Assembly (NCBI RefSeq): GCF_039654945.1
Contig: NW_027361676.1
Span: 49,290,001 to 49,354,000, forward strand
DNA: 64,000 nt
Source: Dendrobates tinctorius
Lineage: Eukaryota
Reading direction: 5' to 3'
Positions 1-64,000 of this stretch are shown here, one piece after another; within the stretch, counting starts at the first letter, position 1, and every line of letters begins with the position of its first letter. Made by a program: the position numbers and the translations under genes. A model generated the notes under the pieces. That model had not been told where the DNA came from. It did not search any database and worked only from the letters and a program-made list of their open reading frames with translations.

Positions 1-714
1 TGCAGGATCTGAGTCCATGGTGGCGTAGTGTGTTACTTATGGTAGGCCTTGTTACATTGGTCTCAGCTCTCTGCAGTTCATTCACTAGGTCCCCCCGCGT
101 GGTTCTGGGATTTTTGCTCACCGTTCTTGTGATCATTCTGACCCCACGGGGTGGGATTTTGCGTGGAGCACCAGATCGAGGGAGATTATCAGTGGTCTTG
201 TACGTCTTCCATTTTCTAATTATTGCTCCCACAGTTGATTTCTTCACTCCAAGCTGGTTGGCTATTGCAGATTCAGTCTTCCCAGCCTGGTGCAGGGCTA
301 CAATTTTGTTTCTGGTGTCCTTTGACAGCTCTTTGGTCTTCACCATAGTGGAGTTTGGAGTCAGACTGTTTGAGGGTGTGCACAGGTGTCTTTTTATACT
401 GATAACAAGTTTAAACAGGTGCCATTACTACAGGTAATGAGTGGAGGAAAGAGGAGACTCTTAAAGAAGAAGTTACAGGTCTGTGAGAGCCAGAAATCTT
501 GATTGCTTGTTTCTGACCAAATACTTATTTTCCACCATAATATGCAAATAAAATGAAAAAAAAAACAGACAATGTGATTTTCTGGATTTTTTTTTCTCAG
601 TTTGTCTCCCATAGTTGAGGTCTACTTATGATGTAAATTACAGACGCCTCTCATCTTTTTAAGTGGTGGAACTTGCACTATTGCTGACTGACTAAATACT
701 TTTTTGCCCCACTG
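1..714 (-). mobile_element. Tc1/mariner transposon, 5' part (continues beyond window start)
   Basis: Minus strand from ATG at 346 reads MVKTKELSKDTRNKIVALHQAGK...RSGAPRKI (Tc1 paired-like HTH). Terminus reads CAGTGGGGCAAAAAAGTATTTAG on minus and abuts TA at 715-716. Confidence 0.9.
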
Positions 715-736
715 TATATATATATATATCTCAATA

Positions 737-2109
737 CAGACCAAAGGTTTGGAGACACCTTCTCATTCAAAGAGTTTTCTTTATTTTCATGACTATGAAA
801 ATTGTAGATTCACCCTGAAGGCATCAAAACTATGAATAACATGTGGAATTATATAATTAACAAAAAAGTGTGAAACAACTGAAAATATGTCTTATATTCT
901 AGGTTCTTCAAAGTAGCCACCTATTGCTTTGATTACTGCTTTGCACACTCTTGGCATTCTCTTGATGAGCTTCAAGAAATAGTCACCGGAAATGGTTTTC
1001 ACTTCACAGGTGTGCCCTGTCAGGTTTAATAAGTGGGATTTCTTGCCTTATAAATGGGGTTGGGACTATAAGTTGTGTTGTGCAGAAGTCTGATGGATAC
1101 ACAGCTGATAGTCCTACTGAATTGACTGTTAGCTGCTTTTTTCTTGCCATAATACAAATTCTAAGAAAAACGAGTGGCCATCTTTACTTTAAGAAATGAA
1201 GGTCAGGCAGTCCGGAAAATTGGGAAAACTTTGAAAGTATCCCCAAGTGCAGTGGCAAAAACCATCAAGCACTACAAAGAAACTGGCTCACATGAGGACC
1301 GCCCCTGGAAAGGAAGACCATGAGTCACCTCTGCTGCGGGGAGGATAAGTTCATCCGAGTCACCAGCCTCAGAAATCGCTGGTTAATCGCAGCTCAGATT
1401 AGAGTCCCGGTCAATGCCACACAGAGTTCTAGCGGCAGACACATCTCTACAACAACTGTTAAGAGGAGACTTTGTGCAGCAGGCCTTCATGGTAAAATAG
1501 CTGCTAGGAAACCACTGCTAAGGACAGGCAACAAGCAGAGGAGACTTGTTTGGGCTAAAGAACACAAGGAATGGACATTAGACCAGTGGAAATCTGTGCT
1601 TTGGTCTGATGAGTCCAAATTTGAGATCTTTGGTTCCAACCATCATGTCTTTGTGCGACACAGAACAGGTGAACGGATGGACTCTACATGCCTGGTTCCC
1701 ACCGTGAAGCATGGAGGAGGAGGTGTGATGGTGTGGGGGTGCTTTACTGGTGACACTGTTGGAGGTTTATTCAAAATTGAAGGCATACTGAACCAGCATG
1801 GCTACCACAGCATCTTGCAGCGGCATGCTATTCCATCCGGTTTGCGTTTAGTTGGACCATCATTTATTTTTCAACAGGACAATGACCTCAAACACACCTC
1901 CAGGCTGTGTAAGGGCTATTTGACCAAGAAGGAGAGTGACTGGGTGCTACGCCAGATGGCCTGGCCTCCACAGTCACCAGACCTGAATTCAATCGAGATG
2001 GCTGGGGTGAGCTGGACCGCAGAGTGAAGGCAAAAGGTTCAACAAATGCTAAGTATCTCTGGGAACTCCTTCAAGACTGTTGGAAGACCATTTCTGGTGA
2101 CTACCTCTG
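737..2109 (+). mobile_element. Tc1-like transposon with degenerate DD38E (Intruder-type) transposase, 3'-truncated
   Basis: TA|CAGACCAAAGGTTTGG terminus. ORF 1320-2027 has WSDESKF, TVKHGGGGVMVWGCF, QQDND and SPDLNSIE, with 38 residues between the second D and E. Frameshifts at both ends of the ORF. Confidence 0.88.
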
Positions 2110-2285
2110 CTTTAAACTGTATATAAATAAGGTTTCTTCAAATATTTTGTTATATTAGCCTGATGAAGGGACGTAAGCAGTCCCGAAAGCTTGCTTTGTA
2201 TCATCATTTACTATTTGTTAGCTGTTAAAAGGTATCATACCCACAAGATTCCTATTTTGTTTCTCTCACTGAGAACACTTTATAT
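2110..2285 (+). mobile_element. Penelope-like element 3' relic
   Basis: Contains a hammerhead motif followed by TTAGCTGTTAAAAGGTATCA, shared with the GIY-YIG-bearing copy at 29.5 kb. Confidence 0.65.
2157..2195 (+). ncRNA. Minimal type I hammerhead ribozyme motif
   Basis: AGC-CTGATGA-a-GGGAC(gtaagca)GTCCC-GAAAGCTT-GCT: catalytic core, 5-bp helix II, palindromic helix III AAGCTT. Confidence 0.75.
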
Positions 2286-2289
2286 ATGA

Positions 2290-2893
2290 TTTGGTAGTGG
2301 GTCAGTAATGGTGTGGGGAGACAATTCTTTGGAGGGCTGCACAGTCCTCAATGTGCTAGCCACAGGTACCCTGACTGCAGTTCCTGCAAGGTAAAGGCAT
2401 TTATGCTGTGGACTCGCTTGCCCGTTCCACAGACCTGAATCCAATCAAATACATCTGGGACATCATGTCTCGTTCCATCCACCAACGCCACGTTGCACCA
2501 CAGACTGTCCATGAGTTGACTGATGCTTTAATCCAAGTCTGGGAGAAGATCCCTCAGAAGAACATCCGCATCCTCATCAGGTGCATGTTCACGCATTGTA
2601 TGGAGGTCATACAAGCATGTGGAGGCCACACACACTACTGAGCATCATTTCCTTGTCTTGAGACATTTCCACTGAAGTTGGATCAGTCTGTAATTTTATT
2701 TTCCACTTTGATTTTGAGTATCATTCCAAATCCAGACCTCCATGGAATATTAATTTTTATTTACATTGATCATTTTTATGTTCTCAACGCATTCCATTAT
2801 GTAATGAATAAAGATGTGTAACTGGAATTTCATTCAGTAATATCTAGGATGTGATATTTTAATGTTCCCTCAATTTTTTTTTTTGAGCAGTGT
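2290..2893 (+). mobile_element. Tc1 transposon 3' relic
   Basis: ORF 2408-2641 ARSTDLNPIKYIWD...GGHTHY resembles the Tc1 SPDLNPIEH.W C-terminus; ends ...TTTGAGCAGTG|TA. Confidence 0.75.
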
Positions 2894-4009
2894 ATATTAC
2901 TCTGTGGAGCTTATTGGGGATAAAAAAACAAAACAAAAAAACAACCCAAATGATAAACACCATTAAAGAGAATAAAAGCACTCCCAAAAAAATTTAAGAA
3001 GTCATATAGAAAGAAAAATTGTATCACTGAAAATGTAATCTTCTCCCGCAAAGAATGTGGCCCTTCATATTCAAATAGTTTTTTCTATGAGCGTCCCGTT
3101 TATCCGGCTGAGTTTGAGACCCCCTGCTTTAATTTGTAGAAATGGAATAGTTCAGCTTGAAGGTGGTTGTTGGATATTTTTAGACTGTACACATTAAATC
3201 TAAACAGACCTTGCTGGAATTCATGCACACTTTATCAATTTAAAGTGACTTTTTAATGAAGGGTTTCTTTCTTTTGAAATACCAGGTCACAAACCGTCTT
3301 CTTCTCCGAGCTGGATTTGCTTGTCTGTATATCTCCCTGTATGCCACTTAGACTTCGGTCTGTTTCGCATGGCTGACTTTCCTTCACAATGGTGGCCAAT
3401 TAAGCTGCTAACCCGATGGGCAACGTAGAACAAATCTGCAGCGAATTAAAATAACGTTATGTGGCTTTTACTCTGATCTCATCCAGCATTTTTAGTGTCC
3501 GTATTTGTGTAAAAAAAAAAAAAAAAAAAGTGTTTTGGTTCTGGAAAATGTTCACCCCTGTGATGATCTATAGTGTTATGAGATGTGAAACTTTATCTTT
3601 AGGATCACCCTGTAGCAAGGGTCATGTCCTCCAATGTATATGTCAAATATCTGATGTCTTTATCTCACTGGTTGTTTAGTTGCTTGTAGGTTTACCATAT
3701 TCTAGCTCAGCTGTAATAGTCCCTTAAAGCTGTATGCATGCCGATTGGCATCTGGCAACTGTCCTGTTTGGGCTGGCTGAAGAACATTCTCTTAGTGCGA
3801 TTGTTCCGTGCTCATAGAATATCATGTTATCCACCGTGCATCAACAGTTTACATAGGGCGATCGATGTACTTCCTAGAGCAATGATTTTTAAGCCAACTT
3901 AAAAATCATCTCATTGGTTATTTCCGGCCTTTTTACCCAGACAAGTAGTTGGGATCCAGCTCTCAGGAAAGCACACTTCCAGATTTTTGCCTTTTCTAAA
4001 GGGGCTCGT

Positions 4010-4360
4010 AGGGTACTGTCACACTTGGCGACGCACCAGCGATCCCGACAACGATGCGACCTGGGAAGGATCGCTGGTGAGTCGCTGCGAGGTCGCTGGT
4101 GAGATGTCAACAGTCAGATCTCAACAGCGACGCAGCAGCGATACAGAACGATACGACGGTCGTTGGGACCCTGTCTCTCAGGTCGTTCGTCGTTGTCCCT
4201 GTCAAACACAGCGATGCATGCTGGCCAGCCGGACACCAGCTATCAAAAAATGGCCCAGGACATTCGAGCACGATCAGCGACATCGCAGCAGGGGCCCGAT
4301 CAATGCTGTGTGTCACACGTAGCGAGAACGCAGGCGATATCGCTGTTGCGTCAAAATCGT
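4010..4360. mobile_element. PIF/Harbinger-type MITE (partial)
   Basis: GGGTACTGTCACAC terminus and CAGCGA/TCGCTG internal inverted motifs; same family as 45876-46267. Confidence 0.65.
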
Positions 4361-4523
4361 CTTTGGTCTCTGCTCATATCAGTGTTGTTGTCATTTCACA
4401 CCTTAATGACCGAGACAATTTCCAATTCTGGCTGCTGTCACTTTGAGGTTATAACTCTGGAGCGCTTCAACATATCCAACTGATACTGAGGTTGATTTTT
4501 CCTGACATATTGTACTTCATGAT

Positions 4524-6071
4524 TGTGATGTACAATGTCTGCAAGATATATTTTCTGTTGCAATGTGCTAACAAATCCTCCATCCTAGGACATTGTAAAC
4601 TGTCAGTAGTAGGAATTCCTTCCCCCCCAGGTTTTATCAACCCTGCCACTTCCTCTGGAAGAGCAGGAATGTTAATTAGCTAGACCATCTTCCTCACACC
4701 ATTTGGCTTCTCTCAGCTGAAAGAGAAAAATGCGGGAAAAAGGTCTTTGTTTGAAATAAAAACTTTAAGAGCCTGCCCTGTGAAAACCGTACCAAGTAGA
4801 GATATGAAAATCATATTTCTGCGATCCGAGCAGACCCAGCTTCGCTGTGGTGCCTGTTGCAAAACTCTCGGATGTCCAGAACCTGAGATATGATTTGCGC
4901 CCAAATGGACGGTCATATCGCATAGATGTTTGATGTTTTCTTGATAGGCTCATTACGCTGGGTAACATGATACCACTGATGAGTCCATACCAGCTTCTCC
5001 CATAAAGTTATAGCTAATCTAAGTTTTGTAGCCAAAACATAACTCGGATAAGAGAGGTGGGATCAGCCCAGAATGCACCTCTCTGTGATGTCACATAGGA
5101 AAGTCTATAAGGCATTTCCTGGGCAAACCAGCACAGAACAGCTGCAGAGTCCGTGCTGACAAGAACTCAGATGAGCGGAGAAGTGCAGCTCCGCCTCCAC
5201 CCACCTTAAAGCCACATGGTCTGCCTAAGGAACAATATGGAACTGTGAGTGTAATCTCTTTGTTTTCTCCACTTTTATTTTATACCTGTACTGTACATAT
5301 TTTATGTCTCAATTTTATAGCAACTTTTATCTGTAATCACTGTCCTCTTTCGGAAAATAAATGAAATTATTTAGATCTGTCTCCATGCTCTAAGAATCGA
5401 ACTATACGCCTTTGTTAGATAATCGCTACTAATTCAAAGGGTTTGCCACGGACCCTCTTAATTTAACACTGTGAATTAAGTAACCGTGACTGGTGGCAGC
5501 GCGTTGTGCACGGCTATTGCGGCTTGCTGGCAGTCTAGAAGGGTCTTATATTGCTGAATAAGGGTCTGCGGCCACAGCATTGATAATTCCCTTACTGCAG
5601 AAGCCTAATTGCCGGTTCACAACAGGCAGCCCGTCCGGCGACTAATTATCCTAGGTGCAGTTCCCTGACTGAACTGAGGGTAAGGGGGGCGCCGGAGAGC
5701 TGCGAGTTCCAAAGTGGAACTGAGAAAGTGGGATATACATAAATCCCCGCAGTACTTGGAAGATTGATAGCAGTGGTGGGGCATCCAAATTAAACTCCCC
5801 CTGCGGCAAATTGTAGAGCGAGATTAGCTTGCTGGATATTTTTGTCACATGGTGCCGGTGGTGGGATAACTAAGATAAGCCCCAACGGTGCCTGTGATAG
5901 CCGTGTGCCGGCATTGTGTCACGTCCCTCCGTCCGCTGATACACCCGTGTCAGTGGTGGGATTGTGACATAGTGGTGACACAGGGTCCGCTATCCGTCGC
6001 GTTTTGGTGGCAGCGGGATCCCCGTTAGTGTCGCCCGTAAGTAGACGAACGGCGGTGGGCTGTTCGTCACA
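4524..6071 (+). mobile_element. Solo LTR (1548 bp)
   Basis: TGTGA...TCACA termini; perfect 5-bp TSD ATGAT (4519-4523, 6072-6076); removing it restores the host element sequence; AATAAA near 5356. Confidence 0.82.
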
Positions 6072-6844
6072 ATGATAGTGGTAACATTTCTTTGATATGA
6101 CTTGCGTTTGTGTGAAAAAAAACAAAATTTGGCAAAAATTTCACAATTTAACTCTTATGCCTTTAAATCAGAGAGTTATGTCACATAAAATAGTTAATAA
6201 ATAACATTACCCACATGTCTATTTTACATCAGTATAATTTTGGAAACAATTTTTTTTTTTTTTGTTTAAATTTACAAAACCATTTTTTTTTTCTAGGGAC
6301 CGCCTCACATTTGAAGTGACTTTGAGGGGTCTATATGACAAATACCCAAAAGTGAAACCATTAAAAAAACTGCTCCCCTCAAGGTGTTCAAAACCAGTCA
6401 TGAAGTTTTTTTAACCCACCGGAGCTGAAGCAATGTGGAAGGAAAAAAATTAACATTTAATTTTTTTTTCATAAAATATTTACTTTGGATTTAAACTTTT
6501 TATTATTTTCACATGGGTAACACAAGAAATTGGACCCCAAAATTTGTCGTACAATTTCTCCTGAATACGCTGATACCTTATTTGTGGGGGAAATCTATTG
6601 CTTGGGCGCACAGCAGGGCTCAGAAGAGAAGGAGCGCCATTTGATTTTTTTGAATGTAAAATTTGCTGGAATAATTAGCATGTTGCGTTTGCAGAGCTCT
6701 TGATGTGCCTAAACCATGGAAACCTCCCACAAGTGACACCATTCTGGAAACACCACCCATGCAGGGATATAATGAGCATTTTGAAACCAGAGGTACGACA
6801 CAGAAGGTGATTACATTAGGTCGTCATATTGAATATGTCGTCAT

Positions 6845-7037
6845 TAGTGTTGAGCGCAAATGCTCGCTACTTCAATTTGCATCGGTTGCGGGTGATCGAG
6901 TAACATGCTCGAGTCCATGCCTCGTATGTTTTGCAGCTGTTATACACCCAAAAAAATCATGTGGGGATCCGCGATCCTTCATGCATACCAGACCAACGGA
7001 TGCAAACTCGAATAGCGAGCACTTGCGCTTAACACTA
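6845..7037. mobile_element. Small hAT-type MITE
   Basis: TAGTGTTGAGCGCAA...TTGCGCTTAACACTA terminal inverted repeats. Confidence 0.6.
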
Positions 7038-7791
7038 ACCTTCATATTGTGTGTGGGGGTTTTTTTGTCCTTTTTTTTGTTTTTTACTTTTGAAAAATCC
7101 CCAAGTCTAACTGTAACACACCCCTAACCCCAACCCTAACTGCAAAGAATGGAAAAAATAAAAAGTAAAATGTTTTTTAACATTTTTATCCAACTAAGGG
7201 GGTTATAAAGGAGGGTTTAATTTACTATTTTTTTTTTTTTATTTTGGTCATAGACTCTATCTCAATCGCAATGATCAAAAGGAACTAATAAGAAAAAACT
7301 TCCAATTGTTGCCGGGTACTGGCTGGCAGAACTCGACCAGATTTTTTATTTTTTCCAGGAATATGACGCTGGGCTGGGTGACGGGGGTGGTCTCGTTGGG
7401 GGGGGGGGGGGGGGGGACATTTTTTCTCACTCTTCTGATATGTATATCCTGTCAGAAGAGAGAGAAATCATTGAAAAAGTCAGCACACTTTTTTTTTTCA
7501 GTGGATAACGGCGATCATGTGATCGGATATCGGAAAATCCTGTCATGATCATGTTCTCCGAGGGTTTCAGCTAACCCCAGTAGCCGAGTCCCCAGAGATT
7601 TTCCGACTCTGGGGGGTGCTACAGCCTATTTCCCGATCAATGAGGGAATGCGTACCCTTAGTGGCCACTGTTTTAATGCGTATCGGCGGTCGCTAAGTGG
7701 TTAAAGCAAATGCCATAATTATCTGTTGGATCTATTGTGTAACAGAAATTAAAAGTGCCATTAGATTGAGTTCGTCAGGATTCTAATAAAG

Positions 7792-8240
7792 CAGGAGTTC
7801 CCAACCTGTGGCCCGGAAGCCACATGCGGTTCGTGGGCCCATGATTTGTGGCTCACGGCTGTCTGCCAGCTAGGTGCATTAGCACTTGTTCTAGCAAACA
7901 GCTATCAAAAGATTGTCTCCTGATGGGTTGGGGGAGAGATATCGTAAACTGGAGATAGGCGGATGATGCTGTCAGTTAAATGGGTACGTGAAGCTGGGTG
8001 CAATAGTGTGTTAGCAGTGTTTGACCCAAGAATACTGAGTAAGGTTAAGTGGGAACCCCTGGTTAGAAGTATACTGAATATAAGGTAGGGGGCGTATGAG
8101 TAATGGGAGACTCTGGGGGCACATCAGTAATGGGAGACTATGGGTGTCACTATGGTGAGAAAGAGGGATACGGTCTGTATCTCGACCATCTCTCAGTCCT
8201 GAATGTGGGACTCAAGGTAAAACATGTTGGGGACCATTAC
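7792..8240. mobile_element. hAT/Charlie-like MITE (degenerate)
   Basis: CAGGAGTTCCCAAC...GTTGGGGACCATTA degenerate TIRs, with similar ATAAAG-containing flanks. Confidence 0.5.
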
Positions 8241-8891
8241 TATAAAGAATGATGGTTCACCCAAAGTAATCTTGTATCTTTTAATTCTCATGTACTTCCC
8301 CTTTTAAGAAGATTGTTATTACCTTGATAGAATCTATAGTTGGTAAAAAGGGCCACTGTCTAACAGGTATCGCTAAGTAAATAAGGAACATCGGTCACGG
8401 ATAGCGAAACTCCTTGTTCTTTCGAAATATACCCATAATGAGTCTTTATTGTAAATTTATAGCTTATACTCCTTGTAATTTAATCATCAGATGTGTTGTA
8501 ATATAGTCCTTGCCTCCAGGGGTCATCCACACTGTAGTCAGCCAAAGGAAGCATTAATTAAACTTTAACAATGGTAAATGTGAAATTGGCAGGCATAGCA
8601 CCCAGGGAAGCAGAACTGTGATCCTGCATTAGTAGGAACCAGTTAAAAAATGAATACAATCGCTGGACAGTTGGGTATCTGTTTATAGAATATTCCTCTT
8701 TTAAAACAAACTGATGTCCTTGCACAAAATTACCTCTAAATGCCCCAAAAAGCTGAGTTTGCTTTGCTGCTCCATGTGCACTTGAGTTGAGATGCTTTCT
8801 AATGAAAATGTTGCAGTAAGCGTGTATAACCTTTTGAGAAAATGATGTTTAGAAAATATGATAGAATGTTATCGTGAAGACTTATCGAAGT

Positions 8892-9040
8892 TATCCCATG
8901 CCGTCCATAGCTGGAAGTGAGAAGAACCGATGTCATAGCCCTATCCCATGCCGTCCATAGCTGGAAGTGAGAAGAACCGATGTCATAGCCCTATCCCATG
9001 CCATCCATAGCCGGAAGTGAGAAGAGTCGATGACACAGCC
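8892..9040. repeat. 50-bp tandem repeat x3
   Basis: TATCCCATGCCGTCCATAGCTGGAAGTGAGAAGAACCGATGTCATAGCCC starting at 8892, 8942 and 8992. Confidence 0.95.
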
Positions 9041-9071
9041 AGCACGCCGTGCAATATTGACAAGTATCAAT

Positions 9072-11977
9072 CAGGGCTGTGGAGTCAGAGTCGTGGAGTC
9101 GGAGTTAGTTTTGGTCGGAGTCGGTAGAAATGTACCGACTCAGACTCCAGCTTTAAAAAAATGTATTAATATTTCATAATTGAACTTTCATATGAATTTT
9201 ATAAATGTTACTCAAATATATATGTCCTATCAAACTATGAACAGTGATAAGCAGTTCTGCTGGAGATAGAGACATTTCTTACTTCTTGTGTGTCACTGTT
9301 CTCCACTGCCCTTATCTAATCTTATACTTGGTTAACCTCATGCTGCCCCAACCCCCCTACTTACAATGTATGAAACTGAAAGTGAAAATGTGTTGCAAAT
9401 TCTTAGTAGTGTAGCTCCTCCTCTAGACTAGATCATAGTCTTCCAAGCATCTCACAGCTGCCTGCTACTCAGAAGAGGAAGACTGTAAGAAGTATTATCC
9501 TTTCAACAAACTTTGCATCAGTTAACTGTGAGTACATGAGGAATAATAACAGTATTACTGACCACTATATCAGTTGTACGACCTGGCAATAATTTTGTAC
9601 AATTGTTTTTAGGAAAAACAATTGTCATTTGGATTGTGAATGCAGAATTAAAAACCTGAGAATGTCAAAGAAGCATCACATTAAATCAGCTGTATTTGAA
9701 CATTTCACCATCACTCAAGATAGAAAACATTATGTCTGTCAGTGTATGACAAATGATCCAGACGAAAACAAATGCTGTGAAGCCAAGATGAGTGCATATT
9801 CAGGCAAAGATAAAAATGCTCCTACCAGAGCTTCTAATCTAAAGAGACATTTACAGCGCTTTCATCCAGAAGTACTGAAAGCAGTGGATGAGAAAGACTG
9901 CATCCAAACCAATGAACCAGTGCCCAGCTCTTCCAGCCAAACAAAGGAGCAGAGAACTTTGCAGCCATCAGTTGCAAGATATTTTGTCAGTGACAAAGTT
10001 ACTGTGACAATGACAGTAGATACATTTAAAAAACAGATCATAGAGCTTGTTGTAAAGGATAGTGTGCCTATTTCATTATTTTCACGACCAGCTTTTATGT
10101 GTCTGAATGGGGAAATGGCCCGCAAGCTTGGTGTTTCTCTGGAGAGAGAGAGAGAATTAGAAAATTAGTAATCGAAGAAGCTTTTAAACAAAAGGAAGAA
10201 CTTAAAAAATATCTCAAGGGACGCTTTCTGTTTCTTAAAATGGATGCCTGCACACGTCACAGAGTGAACTATTTTGCCATCAATGTCCAATTTGTTTGTG
10301 ACAAAAATGAAATAGTTACCAAGACATTGGCAGTAAAAGACACCAAAGCTCATCACACCAGTGAGTTTCTCCAGGTCTTGGTGGAAAAGGTTCTGCAAGA
10401 CGATGAACGTAAAAAAGAGCAAGTTCTTTCTGTCGTAACGGACAGTGCTTCAAATATTATAAGTACTACTAAGCTAATGAATGAGTGTAATGGTGACCAG
10501 CAGCTAGAAGAACATTCTGGGTCCACAGACACAGAAATGTTTGAAATAGAGGAACACAGTATTGTAACTGAGGAGCAAACTGAAGTTGCTTCAGATGAAC
10601 AGCAACATAATAGTTTAGATGATCTTGTTGAAAATGTGTCAATATGTTCTTTCATTCATCACATGCGCTGTGTTGTGCATACGCTACAGCTGGCTATAAG
10701 AGACAGTCTGCAAGAAGGACATGCTGCTGCACTGATTGGCAAAGTGAGAAAATTGGCTACTGTTGCCAGAACCCCTAAAGTTGACTCAATTTCGAAGAGA
10801 CGTGCTGGAAAAGGGGCAATTGATCAAGCCACACGATGGGGCAGTACTTACTTAATGATTCAGCGCTTGGTTGAACTGAAAACCTTTCTTGTAGACATGG
10901 CTAACCCTCAACTGACGCTAAATGAAAGTCAGTGGAATCAGGTGACTGAGCTGGAAAAATTGCTAGAGCACCCATTTACAGTGACTAAAAAATTACAAGC
11001 AGAGGACTTAACTCCAGGTATTTTCTTAAAGGAGTGGAAGAACCTGACGTTTCGCCTGTCCCAAAGAGGAGGGTTAATTGCAAGTGGCATTGCTACATCA
11101 ATGAAACGGAGAGAGGAGCTACTATTACAAAATAACATTCTTTTGGCAGCTGTTTATGTAGACCCAATGCATCGGATTCTTCTAGATGATCAACAGCTAA
11201 GTAAAGGAAAAGAAGCTCTGTTTGAAATAGCAGTAAGGATGAAAGGGTTGCAGAACAGTCAGGAGGAACAAGAAGAATTTGGTCGTCCTGCCACATCTTC
11301 ACCCTCATCATCAACTGATGAAGAATTTAATTTCGAAAAATATTTGGATCACAAGGACCGTGCAAAGCGTTCCCGCATAGAAGAAGAGTCATCCCCATCA
11401 AGGAACACAGCCAGTACATTTCAGCAGAATTTTTCATGTGCACTAAAAGAAATTGAGAAATTTGACCGTTCATCAAAAATAACAGTGCAACAAGCGATTC
11501 CTCTGTATCCTGACATTGTCAGAGATGTTGCCCGAGTGGTTACTGCTTTGCCACCAACACAAGTTAGTGTAGAGAGGTTGTTCTCTGCTCTCAAAATAAT
11601 TAGATCAGATTTGAGGGCATCCATGAAGGAGGATCTGACAGAGGCAATACTTTTTTCTGAGGACAAATTTATAGATTTCTTCTTCTTAACTGCATAAAAG
11701 TGTTTATTGCATATTTACTTACAGTTTAGAAAAGTTTATAAAAGTTATTTGCTATATTCTAATTGTATTCTAATAAATGTAGTTTTTGCTCTAAGTGGTC
11801 TGATTACTTAAATGATGGTGAGAAACTGAATAAGCACGATGTTTAATATTTTACAACAGTAAATTTGTTGTTATGAATTGGCCATTTATGAAGGAGTCGG
11901 AGCCGGAGTCTGAGTCGGAGCCTGATAAAATCCAGGAGTCGGAGTCGCAACTGTGGCTTACCGACTCCACAGCCCTG
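9072..11977 (+). mobile_element. Full-length hAT DNA transposon (2906 bp)
   Basis: 15-bp TIR CAGGGCTGTGGAGTC / GACTCCACAGCCCTG; perfect 8-bp TSD GTATCAAT (9064-9071, 11978-11985); subterminal GGAGTC repeats; internal transposase. Confidence 0.96.
9662..11674 (+). pseudogene. hAT transposase (BED zinc finger, DDE, hATC dimerisation domain), frameshifted
   Basis: BED-like SAVFEHF...C..C...SNLKRHLQRFH; LKMD, VVTD, CVVH, TRWGS and PPTQVSVERLFS motifs. Frame break in the (GA)7 run at 10142-10155 and a probable second in the T6 run at 11651-11656. Confidence 0.9.
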
Positions 11978-11989
11978 GTATCAATACAA

Positions 11990-12453
11990 AAAGGGTGGGG
12001 GAACAAGAGGCGCAATAGTGCCCTATCACTAGTGACACTACGATGTGAGTGGTGTAATGCAGTTCCATTCACCTATTCCAGTTGTGTGACCCACAACTGG
12101 CTTGACGACATAACACAGTATCAGCTGCTGCAGGACCTCCACCGACCACTCCAAAATGGAAAAACTGCCAGAGAATATGGGAAGCAAGATGTGCCACAGT
12201 CCGCGCTGCTGAATCCACAAAATCACCTGGGATGCAAGATGTAGTAAAAAAGTACTTCTTTATTCTTTCCTACGCGTTTCGGCGCCCTTCCTGGCACCTT
12301 CCTCAGGAATTCCTGAGGAAGGTGCCAAGAAGGGCACCGAAACGCGTAGGAAGGAATAAAGAAGTACTTTGTTACTACATCTTGCATCCCAGGTGATTTT
12401 GTGGATTCAGCAGCGCGGACTGTGGCACATCTTGCTTCCCATATTCTCTGGCA
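11990..12453. mobile_element. Penelope-like non-autonomous relic with 144-bp perfect-axis fold-back
   Basis: Arms 12166-12309 and 12310-12453, each carrying a hammerhead motif. Confidence 0.7.
12310..12352 (+). ncRNA. Minimal hammerhead ribozyme motif (mirror copy on minus strand, ~12267-12309)
   Basis: CTGAGGA-a-GGTGCC(aagaag)GGCACC-GAAACGCGTA-GGAA: core, 6-bp helix II, palindromic ACGCGT helix III, GUA cleavage triplet; helix I is short. Confidence 0.8.
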
Positions 12454-13008
12454 ATATTTACAAGTGTCATACATGTGTCCTAGTCATTAGAACCGAACAT
12501 GTGCAGAGTGCATGCCAACCGTGCAAGCATCTCCACTGGCGTGTGTGCTCTTGGCATCATTGGCACCATTTACTTACAGTGCGGAAGTGAGCGGTTCTGG
12601 ATTTCCCCAGATATTTCGTTAAAGGTTGCCATATGTGTTGGGCTGATGACTGCCAAACTTGCCATTCGTTTTCATGTTTATCATTTTGTCGCAATGTCTC
12701 CCCCTCATTTTAGAATACACAAATACTCATCCGGCAGCTATAGAAGATTCATGTCCACTTTAACAGTCAAAAATGTAAGGCTGGAAGCGCACAAAGCTCT
12801 TGGTATACTTTTGATCCAAGCTTTGGGCCTGTAGAAGACCAACCAAAAGAGAATTAATGAATATTCAGCTCAAAAGTTTGAGTCCCCATTGTTTTTAGTG
12901 GGGTTCTGATTCAAGTTGGGATATAGCTCTGGTAACGGGTCCGCTCATCCCCATTTGTAAGCCAAAATCAGGAATGGATGAAAAATACAAAAGTGTTGTA
13001 CGTGTTTC

Positions 13009-13786
13009 TGTGACACCCCAGAGTCTGGTTGTCACAGTGACATTACCTCCCTCTAATGGGTAAAGTCATGCTTGGAGGCAGAAAAGGGACCCCCATGCCA
13101 GGCAGCATAGATTAAAAATAACAATTTCCTGCTGTAGGTCAGAAAAGGGAGATGCCGTATAAATTCTGGCCAGCAGAGGGGGTTGGTGAGTCAGGAGTCA
13201 GCTGAGGGAGTTGTCATGGAAACGAAACAGCTGTGAGGAGAAATGATAATGTCAGTTAAACGTGAGGACGTGAGGTAAAAGGATCTTTCTGGAAGATCCT
13301 GTCAGTTCAAGACAGGGAGCTGATCTGTGAGGAGCTCAATAGGAAGAGCTGATCTGTGAAGAGGGAAAAGACAAGAGCAGAGACTGAGAGACTCTAAGGA
13401 AGCTAAAATACTGCATATAGCAGACCCCTGAGGGAAGCGCTAATAGAGACATCAAAGTCCTAGGCTTACAGGAATGCTGTAGATAAGCCCCCGATGTCTA
13501 TGCCGGCAGGTGAAAGGCCAAAAAAAGGGTGACAGATTCCCTTTAAAGTGGAACTACCATACCACTCTATTACCATCCCCTCTACATGTATGATTAAAAC
13601 AGCAATTCTAGAGTGCGTTTTCTTACAATTGTACTTTGACCAATTCCTATAATTGTGATCCTGGAAATGTATGAATAAAGTGATGTTGCCATTTTCCTTG
13701 TAATTTGGGTGTGTCTTTACACACTTTGACACTATCTAATCTTTGCTGGCATTGTCCTTGTTCACACTTGACGCACCCTAGTGACA
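13009..13786. mobile_element. Probable solo LTR with an embedded Kolobok-type MITE end
   Basis: TGTGACA start, TATAAA near 13158, AATAAA near 13674, GTGACA end; no clear TSD; GACAGATTCCCTTTAA at ~13531-13546. Confidence 0.45.
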
Positions 13787-14562
13787 AGGTGATAGGTTCT
13801 TATTTGTCAATTTATTCATACTTTTACAGAAGAAATTACAAAGGAACATTACAGCAAACGGTTAAGGGAAAAACATGCCTCAGTTTCGTGATTTATTAAG
13901 ACATTGCATAATGAGTTAAAATTTGTAATTTACTTTATACTTCTGTATACTTTTCAAGTAGCTTATTTGCTGCCAGTGAATGGAAGCACTTTTTTTCAGC
14001 CTATAGAGAGGCCAAATGGGTTAAGAAATGGACTACTCCATTTCAGAGCTCTCTGTGTTGGCCAGAAAAAGTCAGACTTTGAAGAGGGACCTGTCATCTG
14101 GTCAGAGAGGGCCAGTAATCGTGTGTTTTGTTTTGTTTGTTTTTTAAACCTGCCATATAGTTAGAGATATGGGCCGTTTATTTAGTGCAAATTTTTATGG
14201 TCTTTGCCAAGATTTTGGATTCTCTGTGGACATTGTCTTTAGAAAGCTGTAGAAAAGGATAGATGTTAGTAGAGCAATTATTGTACAGTAGTGAGAAAAA
14301 ATAAAAGTAAATTCAAAATGTACATATTGAAAGCCACATGGGAATATAAAGGTGGTAAAAAGTTGGTCTCAGAAATTGCTCTAGTTATAGTTATACATTG
14401 GACTATGCATTGGTGATTTTGTTTTAGGCAAGCATGACAATTCAGTCTTTTTCCAAGTCCCTCAAAAGTGTGTTCCTGAAAGTTGAGGAGACCCCCAGCT
14501 TATTATTGTACCACTATGACTGCTCTACCTAAAGCTACATAGTGAGGCTTTCCCTTACTAAG

Positions 14563-15113
14563 TGTCACAATTTCTCTCCTCAGAGTGTCTGGGACTCAGT
14601 AATGGACAGCTCTGGCATCCTAGCCTGTGCTGGGACGTACTGAGCTGTCGGTGCTTTGATTGACAGCTCGGTTGACCTATCTGACTGGAAGGTGCAGAGA
14701 TTTCCACAAGTGCTCCATGCTCTTGGTAATTGCCCTGTTATTTAGGTGAGCTGTTTGGCCCAGATCATTGCAATCAAAAACTTGTTCTAAGCTGATGCTC
14801 TCTGGTGTGTTCGCCTGTACCCTGTGCTGTAAGTTCTGATCTTCTTCCACTGCTGACCTTTGGACTCTGTTCAGACTACCCGTTTGATATTGCCCCTTTG
14901 CATTTGATATTCTGCTGCTGACCTTTGGACTGTGTTCAGACTACCCATTTGTTATTGCCCCTTTGCTTATCCACTGTTTCTCTGGCATTCTGACCCTGGC
15001 ACGTGACCTGATTTTCGACTTCGTATTTTCCATTGATGATCTTTTTGAATTGACCCCGGAACGTCTGACTGCACTTATTCATGGCCTAGCCGTGGGTTGT
15101 GACTATCATCACA
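14563..15113. mobile_element. Solo LTR (551 bp)
   Basis: TG...CA termini with perfect 5-bp TSD CTAAG (14558-14562, 15114-15118); short internal duplication. Confidence 0.8.
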
Positions 15114-15290
15114 CTAAGTTCTAAAGATAGATTGCTAAATATAAGGTGGGTGCATGGACACTTAGGGTTGTGATAATCTGTAACATCAAACAACAAATTC
15201 ATATGTTAATTTTAGAGTAAGAATTCTTTAAAATACAGAAAGTCACTCTATAATTCTGAAACTTGGGTAAATGTTTTCTGTACCTGTAGA

Positions 15291-15358
15291 CAGGGCTGTG
15301 GAGTCGGTAAGCCAAACCTCCGACTCCTCAATTTCCCTGACTCTGACTCTTGACTCCC
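15291..15358. mobile_element. End fragment of the hAT MITE family related to 9072-11977
   Basis: CAGGGCTGTGGAGTCGGTAAGCCA is identical to the reverse complement of the right end of the autonomous hAT. Confidence 0.8.
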
Positions 15359-15364
15359 TCATAT

Positions 15365-15495
15365 ACATGTGGTCAAAATTGTTGGTACCCCTCGTTTAAT
15401 GACAGAAAAACCCACAATGGTGACATAAATAACTTGAATCTGACAAAAGTAATAAATCAAAAATCTATGAAAATGAACAAATGAAAGTCAGAAAA
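15365..15495. mobile_element. Tc1-type TIR fragment
   Basis: TA|CATGTGGTCAAAATTGTTGGTACCCC terminus. Confidence 0.5.
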
Positions 15496-15790
15496 ATATT
15501 CAGAATTGAGAGTCCTCAGTGGTTGATACCTTTTAATGGCTAACTGAAAAGATGGTAACACATTGCATGCTTTCGAGACTACTCAGGTCTCTTCATCAGG
15601 CTAGACTAATACAAAATCTGAAGTCACATATTTATGCACAATACAGCCTAGAAAAAATGCAATAGATAAGACAAGTGACGTGAAGCAGAACTATCAATAT
15701 GAGAGAGGGAAAAACATAAATATAAACATTGGACCAGTTCATAGATAAGGAGTCCGGATGTTTTATGGTCCTCTGATTGGGGTCTAGTTT
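15496..15790 (-). mobile_element. Penelope-like 3' fragment with hammerhead motif (~15568-15603, minus)
   Basis: Near-identical reverse complement of ~29305-29600, including CTGATGAAGAGACCTGAGTAGTCTCGAAAGC. Confidence 0.85.
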
Positions 15791-16936
15791 ATCGGTACCA
15801 TTTTCAGGCACGTGACATTTTTTGATTGCTTTTTATTCCGATTTTTGGGACGCAGAATGAACTAAAACCAGCGTTTCATGAATTTCTTTTGGGGGGGGTG
15901 CGTTTACACCGTTCCACGTGCGGTTAAATTGATAAAGCGGTTTTATTCTTCGGGTCAGTACGATTACAGCGATACCTAATTTAGGTCTTTTTTTATGTTT
16001 TTGTCGGTTTTTTGCAATAAAAACAATTTTATATAAAAAAATTATTTTTGTATCGCTTTATTCTGTGAGCTATAACTCTTTTTATTTTTTTGCGGATGAC
16101 GCTGTGTGGCGGCTCGTTTTTTGCGGGACAAGATGACGTTTTCAGCGGTACCATGGATATTTATATGCGTCTTTTTGATCGCGCGTTATTACACTTTTTG
16201 TTCGGTGGTGTGATAATAAATCATTATTTTTTGCTTCGTTTTTTATTTTTATTTTTTAAGGGGTTCGCTAAAGGGGTTAACTAATGGGACAGTTTTATAG
16301 GGCGGGTCGCTACGGACGCGGCGATACCAAATATGTGTACTTTTTTTTTTTTTTTTTTTTTAATTTATGTTTAACACTTTTTTTTTTTTTTTTTTTTTTT
16401 TAAACTACTTTATTACCTTGTCCCAGGTGGGACATCACTGTCCTTTGACAGATTGCTGATCTGTCACATCACAGATCACTGTGACAGATCAGCGATCTGT
16501 CACAGGCAGTTCTGCAGACTTACTCATGCTTGCGCTTTGCAGGCAGTGAGGAAGTCAGCTCCCTACAGGCCCCCGAAGGCCCCCGTCGCCATCTTGGATC
16601 CGGGGGCCTGTAGGGAAAGAGACCCCCGCAGCAGTGCTGCACATTGCGCTGCTGTGGGGGGCTCAGGGAAGCACGGAGGGAGCCCCCTCCCTGCCGATGC
16701 TTCCCTTTAACCCCCGGTACACCGCGATCGCGTTTGATCGCGGTGTACAAGGGGTTAACGTGACCGCCCCTGACACATTGTGCCGGGTGTCAGCTGTGAT
16801 AATCAGCTGACACCCGGCCGCGATCAGCGGCGCTCACCACGTGGGCGCCGCTGATCGCTGGGACGTAATATTCCGTACATGGTAATTAGGTCCAGGGTCA
16901 CATGGATGGAATATTACGTCCATTGTAGGTAAGGGG
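15787..16936 (+). mobile_element. 3' part of piggyBac-like non-autonomous element
   Basis: High identity to ~58968-60200; ends AAGGGG|TTAA. Confidence 0.8.
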
Positions 16937-19023
16937 TTAATAACCTAATTAATGGCAGACAATATGTGTGGGTATTTACATACTGAAAAAATTGACATGT
17001 TTTGAAAATTGTTTACGTTTCTTTCATCATTTGCATATAGCGAATGTCTATCGTATTCTACCACTTTTCCTTCAATTTCAATATTGAGGATTGTAGTATT
17101 TGAGTTTTTTTTTTTGAAATTTTTAATTGATTTTAGAGGTCAGAAAAAAAACATTAAAATAAAATCCTAGCTGCACAGGTTCTTTGCCTTTTCTAACGTA
17201 ATATACACATTTTATAGCACAAACATACGTTTGTTGGGGAATATTTTGGATTTTTGTAAGCTACTTGTGCCCCTGTGGGTGTCTGGTGGTCACTCCTGCT
17301 CCCAATCAAGTGCCATAAACCAAAACCTACCATCCGCGCATCCGCTGATATTGCCGGCCTGTTGTGAGAGATACAAATAATACAGGAATTGGTACAATAC
17401 TACATCTGTTCTCCGTAATGAGACCCTGTCTCTACCATTCATGTGATTTGTTTCTTGGGCTGCATCAATGCATAATACATTAGCCGGAGTGAATGAGAAT
17501 GGTGTTTGCTAGACGGCGGCCCTCTTGGTAAGTAAAGTGCTATCATCTATTTTCCAAAAAATGGCTTCAGATATACATTTTTAGTTGCTTCTAATGATTT
17601 TATGTTGTATATTAGTTTAATAATGATATAATAAAAATCACAACCCGGCTCCATCTAACAAGGTCACACTGCAAACACAAATTGAATAACCAAAAGATGG
17701 GATAATGTTTCATAGCGTACGGTGCTTGCACTAAATGAAAGGTTTGGAGATGCTTAGAATACGTAATACTGCCTACTGTCAAATCAAAATCAAAAAAATC
17801 ATCAAAACTTCTTCAGGAAATACCTTAAGGGGGATAAATTCTCTTGTAAGATCTTCCCAAAAAAGACAGTTTCCCATTTAGAAAGGCTGTGTTCACACGT
17901 AGCGAAAATGCCCCTTCTTCTTTTTTCTTTATTTTACATTTTCTCTGTATATTTTCTGCAGGTATTCGCACCAAAATAAGCAATGCAAAATGTGATTGTT
18001 GCATTTTTCACTGTGTATATTTTATGCGTTTTCCCCTTTTTTTTTTTTTTTTTTTTTCTTTTTTTAAATTTATTTTCAGAGCTCATTTGAAACGGCATTC
18101 TTGATTCTTTTTTGGGGTTTTCTTGTACAGTAAGCCTTTGATCCTGCACTTTTCCCCCCCCATAAATGTAAATAGAGAGAAACCTAGAATGGGCAGGCGT
18201 TTTTATGAAACCACATCCTCTTGGCTTGTACAGTGAGGTGCAGCTAATTTTCTGAACAAAAAAAACCCTGAAAGATATACGCTTTGTGAGCACATGGCCA
18301 AACTTGTGTTCTTTTTTTTTTTTTTTTTTTCCTTTTTCACACTGCAAAAATCTGTGTGAACATAGTTTATGAATACGGGAATCTTAGCCTAAAACATACG
18401 TTATATTGAAATAGAGGATAAATGCCAACAGGAACGTCTATAAAGACGAACTCTTCACAAGGTTGTATGCTTGCCTTCTGTTTTACTCTGCAATTCATAT
18501 TTTCTATGGAAGCAGTGGTGACTTGACCGGTATGGGTCTTTTTATGATTGCATTGCGGCGCGTGATATGGTGGCTACATAGTCATACAGAGATTGCCCTT
18601 TGGTCATATCTCCATTGGTAATTTTTGATCCTTGTATTATGTATTGGCCCTATGTATGAACTGATTTGCGTGTATTTTTGGTGGTTACCATATGCCATAT
18701 TTATTTATAATGGGCACTGGCTCACTTTATAATTGCTGAGGTTACGCACATTATTTTGCAAACTCCTCCTCTCAGGTTATTCGGATACTCTTTGATTATC
18801 AGTATTCACTATTTGCATTTTATTACATTCAGGGTTGATTTTGCAGAGTACACATTAGGCACATATGTGTTTTTTCATAATAGACATTTGTCTGGATACT
18901 GTGCTTATATGCCTCTTTACTATATGGGCAATTCTTATGCTTTTTGATAAATGTTTAGGCACTATATGTACATATGTATATTTATATTTGCATACGTACC
19001 TTGTGTAAGCATATTGGACGTAT

Positions 19024-21196
19024 TGTGACGAGGTCAGCTTACGCTGAGTCGATTTCTTTAGAGTGGGCCCTCTGGGTCGTGGCACCCACCCACCTAGGGC
19101 GAGCTGACCTTGTGAGGAACCACCCCCTATACAGGGAGTCTCAGGGGCAAGACCAAGGGGGTGAGCCACCACGACTGCTGGAATCAGATGGCCGGCTCAA
19201 GTAGACACTAGGTACGAGTGTCTGACGACAAAGGACGTGCAGGAAACAAGACAAGACAATACGTGAATTCAAGGTATCTTCATTAAGGCAAATTCAGGAT
19301 AACATTAAGTGCAAAACGTGATGACAGGCAAACACAGCAAGGTGCGTGCGTGGCGCTCCAAGGTCCATGGCATGGTACGTGCCAGAAGGTAAGCCCGGTT
19401 ACCGGCAAGGACACGATGGCATCGGACTCCGGACAGCTGGCAAGGATCAGGGCATCAGGCTGCGGACACCAGCTCCGGACATCAGGCCGCAGTCTTAATG
19501 CTTACGATCTCTGGCAGTGATGGCAGGTTCCGGGAATCCAGCAGGCAAACCACGGTACAGGACAAGGTGCGTGTGTAGGGGACACGCAAGGTTCAACGTG
19601 CAAAGTACGGTGCGTGTGTAGGGGACACGCCAGGGTTCAAAGTTCAACATACGAGACAGGGTGCGTGTGTAGAGACATGCCAGGGTTCAAATTCCAAGGT
19701 AAGGTCCTGCGCGTGCCGAGGGACATGCCAGGGTCAGGGTACAAGGCAAGGTCCTGCGCGTGCCGAGGGGCACGCCAGGGTCAAGGTTCAAGGCAGAGTC
19801 CTGCGCGTGCAGAGGGGCACGCCAGGGTCAAGGTTCAAGGCAGAGTCCTGCGCGTGCAGAGGGGCACGCCAGGGTCAGGGTTCAAGGCAGAGTCCTGCGC
19901 GTGCAGAGGGGCACGCCAGGGTATAGGCTAGGACCTGTGCGTGCTAGAGGGCACGACAGGGTACATGGAAAGACCTGCGCGTACTTTTACAGATGCACGG
20001 GGAGGTATGCCACGGGGCAGGCGAGGGCCTGCGCGTGCTAATAGAGGAGCACGCAAACACAGTGCAGAGACAGCGTGGGTGCAAGGACGCACAGAGAGCA
20101 CGGCTGGGGCACTGGCTAGCTGGTCGGGCTGCAGCACAGACAGGCGGGCAAGACTCCAGCGAACCCGGCTGGAGCATAACAGGCGACACAGCTGTCACTG
20201 GCCGACGAGCATGGCTGAGGCACAAACAGGAGGCTAGGAAGGCCAGGCGCATGCAAAGGGCACACGAAGAAACAAGGCAAAGCGAGGCTAGAAACAAGGT
20301 AAGACAAGGTACAGGGCAAGGAGCAGAACCACAGAGTCAGGTCAGAACGAGAACAGAGCTAGCAGCGGAGCGTAGGCCGAAGCCCAAAGCCGGGTCAAGG
20401 GGGAGACCTTGAGACTAGCCCTGGAATGTGCCAGAGAGCACAAAAGGTAAGGGAGGAGGAATGCTGCGTGTGCCAGGAGGCACAACAGAGCACCATAAGT
20501 AAGAGCAAGGAAGAACAAGCAAAGACAGAGAACATAGGAAGGACCACAAGGCAAAGCATAGCAAAGGCAAGACATGGCAAAGCAGAGAGCACAGGAAGGA
20601 CTACAAGTCCAAGCATGACAGAGAAAAAGCATGGCACAAAGGACAACACAAGACAAGGCACGGGACAAGAGGCAGAGTACAAGCACAGAGAGTGTGCAGA
20701 GACGCACTACAGGGCAGAGTGCAGGTGCACAGAATACAGATAGCAACCAAGCAGGCATGCAGGGAAGCAACACGATACTCAGGCCCCGACCATAGGAAGG
20801 GGCGGTCTGATATAGGGCATTAGCACCTGCACTTCCAGGTCAGGACCAGGGGAGAACTTCCGGTTCAGATCCTCCATGATCATAGAGAGCGTTGCTAGAT
20901 CAAACTGGGCTGGACCATAGAGAAGGTCACATGATCAGGGCCTCCAGGAATACAGAGAGAATTGCAGAATCAGAACAGAGATGGATGGTTACCTAGCAAC
21001 GGCGTGCAGCCATGAGGTAAGGCGCGCGTGCACACTGCTCCAGGCATCTTGCTGCACAACAGTCACGAAGTGCGTGTGCACGCAGCACATTGCTTCCAGG
21101 GATCTTGCAGCATGAGACATAATGGGCATGAGAATTCAGTACACGTGCACACTGCTCCAAGGGTCATGCGGCACAACAGACATGGCGGGCATGACA
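19024..21196. mobile_element. Large solo LTR-like element (2173 bp) with internal minisatellite
   Basis: TGT...ACA termini; flanks CGTAT/CATAT (4/5 match, CpG-type change); strong purine strand bias. Confidence 0.7.
19560..19990. repeat. 47-bp GC-rich minisatellite
   Basis: GTCCTGCGCGTGCAGAGGGGCACGCCAGGGTCAAGGTTCAAGGCAGA at 19704, 19751, 19798, 19845 and 19892, plus degenerate flanking units. Confidence 0.92.
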
Positions 21197-21323
21197 CATA
21201 TATCTCCTTTTATGTATTTTAAATGTTTTGTCACTATACTTTAATAAAGGCTATTTATTTTATGGCTATGTACTTCCTGAGTCTTGTTTGATGTCTTATT
21301 ATTTCATGTCTGCCACTATCTTA

Positions 21324-21642
21324 GGGTATGTGCACATGCTGTGGATCCAGCCCTGCAGGTCCGCAGCAGATTCTGCTGCGTTGTACAGTACCTTTATTTC
21401 CTATGGAAATAAAAAAAACGCAGTGCACATGCTGCTGATTTTTCCGCGCGGATTTGCTGCGGGTTACAATCTGCTGCATGTCAATTCTTTGTGCGTATTC
21501 CGCTGCGGTTTCACACCTTATCCATTATGAGGTGTGAAACCGCAGGGCAAAACCGCAGGCTAATCCGCAGATAAACCTCAGGACTTTTGTCCTGCGGATT
21601 TACCTGTGGATTTTTCAACCTAAAAACTGTGTGCACATAGCC
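21324..21642. mobile_element. PIF/Harbinger-type MITE
   Basis: TTA|GGGTATGTGCACA...TGTGCACATAGCC|TAA. Confidence 0.8.
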
Positions 21643-21645
21643 TAA

Positions 21646-22534
21646 GGGTAAGTGCACACGTAGTGGAACTCTCGCGGAAATTACCGCGAGAGTTCCGGAA
21701 TTCCAGTCCGCAGGAAAACCGTATTTTAAATTCCCGTGATTTTCCTGCGGAAAAACTAGCATTTTGCAAGCGTATTTCGCTTGCAAAATGCTAGCGTTCT
21801 CCAAGCGATCTGTAGCATCGCTGGGAGAACTGATTGACAGATTGGTCACACTCGTCAAACAGTGTTTGACGAGTGTGACCAACTTTTTACTACTGAGGCC
21901 GCCTATGCAGCATCAATAGTAAAAGAATGTAAAAAAAAAAATAAAAAATGGTGTTATTCTCACCTTCCGATGTCCCGTGCATCCGTTCCCAGTAATCCTT
22001 TGTGAAAATGCCCGCGATGACGTACGTTCTCACGGGATCACGATGTCGCGCGAATGACCGCGAGAACGGACGCCATCGCGGGCATTTTCGCAAAGGACTA
22101 CTGGGAACGGGAGCGTGAAGAGAGGCGGAAAGACTGCGCGGGACGCCGGAAGGTAAGAATAACAATATTTTTTATTTTTAAATTCTATTTTTTACAGGGA
22201 TATGGTACCCAAAGCCCGGAGGACAGTCTCCTCTCCTCCGGACCGTGGGTACCATCCGCAAATGTTCGGCTTACTTTCCGCATGGTGTGCACAGCCACAT
22301 GCGGGAAGTAAGCGGAACAATGCATTCCTATGGGTGCGGGATCGCCGCGATTCCGCAAATTAATGAGCATGCTGCGGTTTTTACCGCGAAGCGATGCCGC
22401 CGTGGTAAAAACCGCAGCATTAGCAGAGCATTGCGGAATCCCATAGGAATGCATGGGATGCTTATTTTTCGCGTTTTTGCGGCAAAATCGCGCGGTTAAA
22501 ACCGCCGCGGAAACGCGAAAAAAACACCTCAGCC
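21646..22534. mobile_element. PIF/Harbinger-type non-autonomous element
   Basis: TAA|GGGTAAGTGCACACG start; internal inverted repeat at ~21940-22180; same family as 61004-61270. Confidence 0.7.
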
Positions 22535-25500
22535 TTATTCTCTTCTATTAATCAGCGGCCTTTCTTGCACCCCCCCAAAACCATATGTTTTCTGTTTTGT
22601 TTTCTTTCTTAATTTCAGGAGGAATTAAGCTGTTACTACACCCAACCCCTACTCATCAGTGGAAAATAAAGCCAAGGTGTGTCCATGGGACTTCTGAAAT
22701 CTCATAGACTTTGCTGGTCCTGTAAAATACAGCATAAAAAAGCCCGGCAAGGAAAGCTGCAAAAACGCAACTTCTTATCGTTCCAGCAAAGTGGATGGCA
22801 TTTCTAGAAAGTTCATGCCCACTGTGTTTTTATTTTATGCATCGTAAACTGACCTGTGGTGCATGTTTCAAATCCCTATGTCTATCTCTCTTGTGGATAC
22901 GCTAAGTTATATGTGCAAATTTTCCCCTTAAAATTGCGTTAGTTGCAGAAAATCCACAGGTAAATGCACATCAGTGTTTTTCTGCTGTGGAAATGAGCGC
23001 ATGTAATCCACACGTGACTGTATCAATAAGGATTTGTCAAAGCCAAATATCAAAAAGAAAAGCAGCTTTATTTAAAACGTGGCATATCAAAAATAGAAAA
23101 AAAATGTGCGTAAACAAGCGCACTCAAATACATTAAAAAATTGCAAGTAACCTAATTTACATAGGCGCAGGACTTCTACAGCATGAAATACTCACCAAAT
23201 ACTCATTGTGGGAACCTAGCCTTATTGTTTCCCCGGATCTCAGCTGTTGGCGAGGAGTTGGATGGCCTCATCATAATAGTATATTAGCTGAATATGTTGG
23301 CACTTTTGTTCAATTTTCTAAAACCTGTTTAAATAGCAAATATATCAATGTATTTTTTTTTTTTTGTGATACGTTGGGGTCATCAGCAGGTGGCTTGTCT
23401 GATACTTTGTCCTGCACTACCCCTGTATTTATCTGTGTGTATATATTTCTCCTGAGGTCTTCAGCACTGACATCAGCCTCTGTGCCTCCAGCTGTATGGC
23501 TTGCTGCAGAAGCCTCTTGTCTGTTTGCACTGGTTACAATACACCTTCCTCCCAGACTATATTGTTGTGTTAATATATCGGAACCCCAGAATATTACTAA
23601 CCTGAAGGGCCGTCTTGCACGATTTCACGCAAAAATATCTGTTTGCAGTATTTCTGCCTTAAAGACAACTGGTCAGCAGGAAGAGATAGGGAGAGAGGGC
23701 CTCATTTCAGGGCTGCGTTACCTGCTCATCAACTTGCCACACTTTCAATACAAACAGTGTTTTATGAGCAAGAGATGATCACTGCAGGACTAGGTGTCCC
23801 ATGTCAGGCAGTCAGGTTAATCTGTTTAATCCCCCCCCCACCACTGATTGACAGATTGCTGACAATGTATTCTGTACACAGGAATTTTCCAATAAGAAGT
23901 GTGGGCGGGGTTATACACTGCTCAGCATTCTGAGCACTGCTACATCTGCAGCAGAGAAAGTGGGGATTCTATCAGAACTGTCCCAAGCCATCGCAGTAAG
24001 TGACACATCGCTGAAATTGGGGTATCTGTCACTACATCATGCAACTGACAGATTCCATAGCAGAAACCTGCTGACAGATTAGATGATCTGATCACCCAAT
24101 GCTTGAGCATATTGCTCATTTGTCTAGTGTTCACCACCGTGTTTACTTGATCCAATAATTGGGAATACACCTTTCCTATGAAGACTCGTTGGCCAATTAT
24201 CTACCATCAAATTTAGAATGAGATTTTTGACATGGTGCATCAGGGCGCACGCTGCTCGTCAGGCGCTCCATATTCGTGACCTTTTACGTACATGGCCCTG
24301 GACACGGTGACCAGAATAAATGGGTAACTTGTTTCAATTGCTGGGCTGTATGTGGAACATGGATCGCAGTGATAGCCTTTACCTTACAAAGTGTAGCATC
24401 ATACTCATCAGGCTTTCTTCCAGAATGAATGATCGGCATCTGGCTATGGATTATCAATGATGTAAAGGTTAAGCGTGGCTGATGGATTAAACCGGCTGAA
24501 CATAAAGCATTTTCTTGCAATGTTTACATATCTGCTTTTCTTGTCTTTAGTGAATTCTCTGCTGAGTAACTGTGGTAATGAAACTTCACGGAGATTGAGA
24601 ATCCGACTCTTAACCTCATTTGCCCTTCATTTGCCCATAGATTGCAGGATCTCCGCTAGATTTATGGTGGGGATTCTGCTGTTATAAGCTGCTCTCACCA
24701 CTCTCTGCTTACTGATCTATTAATCACACCGCTCCAGTCCAGTTTCTTTTAATTAATTCTAACAGATTTTAAAGTTACTCTGCAAACCAGCCTTTATCTT
24801 TACAGGGGACCTGGGTCTCCTCTGCTCGCTACAAGTGCAGCAAAGAGTGTGAGCACATTACCAATACGCCTGGTTTGTTTTTCCCTATAATTCTCCCCTA
24901 TGTGAGGAAATGTGTCTTCATTTTAATCCATTTCGTAGCCCTGCAGACACTTACATGAGTGATACAGTCATTCTCATTTCACTTTAACCAATCAAATGTG
25001 GCTGCCCCTTCTGGGGTCGCTGAAACTGAGTGCAGCTGAAATAGGATCTGTGCGTTGAACGGGCTTTGTATCATTGTATGTGCAGCACGTTGCCTGAACC
25101 ATCCATACTTTCATCTGAATGATTGATACTTGGATTTTAGAACTTGGTTTTCATCTAATGCCTATGGACCCATGCAGTTCTGAGTCGAACAGATGAATAT
25201 ATTTTCCCAGGTGGGAACGTCAGAATCATTTACAAGCAAGTCATATGTTCAAGGTTTTCCATGTTATCGCTGTTCACAAAGCAGAAATTCTGAATAACAC
25301 TAACAAAAAGAAGATGCATGTCAAAAAATACTTGCGACCATTGCATAACAGCCATTCCCAGTAAAGCATCATTATACAATAAATTTGAGGTCTTGGGGTC
25401 ATACTGACTTGCGAGACACTCGCACGAGAATCATGCGAGTCTCTCACATGAAAACCTGGCACTCGGACCGGAGCGTGCGGCTGCATAGAAATACATGTAG

Positions 25501-26089
25501 CCTCACACTCCGGTCCGAGTGCCAGGTTTTCATGCGAGTCTCTCGCAAGTGAGTATGAGCCCTTACTCAAACATTCACGGTTGTCATCCATGTGCTGGCT
25601 CTGGGCGTTATGGCCCCATTTTTATCAAAGTAATTTTACCATGGACTGGAATATGATTTTTGGTGTATTGCATGCCAATCTTCAGATACACCATATTCAT
25701 GCAAAGGCTTGGACCTCTTCATGAATTGACTACACCAACCCGACATCAAAGCCATGCGGCCAGTATTGATGAATTAAGGGTAATTTGTTTTAGATGGATT
25801 GTATGGTGAGGAAGTGACCACACAAAACGTGCGTTGGGGTGGCGGGAGCACCTGCGTCACAACTGGGTTACCAATGTAAGTGTTTACTTTGTTTTCTCCT
25901 TACATACTCTATATGCACACTGCAGACCAGCACCTTATCTTATCCTTCCATCATAATTGGTATTGCAGCCTTTGTGATTATTCAAGTGAAATTTGTCTTT
26001 TAATCTACCATTTTTAATAAAATGTATTTTTTTTTATGGCACATATATTTGATTTTCTTCGCTATCTACTGCACCATTATAGTATACAG

Positions 26090-26551
26090 TAATTTAAAAA
26101 CGTCAGCTTGCCACACAAAAAAATAACCCCTCACCCAACCCGAGATCACGAAAAATGGAGATGCTACGGGAATCTGAAAAATGGCGCAAATTTTTTTTTT
26201 GTCACCTCTTGAACAAAAAAGAACCTATATATGTTTGGTGTCTATGAACTCGTAATTACCTGGAGAATCACAATGTCAGGTTAGTTTTAGGATTTAGTGA
26301 ACATGGTGAAAAAAAAACAACTGTGGGATTGCACTTTTTTTTGCAATTTCACCACACTTGGAATTTTTTCTCATTTTCGAGTACACAGCATGACAAAACC
26401 AATGGTGGTGTTCAAAAGTACAACTCGTCCTGCAAAAAACAAGCCCTCACATGGCCATTTTGACCAAAAAAATCAAAACGTTATGGCTCTGGGAAGAAGG
26501 GGGGCAAAAAATGAAAATGCAAAACCAAAAATGCCTCTGGTCATTAAGGAG
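26090..26551 (-). mobile_element. piggyBac-like MITE fragment
   Basis: Related to the reverse complement of ~58870-59000; ends GGTCATTAAGGAG|TTAA. Confidence 0.55.
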
Positions 26552-26664
26552 TTAAAGCGGGGTTCACGGTCGCTGTACAAACCACATCCATGTTTGTGGT
26601 CCATGTACAGAACAGTACTTTGACTGACTGCTAATTTGGTGAATTATGCCTCTGAGGGCATATA

Positions 26665-28295
26665 CAGTTAGGTCCATATATATTTGGACAGAGACAACAT
26701 TTTTCTAATTTTGGTTCTAGACATTGCCACAATGAATTTTAAACAAAACAATTCAGATGCAGTTGAAGTTCAGACTTTCAGCTTTCATTTGAGGGTATCC
26801 ACATTAAAATTGGATGAAGGGTTTAGGAGTTTCAGCTCCTTAACATGTGCCACCCTGTTTTTAAAGGGACCAAAAGTAATTGGACAGATTAAATAATTGT
26901 AAATAAAATGTTCATTTCTAGTACTTGGTTGAAAACCCTTTGTTGGCAATGACTGCCTGAAGTCTTGAACTCATGGACATCACCAGATGCTCTGCCAGGC
27001 CTTCACTGCGGTGGTTTGCAGTTGCTGTTTGTTTGTGGGCCTTTCTGTCTGAAGTTTAGTCTTTAACAAGTGAAATACATGCTCAATTGGGTTGAGATCA
27101 GGTGACTGACTTGGCCATTCAAGAATATTCCACTTCTTTGCTTTAATAAACTCCTGGGTTGCTTTGGCTTTATGTTTTGGGTCATTGTCCATTTATAGTA
27201 TGAAATGATGACCAATCAGTTTGGCTGCATTTGGCTGGATCTGAGCACACATTATGGCTCTGAATACCTCAGAATTCATTCGGCTGCTTCTGTCCTGTGT
27301 CACATCATCAATAAACACTAGTGACCCAGTGCCACTGGCAGTCATGCATGCCCAAGCCATCACACTGCCTCCGCCGTGTTTTACAGATGATGTGGTATGC
27401 TTTGGATCATGAGCTGTACCACACCTTGGCCATACTTTTCTCTTTCCATCATTCTGGTAGAGGTTGATCTTGGTTTCATCTGTCCAAAGAATGTTCTTCC
27501 AGAAATGTGCTGGCTTTTTTAGATGTTTTTTAGCAGCGTCCAGTCTAGCCTTTTTATTCTTGATGCTTATGAGTGGCTTGCACCATGCAGTGAACCCTCT
27601 GTATTTACTTTCATGCAGTCTTCTCTTTATGGTAGATTTGGATATTGATACGCCTACCTCCTGGAGAGTGTTGTTCACTTGGTTGGCTGTTGTGAAGGGG
27701 TTTCTCTTCACCATGGAGATTATTCTGCTATCATCCACCTCTGTTGTCTTCCGTGGGCGCCCAGGTCTTTTTGCATTGATGAGTTCACCAGTGCTTTCTT
27801 TCTTTCTCAGGATGTACCAAACTGTAGATTTTGCCACTCCTAATGTTGTAGCAATTTCGCGGATGGTTTTTTTTCTGTTTTTGCAGCTTAAGGATGGCTT
27901 GTTGCACCTGCATGGAGAGCTCCTTTGACCGCATGTTTCCTTCATAGTAAAACCTTCCAAATGCAAGCACCACACCTCAAATCAACTCAACTCCAGGCCT
28001 TTTATCTGCTTAATTGAGAATGACATAACGAAGGGATTGCCCACATTTGTACATGAAATAGCCTTGGAGTCAATTGTCCAATTACTTTTGGTCCCTTTAA
28101 AAACAGTGGCACATGTTAAGGAGCTGAAACTCCTAAACCCTTCATCCAATTTTAATGTGGATACCCTCAAATGAAAGCTGAAAGTCTGAACTTCAACTGC
28201 ATCTGAATTGTTTTGTTTAAAATTTATTGTGGTAATGTCTAGAACCAAAATTAGAAAAATGTCTGTCTCTGTCCAAATATATATGGACCTAACTG
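26665..28295 (-). mobile_element. Full-length Tc1 (DD34E) transposon, 1631 bp, defective transposase
   Basis: TA TSDs and ~220-bp TIRs beginning CAGTTAGGTCCATATATATTTGGACAGAGACA. Transposase starts at ATG 27934 (MRSKELS...) with WTDETK, DNDPKH and SPDLNPIE (34 spacing). Frameshift in the T run near 27870 and in-frame stop at 27193-27195. Confidence 0.95.
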
Positions 28296-29065
28296 TATGT
28301 GGCTGTTGGGTCAGGTCAGGAGACCCGCGCTCAATACGGGCATTGTGGTTAGTTCGGACCGTGAATTCCAGCAAACTGAACCCAAATTAAGAGGCTGCTC
28401 TTTTTATAATCTTGTGCTGGTGTGATGATTTATATCAGGGTTACAGAAATCTCTTTGCTACCAGGGTCTCACGGTTTTTTTCTGTTGATAACCACAGGAG
28501 GTTTTATTTCTTACGTAAAAATCAAAGTGACTCCCGGAGTTTAGCTGTAATCTGCCTATCCCTGGTTTATATTAGAAAGCATATCCTACTGTCAGGATCT
28601 GGTGGTTGCTCTAAGGCTTAGAGTACATAAGAAAGCCAGATGTGGAGCAACATTGCTTTTCAGGGTGTAATGGAGAGATCTGACAATTTGCTTTTTGTAT
28701 GTATCTGATATCGCTGCAAGCAAGAATACTACTCACGAGCCATTTGTGTCAGTCTTTGCATGTTCTAAGAAGAATAAGCACTCTGCGTGTGTCAGTCACT
28801 GGAAACGGGCACTATGAAGACCGGCAGCATCTGCTCATAGAAAACTGGTGTAGGAGGTCTGATCTCCATAGGAAATGAAATCTATCCATTGTAGCATTTC
28901 ATGTGTCTTATATGGGCCTTGGCACATTGACCTACAAAACTTGTATCAATTGTCCCTGAGGCTGATTTATTAGTGATGTCAAAGAGATGCGGTGTGGTGT
29001 TGTATAAAACTGCTATTAATCTGAGATGTAGATATATGGATCTTGTGACATTACTTTTGACGTCA

Positions 29066-29600
29066 AAATGGATCTACCTGTGGCAAAACATTTCTGTATC
29101 CCTGATCACAGCAGCGTGGATATGAAATTACTGGTATTGAAAGGTAACTTCAATTCTCAGAGAGAGAGACGAGTTTGGGAGTACAAATTTATGACGAACT
29201 TTGACACTCTCAGTGCTGGAATGAATGTGTCGCATGGATTTATGTCTTTTTACATCAATTAAGGAATTTCCTTTTAAAACCTTGTGGGGGCATCACAACA
29301 CAGAACTAGACCCCAATCAGAGGACCATAAAACATCCGGACTCCTTATCTATGAACTGGTCCAATGTTTATATTTATGTTTCTCCCTCTCCCATATTGAT
29401 AGTTCTGCTTCACGTCACTTGGCTTATCTATTGCATTTTTTCTAGGCTGTATTGTGCATAAATATGTGACTCTTCAGATTTTGTATTAGTCTAGCCTGAT
29501 GAAGAGACCTGAGTAGTCTCGAAAGCTTGCAATGTGTTACCATCTTTTCAGTTAGCCATTAAAAGGTATCAACTACTGAGGACTCTCAATTCTGAATATT
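29066..29600 (+). mobile_element. 5'-truncated Penelope-like retroelement (GIY-YIG C-terminus, 3' UTR, hammerhead)
   Basis: Perfect 15-bp TSD TTACTTTTGACGTCA (29051-29065, 29601-29615). ORF end PVAKHF...H...R...E..F.T...GMN is typical of the Penelope/Poseidon endonuclease C-terminus. Confidence 0.88.
29494..29530 (+). ncRNA. Minimal hammerhead ribozyme motif
   Basis: GC-CTGATGA-a-GAGAC(ctgagta)GTCTC-GAAAGCTT-GC. Confidence 0.75.
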
Positions 29601-29731
29601 TTACTTTTGACGTCATGATGAAAGAAACAGTCTGATTGTTCCACAGAGATGCTCTTCAGAGGCCGTCATACAGAGAAAATGAAAGAGATTTTCTGTATCA
29701 TTCATGTTCATTTGTTTGACAAATGGCAGTC

Positions 29732-30150
29732 TTAAAATGGTTATCCACTACTAGGACACCTCTTCTCATTCCTCATGTTCGGCCTTGTTAAAGTAAAAAC
29801 ACCTATACTAACCTCCTGTGTCAGCACTCCTATCCCCGGGACGCATGTGAAATGATTACGTCACACAAGCCCAGCGCCGGCTTCACTGTCCTCCCCTTCA
29901 GACATATTGAACATCAACAGGAAGTGAGGGCTGCGGCTGTTCTGACTTCCTCTTGAATTATGGTTTGTCCGGAGGCCAGGACAGTGACGCCAGCGCTGAT
30001 TGGGCTCACGTGCCAGAACAACCTCATGTGAGCCTCGGGAACTCGAGTGCTGACTCCGCCTAAACAACGCTGGTACCATAGGTGAGCATAGGTGTTTTTA
30101 TTTTACCTTGGCCAAACATGAGGAATGAGTAGGGGTTGTCCAAGTAGTAC
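29732..30150. mobile_element. Kolobok/T2-like MITE
   Basis: TTAA-started element with long imperfect inverted ends (CTCATTCCTCATGTT / AACATGAGGAATGAG). Confidence 0.6.
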
Positions 30151-30330
30151 TGTTAAAAACCACATCTCTGCAAAAAAAAAAAAAAAAAAGTAGCCAACAT
30201 TCATAAAGCTCCATTGAAAGAAAGATAAGTTGCAAGTCTCAAAAAATGGTCACAGATGCATAGAAGCTGTCACTCAAGCAGGAGGAGGCGGTGGTGTGCG
30301 GGCAATAGAGCTGGAGTGACTGAGGCTTTA

Positions 30331-30625
30331 GGCTATGTGCACACGCTGCGGATTCACCCGCGGATTTGTATCTGCGGATCCGCAGGTAAAATGACCTGCG
30401 GATTGGTCAGCAGTTTTCCCCTGCGGTTTGCCACCTGGACAATGGAATAGGTGGCAAACCGCAGCGGAATCCGCGGAAAGAATTGACATGTCAATTCTTT
30501 CTGCAGATTCAAAACCGCAGCATGTGCACAGCGGATTGTAAGTCACATAGACTTACATTGTGCTGTACACTGTCTGCGGAACTGCTGCAAATCTGCAGCA
30601 GAATCCGCAGCGTGTGCACGTGGCC
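30331..30625. mobile_element. PIF/Harbinger-type MITE
   Basis: TTA|GGCTATGTGCACACGCTGCGGATTC...GAATCCGCAGCGTGTGCACGTGGCC|TTA, perfect 3-bp TSD. Confidence 0.88.
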
Positions 30626-30855
30626 TTAGAGCTACCATAACCATTTTTCATATCAATTCAGTTTCTGATTTCTCAGTTGAGGAATGGTCTGGCTGGCTAA
30701 AGATATTTCTGGACTTCATGTGCATATAAATAGTTTGGAGAGAAATCCTGCTGTCAACAGGACATCACCTTTAAAATAAAAACAGAAGTCTTTCTATTGA
30801 TTTGTTATTGCGCTGCAGATTATTTTAGAAGGTTATACTTAAGAGTCTGAATATA

Positions 30856-31420
30856 CAGTGGCTTGTGAAAGTATTCACCCTCCTTTTAGAATTTTTTGTT
30901 TTGCCACCTCACAACCTGGATTTTTTTTTTTTTTTTTTTTTTTGAGGGTTTGCATCAGTTCATGTTAAGAACATGCCTACAACTGTGATCATTTGATTTT
31001 CTTTTTATTGTGAAGCAAAGAACAAACGGACAAAATAACCATAAACTTAAGTGTGCATAACTATTCACCCCCATAAAGTCAGTGCTTTGTAGAGCCTCCT
31101 TTTGCAGCAATTACAGCTGCCAGTCACTTTGGATAGGTCTCTGAGTTTTTCACATCTTGCCACTGTATTTTTGCCCATTCCTCAAAGCAAAACTGCTCCA
31201 GCTCCTTCATGTTAGATAATTTCCTCTGGTGAACAGCAATCTTCAAGTCTGACCACAGATTATCAAATGGATTAAAGGGAGCCTGTCAGCAGGATTCCTT
31301 TCATGTGACTTATGAAGGAGGTATTTACTTGTACCAGAAATTTGTTTTAGATGCTTCATAGCAAAAGGGGTGAATACATATGCATATGCCAATTTTTAGT
31401 TATTTAATCCCATATATTTA
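30856..31420. mobile_element. Tc1 relic (IR/DR-type end)
   Basis: TA|CAGTGGCTTGTGAAAGTATTCACCC start; TATTCACCC recurs at ~31062 and inverted at ~31367. Confidence 0.6.
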
Positions 31421-32598
31421 TGCCTCTATGTGAATATGTGCGAATTCCTGCTGTGATGGCAATCATTCTATTCACTGTGTACTTACAATTGCTCATTTTG
31501 CCTTTCTATCCAGTCAATTATTTTTTCATTAGTTCTATGACATCACGTGATTACAAACTGATTAGCTGAATCTTTCTAATCTCTATGTAGGAAGAGGAGG
31601 TCAATTTTCCTTGTATGAGTCGCTGCAAAAGTCCCTGGTGGGGCGGAGGAACACCTGGATCAGGAGTTGAAGAGGGGAATGATAAATGCAGGGGCAAGAA
31701 ATTTCCTGTTTCTACATAGAACAGAGAAAAGAGAAGAATTAGCTGGGCAGAAAGGCAAAATGAGCAATTGTAACTGCACAGTGCTGTATAACATGATTGC
31801 ATTATATTAAGAGGATAATAAAAACTTTGATGGGAGGAGTGCTTCTTTAATTCATAAACCTTGCCATACTATTTCTGAATGTGTAGAGTAAATGTTGCAA
31901 TCTTTAACACTTATTTTTTTATGTTAAGTCACACTACTTGAATAGAAATTAACGTTGAGGGCGAGGACTTTAATGTAACAGTTCTTTGAGCAAATATTCA
32001 CGTATGTGTCACTTTTCAGCTTGAGAATAAAAGGCTTCTGATCACAGCAAAATGAACCAAGCTAGTGAATGGCAGAAGCTCCACTGGGACAGCGGGCATG
32101 TAGGCCATATAAAGGCTAGACATTTTCCTTTGTGTGCTAAATGCTTGGTTTGAATGAGGGATTTGAAGACTTGTAAAATAGAATAATAGAATTGCCTATA
32201 AGATTTGTTTCATGATTTTGACTGAAATTTAAATCAGGGTTGCATTGATGGGGTTTTTCATTTGGTCGGTTCACATGCCTGATACATGTATTTTATTTAC
32301 TTTCAGTGAATTGCTATTCGGGACCAGGGTTCCCCCTCCACTCTTCAGATACTGACCGCTTTCTCTATACTACTGTGCGTTGCGAGACGTCGGTCATCCA
32401 TATCATCGGACATCGTTCTGCAGCTCTGGCAGTGTGCGACCGTGGTGTTGCCCTCATCATTCACACTTATGACATATGCTCCGCATATATTTTAAATATA
32501 TGATAAATACATACAATGTATGGCAAAAATTTTGGGACGCCTGCATATTACACCGACTGAAGCTTTTATGGCATCCTATTCTAAATCCATGGGCATTA

Positions 32599-34593
32599 GG
32601 CCATGTTCACACGTTAAATACATGCACACAGTGAACAAGTCTGTAGGACAGTGTTCACACCACCACTTGTTTTTACAAGATTAGGGAGGCTTTCCACGCC
32701 TCCCTTGTGGTCCGCGCACATATCCGCAGTTCTCTGCTGCGTGTCCACATCGGACATTACCTTTCTGAATCCTGCTCTTATAGGTATTATACCCATGATC
32801 AGGTTTTTAAATACATCGGTTAGGGACTGCTTTGATACAGGTTGCCTTGATGTTTGGTAGAGCGGCTTATTATGTATTTTTGCAAAAAACTTATCAATCA
32901 AATACCCTGTTTTGTTGTCTTTTTACTAGCACTTGCTGTTTACTGTTACTTTTTTACAACAGAGTATTTTTACACGTTTTATTGTATTTTTCTATGTTGC
33001 ATTTTTGCTGCGTTTTTATGCAGATTAAAAGCTGTGTTTTACAGTGCCAGTAAAAGCTATGAGATTTCAGAAATCTCATGCATACACATTTTTTTCCTGA
33101 CTGAATTGGAAAACTTCCTTTTTTTTTAAAATTGCAGCATGTCACTTTCAGCATTTTTTGCAGCGTTTTTTCACCCATAGAAAGCAATGAGCAAGTGCAA
33201 TAAAGCAGCATTCTACATTAGAAATATAGTGGATGAGATGTATAGAAATCCCATGCCCACTGTGCGTCTATTTACTGCTGCGTATATTTGCCCGTGGTGC
33301 GGGTTTATGAGCCTCAGCATGTTAATTTTAGTAGCAGAGAGGCTAGTCTGCGTAGTTTTCCCCCATAGCCATTCATTAGATGCGTTAAACCTGCATAGTT
33401 AACTAAGGATATAAAAACACCCAAAATCAACCTCCCTTTGGAAGTTCAAATCAGAAACAGAGCATTTAAATGGTAAAACCTCATTTATTTTATTAATGCA
33501 AGTATCAAAGTTTTTTTTAAAAAAGACATTTCATGTTCACAAAATTAGTGCAAGAAAAAAGGGACAAACAACTCCCATTATAGTATATTGTGCTGCATTG
33601 TAATTGGCCCTCATAGCTTCACAAGTATAAGACCCATAACATCTTGGATTCAATTTATTCACTCTGGTAGAGATCTATGCTAAAGTATCTGCTATTCAGT
33701 ATGGAACTTGCAAAGTGCAACCATTACATAGCTAGTACTCATAGACTGCAAAATCAGCTAGCCTAAGCTGCCTAAAATGCATCCAAGTTGTGCTGGGAAC
33801 TGCAACTAACTAATCTAAACAATTAAATATATACAATGTCCAATTAGCGCTGAAGCTACTGAGGCCATTACCTGGATCCTAGCAGCGTTCCCCGAAGTCC
33901 CTGGGAGATACTTCCAGGGGTGGAGGGAAGTATCTCCCAGGGACTTCGGGGAACGCTGCTAGGATCCAGGTAATGGCCTCAGTAGCTTCAGCGCTAATTG
34001 GACATTGTATATATTTAATTGTTTAGATTAGTTAGTTGCAGTTCCCAGCACAACTTGGATGCATTTTAGGCAGCTTAGGCTAGCTGATTTTGCAGTCTAT
34101 GAGTACTAGCTATGTAATGGTTGCACTTTGCAAGTTCCATACTGAATAGCAGATACTTTAGCATAGATCTTTACCAGAGTGAATAAATTGAATCCAAGAT
34201 GTTATGGGTCTTATACTTGTGAAGCTATGAGGGCCAATTACAATGCAGCACAATATACTATAATGGGAGTTGTTTGTCCCTTTTTTCTTGCACTAATTTT
34301 GTGAACATGAAATGTCTTTTTAAAAAAAAACTTTTTTGATACTTGCATTAATAAAATAAATGAGGTTTTACCATTTAAATGCTCTGTTTCTGATTTGAAC
34401 TTCCAAAGGGAGGTTGATTTTGGGTGTTTCTATTGATTGCTTTGAGAGCATTATTTAGGTTGGATTTGGCTGATTTTGGTACTATTAACTAAGGATATGC
34501 GGATTTTACTGCATGATTAGAATGCAGAGTTTTCGAGGCAGCAAAAATATGCATCTTCCAAACGCTGCTATTCCTGATTGTGGACACGTGGCC
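32599..34593. mobile_element. Harbinger-type non-autonomous element hosting the 1-kb palindromic insertion
   Basis: TTA|GGCCATGTTCACA...TGTGGACACGTGGCC termini; GCAG/CTGC-rich interior shared with other copies in the window. Confidence 0.6.
33413..34484. repeat. Near-perfect ~500-bp inverted duplication inserted with a 14-bp TSD
   Basis: Arms 33415-33915 and 33926-34429, 10-bp spacer, 55-bp unpaired tail; TSD TTAACTAAGGATAT at 33399-33412 and 34485-34498. Confidence 0.95.
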
Positions 34594-34920
34594 TCAATTG
34601 AAATAAAAAGCATGTACAGAAGAATGTGAAACATGTATGTATTTTTGTGATTTTCAACCAAAATGTCTTAGTGTCCTCATAATAGCAAGGCAGTTGGGAT
34701 TAATACAGTTTAATTAAATAAGTGATATGTGTAAAAGTAAACATTGGCCGACTAAGGTGGGAAACTAATCATTGGTTGACCAAGGCGTGAAATTGAACAA
34801 TACCTGCGAACTCAATGGCCAATGATTGTGTAAAAGTAAATGATGTCCGCCCTACTAAAACACTGCCAATGTCTCAGGTAAATCTTTCCAGACCAGTTCA
34901 TCTCCCCCCGCCCCCCCCCT

Positions 34921-34921
<1 letters not shown>

Positions 34922-34978
<57 letters not shown>
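34922..34978. repeat. (CA)n microsatellite
   Basis: Read directly. Confidence 0.98.
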
Positions 34979-34980
<2 letters not shown>

Positions 34981-35229
34981 TTACGTTTGTAATTATGTAC
35001 TGTATTTTTCCATGAACTCATGAACTTTTTTTGCTCAGAATAGTCATTATTTTTTCAGACATAAATCTTTTTTCACTAAGTGAGTTGATCAATTTACCAT
35101 TTTTCCCAAAAATGTTTTATGGCTTCACACATGTTTTGCTTTGGTGACCAAACCTTGGATTGTTCATGCTTGTTTGGGGGAAGCAATACTGAACTTTGCA
35201 ATTCTGAAAAACGCAGTAAAAAAGCCAGC

Positions 35230-35672
35230 TGTCATGGTTTGAACAGGGTTCTTGCCCTGCACTCAGAGGGTTAAGTGCTCGTGGCCTCTTTCTGGATCTG
35301 GGAGGGGTATTTATACTCACTCTTTACCAGGGTTCTCTGTCAGCTATACTGTTGTTCTGGTGTGTCTGACCCCTGGTGTGCGTGTATTCTGCGTTGCTTG
35401 TTTGCTTCCCGTGTATGACCCAGTCTGTCCCCTCACTCTGTACTCCGTCTCTCGTTTTGGTATTATTGTCTTTTCCGGTTCTGACCGCTTGGCTATCGTT
35501 ACTCCGTTATAGTTTGTCCCTATTGTACCGTCTATTGCCCGTTCTGGTTTTCTGATCTATTGTTTCGTCCTGACTATCCATTCTGTCTAACCCTTTGGTA
35601 CTGTATTTCTATCTTGTGCTTTGACCCTGGCTTCATCTGGTTTCTGTCTCTGTCTATGCCCCTTGGTAACAA
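35230..35672. mobile_element. Probable solo LTR
   Basis: TGTCA...TAACA ends, TATTTATA box, pyrimidine-rich U5-like half; no TSD seen. Confidence 0.45.
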
Positions 35673-35989
35673 TGTCCTGTAGTTGCCTTTCTAGGAGTTT
35701 CCTTGCAGCTCCTAGCTCTGTGGAGCTTAGGCCACGCCCCCAGTAGTCACATGCTTCAGGTCCTCATACTCTGATGCACGCATCGTCACGGCTGCTGCCC
35801 TGCTCCACAGGTATCTTTGAGCACTGTTTTTGTACTCAGGACACACGCACTGGCTCAGTGAGCAAGTGCAGTGCGGGGTTCCTGACACCAGCAAAACCTG
35901 CTTTGTTTGCAGCTTTTTTACTGCCAAGAAATCAGGTTTTGGCTGCAGGAAAAAAAAGCAAAAGAGCAACGTATGAATATATCTTTACT

Positions 35990-38228
35990 ATGGATCTGGT
36001 CCAGACATAAAAATACACAAAGAAAATGGGAGACATTTATTACCATCCTGAATAGGACCTGTGCACAATATATACCGTACGGGAATAAACATGCGAGAAA
36101 TAGGAGGAAACCACTATGGCTAAATAGAGCTGTAAGGGGCGCAATAAGAGATAAAAATAAAGCATTTAGAGAATTAAAGCAAGTAGGTAGTGATGAGGCA
36201 TTAAATAAATACAGAAGATTAAATAAATTCTGTAAAAAACAAATCAAGACAACAAAGATTGAGACAGAGACACTCATTGCCAGAGAAAGTAAAAATAATC
36301 CCAAAATATTCTTTAACTACATAAATAGTAAGAAACTAAAAAATGATAGTGTTGGCCCCCTTAAAAATTAGTCTGGGTGAAATGGTGGATGAGGAAAAAG
36401 CCAATATGCTAAATGACTTTTTTTCAACAGTGTTTACACAAGAAAATCCCATGACTGATAACATGATCAGGGATAAAAATTCTCCATTAAATGTCACCTG
36501 CTTAACCCAGCAGGAAGTACGGCGGCGTCTAAAAATCACTAAAATTGACAAATCCCCGGGCCCGGATGGGATACACCCCTGAGTACTGCAAGAATTAAGC
36601 ACAGTCATAGATAGACCATTATTTTTAATCTTTAAAGATTCCATAATTACAGGGTCTGTACCACAGGAATGACGTATAGCAAATGTGGTGCCAATATTCA
36701 AAAAGGGGACAAAAACTGAACTCGGAAATTATAGGCCAGTAAGTTTAACCTCAACTGTGGGTAAAATCCTGGAGGGTTTTCTAAGAGATACTATACTGGA
36801 GTATCTGGAGAAGAATAACCTCATGACCCAATATCAACATGGGTTTACAAGGGACCGTTCCTGTCAGACTAATCTGATAAGCTTTTATGAAGAGGTAAGT
36901 TCCGGACTGGACCAAGGGAATGCAGTGGACGTGGTGTACATGGACTTTTCAAAAGCTTTTGATACGGTGCCACACAAAAGGTTGATACATAAAATGAGAA
37001 CAATGGGGATAGGGGAAAATATGTGTAGGTGGGTTAAGAACTGGCTCAGGGATAGGAAACAAAGGGTGGTTATTAATGGAGCACACTCGGACTGGGTCAC
37101 GGTTAGCAGTGGGGTACCACAGGGGTCAGTTTTGGGCCCGCTTCTTTTTAACAAATTTATTAATGACCATGTAGGGGGCATAGAGAGTAGAATTTCAATA
37201 TTTGCAGATGACACTAAACTCTGCAGGGTAATCAATACAGAGGAGGACAATTTTATATTACAGGAGGATTTATGTAAACTAGAAGCTTGGGCTGATAAAT
37301 GGAAAATGAGCTTTAATGGGGACAATTGTAAGGTCATGCACTTGGATAGAACGAACAAGATGTATAATTATGTGCTTAATTGTAAAACACTGGGCAAAAC
37401 TGTCACTGAAAAAGACCTGGGTGTATGGGTGGACGACAAACTCACATTTAGTGGCCAGTGTCAGGCAGCTGCTGCGAAGGCAAATAAAATAATGGGATGC
37501 ATTAAAAGAGGCATAGATGCTCATGAGAACATAATTTTGCCTCTATATAAGTCACTAATGCGACCACACTTGGAATACTGCGTGCAGTTCTGGTCTCGGG
37601 TGTATATGAAAGACATTGCTGAACTGTAGCGGGTGCAGAGAAGAGCGACCAAGGTTATTAGGGAACTAGGGGGTGTGCAATACCAAGACAGGTTATTACA
37701 CTTGGGGTTATTTTGTTTGGAGAATCGAAGGCTTAGGGGTGATCTTATTACAATGTATAAATATATGCGGGGACAGTACAAAGACCTTTCTAATGATCTT
37801 TTTACTCTTAGACCTGTGAGGGGACAAGGGGGCATCCTCTACGTCTGGAGGAAAGAAGGTTTAAGCATAGTCAGACGCGGATTCTTTACTGTAAGAGCAG
37901 TGAGACTATGGAACTCTCTGCCATATGATGTTGTAATGAGTGATTCCCTAATAAAATTTAAGAAGGGACTGGATGCCTTTCTTGAAAAGTATAATATTAC
38001 AGGGTATATACACTAGTCTCCTTAATATTGCGTTGATCCAGGGAGCTAGTCTGATTGCCGTATGTGAAGTCGGGAAGGAATTTTTTTCCCCAATGTGAAG
38101 CCTACTGTTTGCCACATGGTTTTTTTTTTTGCCTTCCTCTGGATCAACATGTTTAGGGCAAGTTAGGATAGGATATGGGTTGAACTAGATGGACTTAGTC
38201 TCCCTTCAACCTTAATAACTATGTTACC
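35990..38228 (+). mobile_element. CR1-clade LINE, 5'-truncated, ORF2 reverse transcriptase pseudogene
   Basis: KPLWL, KSPGPDGIHP, NYRPVSLTS, YMDFSKAFD, GVPQGSVLGP, FADD, RPHLEYCVQFW and WNSLP motifs; stops near 36580, 36670 and 37627 plus frameshifts; 3' tail ...AACCTTAATAACTATGTTAC. Confidence 0.95.
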
Positions 38229-39505
38229 ATTTGAAGTTAAAACAGCTTCCAATCTTTTGGGAAGGAATTAAGATTTTGGGTTGTTTTGGGGAATTTGTGT
38301 CCATTTATTCAGAATAAAATTTGGGAGTTGGAACAATATTGTTGAACAAGAGGCTGTGGCTCTCAATTTCCATTCTTGCGTTTGATGGGATTGAGGTCAT
38401 GCCTCTGTGTGGGCTGGTCATGTTCTTCCACGTCGGAATTGCCTGATTATGCCTTCAAGGACCTTGATATGCTGAAGCATTAACATTTCTCTTTACTGGA
38501 ACTAAAGGGCCTAGGCCGACCCTGAAGAAACCGCCACATGGTATTATCATGACTCCGCCAAAGCTTACAGTTTGCACAATGCAGCCAGGCAGGTCACACT
38601 CTCCTAGCACTCACCAAACTTAGATAATCCATCAGACAGCCATGTGTAAGGCTCACCTTGTGAAGAAAGCCCACAAACCCCAGGCCCAGGTGGGTACATG
38701 AGCACCAGGCATCAGTCTAGCTTTCAGGATGGCACATGGGGAGCAGCAGGACAGATGAGCAGTATTCAGGAATGGAAACACGTAAAGCACGATGTGCACA
38801 GACAGTGGAGGAAACAGAATTAAAGTTTAGGACAACAATCCAAAGCCACTTGTGTATCTTAATGGGCCTTAAAAGGCCTAGGGAGATGATGCCTACCAGC
38901 CTGCAAAGTCTTATGTGGAGCACACATATCCGCAAACCAAGGGGAGGAGAGCCTGGACCTGAGACAGATGTGTAACACCAGGTATATAAGTTTGATTAGT
39001 CACTTCACACCACTAAGACTCTTGGCATTGTGCTTGGTGATGTAACGCTTTCATGCATCTGCTCAGCCATGGAAGCTGCCATGAAGTTCTCAGAGCTTGA
39101 TATCTGTGCTGGTGTTACTGCCAGAGGAGGTTTGGTCTCTGCGGTTATTGAGTCAGCAGAGGGTTAGATATTTTTATTCACTATACGTGTTGGCTCTGTA
39201 AGTCTTCCCTTTGTGGCCAAGTTACTGGCGTTCCTAAACACTTACACCTTTCATTAATACCACTCGCAGCTGATCCTGAAATATTTCGGAGGGAAGACGT
39301 GTAATGATTTGCCTTGTTCCAATGATGACATCCTATAATAGGACTGTACTGGTATCAGTGAGCTCTTTAGCACGCACCATTCTTTCACAAATGTTAGTGA
39401 AGGCAGAGTGTGTGGCGGGGGACAGGATTTTATACACTTGGCAATGGGAGTAAATGGAAGACCATAATTCCGGTGAGTCCCAATCCCAATGTCCTTCTAG
39501 TATAT
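38229..39505 (-). mobile_element. Old degenerate Tc1 relic (its other end probably at 32512-32598)
   Basis: Tc1-like blocks ACAGCTTCCAATCTTTTGGGAAGG, TTGAGGTCA and CAGTTTGCACAATGCAG; interrupted by a solo LTR. Confidence 0.55.
38645..38977. mobile_element. Solo LTR (333 bp)
   Basis: TGTAA...TAACA termini, flanks CCATG/CCAGG (4/5). Confidence 0.6.
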
Positions 39506-40251
39506 ATGCCAAGGACAGGGCCCCTTCACTCGTTGCGGTCAGTGAGCGCTGCAATTTTTGGAGCACCTATCCAAATGCATTGAGAGACCCGCACATTTCT
39601 GGTTAATGGCAGACTAGTGAAACCAGTATATCTGTCGCTGTACGGTGCCGCTCTTGGAGTGGCCAGTATGTTGAGTGAGACATTTCTATAATATGTGAAC
39701 GGTATAATTGCTCCTGAGTGTGTGAATGTTCTGGGCGCGATATCGCTGATTCTGGCTGTGAATCAAGAGACGTATGAATATGCAGATTGATAAGGCGGTT
39801 GAAGAGGGATATTGCGGCTTGTTATCACGCAGTGCTCCAGTTAATTTTAATATACCACCTATTTCTATGATATTAGATTAGTGCTGTGTACAGAAGCCGT
39901 GTGAATGTATACATCCATAAGGAATGAGGAGAGCACATTCATATCCAATGTCCATTTTTCTCACATTCACCGCACTAAGATAAGTAATATGTTGGGCATT
40001 AGTGGGACAGTGAGTCAAGCAGCAAGGGAGGAACATTGCTCACTATTTCTCCTCCTGTTTAGGTGTGGTTTGCCACGCGGCACCCGTCGCTCTTGCAGAA
40101 CTTGTTTGTCTATGTATGTTGTAATCGGAATCTGCCTAATTTTGCATCATAAAGTTTAATAAACTCTAAAAATATCTGGGATGGGTTTTTGGAAGAACCC
40201 AATCATCTGCTGCTCAGCACTGATAGACTTGCTGTTTGAACATTAAGATTG

Positions 40252-40560
40252 CCGTATTTTTCGGATTGTAAGACACATTTTTTTCTCGAAAAAAATGTGG
40301 GGGGGGGGGAATGGGGGTGTATTGTATAATCCGAATGTAGCTCAATTGGGGGGTGGCTGTGGTGAAACGAGGTCCAGGAGGCAGGGCAGTGGAGTGCTGG
40401 AAGCTGTGCGCCCCGGGCAGGGAGGGGGTGGGTGTTCCGGCTTTTGCAAAACGTCGCGAGTCCCTGCACTTTCCATCCTTTTTATTGTGGCGGACTGTGG
40501 GAAAATGGCCGCCGGAGACGGCACATGCGCAGACTGAGACTTCGGCTCCCGAGTCACCAC
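40252..40560. mobile_element. Tigger/pogo-like MITE fragment
   Basis: CCGTATTTTTCGGATTGTAAGACAC terminus with an internal inverted motif TTGTATAATCCGAA. Confidence 0.5.
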
Positions 40561-41488
40561 GATTAGATTTTCACACTGTATTGTTTGCTTTGCCGAAGAT
40601 ACGATCGATATCTTATAGGTCCAGCAAAGTGGGTGGGATTTATAGAAATCTCATGCCCAGTGCTATTTTTTTTTTTTCTTAGGTAAAATAGTACTTATGT
40701 GTTTTTAGTACACTTCTATTGCAGAAGCACACTAAAATGTATTTAATCTACTTATGACTATATCAATAAACTTATGTCAAAGCCAAATACCAGGAAGAAT
40801 CAAAAGCAAAGCAGCTTTATTTAAAACATGACAACCAAAAAGAGACAAAAACCACAGCTTCACGTGATAAAAACCCATATAAAGAAACACTGAAAAATGT
40901 AAGTAACCTTATTTAACCAGTGCGTACAGGAAATCTGCAATATAAAAAAAAAAAATTAATTGTGGAAATGTAATGAACAGTCGTGAGAATGCACTTCACC
41001 CATTTTCTAATAATTCCATTAAGGGTCATAGTTGCTGATACTAATTTACATTTGTTTTCAAGATGAAATGATGCTATCAGGAGACTTCTAATTAGTCTTG
41101 TAGGACTTTTCTCATATGTACTGTCAGACTGTACCTACCGTATAAAGTCATTCACTGCTTACCATACACATTGAAGTTGGCACAACCCTCTCATTTTGGT
41201 GGGAAAAGCTGAACATCTAGTGTTTTTGCCACCTAATCTGAGAGCAGCTTACTGTAGAAACATAGACTCTGATTCCAGTGATGTCACTTACTGGGCTGCT
41301 TGCTGTAGGTTTGATAATTTACTGCTGATAAAACAGTGATTTCATCATTAGAGGACTAGTAAACCTGCTGCCAGGTAGTCAAACATTTTCATGAGGTCTG
41401 TAATACCGCTAGCACCACTGATCAGCAGCTTGCTGTGTAAACTGCATAGGCAGAAAATATCCAATCACTGTTGTGGCTGAGGTTATAC

Positions 41489-41792
41489 AAGGGCTGTGGA
41501 GTCGGTAAGCCAAACCACAGACTCCTGACTCCTCGATGTCCCTGACTCCAACCCAACAGCACTGCCTCACTACTGAGCATGTACATAAAGTGCAGCACAG
41601 ATTCCTCTGCTAAAAGCAGAGATCCTTCAATCAGGAACAGAACAAACATTAATAGGACATTTTATAACTTTCCCAAATTCTTATGGAAACAACATCTACA
41701 GCACTTCCTGCACTGAACTACCATACAGAATTTATTATATATTTTAGAAGTCTGTCAGTCCATTTTATAATGACTCCAACTCCACAGCCCTC
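41489..41792 (-). mobile_element. 304-bp hAT MITE of the 9072-11977 family (single-unit form of the 62-63 kb satellite)
   Basis: AGGGCTGTGGAGTCGG...ACTCCACAGCCCT TIRs; TSD GGTTATAC/AGTTATAC (7/8); interior is the reverse complement of ~62329-62490. Confidence 0.88.
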
Positions 41793-42143
41793 AGTTATAC
41801 AGGGCTCAGAGAACTGCAGCAGATAAAATAATGATTTTATCAAAATGACAGCAAGCGGCCTAGTTATTGATACATATCTGGAATCAAGGTCTCTGTTCCA
41901 ACATCATGTTTATCTTCGATGTGGGAGCAAAGCCTGGTAACAGATTTCCTTTAAGGGGCAGAGTAGACGAGCTAAGAAATTGGATGCCGTGAAATGAGGG
42001 ACTGTTGATTCCCCTCTCTTCAATAAAATAAGTGTGTATCTCTGCTGAGTTTTGAAGAGAGATTTTAGCCATAGCACTTTTATTAAAGGGGTTGTCCTCT
42101 ACTGACAACTCCTGCTTGATCAGTTTTCGACTGTGTGTGTATG

Positions 42144-42148
<5 letters not shown>

Positions 42149-42210
<62 letters not shown>
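42149..42210. repeat. (TA)n microsatellite
   Basis: Read directly. Confidence 0.98.
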
Positions 42211-42214
<4 letters not shown>

Positions 42215-42910
42215 TATGCTGAGTGTATGTATCAAGCCACGCTCACTCCACATAGCTCCACCCACTGGCGGATGAGATCGGGGTTGCAGAAAGTGTGGGA
42301 CGCGGGTGGAGAGTGGAGCTGCGAGGGAGAGAGCGGGATAGTGTGTAGAGAGCAGGGCTGTGGAGGTAGAACGTGATGGCACATGGAGAGCGGGGTTGCA
42401 GAGGCAGAGAGCGGGACAGCGGGTGGGGAGCGGGACAGAAGGAGAGAGCTTGAGAGCGGGACGCAGGTGGAGAAGCTGGGCTGCTGAGGGAGAGAGCGGG
42501 ACTGCCAGTGAAAACAGGCTGCAGAAGGAGAGGGCGAGATGGCTAGTGGAGACGGGCTGCTGAGGTAAATATCAAAGCTGTGGAGGGAGAATGCGGGATG
42601 GCGATTGGAGTGTGGGGCTGCGGAAGGATAGAGCGTGACGGAGGATGGAGAGCTGGGCTACAGAGGGAGACAGTGGGCTGCGGATCGAAAGCGGGGCTGC
42701 TGAGGAAGAAAGCGGGACAGCCAGTGGAGACGGGCTGCGGAGGGCGAGAGCGGGACGGTGGATGGAGAGCAGGGCCTCGGAGGAAGAATGTGGGGCGGTG
42801 GGTGGAGAGCTGGGCTTTGGAGGGAGAGGTGGGACTGTGAGTGAAGAGCGGGGCTGCGGAGAGAGAGCGGGACGGCAATTAGTTACTATGCTCGGGCTTT
42901 TCAGCTAATA
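42211..42910 (+). mobile_element. Purine-rich degenerate repeat, possibly a non-autonomous Helitron-like element
   Basis: Starts TA-run/GCTGAGTGTATGTAT, has recurring GAGAGCGGG units, ends CGGGCTTTTCAGCTA; classification uncertain. Confidence 0.35.
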
Positions 42911-43354
42911 TTGAAATAAAAACTATGCATACTAACCTCCCATACCAGTGCCGTTTAATGATGTTGCTGCTTCTGTTCCCGGCGGGTGATGTGATGTTGC
43001 GTCATATGACTGATGCAGCCAATCAGCAGTCTGCATTCATGTAGTCAGGATCAGATTCGTGCTGACCATGGATTGGGCAGCATGAATTGAGACCGGGTCC
43101 CTTTTAAACACATAAACAGTGCAAATACTAGATGTATCAATACTAGGGAAAACCTTTTCAAAGCACACTCTGAAAGTTTTGTGTTTTAGTACCATTTAGG
43201 GTCTTTGATCAGGCAGACAATTAACCAGACCACTTTATCCAACACTTCAAAAAAAAAAAAAAAAGTTCCCCCCCTTTCAACAAACTTTTCTGATATACTT
43301 AATGTGTGAAAAACAAAGTATAACAGAGCATTACTTGCCCTCCCTAGGTCCAGC

Positions 43355-43515
43355 TTCCAAGCAGAAAACCAGTGTGTACAGGTGCAAACTAAGAGTAGCC
43401 ATCTCCATATATAACTGACAAATATAGCACTACAGAGTGCAACTTCATTTGTTGGTTATATATGGAGAGGGCTACTCTTAGTTTGTACCTGTACACACCT
43501 GTCTTTTGTTTGGAA
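43355..43515. repeat. ~69-bp arm hairpin
   Basis: TTCCAAGCAGAAAAC...ACAAAT / ATTTGT...TTTGGAA imperfect inverted arms around a ~23-bp loop. Confidence 0.85.
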
Positions 43516-45875
43516 GTGATTGTCAGTGTTTTGTTATTTGTATACGTAAGTTCTCTGCGCACTCCACCCCTCAGTTTCTGGCAGTTGTAATCATAGCATG
43601 ATCCTATCTACCCACGGAAATGCAGACTTTAACCTAGGAGAGGATTCACATTAGATAGGTTCCCAACAACGAGAATCGTCTTATCATGGCTGCTGGGTAC
43701 ATGTGAATTGGCCAATTCATATTTCATGGTTTTTATGCTATATATAGCGCTACAAGATCAACTTTATTTGTTGGGGGCACAGTTATGCTATTTGCACATG
43801 TTGAGTTAAATTTCTGCAGCTCTTTGCAGGAAAAACGTAACAGCAAAATCGCACGTTTTTGACTGATTTGAGTGAAGTCAATGGTGAGAAGCGTAGAGAA
43901 ATCATGCACAGAGAATTGACTCGTTGCTGATTAATATCTGCATCAAGTCTGCAAGTCAAAAATAAGCAACGTGTGCCTGATGCTTCAGGTTTCTCACTTA
44001 GCTAGCATAAGGATTGCTTCAAGTTTACCTAGAAAATCTGCAAAGAAAAAATGCACCAAATCTTGAATGTCTGAACACACCCTTACAGTTGCTGCTCACT
44101 ATACACGGAGCGGTGACTAAAGCTGCGCCGGCACTGCCTCTGTGCCTGAAAACCGGATGTTACCGGGAGGAATTCAGTTAATTTTGTTCCTTCAGTGGAG
44201 ATCTAAGTGTGGGCGTTGAGCAGTTTCATAACATTATTAACCTGCACATTAACCCTATGTCTGCGGGCTAATAGCGTTATTTCACATGACAAGTTCCCTT
44301 CAATGTAAGTGCAAAATTGCCCATCCCGGTATGAGTTGAGCTTTAATATGTGTCGTATTCACAGTATATTAGTGAAGAGCTCAGTATTGATGGGTGATAA
44401 TGAGCATACAGGTGACGGTAATTTGTGGATACACAATCAGCCAAGGATCCTCTCGGCCACATCGCGATTTCTGCTGAATGCGACTTTGAAATGTGCTCGG
44501 CTGCTCGGGGTCTCCAGCAGAGTCAGACTTTCTGGAGATCTGCTGCATTTACAGATAAACATGTTTGAGCGCTCTGATGTTTCTTTTATATCTGGTGCTT
44601 TACAGATTTGATCCCAGTATTGGCTTCTTTGATTTATTTCTGTTGCTGATGCCATAAAGTCTTGTCAAGAGTTACTTTGTTAGGAGATAAAATAGCCCGG
44701 CTTGGGTGTTCTGATAGCGATACAAATGCTTGTCAAAGACATTGGAAGAGCTAGAAGATCATTATCCCTCTGGAGCATGGTCCTTATTTACAGAGTAACC
44801 TTTGCATTAAATTTGTTTCTTATAAATCAATAGCCCAAGTAAAAATACGCATTTTAATACTTGTTTTAAGAAAAAAATGCCTTTCTCCTCCTGCACTGAT
44901 ACAATTATTCTCAATTCAGTGGACAAACCTGTCTTCAGTGATCACTGATTTACAGCTTACTCAAGCAAGAGACACCAATTGCTGCCCAAAAATTTCTATG
45001 GAGAAGAGTGGGGTGGTGGGAATGTAGGTGCTCGACAGAGGCCATGTCTGCAAATTGAGATTCTGGTTTCTTATCCTACTTCATATGGCAAGGCTCGTTA
45101 AAGGGTCAATATTAGCTTTTAGGATGGCTACTTACAATAAATGGCACTAGAGTCCTAGTGCTCTTCCTCTCTGAAGAGGCAATTTGCATATTTAATTTCC
45201 CCAAGGATTATTGCAAGGCCTAGAAGCCTCCTCACACTGGCATGTCACTCTCCACAAGGGGAAACGTTACCCCTTAGAACCCAATCACAACCTCTTATGT
45301 AGCCAAATCAGATCTTATGCTTTGCACTCCGAGGCACCATGTCATAAAGGAAGGTGCATTAAAGGGTCCGTAGTGACTTTTAGGATTGTTACTTTCAATA
45401 GGTGGTGCTAGTGTTCTAGTCCTCTTCCTCCAGAAGAGGCAAATGTGGACATTCAGCTGTAAGTTCTCCTGAAATTACAGTTCCGGCTCATTCCCACTGG
45501 CAATGCAATGAGTGTTTCTCTATGGTGCAGCTCACATCTGCGATTATTTTCTCATGCAGATTCGGCATACGAAAAAACTTCCCAGCACGCTGCAATTGCA
45601 CCCGAGAATCGGATCTCACACACCCATATAAGTCTATGGGTGCATGTGAAACTATCGCCCAAGTGCAGTGCGATTCCCGCCGTCAGCAGAGGAGACAGAA
45701 AAATAACTTTCTCCGTCTTTTCCTCAGCTGTGCTCTGATCCTCTCATGCGAGAGCATCAGAGCACTGACACTTGGCTCACGCTGGCAACAGAGCTGGAGC
45801 CGAGTGTCATTAGCATATCGCACCCAAGAATCATCGGATGCCATACGCTAATGGGACCCTGGCCTTACGCTTTAA

Positions 45876-46267
45876 AGGACCCGTCACACTAAGCGATATC
45901 GCTAGCAATATCGCTGTAACGTCACTGGTTTTGTGACGTAGCAGCGATATTGCTAGCGATATCACTATGTGTGATACCTCCGACCGGCTCCCCCGCTGGT
46001 TATCGCTGATCGTGCGAGAACGTCCTGGATCATTTCTCGTCAGGCGCTTCCTGCTGGGCTTTCTGTGGCGCCAACGAGCGACGCGTGGACGCGGGCGGGA
46101 GGACATCAGGATCGCTGCGTCTGACAGGTAAGTAGCGATCCCCGTCCCCAGCGATGTCGCTGGTGAGATCTGCCTGTGTGGCAGCTCACTAGCGACCACT
46201 TAGCGATGCACCAGCGATCCATATCGTTGTCGGGATCGCTGGTGCATCGCTATGTGTGACAGTACCT
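45876..46267. mobile_element. PIF/Harbinger-type MITE
   Basis: TAA|AGGACCCGTCACAC...GTGTGACAGTACCT|TAA. Confidence 0.8.
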
Positions 46268-46342
46268 TAAGGCCCCAAATTATGAAGACTGTTGTCTTTC
46301 ACTCCAGTCTTGATGAAATGTGAGATGCACCAATTCCTTTAA

Positions 46343-47049
46343 CTCCTTCACCCCCTAAGCCTGTTTTCACCGTCCTGACCAGGCCACATTTTACAATTCT
46401 GACCAGTGCCCCTTTATGAGGAAATAACGCTGGAATCCCAATGGATCCTATTGATTCTGAGACTGTGTGTTGACATATTGTACTTCATGACAATGATAAA
46501 ATATTTTAGATATGACTCGCGTTTATTTGTGAAAATATTGGAAATTTGGTGACAATTTAGCCATTTTCAAACTTTGACTTCTTATGCCCTTAAATCAGTT
46601 ATGTCACACAAAATAAATAATAGTTCCCACATGTCTACTTTACATCTGCATAATTTTTTAAATATTTATTTTTAAGTTAGAAGGATTAAAAGTTGACCCC
46701 ACGACTTGTCATTTTTCCAACAAAACTTACTAAACCTTTTTTTTAGGGACTACATTACATTTGAAGTGACTTTGGGGAGCCTATATGACAGAACCCAAAA
46801 GTGACACCATTCTAAAATCTGCAGACCTCAACGTGCTCAAAATGGCATTCAATTAGTTTATTGACCCTTCAGGAGCTTCGCAGGAATTAATGCAGTGTGG
46901 AGGGAAAAAAATGAACATTTTTACTTTTTTAGACAAAGTGTTACCTTGGCTCCAAATTCGGTGAATGCCCCGGCGGAGATGAATCTCGTACAGCTTCTGT
47001 GCTCACAAAATCGCCAGGACATATCCTCACGTACAAGGTCTAGAAAGGG
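46343..47049 (+). mobile_element. piggyBac-like MITE (707 bp)
   Basis: TTAA|CTCCTT...AAAGGG|TTAA; interior matches the left part of 55354-60200 without the arrays. Confidence 0.8.
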
Positions 47050-48616
47050 TTAAATGTGCACTACAGATGCGCAAATAAGACAAAATTCACCTGTTGGCTA
47101 ATTTTTTCTCCTGATATTTGATTTGTAGGACAGTTGTTCTCCATGAATTTAATGTGCCTTATTATGGTTTGGAGTTTTTCCATACCTCAGACCATTATAA
47201 AATGTAAAAAGTTTCAGAATACTTATACTAAACTCTCCGGCTCCCCTACTCCTCACCATCACCCGGTGCTTACTGCATTGTCAGATCACCACTACTTGTG
47301 CTAAAATCCCGAGGCCAGGGCTTCCGGCTTTGATGGGGCCGGGGCGTGTTCTGCGTACACGCGGAACATCATAGCACATGCCTGATGTTGTGACCTTTTG
47401 CGCAGTTGTATAGAAATCTCCAGTGAGAGGCCTGTGGATTTCTGTGTGAGCTGAAGCAATCTGAAGATGTAGCGAGGACAAGTCAGGTGATATGGAGGGG
47501 CCAGATAGGTAAGTAGTGAGGATTATTATCATTATTTATTTTGGTGGCCGGCAAGCAACCATCATTCTGCTGAGTCTGCACTTTAGTGAATTACAAAAGA
47601 ATCCGCATTTTGGCTAATGAAGATTTTTGTAGAGTTCAATTCCACTTAAATTTATTTGCTTCTCTCTATTGTCCACATGAAAATTTGATGCATCTTTCAA
47701 CTGTTGTGTACTATTGCCTTAAATGTATGTCAGTCGGGGGCTCGCATACATTTATGTAATTGATGCCACTATTGTGGCGGGAATTATGATGACTATGTTG
47801 GCCACGCACCATCCCACCCAAATTTCGCCCACTTTTCAAAAAGTTGGTGGAACTACCAGAAATGTTACAACTTTTTTGCACAGTTTCAAGTTGTTCTTAA
47901 AAACTGCGACATTTCAAATAGTTTTTTGCCAGAGAACTTGGTTATGAATTTGGGTCTAGCTAGGTATTAAAGCTAAAGTGCAAAGGTTGGAAAGTTTTTG
48001 AGTAAAACCCTACAATAATGTCATTAATATAACTCCTCTATGTTCTTAAATTTTTCCGAAGGATCTCAGGAGTCGACATATGTAAGATAAAGCGGTGATT
48101 TTAATTCGGACACTCTTCCGAACTTCCTGCCACTAATCCTCCAGCCTCACTCATGTATTAGTGTTTCATGTACGTTTTTGATCCGCCTTTTTTTTGTTGT
48201 TGTTTTCATTGAAGCTAGAACATGTTCCATTTATAGCTTAAACTCGCCCATTCAAATGAATAGGTCCACAAAAAAGAAAGTTGCAATATAGGGCTTGTCC
48301 ATTTGTCATCGACTAATGCTCGGAGAAGCGTGAGATACTGCCATCAATTTTTTGCGGATGCCACCAGTATGGTATAAATGACCAAAATAGGAGGAAAAAT
48401 GGTTACATATTTCAGCATGAGAAAAATAACGTATGAATTAGGCCATACTCTCTCCTGGAGGTTTGGTTTACAAAGAAAAATGGGGTCATGTCGGCTACAC
48501 AGTACACTTAGATGTCAATAGGGGTAGCGGTCACTGGGGAGCGCCAGTAAAGTAAGTGGCGTGGGGAATGATCTACTGCAGCTCCAGCCGTACACCTCCA
48601 ATGGAGGATAGTAAAC

Positions 48617-48844
48617 TTGGACAAAGAGACTGAACGGTCAGCCGAGCGCTAGGAACACAAGGACAGACAATTGTTTCTTCTTTAGCCCACAACACGTTTT
48701 GACGGTAACCCCGTCTCCATCAGGTGGCAGTTTCCACCTGATGAAGACGGGGTTACTGTCGAAACGCGTTGTGGGCTAAAGAAGAAACAATTGTCTGTCC
48801 TTGTGTTCCTAGCGCTCCGCTGTCCGTTCTTTCTCCTTGTCCAA
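48617..48844. repeat. 111-bp arm fold-back with inverted hammerhead pair (Penelope-like relic)
   Basis: Arms 48617-48727 and 48734-48844, 6-bp spacer CAGTTT. Confidence 0.9.
48734..48774 (+). ncRNA. Minimal hammerhead ribozyme motif
   Basis: CCAC-CTGATGA-a-GACGG(ggtta)CTGTC-GAAACGCGTT-GTGG; helix I CCAC/GTGG; the minus-strand mirror copy has core mutations. Confidence 0.82.
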
Positions 48845-49569
48845 ACACAATAAATCTAAACTCATACAGACAAATAGAGCGCTGCAACATCATCAGACAC
48901 GTTTTGTTACTTTTCTAAAGTTAGACATTTCAGAAGGTGACCTAGGTGGAATCACTGGAATACTTGTTTGCATGACGGCTGTAATTAGCTTAATGAAAAG
49001 AAACTGCAGTCTCCCCTAATTAATATGAATGTTCATAATTAATAAGCTATTTAAATAAAAAATTACCATCTTGTGTTAGCATTGCAGCCTGCTCCGACTT
49101 TACTTTTAAATATTGATTATTCTGGGTTTTTATTGTAAGATTTAATTTCCCTTAAGTTTAATTAAGGATGTGTTCCTTTCACTGTGAAGATGCCCGATAG
49201 CGACCTAGTCTGCGTCTTGCATCCCTCCTCCCACTCGCTGCAGTTGGTCTTTATTATTCTCTGCAATAAAATGTTTTCCGTGAAACCTATAAATGGAACA
49301 ATGCAGGTGGAAGAATATATGGAAGCTTTTTGTGCACGCAGGCGCTAGTAAAATTGTTCTGGACAGATTTCTTAAAGCGTAAAAGGCAAATTGCTTCACA
49401 TTTTAAAACTTTTGACTGCCTACTTTTATGCCATGAAACATCATTCATCTGTACATTTAGTTCTCACAAATCTGCTTTAATATTATTTGCCTTGATATAA
49501 AAAGTTGTAAAACTGTAGAGTATGCAACCTTGTGTCCAGGACAATTTATATGTCTCAGGTTGTTTTTAA

Positions 49570-49962
49570 AGGGGACCTGTCAGCAGGTTTCTGCTGTGTA
49601 ATCCTAGGACAGCATAAGGTAGGTGCTGAGACACACCATAAGTGACACATCCCTAAAAAACTGCGCTGTTGTTTCCTTACAGTGAGTGTTTTATCACCAG
49701 GAGATAACCATTGCCTGGCTAGCCACTTTTCAAGTGGCTGGATTATGCCCCCTCCTCTGATTAGCAGCTCAATAAACAATGTACATAGAAAGCTGAGGTG
49801 TGGGTGGGGTTAGCATTCTGAGCTCTGCTGCATGCTACATCTAAAAACTCAGTGTCACAACCCCTGCACCCAGTAAACTATGTGGAATCGCTGGAATCAG
49901 GGTGTCTTTTCCTACATAATGCTGTTCAGATGAGGTAGCAAACACTTGGTGACAGATTTCCT
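49570..49962. mobile_element. Kolobok/T2-type MITE
   Basis: TTAA|AGGGGACCTGTCA...TGACAGATTTCCT|TTAA; related pieces at ~23.6-24.1, ~41.3-41.95 and ~44.3 kb. Confidence 0.82.
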
Positions 49963-50139
49963 TTAAATACAACCTAATTTTCTCTTTAACCTTTAAATAG
50001 CAAAAAGATTGGAATAGGAAAAATATTCATCTAAAATGCTGAAGTGATAGAAATTAGCCAAAATTACCTACAGTATGAAATGAATGTACAAGTGCAATAC
50101 ACTTTGACTGTACTACGAACATGTGTGTGTATGATATAC

Positions 50140-50850
50140 AGTACCGTGAAGCATTTTTCCCCCAACTGCTTGCAACTTTTCTAAAGTAAGCTTGGTTTCA
50201 CAAATAAAAGTTTGAATAGTTTATTTTTATCAATTAACAAAATGCAATGTGAATGAACAACAGAGAAATCTAAATTGGAACTTGGTGGGTAGATTGCTGC
50301 AAACATCTTGGAGAGCTTACCTGAGACCTTCCTGGGCTCTCTCGGGGCCATGTCATTACATTCAAGACCTCTTGCTCTTCTTTAAACTGAAGCTGATTCT
50401 TGATGACATTGGTATGATGTTTGCGATCGTTGTCCTGCTGCGAAATAAATTGGGATATCTGCACTGAGTACTCTATTTATCTTGAACAAATTCCCAGCTT
50501 CATTTAATGAAACTTGCAATGAACCTCGTCGATGCTTCTCTTTTTGCTTGTATACATTCAGTATTGTACCATTCTCCAGTAATTCGGAGAAAAAACTGCT
50601 CTCCGTTTGCAAATAAATATTTCACATTTTGACTCCTCAGTTCAGAGCACCTGCTGCCATTTTTCTTCACCGCACTTCTTATGGCTTCATGCTTGTCGAG
50701 TCACTTGGCTTCCTTCCCATGTCGAATGTATGGTATTTGTCCACATTTCTTCTTTGAAGACCACTTCTAGCCAGACTTTCCCAAATATTTGATAGGTGTA
50801 GCTTATTCCCACCGGTAGCTGGCAGTTCTTCAGCGTTGGCCCTTTTCTTT
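50140..50850 (-). mobile_element. Highly degenerate Tc1 relic
   Basis: Minus-strand QQDNDRKH...MTWPRESP resembles the Tc1 catalytic region. Confidence 0.55.
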
Positions 50851-51979
50851 AAATGGATAATATAGTAATTTGCTGAAATAAATAATCTAAATGTTTTTGG
50901 ATTTGACAATTGTGGGCAAAACTCTGATACTTTCCATATATTGTACATATAGTCTACCCTAGAAGCACAGGAGTAGTCACAGGTCCATAAATTGACCACA
51001 AACATTAGATAAAAAGGCCACTTGATTAAGGTGATGCTAGACCAAAAAACAATTCAAATAACAAAAATCCATATAAATTGGTGTTTATCTTTATTAATAA
51101 ATATTAATAATCCCAATTTCATGTAGTGATTTTATTACACAAAGATAAATAATGCATGTACAGAAGATGAAATTACATTGCAAACTACGCCTGACTATGC
51201 AGGTCATGTACTATGTACACATATCACTAAAGTTGTTACCTATGCAAATTAGTGGGGTAAAACATGCAAATAACCAGGGTAGTGCTCTATATGCTAAGTA
51301 GTGAGCCCTTTATCAGATCCGAAACAGTATACACAAATTACCTGTCACTCAATATAGTCAGCCAGTATAATGCTAGCAAAGCAATCAGAAATACAAAATG
51401 GTAATCAGAATATCCATACAGACCATGTTGTGGTGAAACGCACAGATGCATGTTTCGCGTGACCACGGGTTAATATGAACCTGATTAATCCGCCTAAGGG
51501 CTTTCAGGCAGACTACTGATGGCAGATAATAGGGGGAAAGACGTTTAAGCATGTTGGATGTCAATGTGCCCTATCTTTTCAGTTGAGCATATAGAGTCAG
51601 GTTGAAATGCTGCCTGCTGATAACTATTTTAATTGTATGACCAGCTTTATAGTACGCTGCATTTCTCTTATGGTTGCCTGATGTCATGGAACAGCGTTTT
51701 TTTTTTTTTTGTTGTTTTTTCAACTGAGGCTAGTTCTTTCGGGAATTTTCTTATGTTACCTGTAAAACCAGCCTAGGTGTCAAGTAGCTGTATTTGGTTA
51801 AAAAAATCTTCAGTGCCTCAGGAGCTAAGTTCTGTCCCCATCCTCCATACTGTCCACAGCTAAAAATCTCTCCTCTGGCCTGTCTATTGTAGGACAATAT
51901 GATTGATAAAGGGCTGTCCAGGACTGATCTATTGAAGACCTATTATTGAGATTGACATCAATATTAGATTGGTGGCTGG

Positions 51980-53508
51980 TAGAGATGGGCGAACCCGAAC
52001 AGTAAAGTTCGGCGTCCGTACCGAACACCTACTGTTCTGGCACGTTCATTGAACATGGACTTCACCAGGAAGTCCATGTTACTGGTTGGGTTCGGTTGCC
52101 CGAAACACCTGATGTTTGTCACGCTGTCATGTGTTTAGCGGCAAACAACGCTTCTGATCGGCGGTGAAATCATCCCCGCTAGTCGGAGAGCCACGGTTCC
52201 CACACTGTCAAAAGACAGCATGAGCGCTCAGCTGTGATCGGAGGTCAAAGTTTACTTCAGGTCACTGGCGTAAGCTGATGGGACTACTGATCTCATCATC
52301 CGACAACTGCTGCCACTAATAACAGTGAGAGCAAGAGCTGCGAATGCGAGTATTCATCAGCCGCTCCTGCGCTGTAAATAAATTGAATAAAAAAAGCGTG
52401 GGTTCACCTGTATTTTTGATAACTAGCCAGGCAAAACTCACTGCTGGGAGCTGCAACCCTCAGCTGTCAGTTTCAACAAGGCTGGTTATCAAGAATTGTG
52501 GGGTCCCCACCCTGTTTTTTTAATAAAATATAGAAATGTAAAAAAACGGTGTGGGCCCCCCCCATTTTTCACAACCAGCCTTGCTAAAGCAGACAGCTGG
52601 GGGTTGGCATGGTGCCATGGACATTGGCCCTCCCCAGCCTAATAGCAGCCCACAGCTGCCCAGAAAAGGCAAATCTATTAGATGAGCCAATTCTGGCGCT
52701 TTGGCGCTTTACCCATCTCTCCCCATTTGCCCTGTAGCAGTAAGTGGGGTTCATATTTGTGGGTTTGATATCACCTTTGTATTGTTAGGTGACATCAAGC
52801 CCACGGCTTAGTAATGGAGAGGCGTCTATAAGACACCTATCCATTACTAATCCTATAGTGGTATGGTAAATACACAGCCAGAATGAAGTCTTTTCTTACA
52901 AAGAAAAAAAATAACAAACACAGTTATACTCACCAAATGCCTATTCCACCGAAGCCCTCATTCTCCTGTAATAAAAATAAAATAAAAATCAATATCCCTC
53001 ACCTGTTTGTCGTTCTATTCCATACCGTAATCCATGTCTGGGGGATAAACAGTTTTCAACCAGGACTGTGCCAAGATGCAACCATCTGGGCTGAGAACCA
53101 CTGGTGACTGAGGGGCGCAGCCTAAGTGACCGGTGGTGACGTCATTGAGGTTACCTCCGGTCAATGATGCTCTGTTCCCTGCCCGGCTGAACTGCAGTGA
53201 CTTAGGTGAGATCCTCGCTAGAACCATGAGTGACCAGAGGTAAACTTTATACCTCCGATAGCAGCTGAGCACTCACCCTGTCTTTTGACAGCGGGGGAAC
53301 CGTGGCTCTCTGACCGGCAAGGATGATTTCACCACCGATCAGAAGTGGTGTTTGCCGTGCTGTCATGCACATGACAGCGTGGCAAACACTGGATGTTCGG
53401 AGCCCCCATTGAAGAGAATGGGGTCCAGGTTTGAGTTCTGGTACCCGAACCCAAACTGTTTGTAACTGTTCGGCCGGACCCGAACATCCAGGGATCTGCC
53501 CATCTCTA
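51980..53508. mobile_element. Non-autonomous hAT element (1529 bp)
   Basis: TAGAGATGGGC / GCCCATCTCTA TIRs; perfect 8-bp TSD GTGGCTGG; CCGAAC subterminal motifs and long imperfect inverted arms. Confidence 0.9.
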
Positions 53509-53866
53509 GTGGCTGGCCTGCACCCAGCATACCCACTATAAGCTTTTACCAGCTATGGCAGCGCCCTGCAAACACTATGTTAAACCCTGAACAGCATGGC
53601 CATTCACTGCTCAGTGGCCATTAACGGGTACTCAGCTCAACTCCCATACACTTACGTAGGGTTAGCGATGTAGTACTTGTTTCATCTTCGGATGCTGTTT
53701 TTCATATTTGTGACCCATTCTAATGGTAAGTCCTCTGTCGAAGTTGTGGACAATCGCTTTAAGGATTGCACCAGCCGGTCATTAGATGTTGCTGATCAGA
53801 CAGCATTGAGAGTAGGAGGATTCATGTCTCTCGAGTTATAGCACTATGGCACTTTATAACAAGTTA

Positions 53867-53904
53867 GTCCCCTGAAGAGTTACTTGGATGAAACGCGTTG
53901 GGAC
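53867..53904 (+). ncRNA. Minimal hammerhead motif heading a Penelope-like non-autonomous relic (to ~54430)
   Basis: GTCCC-CTGAAGA-gttacttggat-GAAACGCGTT-GGGAC: 5-bp helix I, intact core, weak helix II. Confidence 0.7.
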
Positions 53905-54661
53905 ACCCCCCTAAGGGAAAGTGCAGGGCATGTGCAATATAGGGTGAGCTGGGGACTGCCCTTGTCAGGGCGGGAGTTTGGGGAACAGATAATGGTTAGC
54001 CTTTTAGGGATTTGACAGGGTATTGTCTTCCCATCGCTACCTTCCTGTGATTATACAGAGAATCCTTGGAGACTCCCGGCCCTTCATCTAATCTGGTGAG
54101 ATTGTTCCTTTTTTATTCATATCTCACCTATTGTCATTTTTGTGGCCATAAATGTTTTTTTTCTTGGTCTAGGTATGAATATATGTGTGCAATTGGCTAC
54201 GGCATTATGTGCTGATCTGTTAACTAATGCTGTATCCTTTGGATAATCTGTTGCCTGTTATATACCATTAGGTAACATTTTACATCCTGTTTGATGCATT
54301 TAGGTGGTTTCCTTTCTTTTGAGAGTTTAACCACCAACTTAGCATTTTTTATTGATATCCGAAATCACACTTGGGTGACACATTATTTAGTCCTTTTAAT
54401 TTATATATTAAAAGTTACGTTTTAATTCCACCAATTGCTTTATATATATTTTTTTTGGGGTGAGATTTTAATTGTGTCAGTTTTGACAGAAATTGTCTTT
54501 TGCTTTATTGAGGTTACTGATCAGAAGTTCTCTATGAAAAGAAGTTTAATTTTTTATTTGGGGATAAGTGCCTGTACAACTACTCCAATATTTTGTGATG
54601 ACTGGTTCCTTTTAATTCCAATATTCATTTACCAATTTAGTATTCTATTTAATGGGAAACT

Positions 54662-54839
54662 NNNNNNNNNNNNNNNNNNNNNNNNNNNNNNNNNNNNNNN
54701 NNNNNNNNNNNNNNNNNNNNNNNNNNNNNNNNNNNNNNNNNNNNNNNNNNNNNNNNNNNNNNNNNNNNNNNNNNNNNNNNNNNNNNNNNNNNNNNNNNNN
54801 NNNNNNNNNNNNNNNNNNNNNNNNNNNNNNNNNNNNNNN
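54662..54839. other. Assembly gap
   Basis: Run of N. Confidence 1.
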
Positions 54840-55984
54840 TTCCAGTCAGGACTAATACTAATCATGGCCACTGCAGAATCAAGTACCTTTTAATGAGTGA
54901 CTTTTGATGAGCAAAGAGTAAATTTCAGAGACTTGCTACTATCCGGAAATAATTGCACTTTGTCCGCCTCCTCTTTAAGGTGCTCAGATCAATTGCTTTG
55001 TGCTTCACTATACTCGAGCTGTTAAAACATTCCCTATGATTGCACAGTTGGGTGTGTTTTACAGCATTACCGGCCTGGTATCACTATTCTGCGCTGACAC
55101 CCGTCATTCTATCACCTGTTGTTCAGGGTCAGTGTCAGCCATTAACCATGCCTCATTCCCCATAGGATGGTTTACATGTGTTATTTGTTGTTGCTATGAA
55201 GGCGCCTCTAAGGCCTCTTTTGCACTTCAGTCTCTTAGAATCAGTCACAATCCGTCAAAGTGTTAAAAAACGGATCCTGTGCAGATCACAAAAAACTGCA
55301 CCGGATCCATTTTTTTGACGGATTTGTTGAAGCAGGAGTTGTAGTAAATTTAACCCCTTCACCCCCAAGGGTGGTTTGCACGTTCATGACCGGGCCAATT
55401 TTTACAATTCTGACCACTGTACCTTTATGAGGTCATAACTCTCGAACGCTTCCATGGATCCCGGTGATTCTGACATTGTTTTCTCGTGACATATTGTACT
55501 TCATGTTAGTGGTAAAATTTCATTCAAATAACTTGCGTTTATTTGTGAGAAAAACGGAAATTTGGCGAAAATTTTGAAAATTTCGCAATTTTCCAACTTT
55601 GAATTTTTATGCCCTTAAATCACAGAGATAAGGCACACAAAAAACTTGATAACTAACATTTCCCACATGTTTACTTTACATCAGCACAATTTTGGAACCA
55701 AAATTTTTTTTTGTTAGGAAGTTATAAGGGTTAAAAGTTGACCAGCGATTTCTCATTTTTACAACACCATTTTATTTTTAGGACCACATCACATTTGAAG
55801 CCACTTTGAGGGGTCTATATGATAGAAAATACACAAAAGTGACACCATTCTAAAAACTGCACCCCTTAAGGTGCTCAAAACCACATTCAAGAAGTTTATT
55901 AACCCTTTAGGTGCGTCACAGGAATTTTTTTGAATATTTAAAAAAAAAATGAACATCTAACTTTTTTTTCATAAAAAAAATACT

Positions 55985-58530
55985 TCAGGTTCAATTTTTT
56001 TTATTTTACCAAGGGTAACAGGAGAAATTGAACTGCAAAAGTTATTGTGCAATTTGTCCTGAGTACGCAGATACCTGATATGTGGGGGGGAACGACTGTT
56101 TCGGCGCATGGCAGAGCTCAGAATGGAAGGAGCGCCGTTTGACTTTTTCAATGCAAAATTGGCTGGAATTCAGATTGGACGCCATGTCACGTTTGGAGAG
56201 TCCCTGATGTACCTAAACAGTGGAAACCCCCTACAAGTGACCCCATTTTGGAAACTAGACCCCCCAAGGAACTTATCTAGATATGTGGTGAGAACTTTGA
56301 ACCCACAAGGGCTTTACAGAAGTTTATAACGTACAGCGGTACAATTAAAAAATCATATTTTTTCCACAAAAATGATCTTTTCACCCCAATTTTTATTTTC
56401 CCAAGGGTAACAGGACCCTAAAAGTTATTGTGCAATTTGTCCTGAGTACGCTGATACCCCACATGTGGGGGTAAACCACTATTTGGGCGCATGGCAGAGC
56501 TCGGAAGGGAAGCAGCGCCATTTGACGTTTTTGGCTGGAATTGAGATCGGACACCATGTCGCGTTTGGAAAACCCCTGATGTACCAAAACAGTGGAAACC
56601 CCCCACAAATGACACCATTTTGGAAACTAGACACCCTAAGGAACTTATCTAGATGTGTGGTGAGAACTTTGAACCCCCATGGGCTTCACAGAAGTTTATA
56701 ACATAAAGCCATACAATTAAAAAATCATATTTTTTCCACAAAAATGATCTTTTCACCCTCAATTCTTATTTTTCCAAGGGTAACAGGACCCTAAAAGTTA
56801 TTGTGCAATTTGTCCTGAGTACGCTGATACCCCACATGTGGGGGTAAACCACTATTTGGGGGCATGGCAGAGCTCGGAAGGGAAGCAGCGCCATTTGATG
56901 TTTTTGGCTGGAATTGAGATCGGACACCATGTCGCGTTTGGAAAACTCCTGATGTACCAAAACAGTGGAAACCCCCCACAAATGACACCATTTTGGAAAC
57001 TAGACCCCCTAAGGAACTTATCTAGATGTGTGGTGAGAACTTTGAACCCCCATGGGCTTCACAGAAGTTTATAACATAAAGCCATACAATTAAAAAATCA
57101 TATTTTTTAAACAAAAATGATCTTTTCACCCTCAATTCTTATTTTTCCAAGGGTAACGGGACCCTAAAAGTTATTGTGCAATTTGTCCTGAGTACGCTGA
57201 TACCCCACATGTGGGGGTAAACCACTATTTGGGCGCATGGCAGAGCTCGGAAGGGAAGCAGCGCCATTTGACGTTTTTGGCTGGAATTGAGATCGGACAC
57301 CATGTCGCGTTTGGAAAACCCCTGATGTACCAAAACAGTGGAAACCCCCCACAAATGACACCATTTTGGAAACTAGACCCCCTAAGGAACTTATCTAGAT
57401 GTGTGGTGAGCACTTTGACCCCCCCAGTGCTTCACAGAAGTTTACAACGCCCGGGCGTGAAAATAAAAAATTCGTATTTTTTCCACAAACATGATCTTTT
57501 AGTCACCATTTTTTTATTTTCCCAAGGGTACCAGGAGAAATTGGACCCCAAAAGTTGTTGTCCAATTTGTCCTGAGTATGCTGATACCCCATATGTGGGA
57601 GAAAACTACTGTATGGGCACACGTCGGGGCTCGGAAGGGAAGTAGTGACGTTTTGGAATGCAGACTTTGATGGAATGGTCTGCGGGTGTGATATTGCCTT
57701 TGGAGAGCCCCTAATGTACCTAAACAGTGGAAACCCCCCACAAATGACACCATTTTGTAAACTAGACCCCCCAAGGAACTTATCTAGATGTGTGGTGAGC
57801 ACTTTGACCCCCCCAGTGCTTCACAGAAGTTTACAACGCCCGGGCGTGAAAATAAAAAATTCGTATTTTTTCCACAAACATGATCTTTTAGTCACCATTT
57901 TTTTATTTTCCCAAGGGTACCAGGAGAAATTGGACCCCAAAAGTTGTTTTCCAATTTGTCCTGAGTACGCTGCTACCCCATATGTGGGAGAAAACTACTG
58001 TATGGGCACACGTCAGGGCTCGGAAGGGAAGTAGTGACGTTTTGGAATGCAGACTTTGATGGAATGGTCTGCGGGTGTCATGTTGCCTTTGGAGAGCCCC
58101 TGATGTACCTAAACTATTGAAACTCCCCACAAGTGACCCCATTTTGGACACTAGACCCCCCACGGAACTTATCTAGATGTGTGGTGAGCACTTTGAACCC
58201 CCAAGTGCTTCACAGAAGTTTATAACACTCGGACGTGAAAATAAAAAAATCATTTTTTTTCCACAAAAATGATATTTTTGCCCCCAATTTTTTATTTTCC
58301 TAAGGGTAACAGGAGAAATTGGACCCCAAAAATTGTTTTGCAATTTGTCCTGAGTAGGCTGATACCCTACATGAGGGGGTAAAACACTGTTTGGGCGCAT
58401 AGCAGAGCTTGGAAGGGAAGGAGCACCATTTGACTTTTTCAACTCAGAATTGGCTGGAATTGAGATCAGACGCCATGTTGCATTTGGAGAGCCCCTGATG
58501 TGCCCAAACAGTGGAAACCCCCAATTCTAA
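55985..58530. repeat. ~7-unit tandem array of 373-389-bp monomers
   Basis: CAATTTGTCCTGAGTA recurs 7 times; near-identical spurious ORFs spaced 373 bp (56418/56791/57164) and 389 bp (57514/57903). Confidence 0.95.
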
Positions 58531-58724
58531 CTCCAACCCGAACCCCANNNNNNNNNNNNNNNNNNNNNNNNNNNNNNNNNNNNNNNNNNNNNNNNNNNNN
58601 NNNNNNNNNNNNNNNNNNNNNNNNNNNNNNNNNNNNNNNNNNNNNNNNNNNNNNNNNNNNNNNNNNNNNNNNNNNNNNNNNNNNNNCAACACACCCCTAG
58701 CCCTAACCCTAGCCCTAACCCTAA
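58527..58724 (+). repeat. Telomere-like (CCCTAA/CCCTAG) repeats flanking assembly gap 58548-58686
   Basis: CCCTAGCCCTAACCCTAGCCCTAACCCTAA after the gap; degenerate hexamers before it. Confidence 0.8.
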
Positions 58725-61003
58725 TGGAAAAATGGAAATAAATACATTTTTTTTATTTTATTATTTTTCCCTAACTAAAGGGGTGATAACGGGGGGTTTG
58801 ATTTACTATTTATGGCGGTTTTTATGTTTGGCGGCTGTCGCACGCTAAAAGACGCTTTTTATTGTAAAAATAGTTTTTGCATCACCACATATTGAGAGCT
58901 ATAATTTTTCCGTATTTTGACCCACCGAGTCATGTGAGGTCTTATTTTTTGCGGGACGAGTTGACGTTTTTATTGGTACCATTTTCGGGCACGTGAAATT
59001 TTTTGATCGCTTTTTATTCCGATTTTTGGGACGCAGAATGAACAAAAACCAGCGTTTCATGAATTTCTTTTGGGGGGGGTGCGTTTACACCGTTCCGCGT
59101 GCGGTAAAATTGATAAAGCGCTTTTATTCTTCGGGTCGGTACGGTTACAGCGATACCTCATTTAGGTCGTTTTTTTATGTTTTTGTCGGTTTTATGCAAT
59201 GAAAACTATTTTATATAAAAAATAATTATTTTTGCATCGCTTTATTCTGCGAGTTATAACTTTTTTATTTTTTTGCTGATGATGCTGTGTGGCGGCTTGT
59301 TTTTTGCGGGACAAGATGACGTTTTCAGCGGTACCATGGATATTTATATGCGTCTTTTTGATCTCGCGTTATTGCACTTTTTGTTTGGCGGTATGATAAT
59401 AAATCATTATTTTTTGCTTCGTTTTTTATTTTTATTTTTTAAGGGGTTCGCTAAAGGGGTTAACTAATGGGACAGTTTTATAGGGCAGGTCGTTACGGAC
59501 GCGGCGATACCTAATATGTGTACATTTATTGTTTTTTTTTTTTTATTATTTTAAAAAAATGAATTTATTGGGGAATATTTTTTTTTTTTTTTTTACTAAT
59601 TTATTTGGCGATTTTTTTTAATTTATTTTTACACTTTTTTTTTAATTTTTTTTTACTTTATTACATAGTCCCAGGTGGGACATCACTGTCCTGTGACAGA
59701 TCGCTGATCTGTCACATCACAGATCACTGTGACAGATCAGCAATCTGTCACAGGCAGTGCACAAGGCTTCCTCATGCCTGCGCTTTGCAGGCACTGAGGA
59801 AGCCAGCTTCCCCAGGCCCCCGAAGGCCCCCGTCGCCATCTTGGATTCGGGGGCCTGGAGGATAGGAGTCCCCCGCAGCAGCGCTGCACATTGCGCTGCC
59901 GTGGGGGGCTCAGGGAAGCACGGAGGGAGCCCCCTCCCTGCCGATGCTTCCCTTTAACTCCCGGTACACCGCGATCGCGTTTGATCGCGGTGTGCAAGGG
60001 GTTAATGTGTCGGGGGCGGTCCGTGAGCGCCCCTGACACATTGTGCCGGGTGTCAGCTGTGATAATCAGCTGACACCCGGCCGCGATCAGCGGCGCTCAC
60101 CACGTGGGCGCCGCTGATCGCGGTAGACGTACTATCCCGTCCCCGGTCATACGGGCCCGGGTACCGTGGACGGGATAGTACGTCTCATGTCAGGAAGGGG
60201 TTAAAGGAACAGAATTCCAGAGAGAGAGAATTTTTATTTGTCAGAAAGGCTGTGGGGGTTAAATTCAAGGAAGGCAAATTGTTCCGGGCATGCTCAGTTT
60301 GAAAAAATGGAATCCAGCGATGGATTCCGTCTTTTGACGGACAGCGACGGATCCTCTTATCATAGGCTTCCGTTATATCCAACAGCGGATGGCGCTGGAT
60401 CCGTCGCTGTCTGACTTTTTGACCTACACAAAAAACGTTACTTTGTCCGTTGTCTCCGGCTGACGGACAAAGAATTTTATGACTGATCCGTCAAATGACG
60501 GATGAAACGGACGACAATCCGTCGCTAGTACAAGTCTATGAGAAAAAATGGATCCAGCGGGCAAATTTGCTGGATCCGTTTTTTTCTCAAAGCGATGGAT
60601 TTTGACTGACGCCAAAAGACTGAGTGTGAAAGAGGCCTAAGAACCTTGTACTTCTGGGGATTTGATTTTTTTCAGCTTTACAAGTTTCAGTTTTACATCG
60701 GACATAAGAAAGTCATCACTATTTTAAATCTCATTATTTGTTTTAGTATGGTGCTTCACAGAACATATTACCTTGTATGTGTTTCAATAAGTTAAAGGGG
60801 TTGCCAAGTTTTTAAATGGTTAAAATTAGAATGTGCTTATAAAAACATGCAACTTTGCAATTGCCCATTTATGAATAACCCACTGTTTTCAAGATGGAGA
60901 TATTTTCAATTTTAGAGTAGATCTTGTTACCTAGGTTATAGACCACCTTAGATTCTCGGGACTAGCTCTTTCCCTTAGGCTTCGCTACTAGGCTCTATGA
61001 TTA

Positions 61004-61270
61004 AGGCTATGTGCACACGTTGCAGTACTCCCGCAGAAGTTACCGCAGGAATTCCGGAATCTCATTTTAAATTCCCGTGATTTTCCCGCGGAAAAACTAG
61101 CGATTTGCAAGCGTAATTAGAATGCTAGCATTTTCCAAGCGATCTGTAGCATCGCTTGGAGAACTGATTGACAGGTTGGTCACACTGGTCAAACAGTGTT
61201 TGGCTAGTGTGACCAACTTTTTACTATTGAGGCTGCCTATGCAGCATCAGTAGTAAAAAGATCTAATGAT
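61004..61270. mobile_element. Harbinger-type element 5' fragment
   Basis: TAA|GGCTATGTGCACACG; matches ~21646-21925. Confidence 0.75.
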
Positions 61271-62169
61271 AAAACTGGCACTGGAATTTCAGCTGAATGA
61301 GGCATTGGTCTGATAGCTGACGGTAGATTTGGATATCCTATTTTACTTTTATTTTTCCTGTTAAATCCTGATGTTTTCACTAAACAGAAGTAACAGTCTG
61401 TGGAATGACTTTTTTGCTCTCTCCACACCATGGGGATACCAAATGCCAACTTTTCACGTGTTCCTTTGGTCCACATCCGTAAACTCTCGACACACTGCTT
61501 GCACACTATGTGAGGGGCCCATGGCTTATCTTGATCACCGAGTTTTACTTTAAAATGTGCAAAATATGCTTGTTTGACAAATGCACTGATGTTTGCCCTT
61601 TGAACTGGAATGGTGAAAACACCACAAATATAGCAGAAGGAGTCAGGGTTGTTTAGGCATTTACGACGAGAGGAAGAAGGAGCAGACATGATCTGAAACA
61701 AAGAAAATATGTACATAAGTAAATAAAACACTGAGATGGAAAGTTACAAGCTTTGAAAACTAACAAAGAAAAAAATCATAAAAGATATATAAATTACAAC
61801 TAAGCGCCCAATGTAAAGAGAAAAGCTATCACAAATCCTATTTATTCCCACTATGATACATTTTTTGTGTAAAGATATTGATAATTATGACGTATTGGGA
61901 GCTGTACACACCTCTCACCACACTGTCTCAGTTGTGACTACTCTTACAAGTTGCCACGTAGCTCTATATGAGTCGAATTGTACTCAGATAACAAGTCTTA
62001 TTACAGAAATCAGTGCAATTGTGCTTCTATGGCAGGTAAGTTGAGGAGGAAAAACTTGACGTGATAGAAAAAAACTGACAACATTTTTGGAATCAGCATG
62101 CCAATTTTAGTATAAATCAGCTCAAAAACCTAACTCAACAGAACATTTTTTTCAAATTGTTCCCCAGTG
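61271..62169 (-). mobile_element. Chapaev3 (CMC) transposon 5' fragment with Chapa zinc-finger coding region (ATG 61689)
   Basis: Terminus CACTGGGGAAC next to TWA. Protein FCYICG...DQDKPWAPHIVCKQC...WREQKSHSTDCYFC fits the Chapa C/H pattern; truncated at ~61271. Confidence 0.78.
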
Positions 62170-62226
62170 TAATGCAGTGGATTTTATGCTGCTTATTTAC
62201 TTGCAGAAAAATTCACGCATTTTACA

Positions 62227-63651
62227 CAGAACTATGAAGTCTGAATCATGGAGTCTGAATCTGTGTCCATTTTGCTGTAGTCGGAGTTGAAGTCGGTATA
62301 AAAGGGACCGACTCTTAAAAAAAATTGGGTTCAGTGCAGGAAGTGCTGTAGATGTTTTCATAAGAATTTGGGAAAGTTATAAAATGTCCTATAAATGTCT
62401 GTTCCTGATCTAAGGATCTCTGCTTTTAGCTGAGATGAATCTGGGCTGCACTTTTTATGTATATGCTCAGTAGTGACCAGGGCTGTGGAGTCGTAGCTGA
62501 GATGAATCTGTGCTGCACTTTATGTACATGCTCAGTAGTGAGGCAGGGCTGTGGAGTCGGAGCTGAGATGAAGCTGTGCTGCTCTTTATGTACATGCTCA
62601 GTAGTGAGGCAGGGCTGTGGAGTCGTAGCTGAGATGAGTCTGCTCTGCACGTTATGTACATGCTCAGTAGTGACCAGTGCTGTGGAGTTGTAGCTGAGAT
62701 GAATCTGTGCTGCACTTTATGTACATGCTCAGTAGTGAGGCAGGGTTGTGGAGTCATAGATGAGATGAATCTGTGCTGCACTTTATGTACATGCTCAGTA
62801 GTGAGGCAGGGCTGTGGAGTCGTAGCTGAGATGAATCTGTGCTACAGTTTATGTACATGCTCAGTAGTGACCAGTGCTGTGGAGTCGGAGCTGAGATGAA
62901 TCTGTGCTGCACTTTATGTAAATGCTCAGTAGTGACCAGTGCTGTGGAGTCGTAGCTGAGATGAATCTGTGCTGCAGTTTATGTACATGCTCAGTAGTGA
63001 CCAGTGCTGTGGAGTCGGAGCTGAGATGAATCTGTGCTGCACTTTATGTAAATGCTCAGTAGTGACCAGTGCTGAGGAGTCGTAGCTGAGATGAATCTGT
63101 GCTGCACTTTATGTACATGCTCAGTAGTGAGGCAGGGCTGTGGAGTCGTAGCTGAGATGAATCTGTGCTGCAGTTTATGTACATGCTCAGTAGTGGGGCA
63201 GGGCTGTGGAGTTATACCTGAGATGAATCTGTGCTGCACTTTATGCACATGCTCAGTAGTGAGGCAGGGCTGTGGAGTCATAGCTGAGATGAATCTTTGC
63301 TGCACTTTATGTATATACTTAGTAGTGAAGCAGTGCTGTGGGGTCGGAGCTGAGATGAGTCTGCTACACTTTATGTACATGCTCAGTAGTGAGGCAGGGC
63401 TGTGGAGTCGTAGATGAGATGAATCTGTGCTGCACTTTATGTACATGCTCAGTAGTGATCAGTGCTGTGGAGTCATAGCTGAGGTGAATCTGTGCTGCAC
63501 TTTATGTACATGCTCAGTAGAGAGGCAGTGTTGCGGAGTCGGAACTGAGATGAATCTGTGCTGCACTTTATGTACATGCTCAGTAGTGAGGCAGGGCTGT
63601 GGCGGTGACATTGAGGAATCAGTTGTTTGGCTTTCCGACTGCACAACTTTG
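62227..63651 (+). mobile_element. hAT MITE expanded by an internal satellite
   Basis: Degenerate TIRs CAGAACTATGAAGTC / GACTGCACAACTTTG; flanks CATTTACA/ACTTTACA (6/8); homologous to 41489-41792. Confidence 0.8.
62429..63605 (+). repeat. 65-66-bp tandem repeat, ~18 units, each ending in a hAT TIR copy
   Basis: Unit GCTGAGATGAATCTGTGCTGCACTTTATGTACATGCTCAGTAGTGAGG-CAGGGCTGTGGAGTC-GTA; starts at 62429, 62496, 62562, 62628... Confidence 0.97.
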
Positions 63652-64000
63652 ACTTTACAGCACCAGCACTACACTACTTTTGTGAATTTAATACCAAGGC
63701 TCGGTCGCACTTTCTTGCTTTCAGATAGTTATGTGAGATTTTTGGTAAAAACAATTTGAATCGGACCCCCCAGGCTGTTCTACTATTCCGATTGGCTACG
63801 CAATGACCCGTGACCACAGAGATATTTGTATTTTGATGATGGCTCCTTGCTCCCTGGTAGTGTAGGAAATTCATGTTAACAATGCATGTTACAAATGGCT
63901 CCCAATAGTAAAGCGTGCATGCAGCTCTGAAAACCACATATTCATGTGCACCTAATTGTGCCGTTTCTTAGTATCTCTAATGTGCCGCCTCCTCTTCAGT

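What the first reader, a model, noticed from the sequence alone, without database searches (positions are those of the whole stretch)
62227..63651. Satellite forming inside a MITE: ~18 tandem units each carrying the hAT TIR
Seen: three states in one window - autonomous hAT (9072), a 304-bp MITE with one unit (41489) and the same MITE with ~18 units. Many units contain an exact CAGGGCTGTGGAGTC, better preserved than this MITE's own decayed ends. Two variants (GAGGCAGGG, 66 bp; GACCAGTG, 65 bp) occur in runs. Inference: an array of transposase recognition ends that could act as a transposase sink, offer alternative excision ends, or have been amplified through transposase-induced breaks.
Basis: partly seen in the sequence, partly recalled or inferred. 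Interest (0 to 1): 0.7.

Follow-up and report, generated by a model that had tools for sequence, protein, structure and literature searches.

The report
Minisatellite inside an old frog hAT MITE
An old, immobile copy of a small hAT-type jumping gene has had a 66-base internal piece copied head-to-tail 18 times; this is a well-known way for transposons to grow short tandem arrays, and nothing suggests the transposase-site look-alike in each copy is under selection.

Summary
An array at 62427-63602 has a 66-bp period, 17.9 copies and 90% matches. It lies inside a 1,425-bp non-autonomous hAT element (62227-63651) with an 8-bp target-site duplication (7/8) and decayed ends (11/15 each). The window also holds a one-unit 304-bp relative (41489-41792) and a near-full-length hAT (9072-11977, perfect TIRs and duplication, one frame break).

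The functional reading is not supported:
- The 15-bp TIR-like motif is no better conserved than the rest of the unit (5.9% vs 6.0% mismatches, Fisher p=1; rank 32 of 54 windows).
- The one-unit copy carries a gapped version of the motif at the same place, so it is ancestral, not created by the array.
- Each unit has one GGAGTC, whereas the real hAT ends carry clusters of them.
- Unit junctions lie 16 bp inside the motif, not at the cleavage site.
- The CpG at the junction decays about three times faster than average.

Contigs from four organism labels bridge the element's junctions, so the insertion is old. One two-unit duplication is 98.5% identical, so unit number kept changing. Best reading: a neutral, MITE-borne minisatellite of the kind described for Xenopus miDNA4 and Xstir and clam DTC84. 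The scan noted a similar MITE-arm expansion elsewhere in this genome (s1-377025).

The parts
62219..62226 (.). Left copy of the 8-bp target-site duplication (ATTTTACA)
   Evidence: It matches 63652-63659 at 7/8.
62227..62328 (+). Left arm of the non-autonomous hAT element. The decayed TIR is at 62227-62241 (11/15 to CAGGGCTGTGGAGTC).
   Evidence: collinear with the left 100 bp of the hAT at 9072; low contig depth (24-275), so this arm version is rare or diverged.
62329..62426 (+). Non-repeated core shared with the abundant MITE family
   Evidence: 87-89% identical to 41613-41718; summed contig depth about 1e5, against 6-9 for the unique flank, in four organism labels.
62427..63607 (+). 18 tandem units of 64-67 bp. 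Each ends in a TIR-like motif CAG(G/T)GCTGTGGAGTCG. The last unit runs into the right arm.
62823..63082 (+). Youngest visible event: a two-unit block (62823-62952) duplicated as 62953-63082, with 2 differences in 130 bp
   Evidence: units 7/9 and 8/10 are each 98% identical and share diagnostic substitutions.
63608..63651 (+). Right arm. The decayed TIR is at 63637-63651 (11/15).
   Evidence: aligns with the right arms of the 41489 MITE, the hAT and the 15291 fragment.
63652..63659 (.). Right copy of the target-site duplication (ACTTTACA)
41489..41792 (-). One-unit 304-bp MITE of the same family. TIRs match at 14/15 and 13/15. It is flanked by GGTTATAC / AGTTATAC and holds an internal TIR-like motif with a 6-bp insertion.
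9072..11977 (+). Near-full-length hAT transposon (2,906 bp). It has perfect 15-bp TIRs, a perfect 8-bp duplication (GTATCAAT), a BED-finger ORF and a hAT-dimerisation ORF in different frames. GGAGTC repeats are confined to its ends.
15291..15350 (-). Right-end fragment of another non-autonomous hAT relative. It shares the right arm but has no internal TIR-like motif.

Best explanation
The stretch 62227-63651 is an old, no longer mobile insertion of a non-autonomous hAT element (a MITE) in a frog genome. Its family normally carries one copy of a ~66-bp internal segment next to the right arm. That segment ends in a sequence that matches the element's terminal inverted repeat, pointing the same way as the left end.

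In this copy the segment was first duplicated head-to-tail, probably at a 2-3-bp microhomology (AG/GAG). It was then multiplied to 18 units by replication slippage or unequal sister-chromatid exchange, with occasional multi-unit steps. The TIR-like motif is a passenger of the duplicated segment. It looks fresher than the element's own ends only because the unit copies are younger than the insertion.

Shown: the anatomy, the target-site duplication, the ancestral presence of the motif, the lack of extra conservation, the shared old insertion and the recent two-unit step. Inferred: the microhomology start, slippage or unequal exchange as the engine, and neutrality.
For: - Array and units.
- Target-site duplication and decayed ends.
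- With the array reduced to one unit, the element is 310 bp and 85% identical to the 304-bp one-unit copy, which has the motif (with a 6-bp insertion) at the same place.
- TIR columns have 5.9% mismatches against 6.0% elsewhere, p=1. The TIR window ranks 32 of 54.
- The CpG at the unit junction changed in 3 and 4 of 18 units, about 19% against a 6% average, as expected for methylated neutral DNA.
- Units 7-8 and 9-10 form a 98.5% identical two-unit duplicate. Units 2 and 11 are identical. All four variant combinations are present, which points to unequal exchange or conversion.
- 5 of 17 junctions read GAG and 12 read TAG, which matches the two ancestral boundaries.
- Junction-bridging contigs: organism A with 0 mismatches, C about 5.6%, D about 10% or more, B about 12% or more. 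The insertion therefore predates their split.
- Short contigs spanning unit-unit junctions occur in B, C and D at about single-copy depth.
- No Rfam match and no unusual DNA fold.
- The only ORF is a repeat-generated 151-aa frame with no Pfam family.
- The same kind of structure is described for Xenopus miDNA4 and Xstir and other MITEs: PMC12628747 and PMC3879986.
Against: - I could not census the family genome-wide, so I cannot say how many units were already present when this copy inserted.
- Contig depth over the units, summed over bins, is roughly ten times that of the adjacent core. This could mean multi-unit arrays are common in the family. The tool warns that this figure is not a copy number.
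- The element's arms are far more decayed (about 25%) than its core (about 5% from the majority letters). A simple single-age neutral model does not explain that.
- Lack of extra conservation over 18 young copies is a weak test of function.
Confidence: 0.8

Rival explanations
1. The array, or most of it, was already present in the mobile source copy and was carried in by transposition. The family would then include multi-unit subfamilies, as in Xenopus miDNA4, and little happened in situ.
For: - Unit-unit junction contigs occur in all four organism labels, and summed depth over the units exceeds that of the core.
- Mean unit divergence from the consensus (6%) is similar to the A-C flank divergence (5.6%), so most units are old.
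- The published precedent is a family whose copies hold either a single monomer or an array of variable length (PMC12628747).
Against: - This copy's arms are a rare, diverged version (depth 24-275 against 1e5 for the core).
- At least one two-unit duplication is much younger (1.5%) than the insertion.
- The only other family copy in the window has one unit.
- Short contigs cannot count units per copy.
Confidence: 0.15
2. One reading: the 18 TIR-like motifs form a transposase-binding array. It would titrate transposase, offer alternative left ends for excision, or have been amplified by repair of transposase-induced breaks.
For: - 7 units carry an exact 15-bp TIR, and 14 keep the GGAGTC hexamer that clusters only at the hAT's ends.
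- A near-intact hAT with the same TIR lies 50 kb away.
- hAT transposases bind short subterminal repeats multivalently (PMC10368747).
Against: - The motif shows no excess conservation.
- The motif predates the array.
- There is one GGAGTC per 66 bp, against three in the first 50 bp of a real left end. Hermes, Tol2 and Ac need phased subterminal repeats over 100-200 bp.
- Junctions lie 16 bp inside the motif, not at its tip where cleavage would occur.
- None of the 24 loose ends listed (1,622 more were not shown) begins at an internal TIR.
- The CpG in the motif's extension is decaying.
Confidence: 0.04
3. Assembly artefact: the unit number is inflated or invented by mis-assembly of a repeat.
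For: Short-read contigs cannot span the array, so its interior has no independent confirmation here.
Against: - Both junctions are confirmed with 0 mismatches by contigs of organism A at single-copy depth (records 3 and 8).
- The units carry many private substitutions in a non-periodic order, unlike a collapsed or stuttered assembly.
- At 1.2 kb the array is well within long-read length.
Confidence: 0.02

Closest known systems
miDNA4 of Xenopus (Scalvenzi and Pollet 2014, as summarised in PMC12628747)
   Same: A frog MITE whose internal repeat exists as a single monomer or as an array of variable copy number. Microhomologies at the repeat borders are proposed to drive the expansions. Decay of the ends is proposed as the route from MITE to free satellite.
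   Different: miDNA4 is a Tc1/mariner MITE, whereas this one is hAT-derived with an 8-bp duplication. Here the unit includes a copy of the TIR sequence. No free satellite arrays of this unit were shown here.
Xstir / Xmix of Xenopus (Hikosaka and Kawahara 2004, as summarised in PMC12628747)
   Same: MITE, tandem-array and composite MITE-plus-array forms occur in frogs, with the tandem repeat derived from internal MITE sequence. The proposed model involves stem-loops between inverted repeats. Here the repeated segment also abuts an inverted pair: the internal TIR-like motif facing the right TIR.
   Different: It is a different superfamily and unit. The stem-loop here is short, and its predicted fold is no better than shuffled sequence.
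DTC84 tandem-repeat-containing MITE of the clam Donax trunculus (PMC3879986)
   Same: A high-copy composite MITE with a central region built of a variable number of tandem monomers between conserved arms (abstract).
   Different: It is from a mollusc and has a different architecture. I read only the abstract.
Tetris foldback transposon of Drosophila virilis (PMC4079207)
   Same: Tandem repeats that are part of a DNA transposon's inverted-repeat region, which seeded a satellite (title and abstract).
   Different: In Tetris the repeats build the long terminal inverted repeats themselves. Here a single internal TIR look-alike is carried along inside a unit of otherwise unrelated sequence.
Subterminal repeat arrays of hAT ends (Hermes, Ac, Tol2)
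   Same: A short motif (here GGAGTC) is repeated near both ends and absent from the 2.6-kb interior of the hAT, like the BED-domain binding sites of Hermes.
   Different: In the array the motif is spaced once per 66 bp, without the phased cluster next to the TIR that functional ends have.

Membership tests
Non-autonomous hAT element (MITE) | 8-bp target-site duplication | tested here: met
   ATTTTACA / ACTTTACA, 7/8. The one-unit copy also has 7/8. The hAT has 8/8.
Non-autonomous hAT element (MITE) | Terminal inverted repeats and subterminal sequence shared with a transposase-encoding hAT | tested here: met
   Both ends match the hAT's 15-bp TIR at 11/15. The left arm is collinear with the hAT's left 100 bp, and the right arm aligns over about 40 bp. 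The ends are decayed, so this copy is probably immobile.
Non-autonomous hAT element (MITE) | No transposase coding capacity, small size, high copy number | tested here: met
   The only ORF is a repeat-generated 151-aa frame with no Pfam match. The element is 310 bp once the array is reduced to one unit. Core contig depth is about 1e5 against 6-9 for unique flank (a rough indicator only).
Autonomous hAT transposon (the element at 9072-11977) | Intact transposase with BED finger, catalytic core and C-terminal hAT dimerisation domain | tested here: inconclusive
   Dimer_Tnp_hAT scores 23.3 bits (cut-off 21.4). zf-BED scores 18.9 bits, below its 20.6 cut-off. The two ORFs are in different frames and overlap near 10.13-10.17 kb, which means one frame break or an unrecognised intron. 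No match to a solved structure by sequence.
Tandem-repeat-containing MITE (miDNA4 / Xstir / DTC84 kind) | Same family found with one monomer and with arrays, the array lying between MITE arms | tested here: met
   One unit at 41489-41792 and 18 units at 62227-63651, both with arms and target-site duplications.
Tandem-repeat-containing MITE (miDNA4 / Xstir / DTC84 kind) | Variable unit number across many genomic copies | tested here: inconclusive
   Contigs spanning unit-unit junctions occur in four organism labels, and depth over the units is high. Short contigs cannot count units per copy.
Satellite DNA in the strict sense | Long arrays (tens of kb or more) free of transposon arms | tested here: not met
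   At this locus the array is 1.18 kb and sits inside the element. Elsewhere in the genome this was not testable.
Functional transposase-binding array (sink or alternative ends) | Binding-site positions conserved above the rest of the unit | tested here: not met
   15/255 against 52/867 mismatches, Fisher p=1. With the variant columns removed, 2.9% against 4.4%, p=0.36.
Functional transposase-binding array (sink or alternative ends) | TIR accompanied by phased subterminal repeats as at a real end | tested here: not met
   One GGAGTC per unit, against three in the first 46 bp of the hAT's left end. The requirement itself is taken from Hermes, Tol2 and Ac.
Functional transposase-binding array (sink or alternative ends) | Transposase binding, or use of internal ends in transposition | not testable with these tools
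   This needs EMSA or ChIP and a whole-genome census.

The most novel reading that the evidence does not exclude
Because each unit carries an exact or near-exact left-end TIR plus one GGAGTC site, arrays like this could act as multivalent decoys for the octamer-type hAT transposase, or as nested alternative left ends. Transposase nicking at them could feed break-repair expansion. MITE-borne arrays would then both damp and be amplified by the family's own transposase.
Probability: 0.04. Interest if true: 0.55.

Novelty: new member of a known kind. Interest (0 to 1): 0.2.

Why it matters
The locus is a tidy example of how a DNA transposon seeds a tandem array. In one window it shows a near-intact hAT, a one-unit MITE and an 18-unit MITE, at an insertion shared by several related frogs. 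That makes it usable as a dated marker for minisatellite turnover in a giant amphibian genome. It does not open a new question. MITE-to-tandem-repeat conversion is already documented in frogs, bivalves and flies, and the one unusual feature, a TIR look-alike in every unit, behaves as a neutral passenger.

Tried and rejected
- Higher-order repeat: TRF's 197-bp period scores barely above the 66-bp one, and identity is flat across lags 1-6. Rejected.
- Structured RNA or ribozyme in the unit: no Rfam hit at E up to 1. Rejected.
- Hairpin-prone unit: DNA folds of one and two units and of the right arm are no better than shuffles, with z from -0.1 to +1.4. Rejected.
- Coding repeat: the 151-aa minus-strand ORF is a by-product of a stop-free frame and has no Pfam family. 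Rejected.
- The TIR hits at 40382 and 42353 are chance matches in G-rich sequence.
- The many 'joints' that skip from 62404 into late units looked like one-unit copies. They start at a 5-bp indel that this copy has relative to the family, and the remainder can align to any unit. The 'back joints' to 62375 can be short spurious matches of the right arm. I do not count either as evidence.
- Nested insertion of a mini-element (internal TIR to right TIR): no matching 8-bp duplication around it in the one-unit copy.
- Earlier-findings search by sequence was blank.
- I did not run the large protein searches. The transposase's identity is not what the claim rests on.

Full report
**What is there**

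Tandem Repeats Finder reports one array at 62427-63602: period 66, 17.9 copies, 90% matches, score 1851. I cut it into 18 units of 64-67 bp and aligned them. Each unit ends in CAG(G/T)GCTGTGGAGTCG.

The 15-mer CAGGGCTGTGGAGTC, allowing 2 mismatches, occurs 23 times in the window against 0.06 expected. Sixteen of those hits are in the array: 7 exact, 6 with one mismatch and 3 with two. The other relevant hits are:
- the two ends of a 2.9-kb element at 9072-11977;
- the two ends of a 304-bp element at 41489-41792;
- one orphan end at 15291.

Hits at 40382 and 42353 are chance matches in G-rich sequence.

**The element that holds the array**

It runs from 62227 to 63651. Each end matches the TIR at 11 of 15 positions. 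The 8 bp outside are ATTTTACA and ACTTTACA, and a 7/8 match has a chance of about 4e-4.

With the array reduced to one unit the element is 310 bp. It aligns end to end with the reverse complement of the 304-bp element at 85% identity. That element has better ends (14/15 and 13/15) and its own 7/8 duplication.

The two copies differ in the left arm. The array copy keeps a roughly 100-bp arm collinear with the left end of the 2.9-kb hAT. The 304-bp copy has a shorter arm, as if deleted between GGAGTC repeats.

**The hAT at 9072-11977**

- It has perfect 15-bp TIRs and a perfect GTATCAAT duplication.
- A 532-aa ORF carries the hAT dimerisation domain. An upstream ORF has a weak BED-finger match.
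- The two ORFs are in different frames and overlap near 10.13-10.17 kb. The copy is therefore near-intact, not demonstrably autonomous.
- GGAGTC or its complement occurs 4 times in the left 150 bp, 5 times in the right 150 bp and never in the 2.6-kb interior. That is the pattern of hAT subterminal repeats.

**Is the TIR motif special inside the array?**

No, on four counts.
1. Across 17 complete units the 15 TIR columns have 15 mismatches in 255 cells (5.9%). The other columns have 52 in 867 (6.0%), Fisher p = 1.
2. Without the three variant-defining columns the figures are 2.9% and 4.4%, p = 0.36.
3. Among all 15-column windows the TIR window ranks 32 of 54. The best-kept stretch is columns 29-49.
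4. The only CpG of the unit, at the junction just after the motif, changed in 3 and 4 of 18 units. That is about three times the average and is what methylated neutral DNA does.

**Is the motif a product of the array?**

No. The one-unit copy has the same motif at the same place, with a 6-bp insertion. It lies about 60 bp in from the right end and points like a left end.

In one search, the parts of contigs that run on past the motif in several runs continue straight into the right arm. Their consensus agreement is low, and they fit the structure of the one-unit copy. The duplicated segment simply included the motif.

Unit junctions lie just after GGAGTCG, 16 bp inside the motif. A transposase would cut at the motif's outer tip, so the junctions are not at the cleavage position. 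The junction triplet reads TAG in 12 junctions and GAG in 5. These match the two ancestral borders, which is what a start at a 2-3-bp microhomology would give. That is inference.

**Could the motif work as an end?**

By analogy, poorly. In Hermes the BED domains bind short subterminal repeats in a rigid phase with the TIR. Tol2, Tag1 and Ac need 100-200 bp of each end (PMC10368747). A unit offers one GGAGTC followed by unrelated sequence. The real left end has three within 46 bp.

**Age and dynamics**

Mean pairwise identity of units is 89.6%, with no periodicity by lag. Units 2 and 11 are identical and equal the consensus. Units 7-8 and 9-10 form a two-unit block duplicated with 2 differences in 130 bp. 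All four combinations of the two variable sites occur, which fits exchange or conversion between units.

I laid Logan contigs of four runs with four different coded organism labels on 61500-64000. The junctions of the element with its unique flanks are bridged as follows:

| Organism label | Junction bridged | Divergence |
|---|---|---|
| A | both | 0 mismatches, single-copy depth |
| C | right | about 5.6% |
| D | right | about 10% or more |
| B | left | about 12% or more |

The insertion therefore predates the split of these organisms, which fits its decayed ends. Short contigs that span unit-unit junctions occur in B, C and D at about single-copy depth. At least a few tandem units are therefore old or recurrent, while the 98.5% block shows later change.

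The core next to the array has summed depth near 1e5, against 6-9 for unique flank. The family is therefore very abundant. The tool states this figure is not a copy number.

I could not name the organisms myself. Earlier notes of this scan call the genome the dyeing poison frog, which I did not verify. The published assembly paper for that species does not mention MITEs, satellites or tandem repeats.

**Other checks**

- No Rfam family matches at E up to 1.
- DNA folding of the unit, of two units and of the right arm is no better than shuffled sequence.
- A 151-aa ORF on the minus strand is a repeat-generated frame with no Pfam match.

**Comparison with what is known**

A 2025 review summarises two frog precedents (PMC12628747):
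- miDNA4, a Xenopus MITE whose internal repeat exists as one monomer or as arrays. Microhomology is proposed to drive expansion, and end decay to lead to free satellite.
- Xstir, seen as MITE, array and composite forms, with a stem-loop model.

The clam MITE DTC84 and the fly transposon Tetris are further examples. The present case is a hAT-derived member of this kind. The TIR look-alike in each unit is an unusual detail that behaves as a passenger.

**Limits**

- No whole-genome census was possible with these tools, so units per copy across the family and use of internal ends remain open.
- Several 'joints' are alignment side-effects of a 5-bp indel and of short matches. I did not use them.
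- The arms of this copy are much more decayed than its core, which I cannot fully explain.

**Verdict**

The functional interpretation is not supported. This is a neutral MITE-borne minisatellite, a new member of a known kind, and of low interest.

Noticed in passing
window 56036-58522: Large tandem repeat with a period of 373-389 bp, about 6.5 copies and 87% matches. It was not examined further.
   Followed up: no
window 58695-58723: Short interstitial telomere-like repeat (CCCTAG/CCCTAA, 2.4 copies of a 12-mer), just after the 373-bp array.
   Followed up: no
window 8892-9040: A 50-bp unit repeated 3 times at 93%, ending about 30 bp before the left end of the hAT insertion at 9072.
   Followed up: no
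window 10125-10170: The BED-finger frame and the catalytic/dimerisation frame of the hAT overlap in a GA-rich run where both frames read E/R repeats. A single frame change here is all that separates the two ORFs.
   Followed up: partly
window 16432-16504 and 59680-59752: The same 34-36-bp unit occurs as a two-copy tandem at two distant places, probably an internal duplication carried by another dispersed element.
   Followed up: no
window 42479-42875: G-rich minisatellite with nested periods of 19, 38-40 and 117 bp. It lies about 2 kb downstream of a CpG-rich stretch at 40340-40520 that contains an ATG in a promoter-like context.
   Followed up: no
window 19704-19982: GC-rich 47-bp tandem repeat, 4.7 copies at 95%.
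   Followed up: no
window 61500-62123: A moderately repeated element (contig depth about 450-600 in organisms A and C, far higher in B and D) lies about 100 bp upstream of the MITE's left flank. Its copy number seems to differ strongly between the organism labels.
   Followed up: no
window 36685-37629, 27193-27975, 1320-2027: Other transposon ORFs: a reverse transcriptase (RVT_1, E 4e-33) and two Tc1/mariner-type HTH transposase fragments. The window is largely transposon sequence.
   Followed up: partly
window 62227-62241 and 63637-63651: All 4 changes in the left TIR are G to A. The right end has C to T, C to G and G to A changes. None of the left-end changes is in a CpG, so the arms decayed by a route other than CpG deamination. 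The sample is too small to interpret.
   Followed up: no
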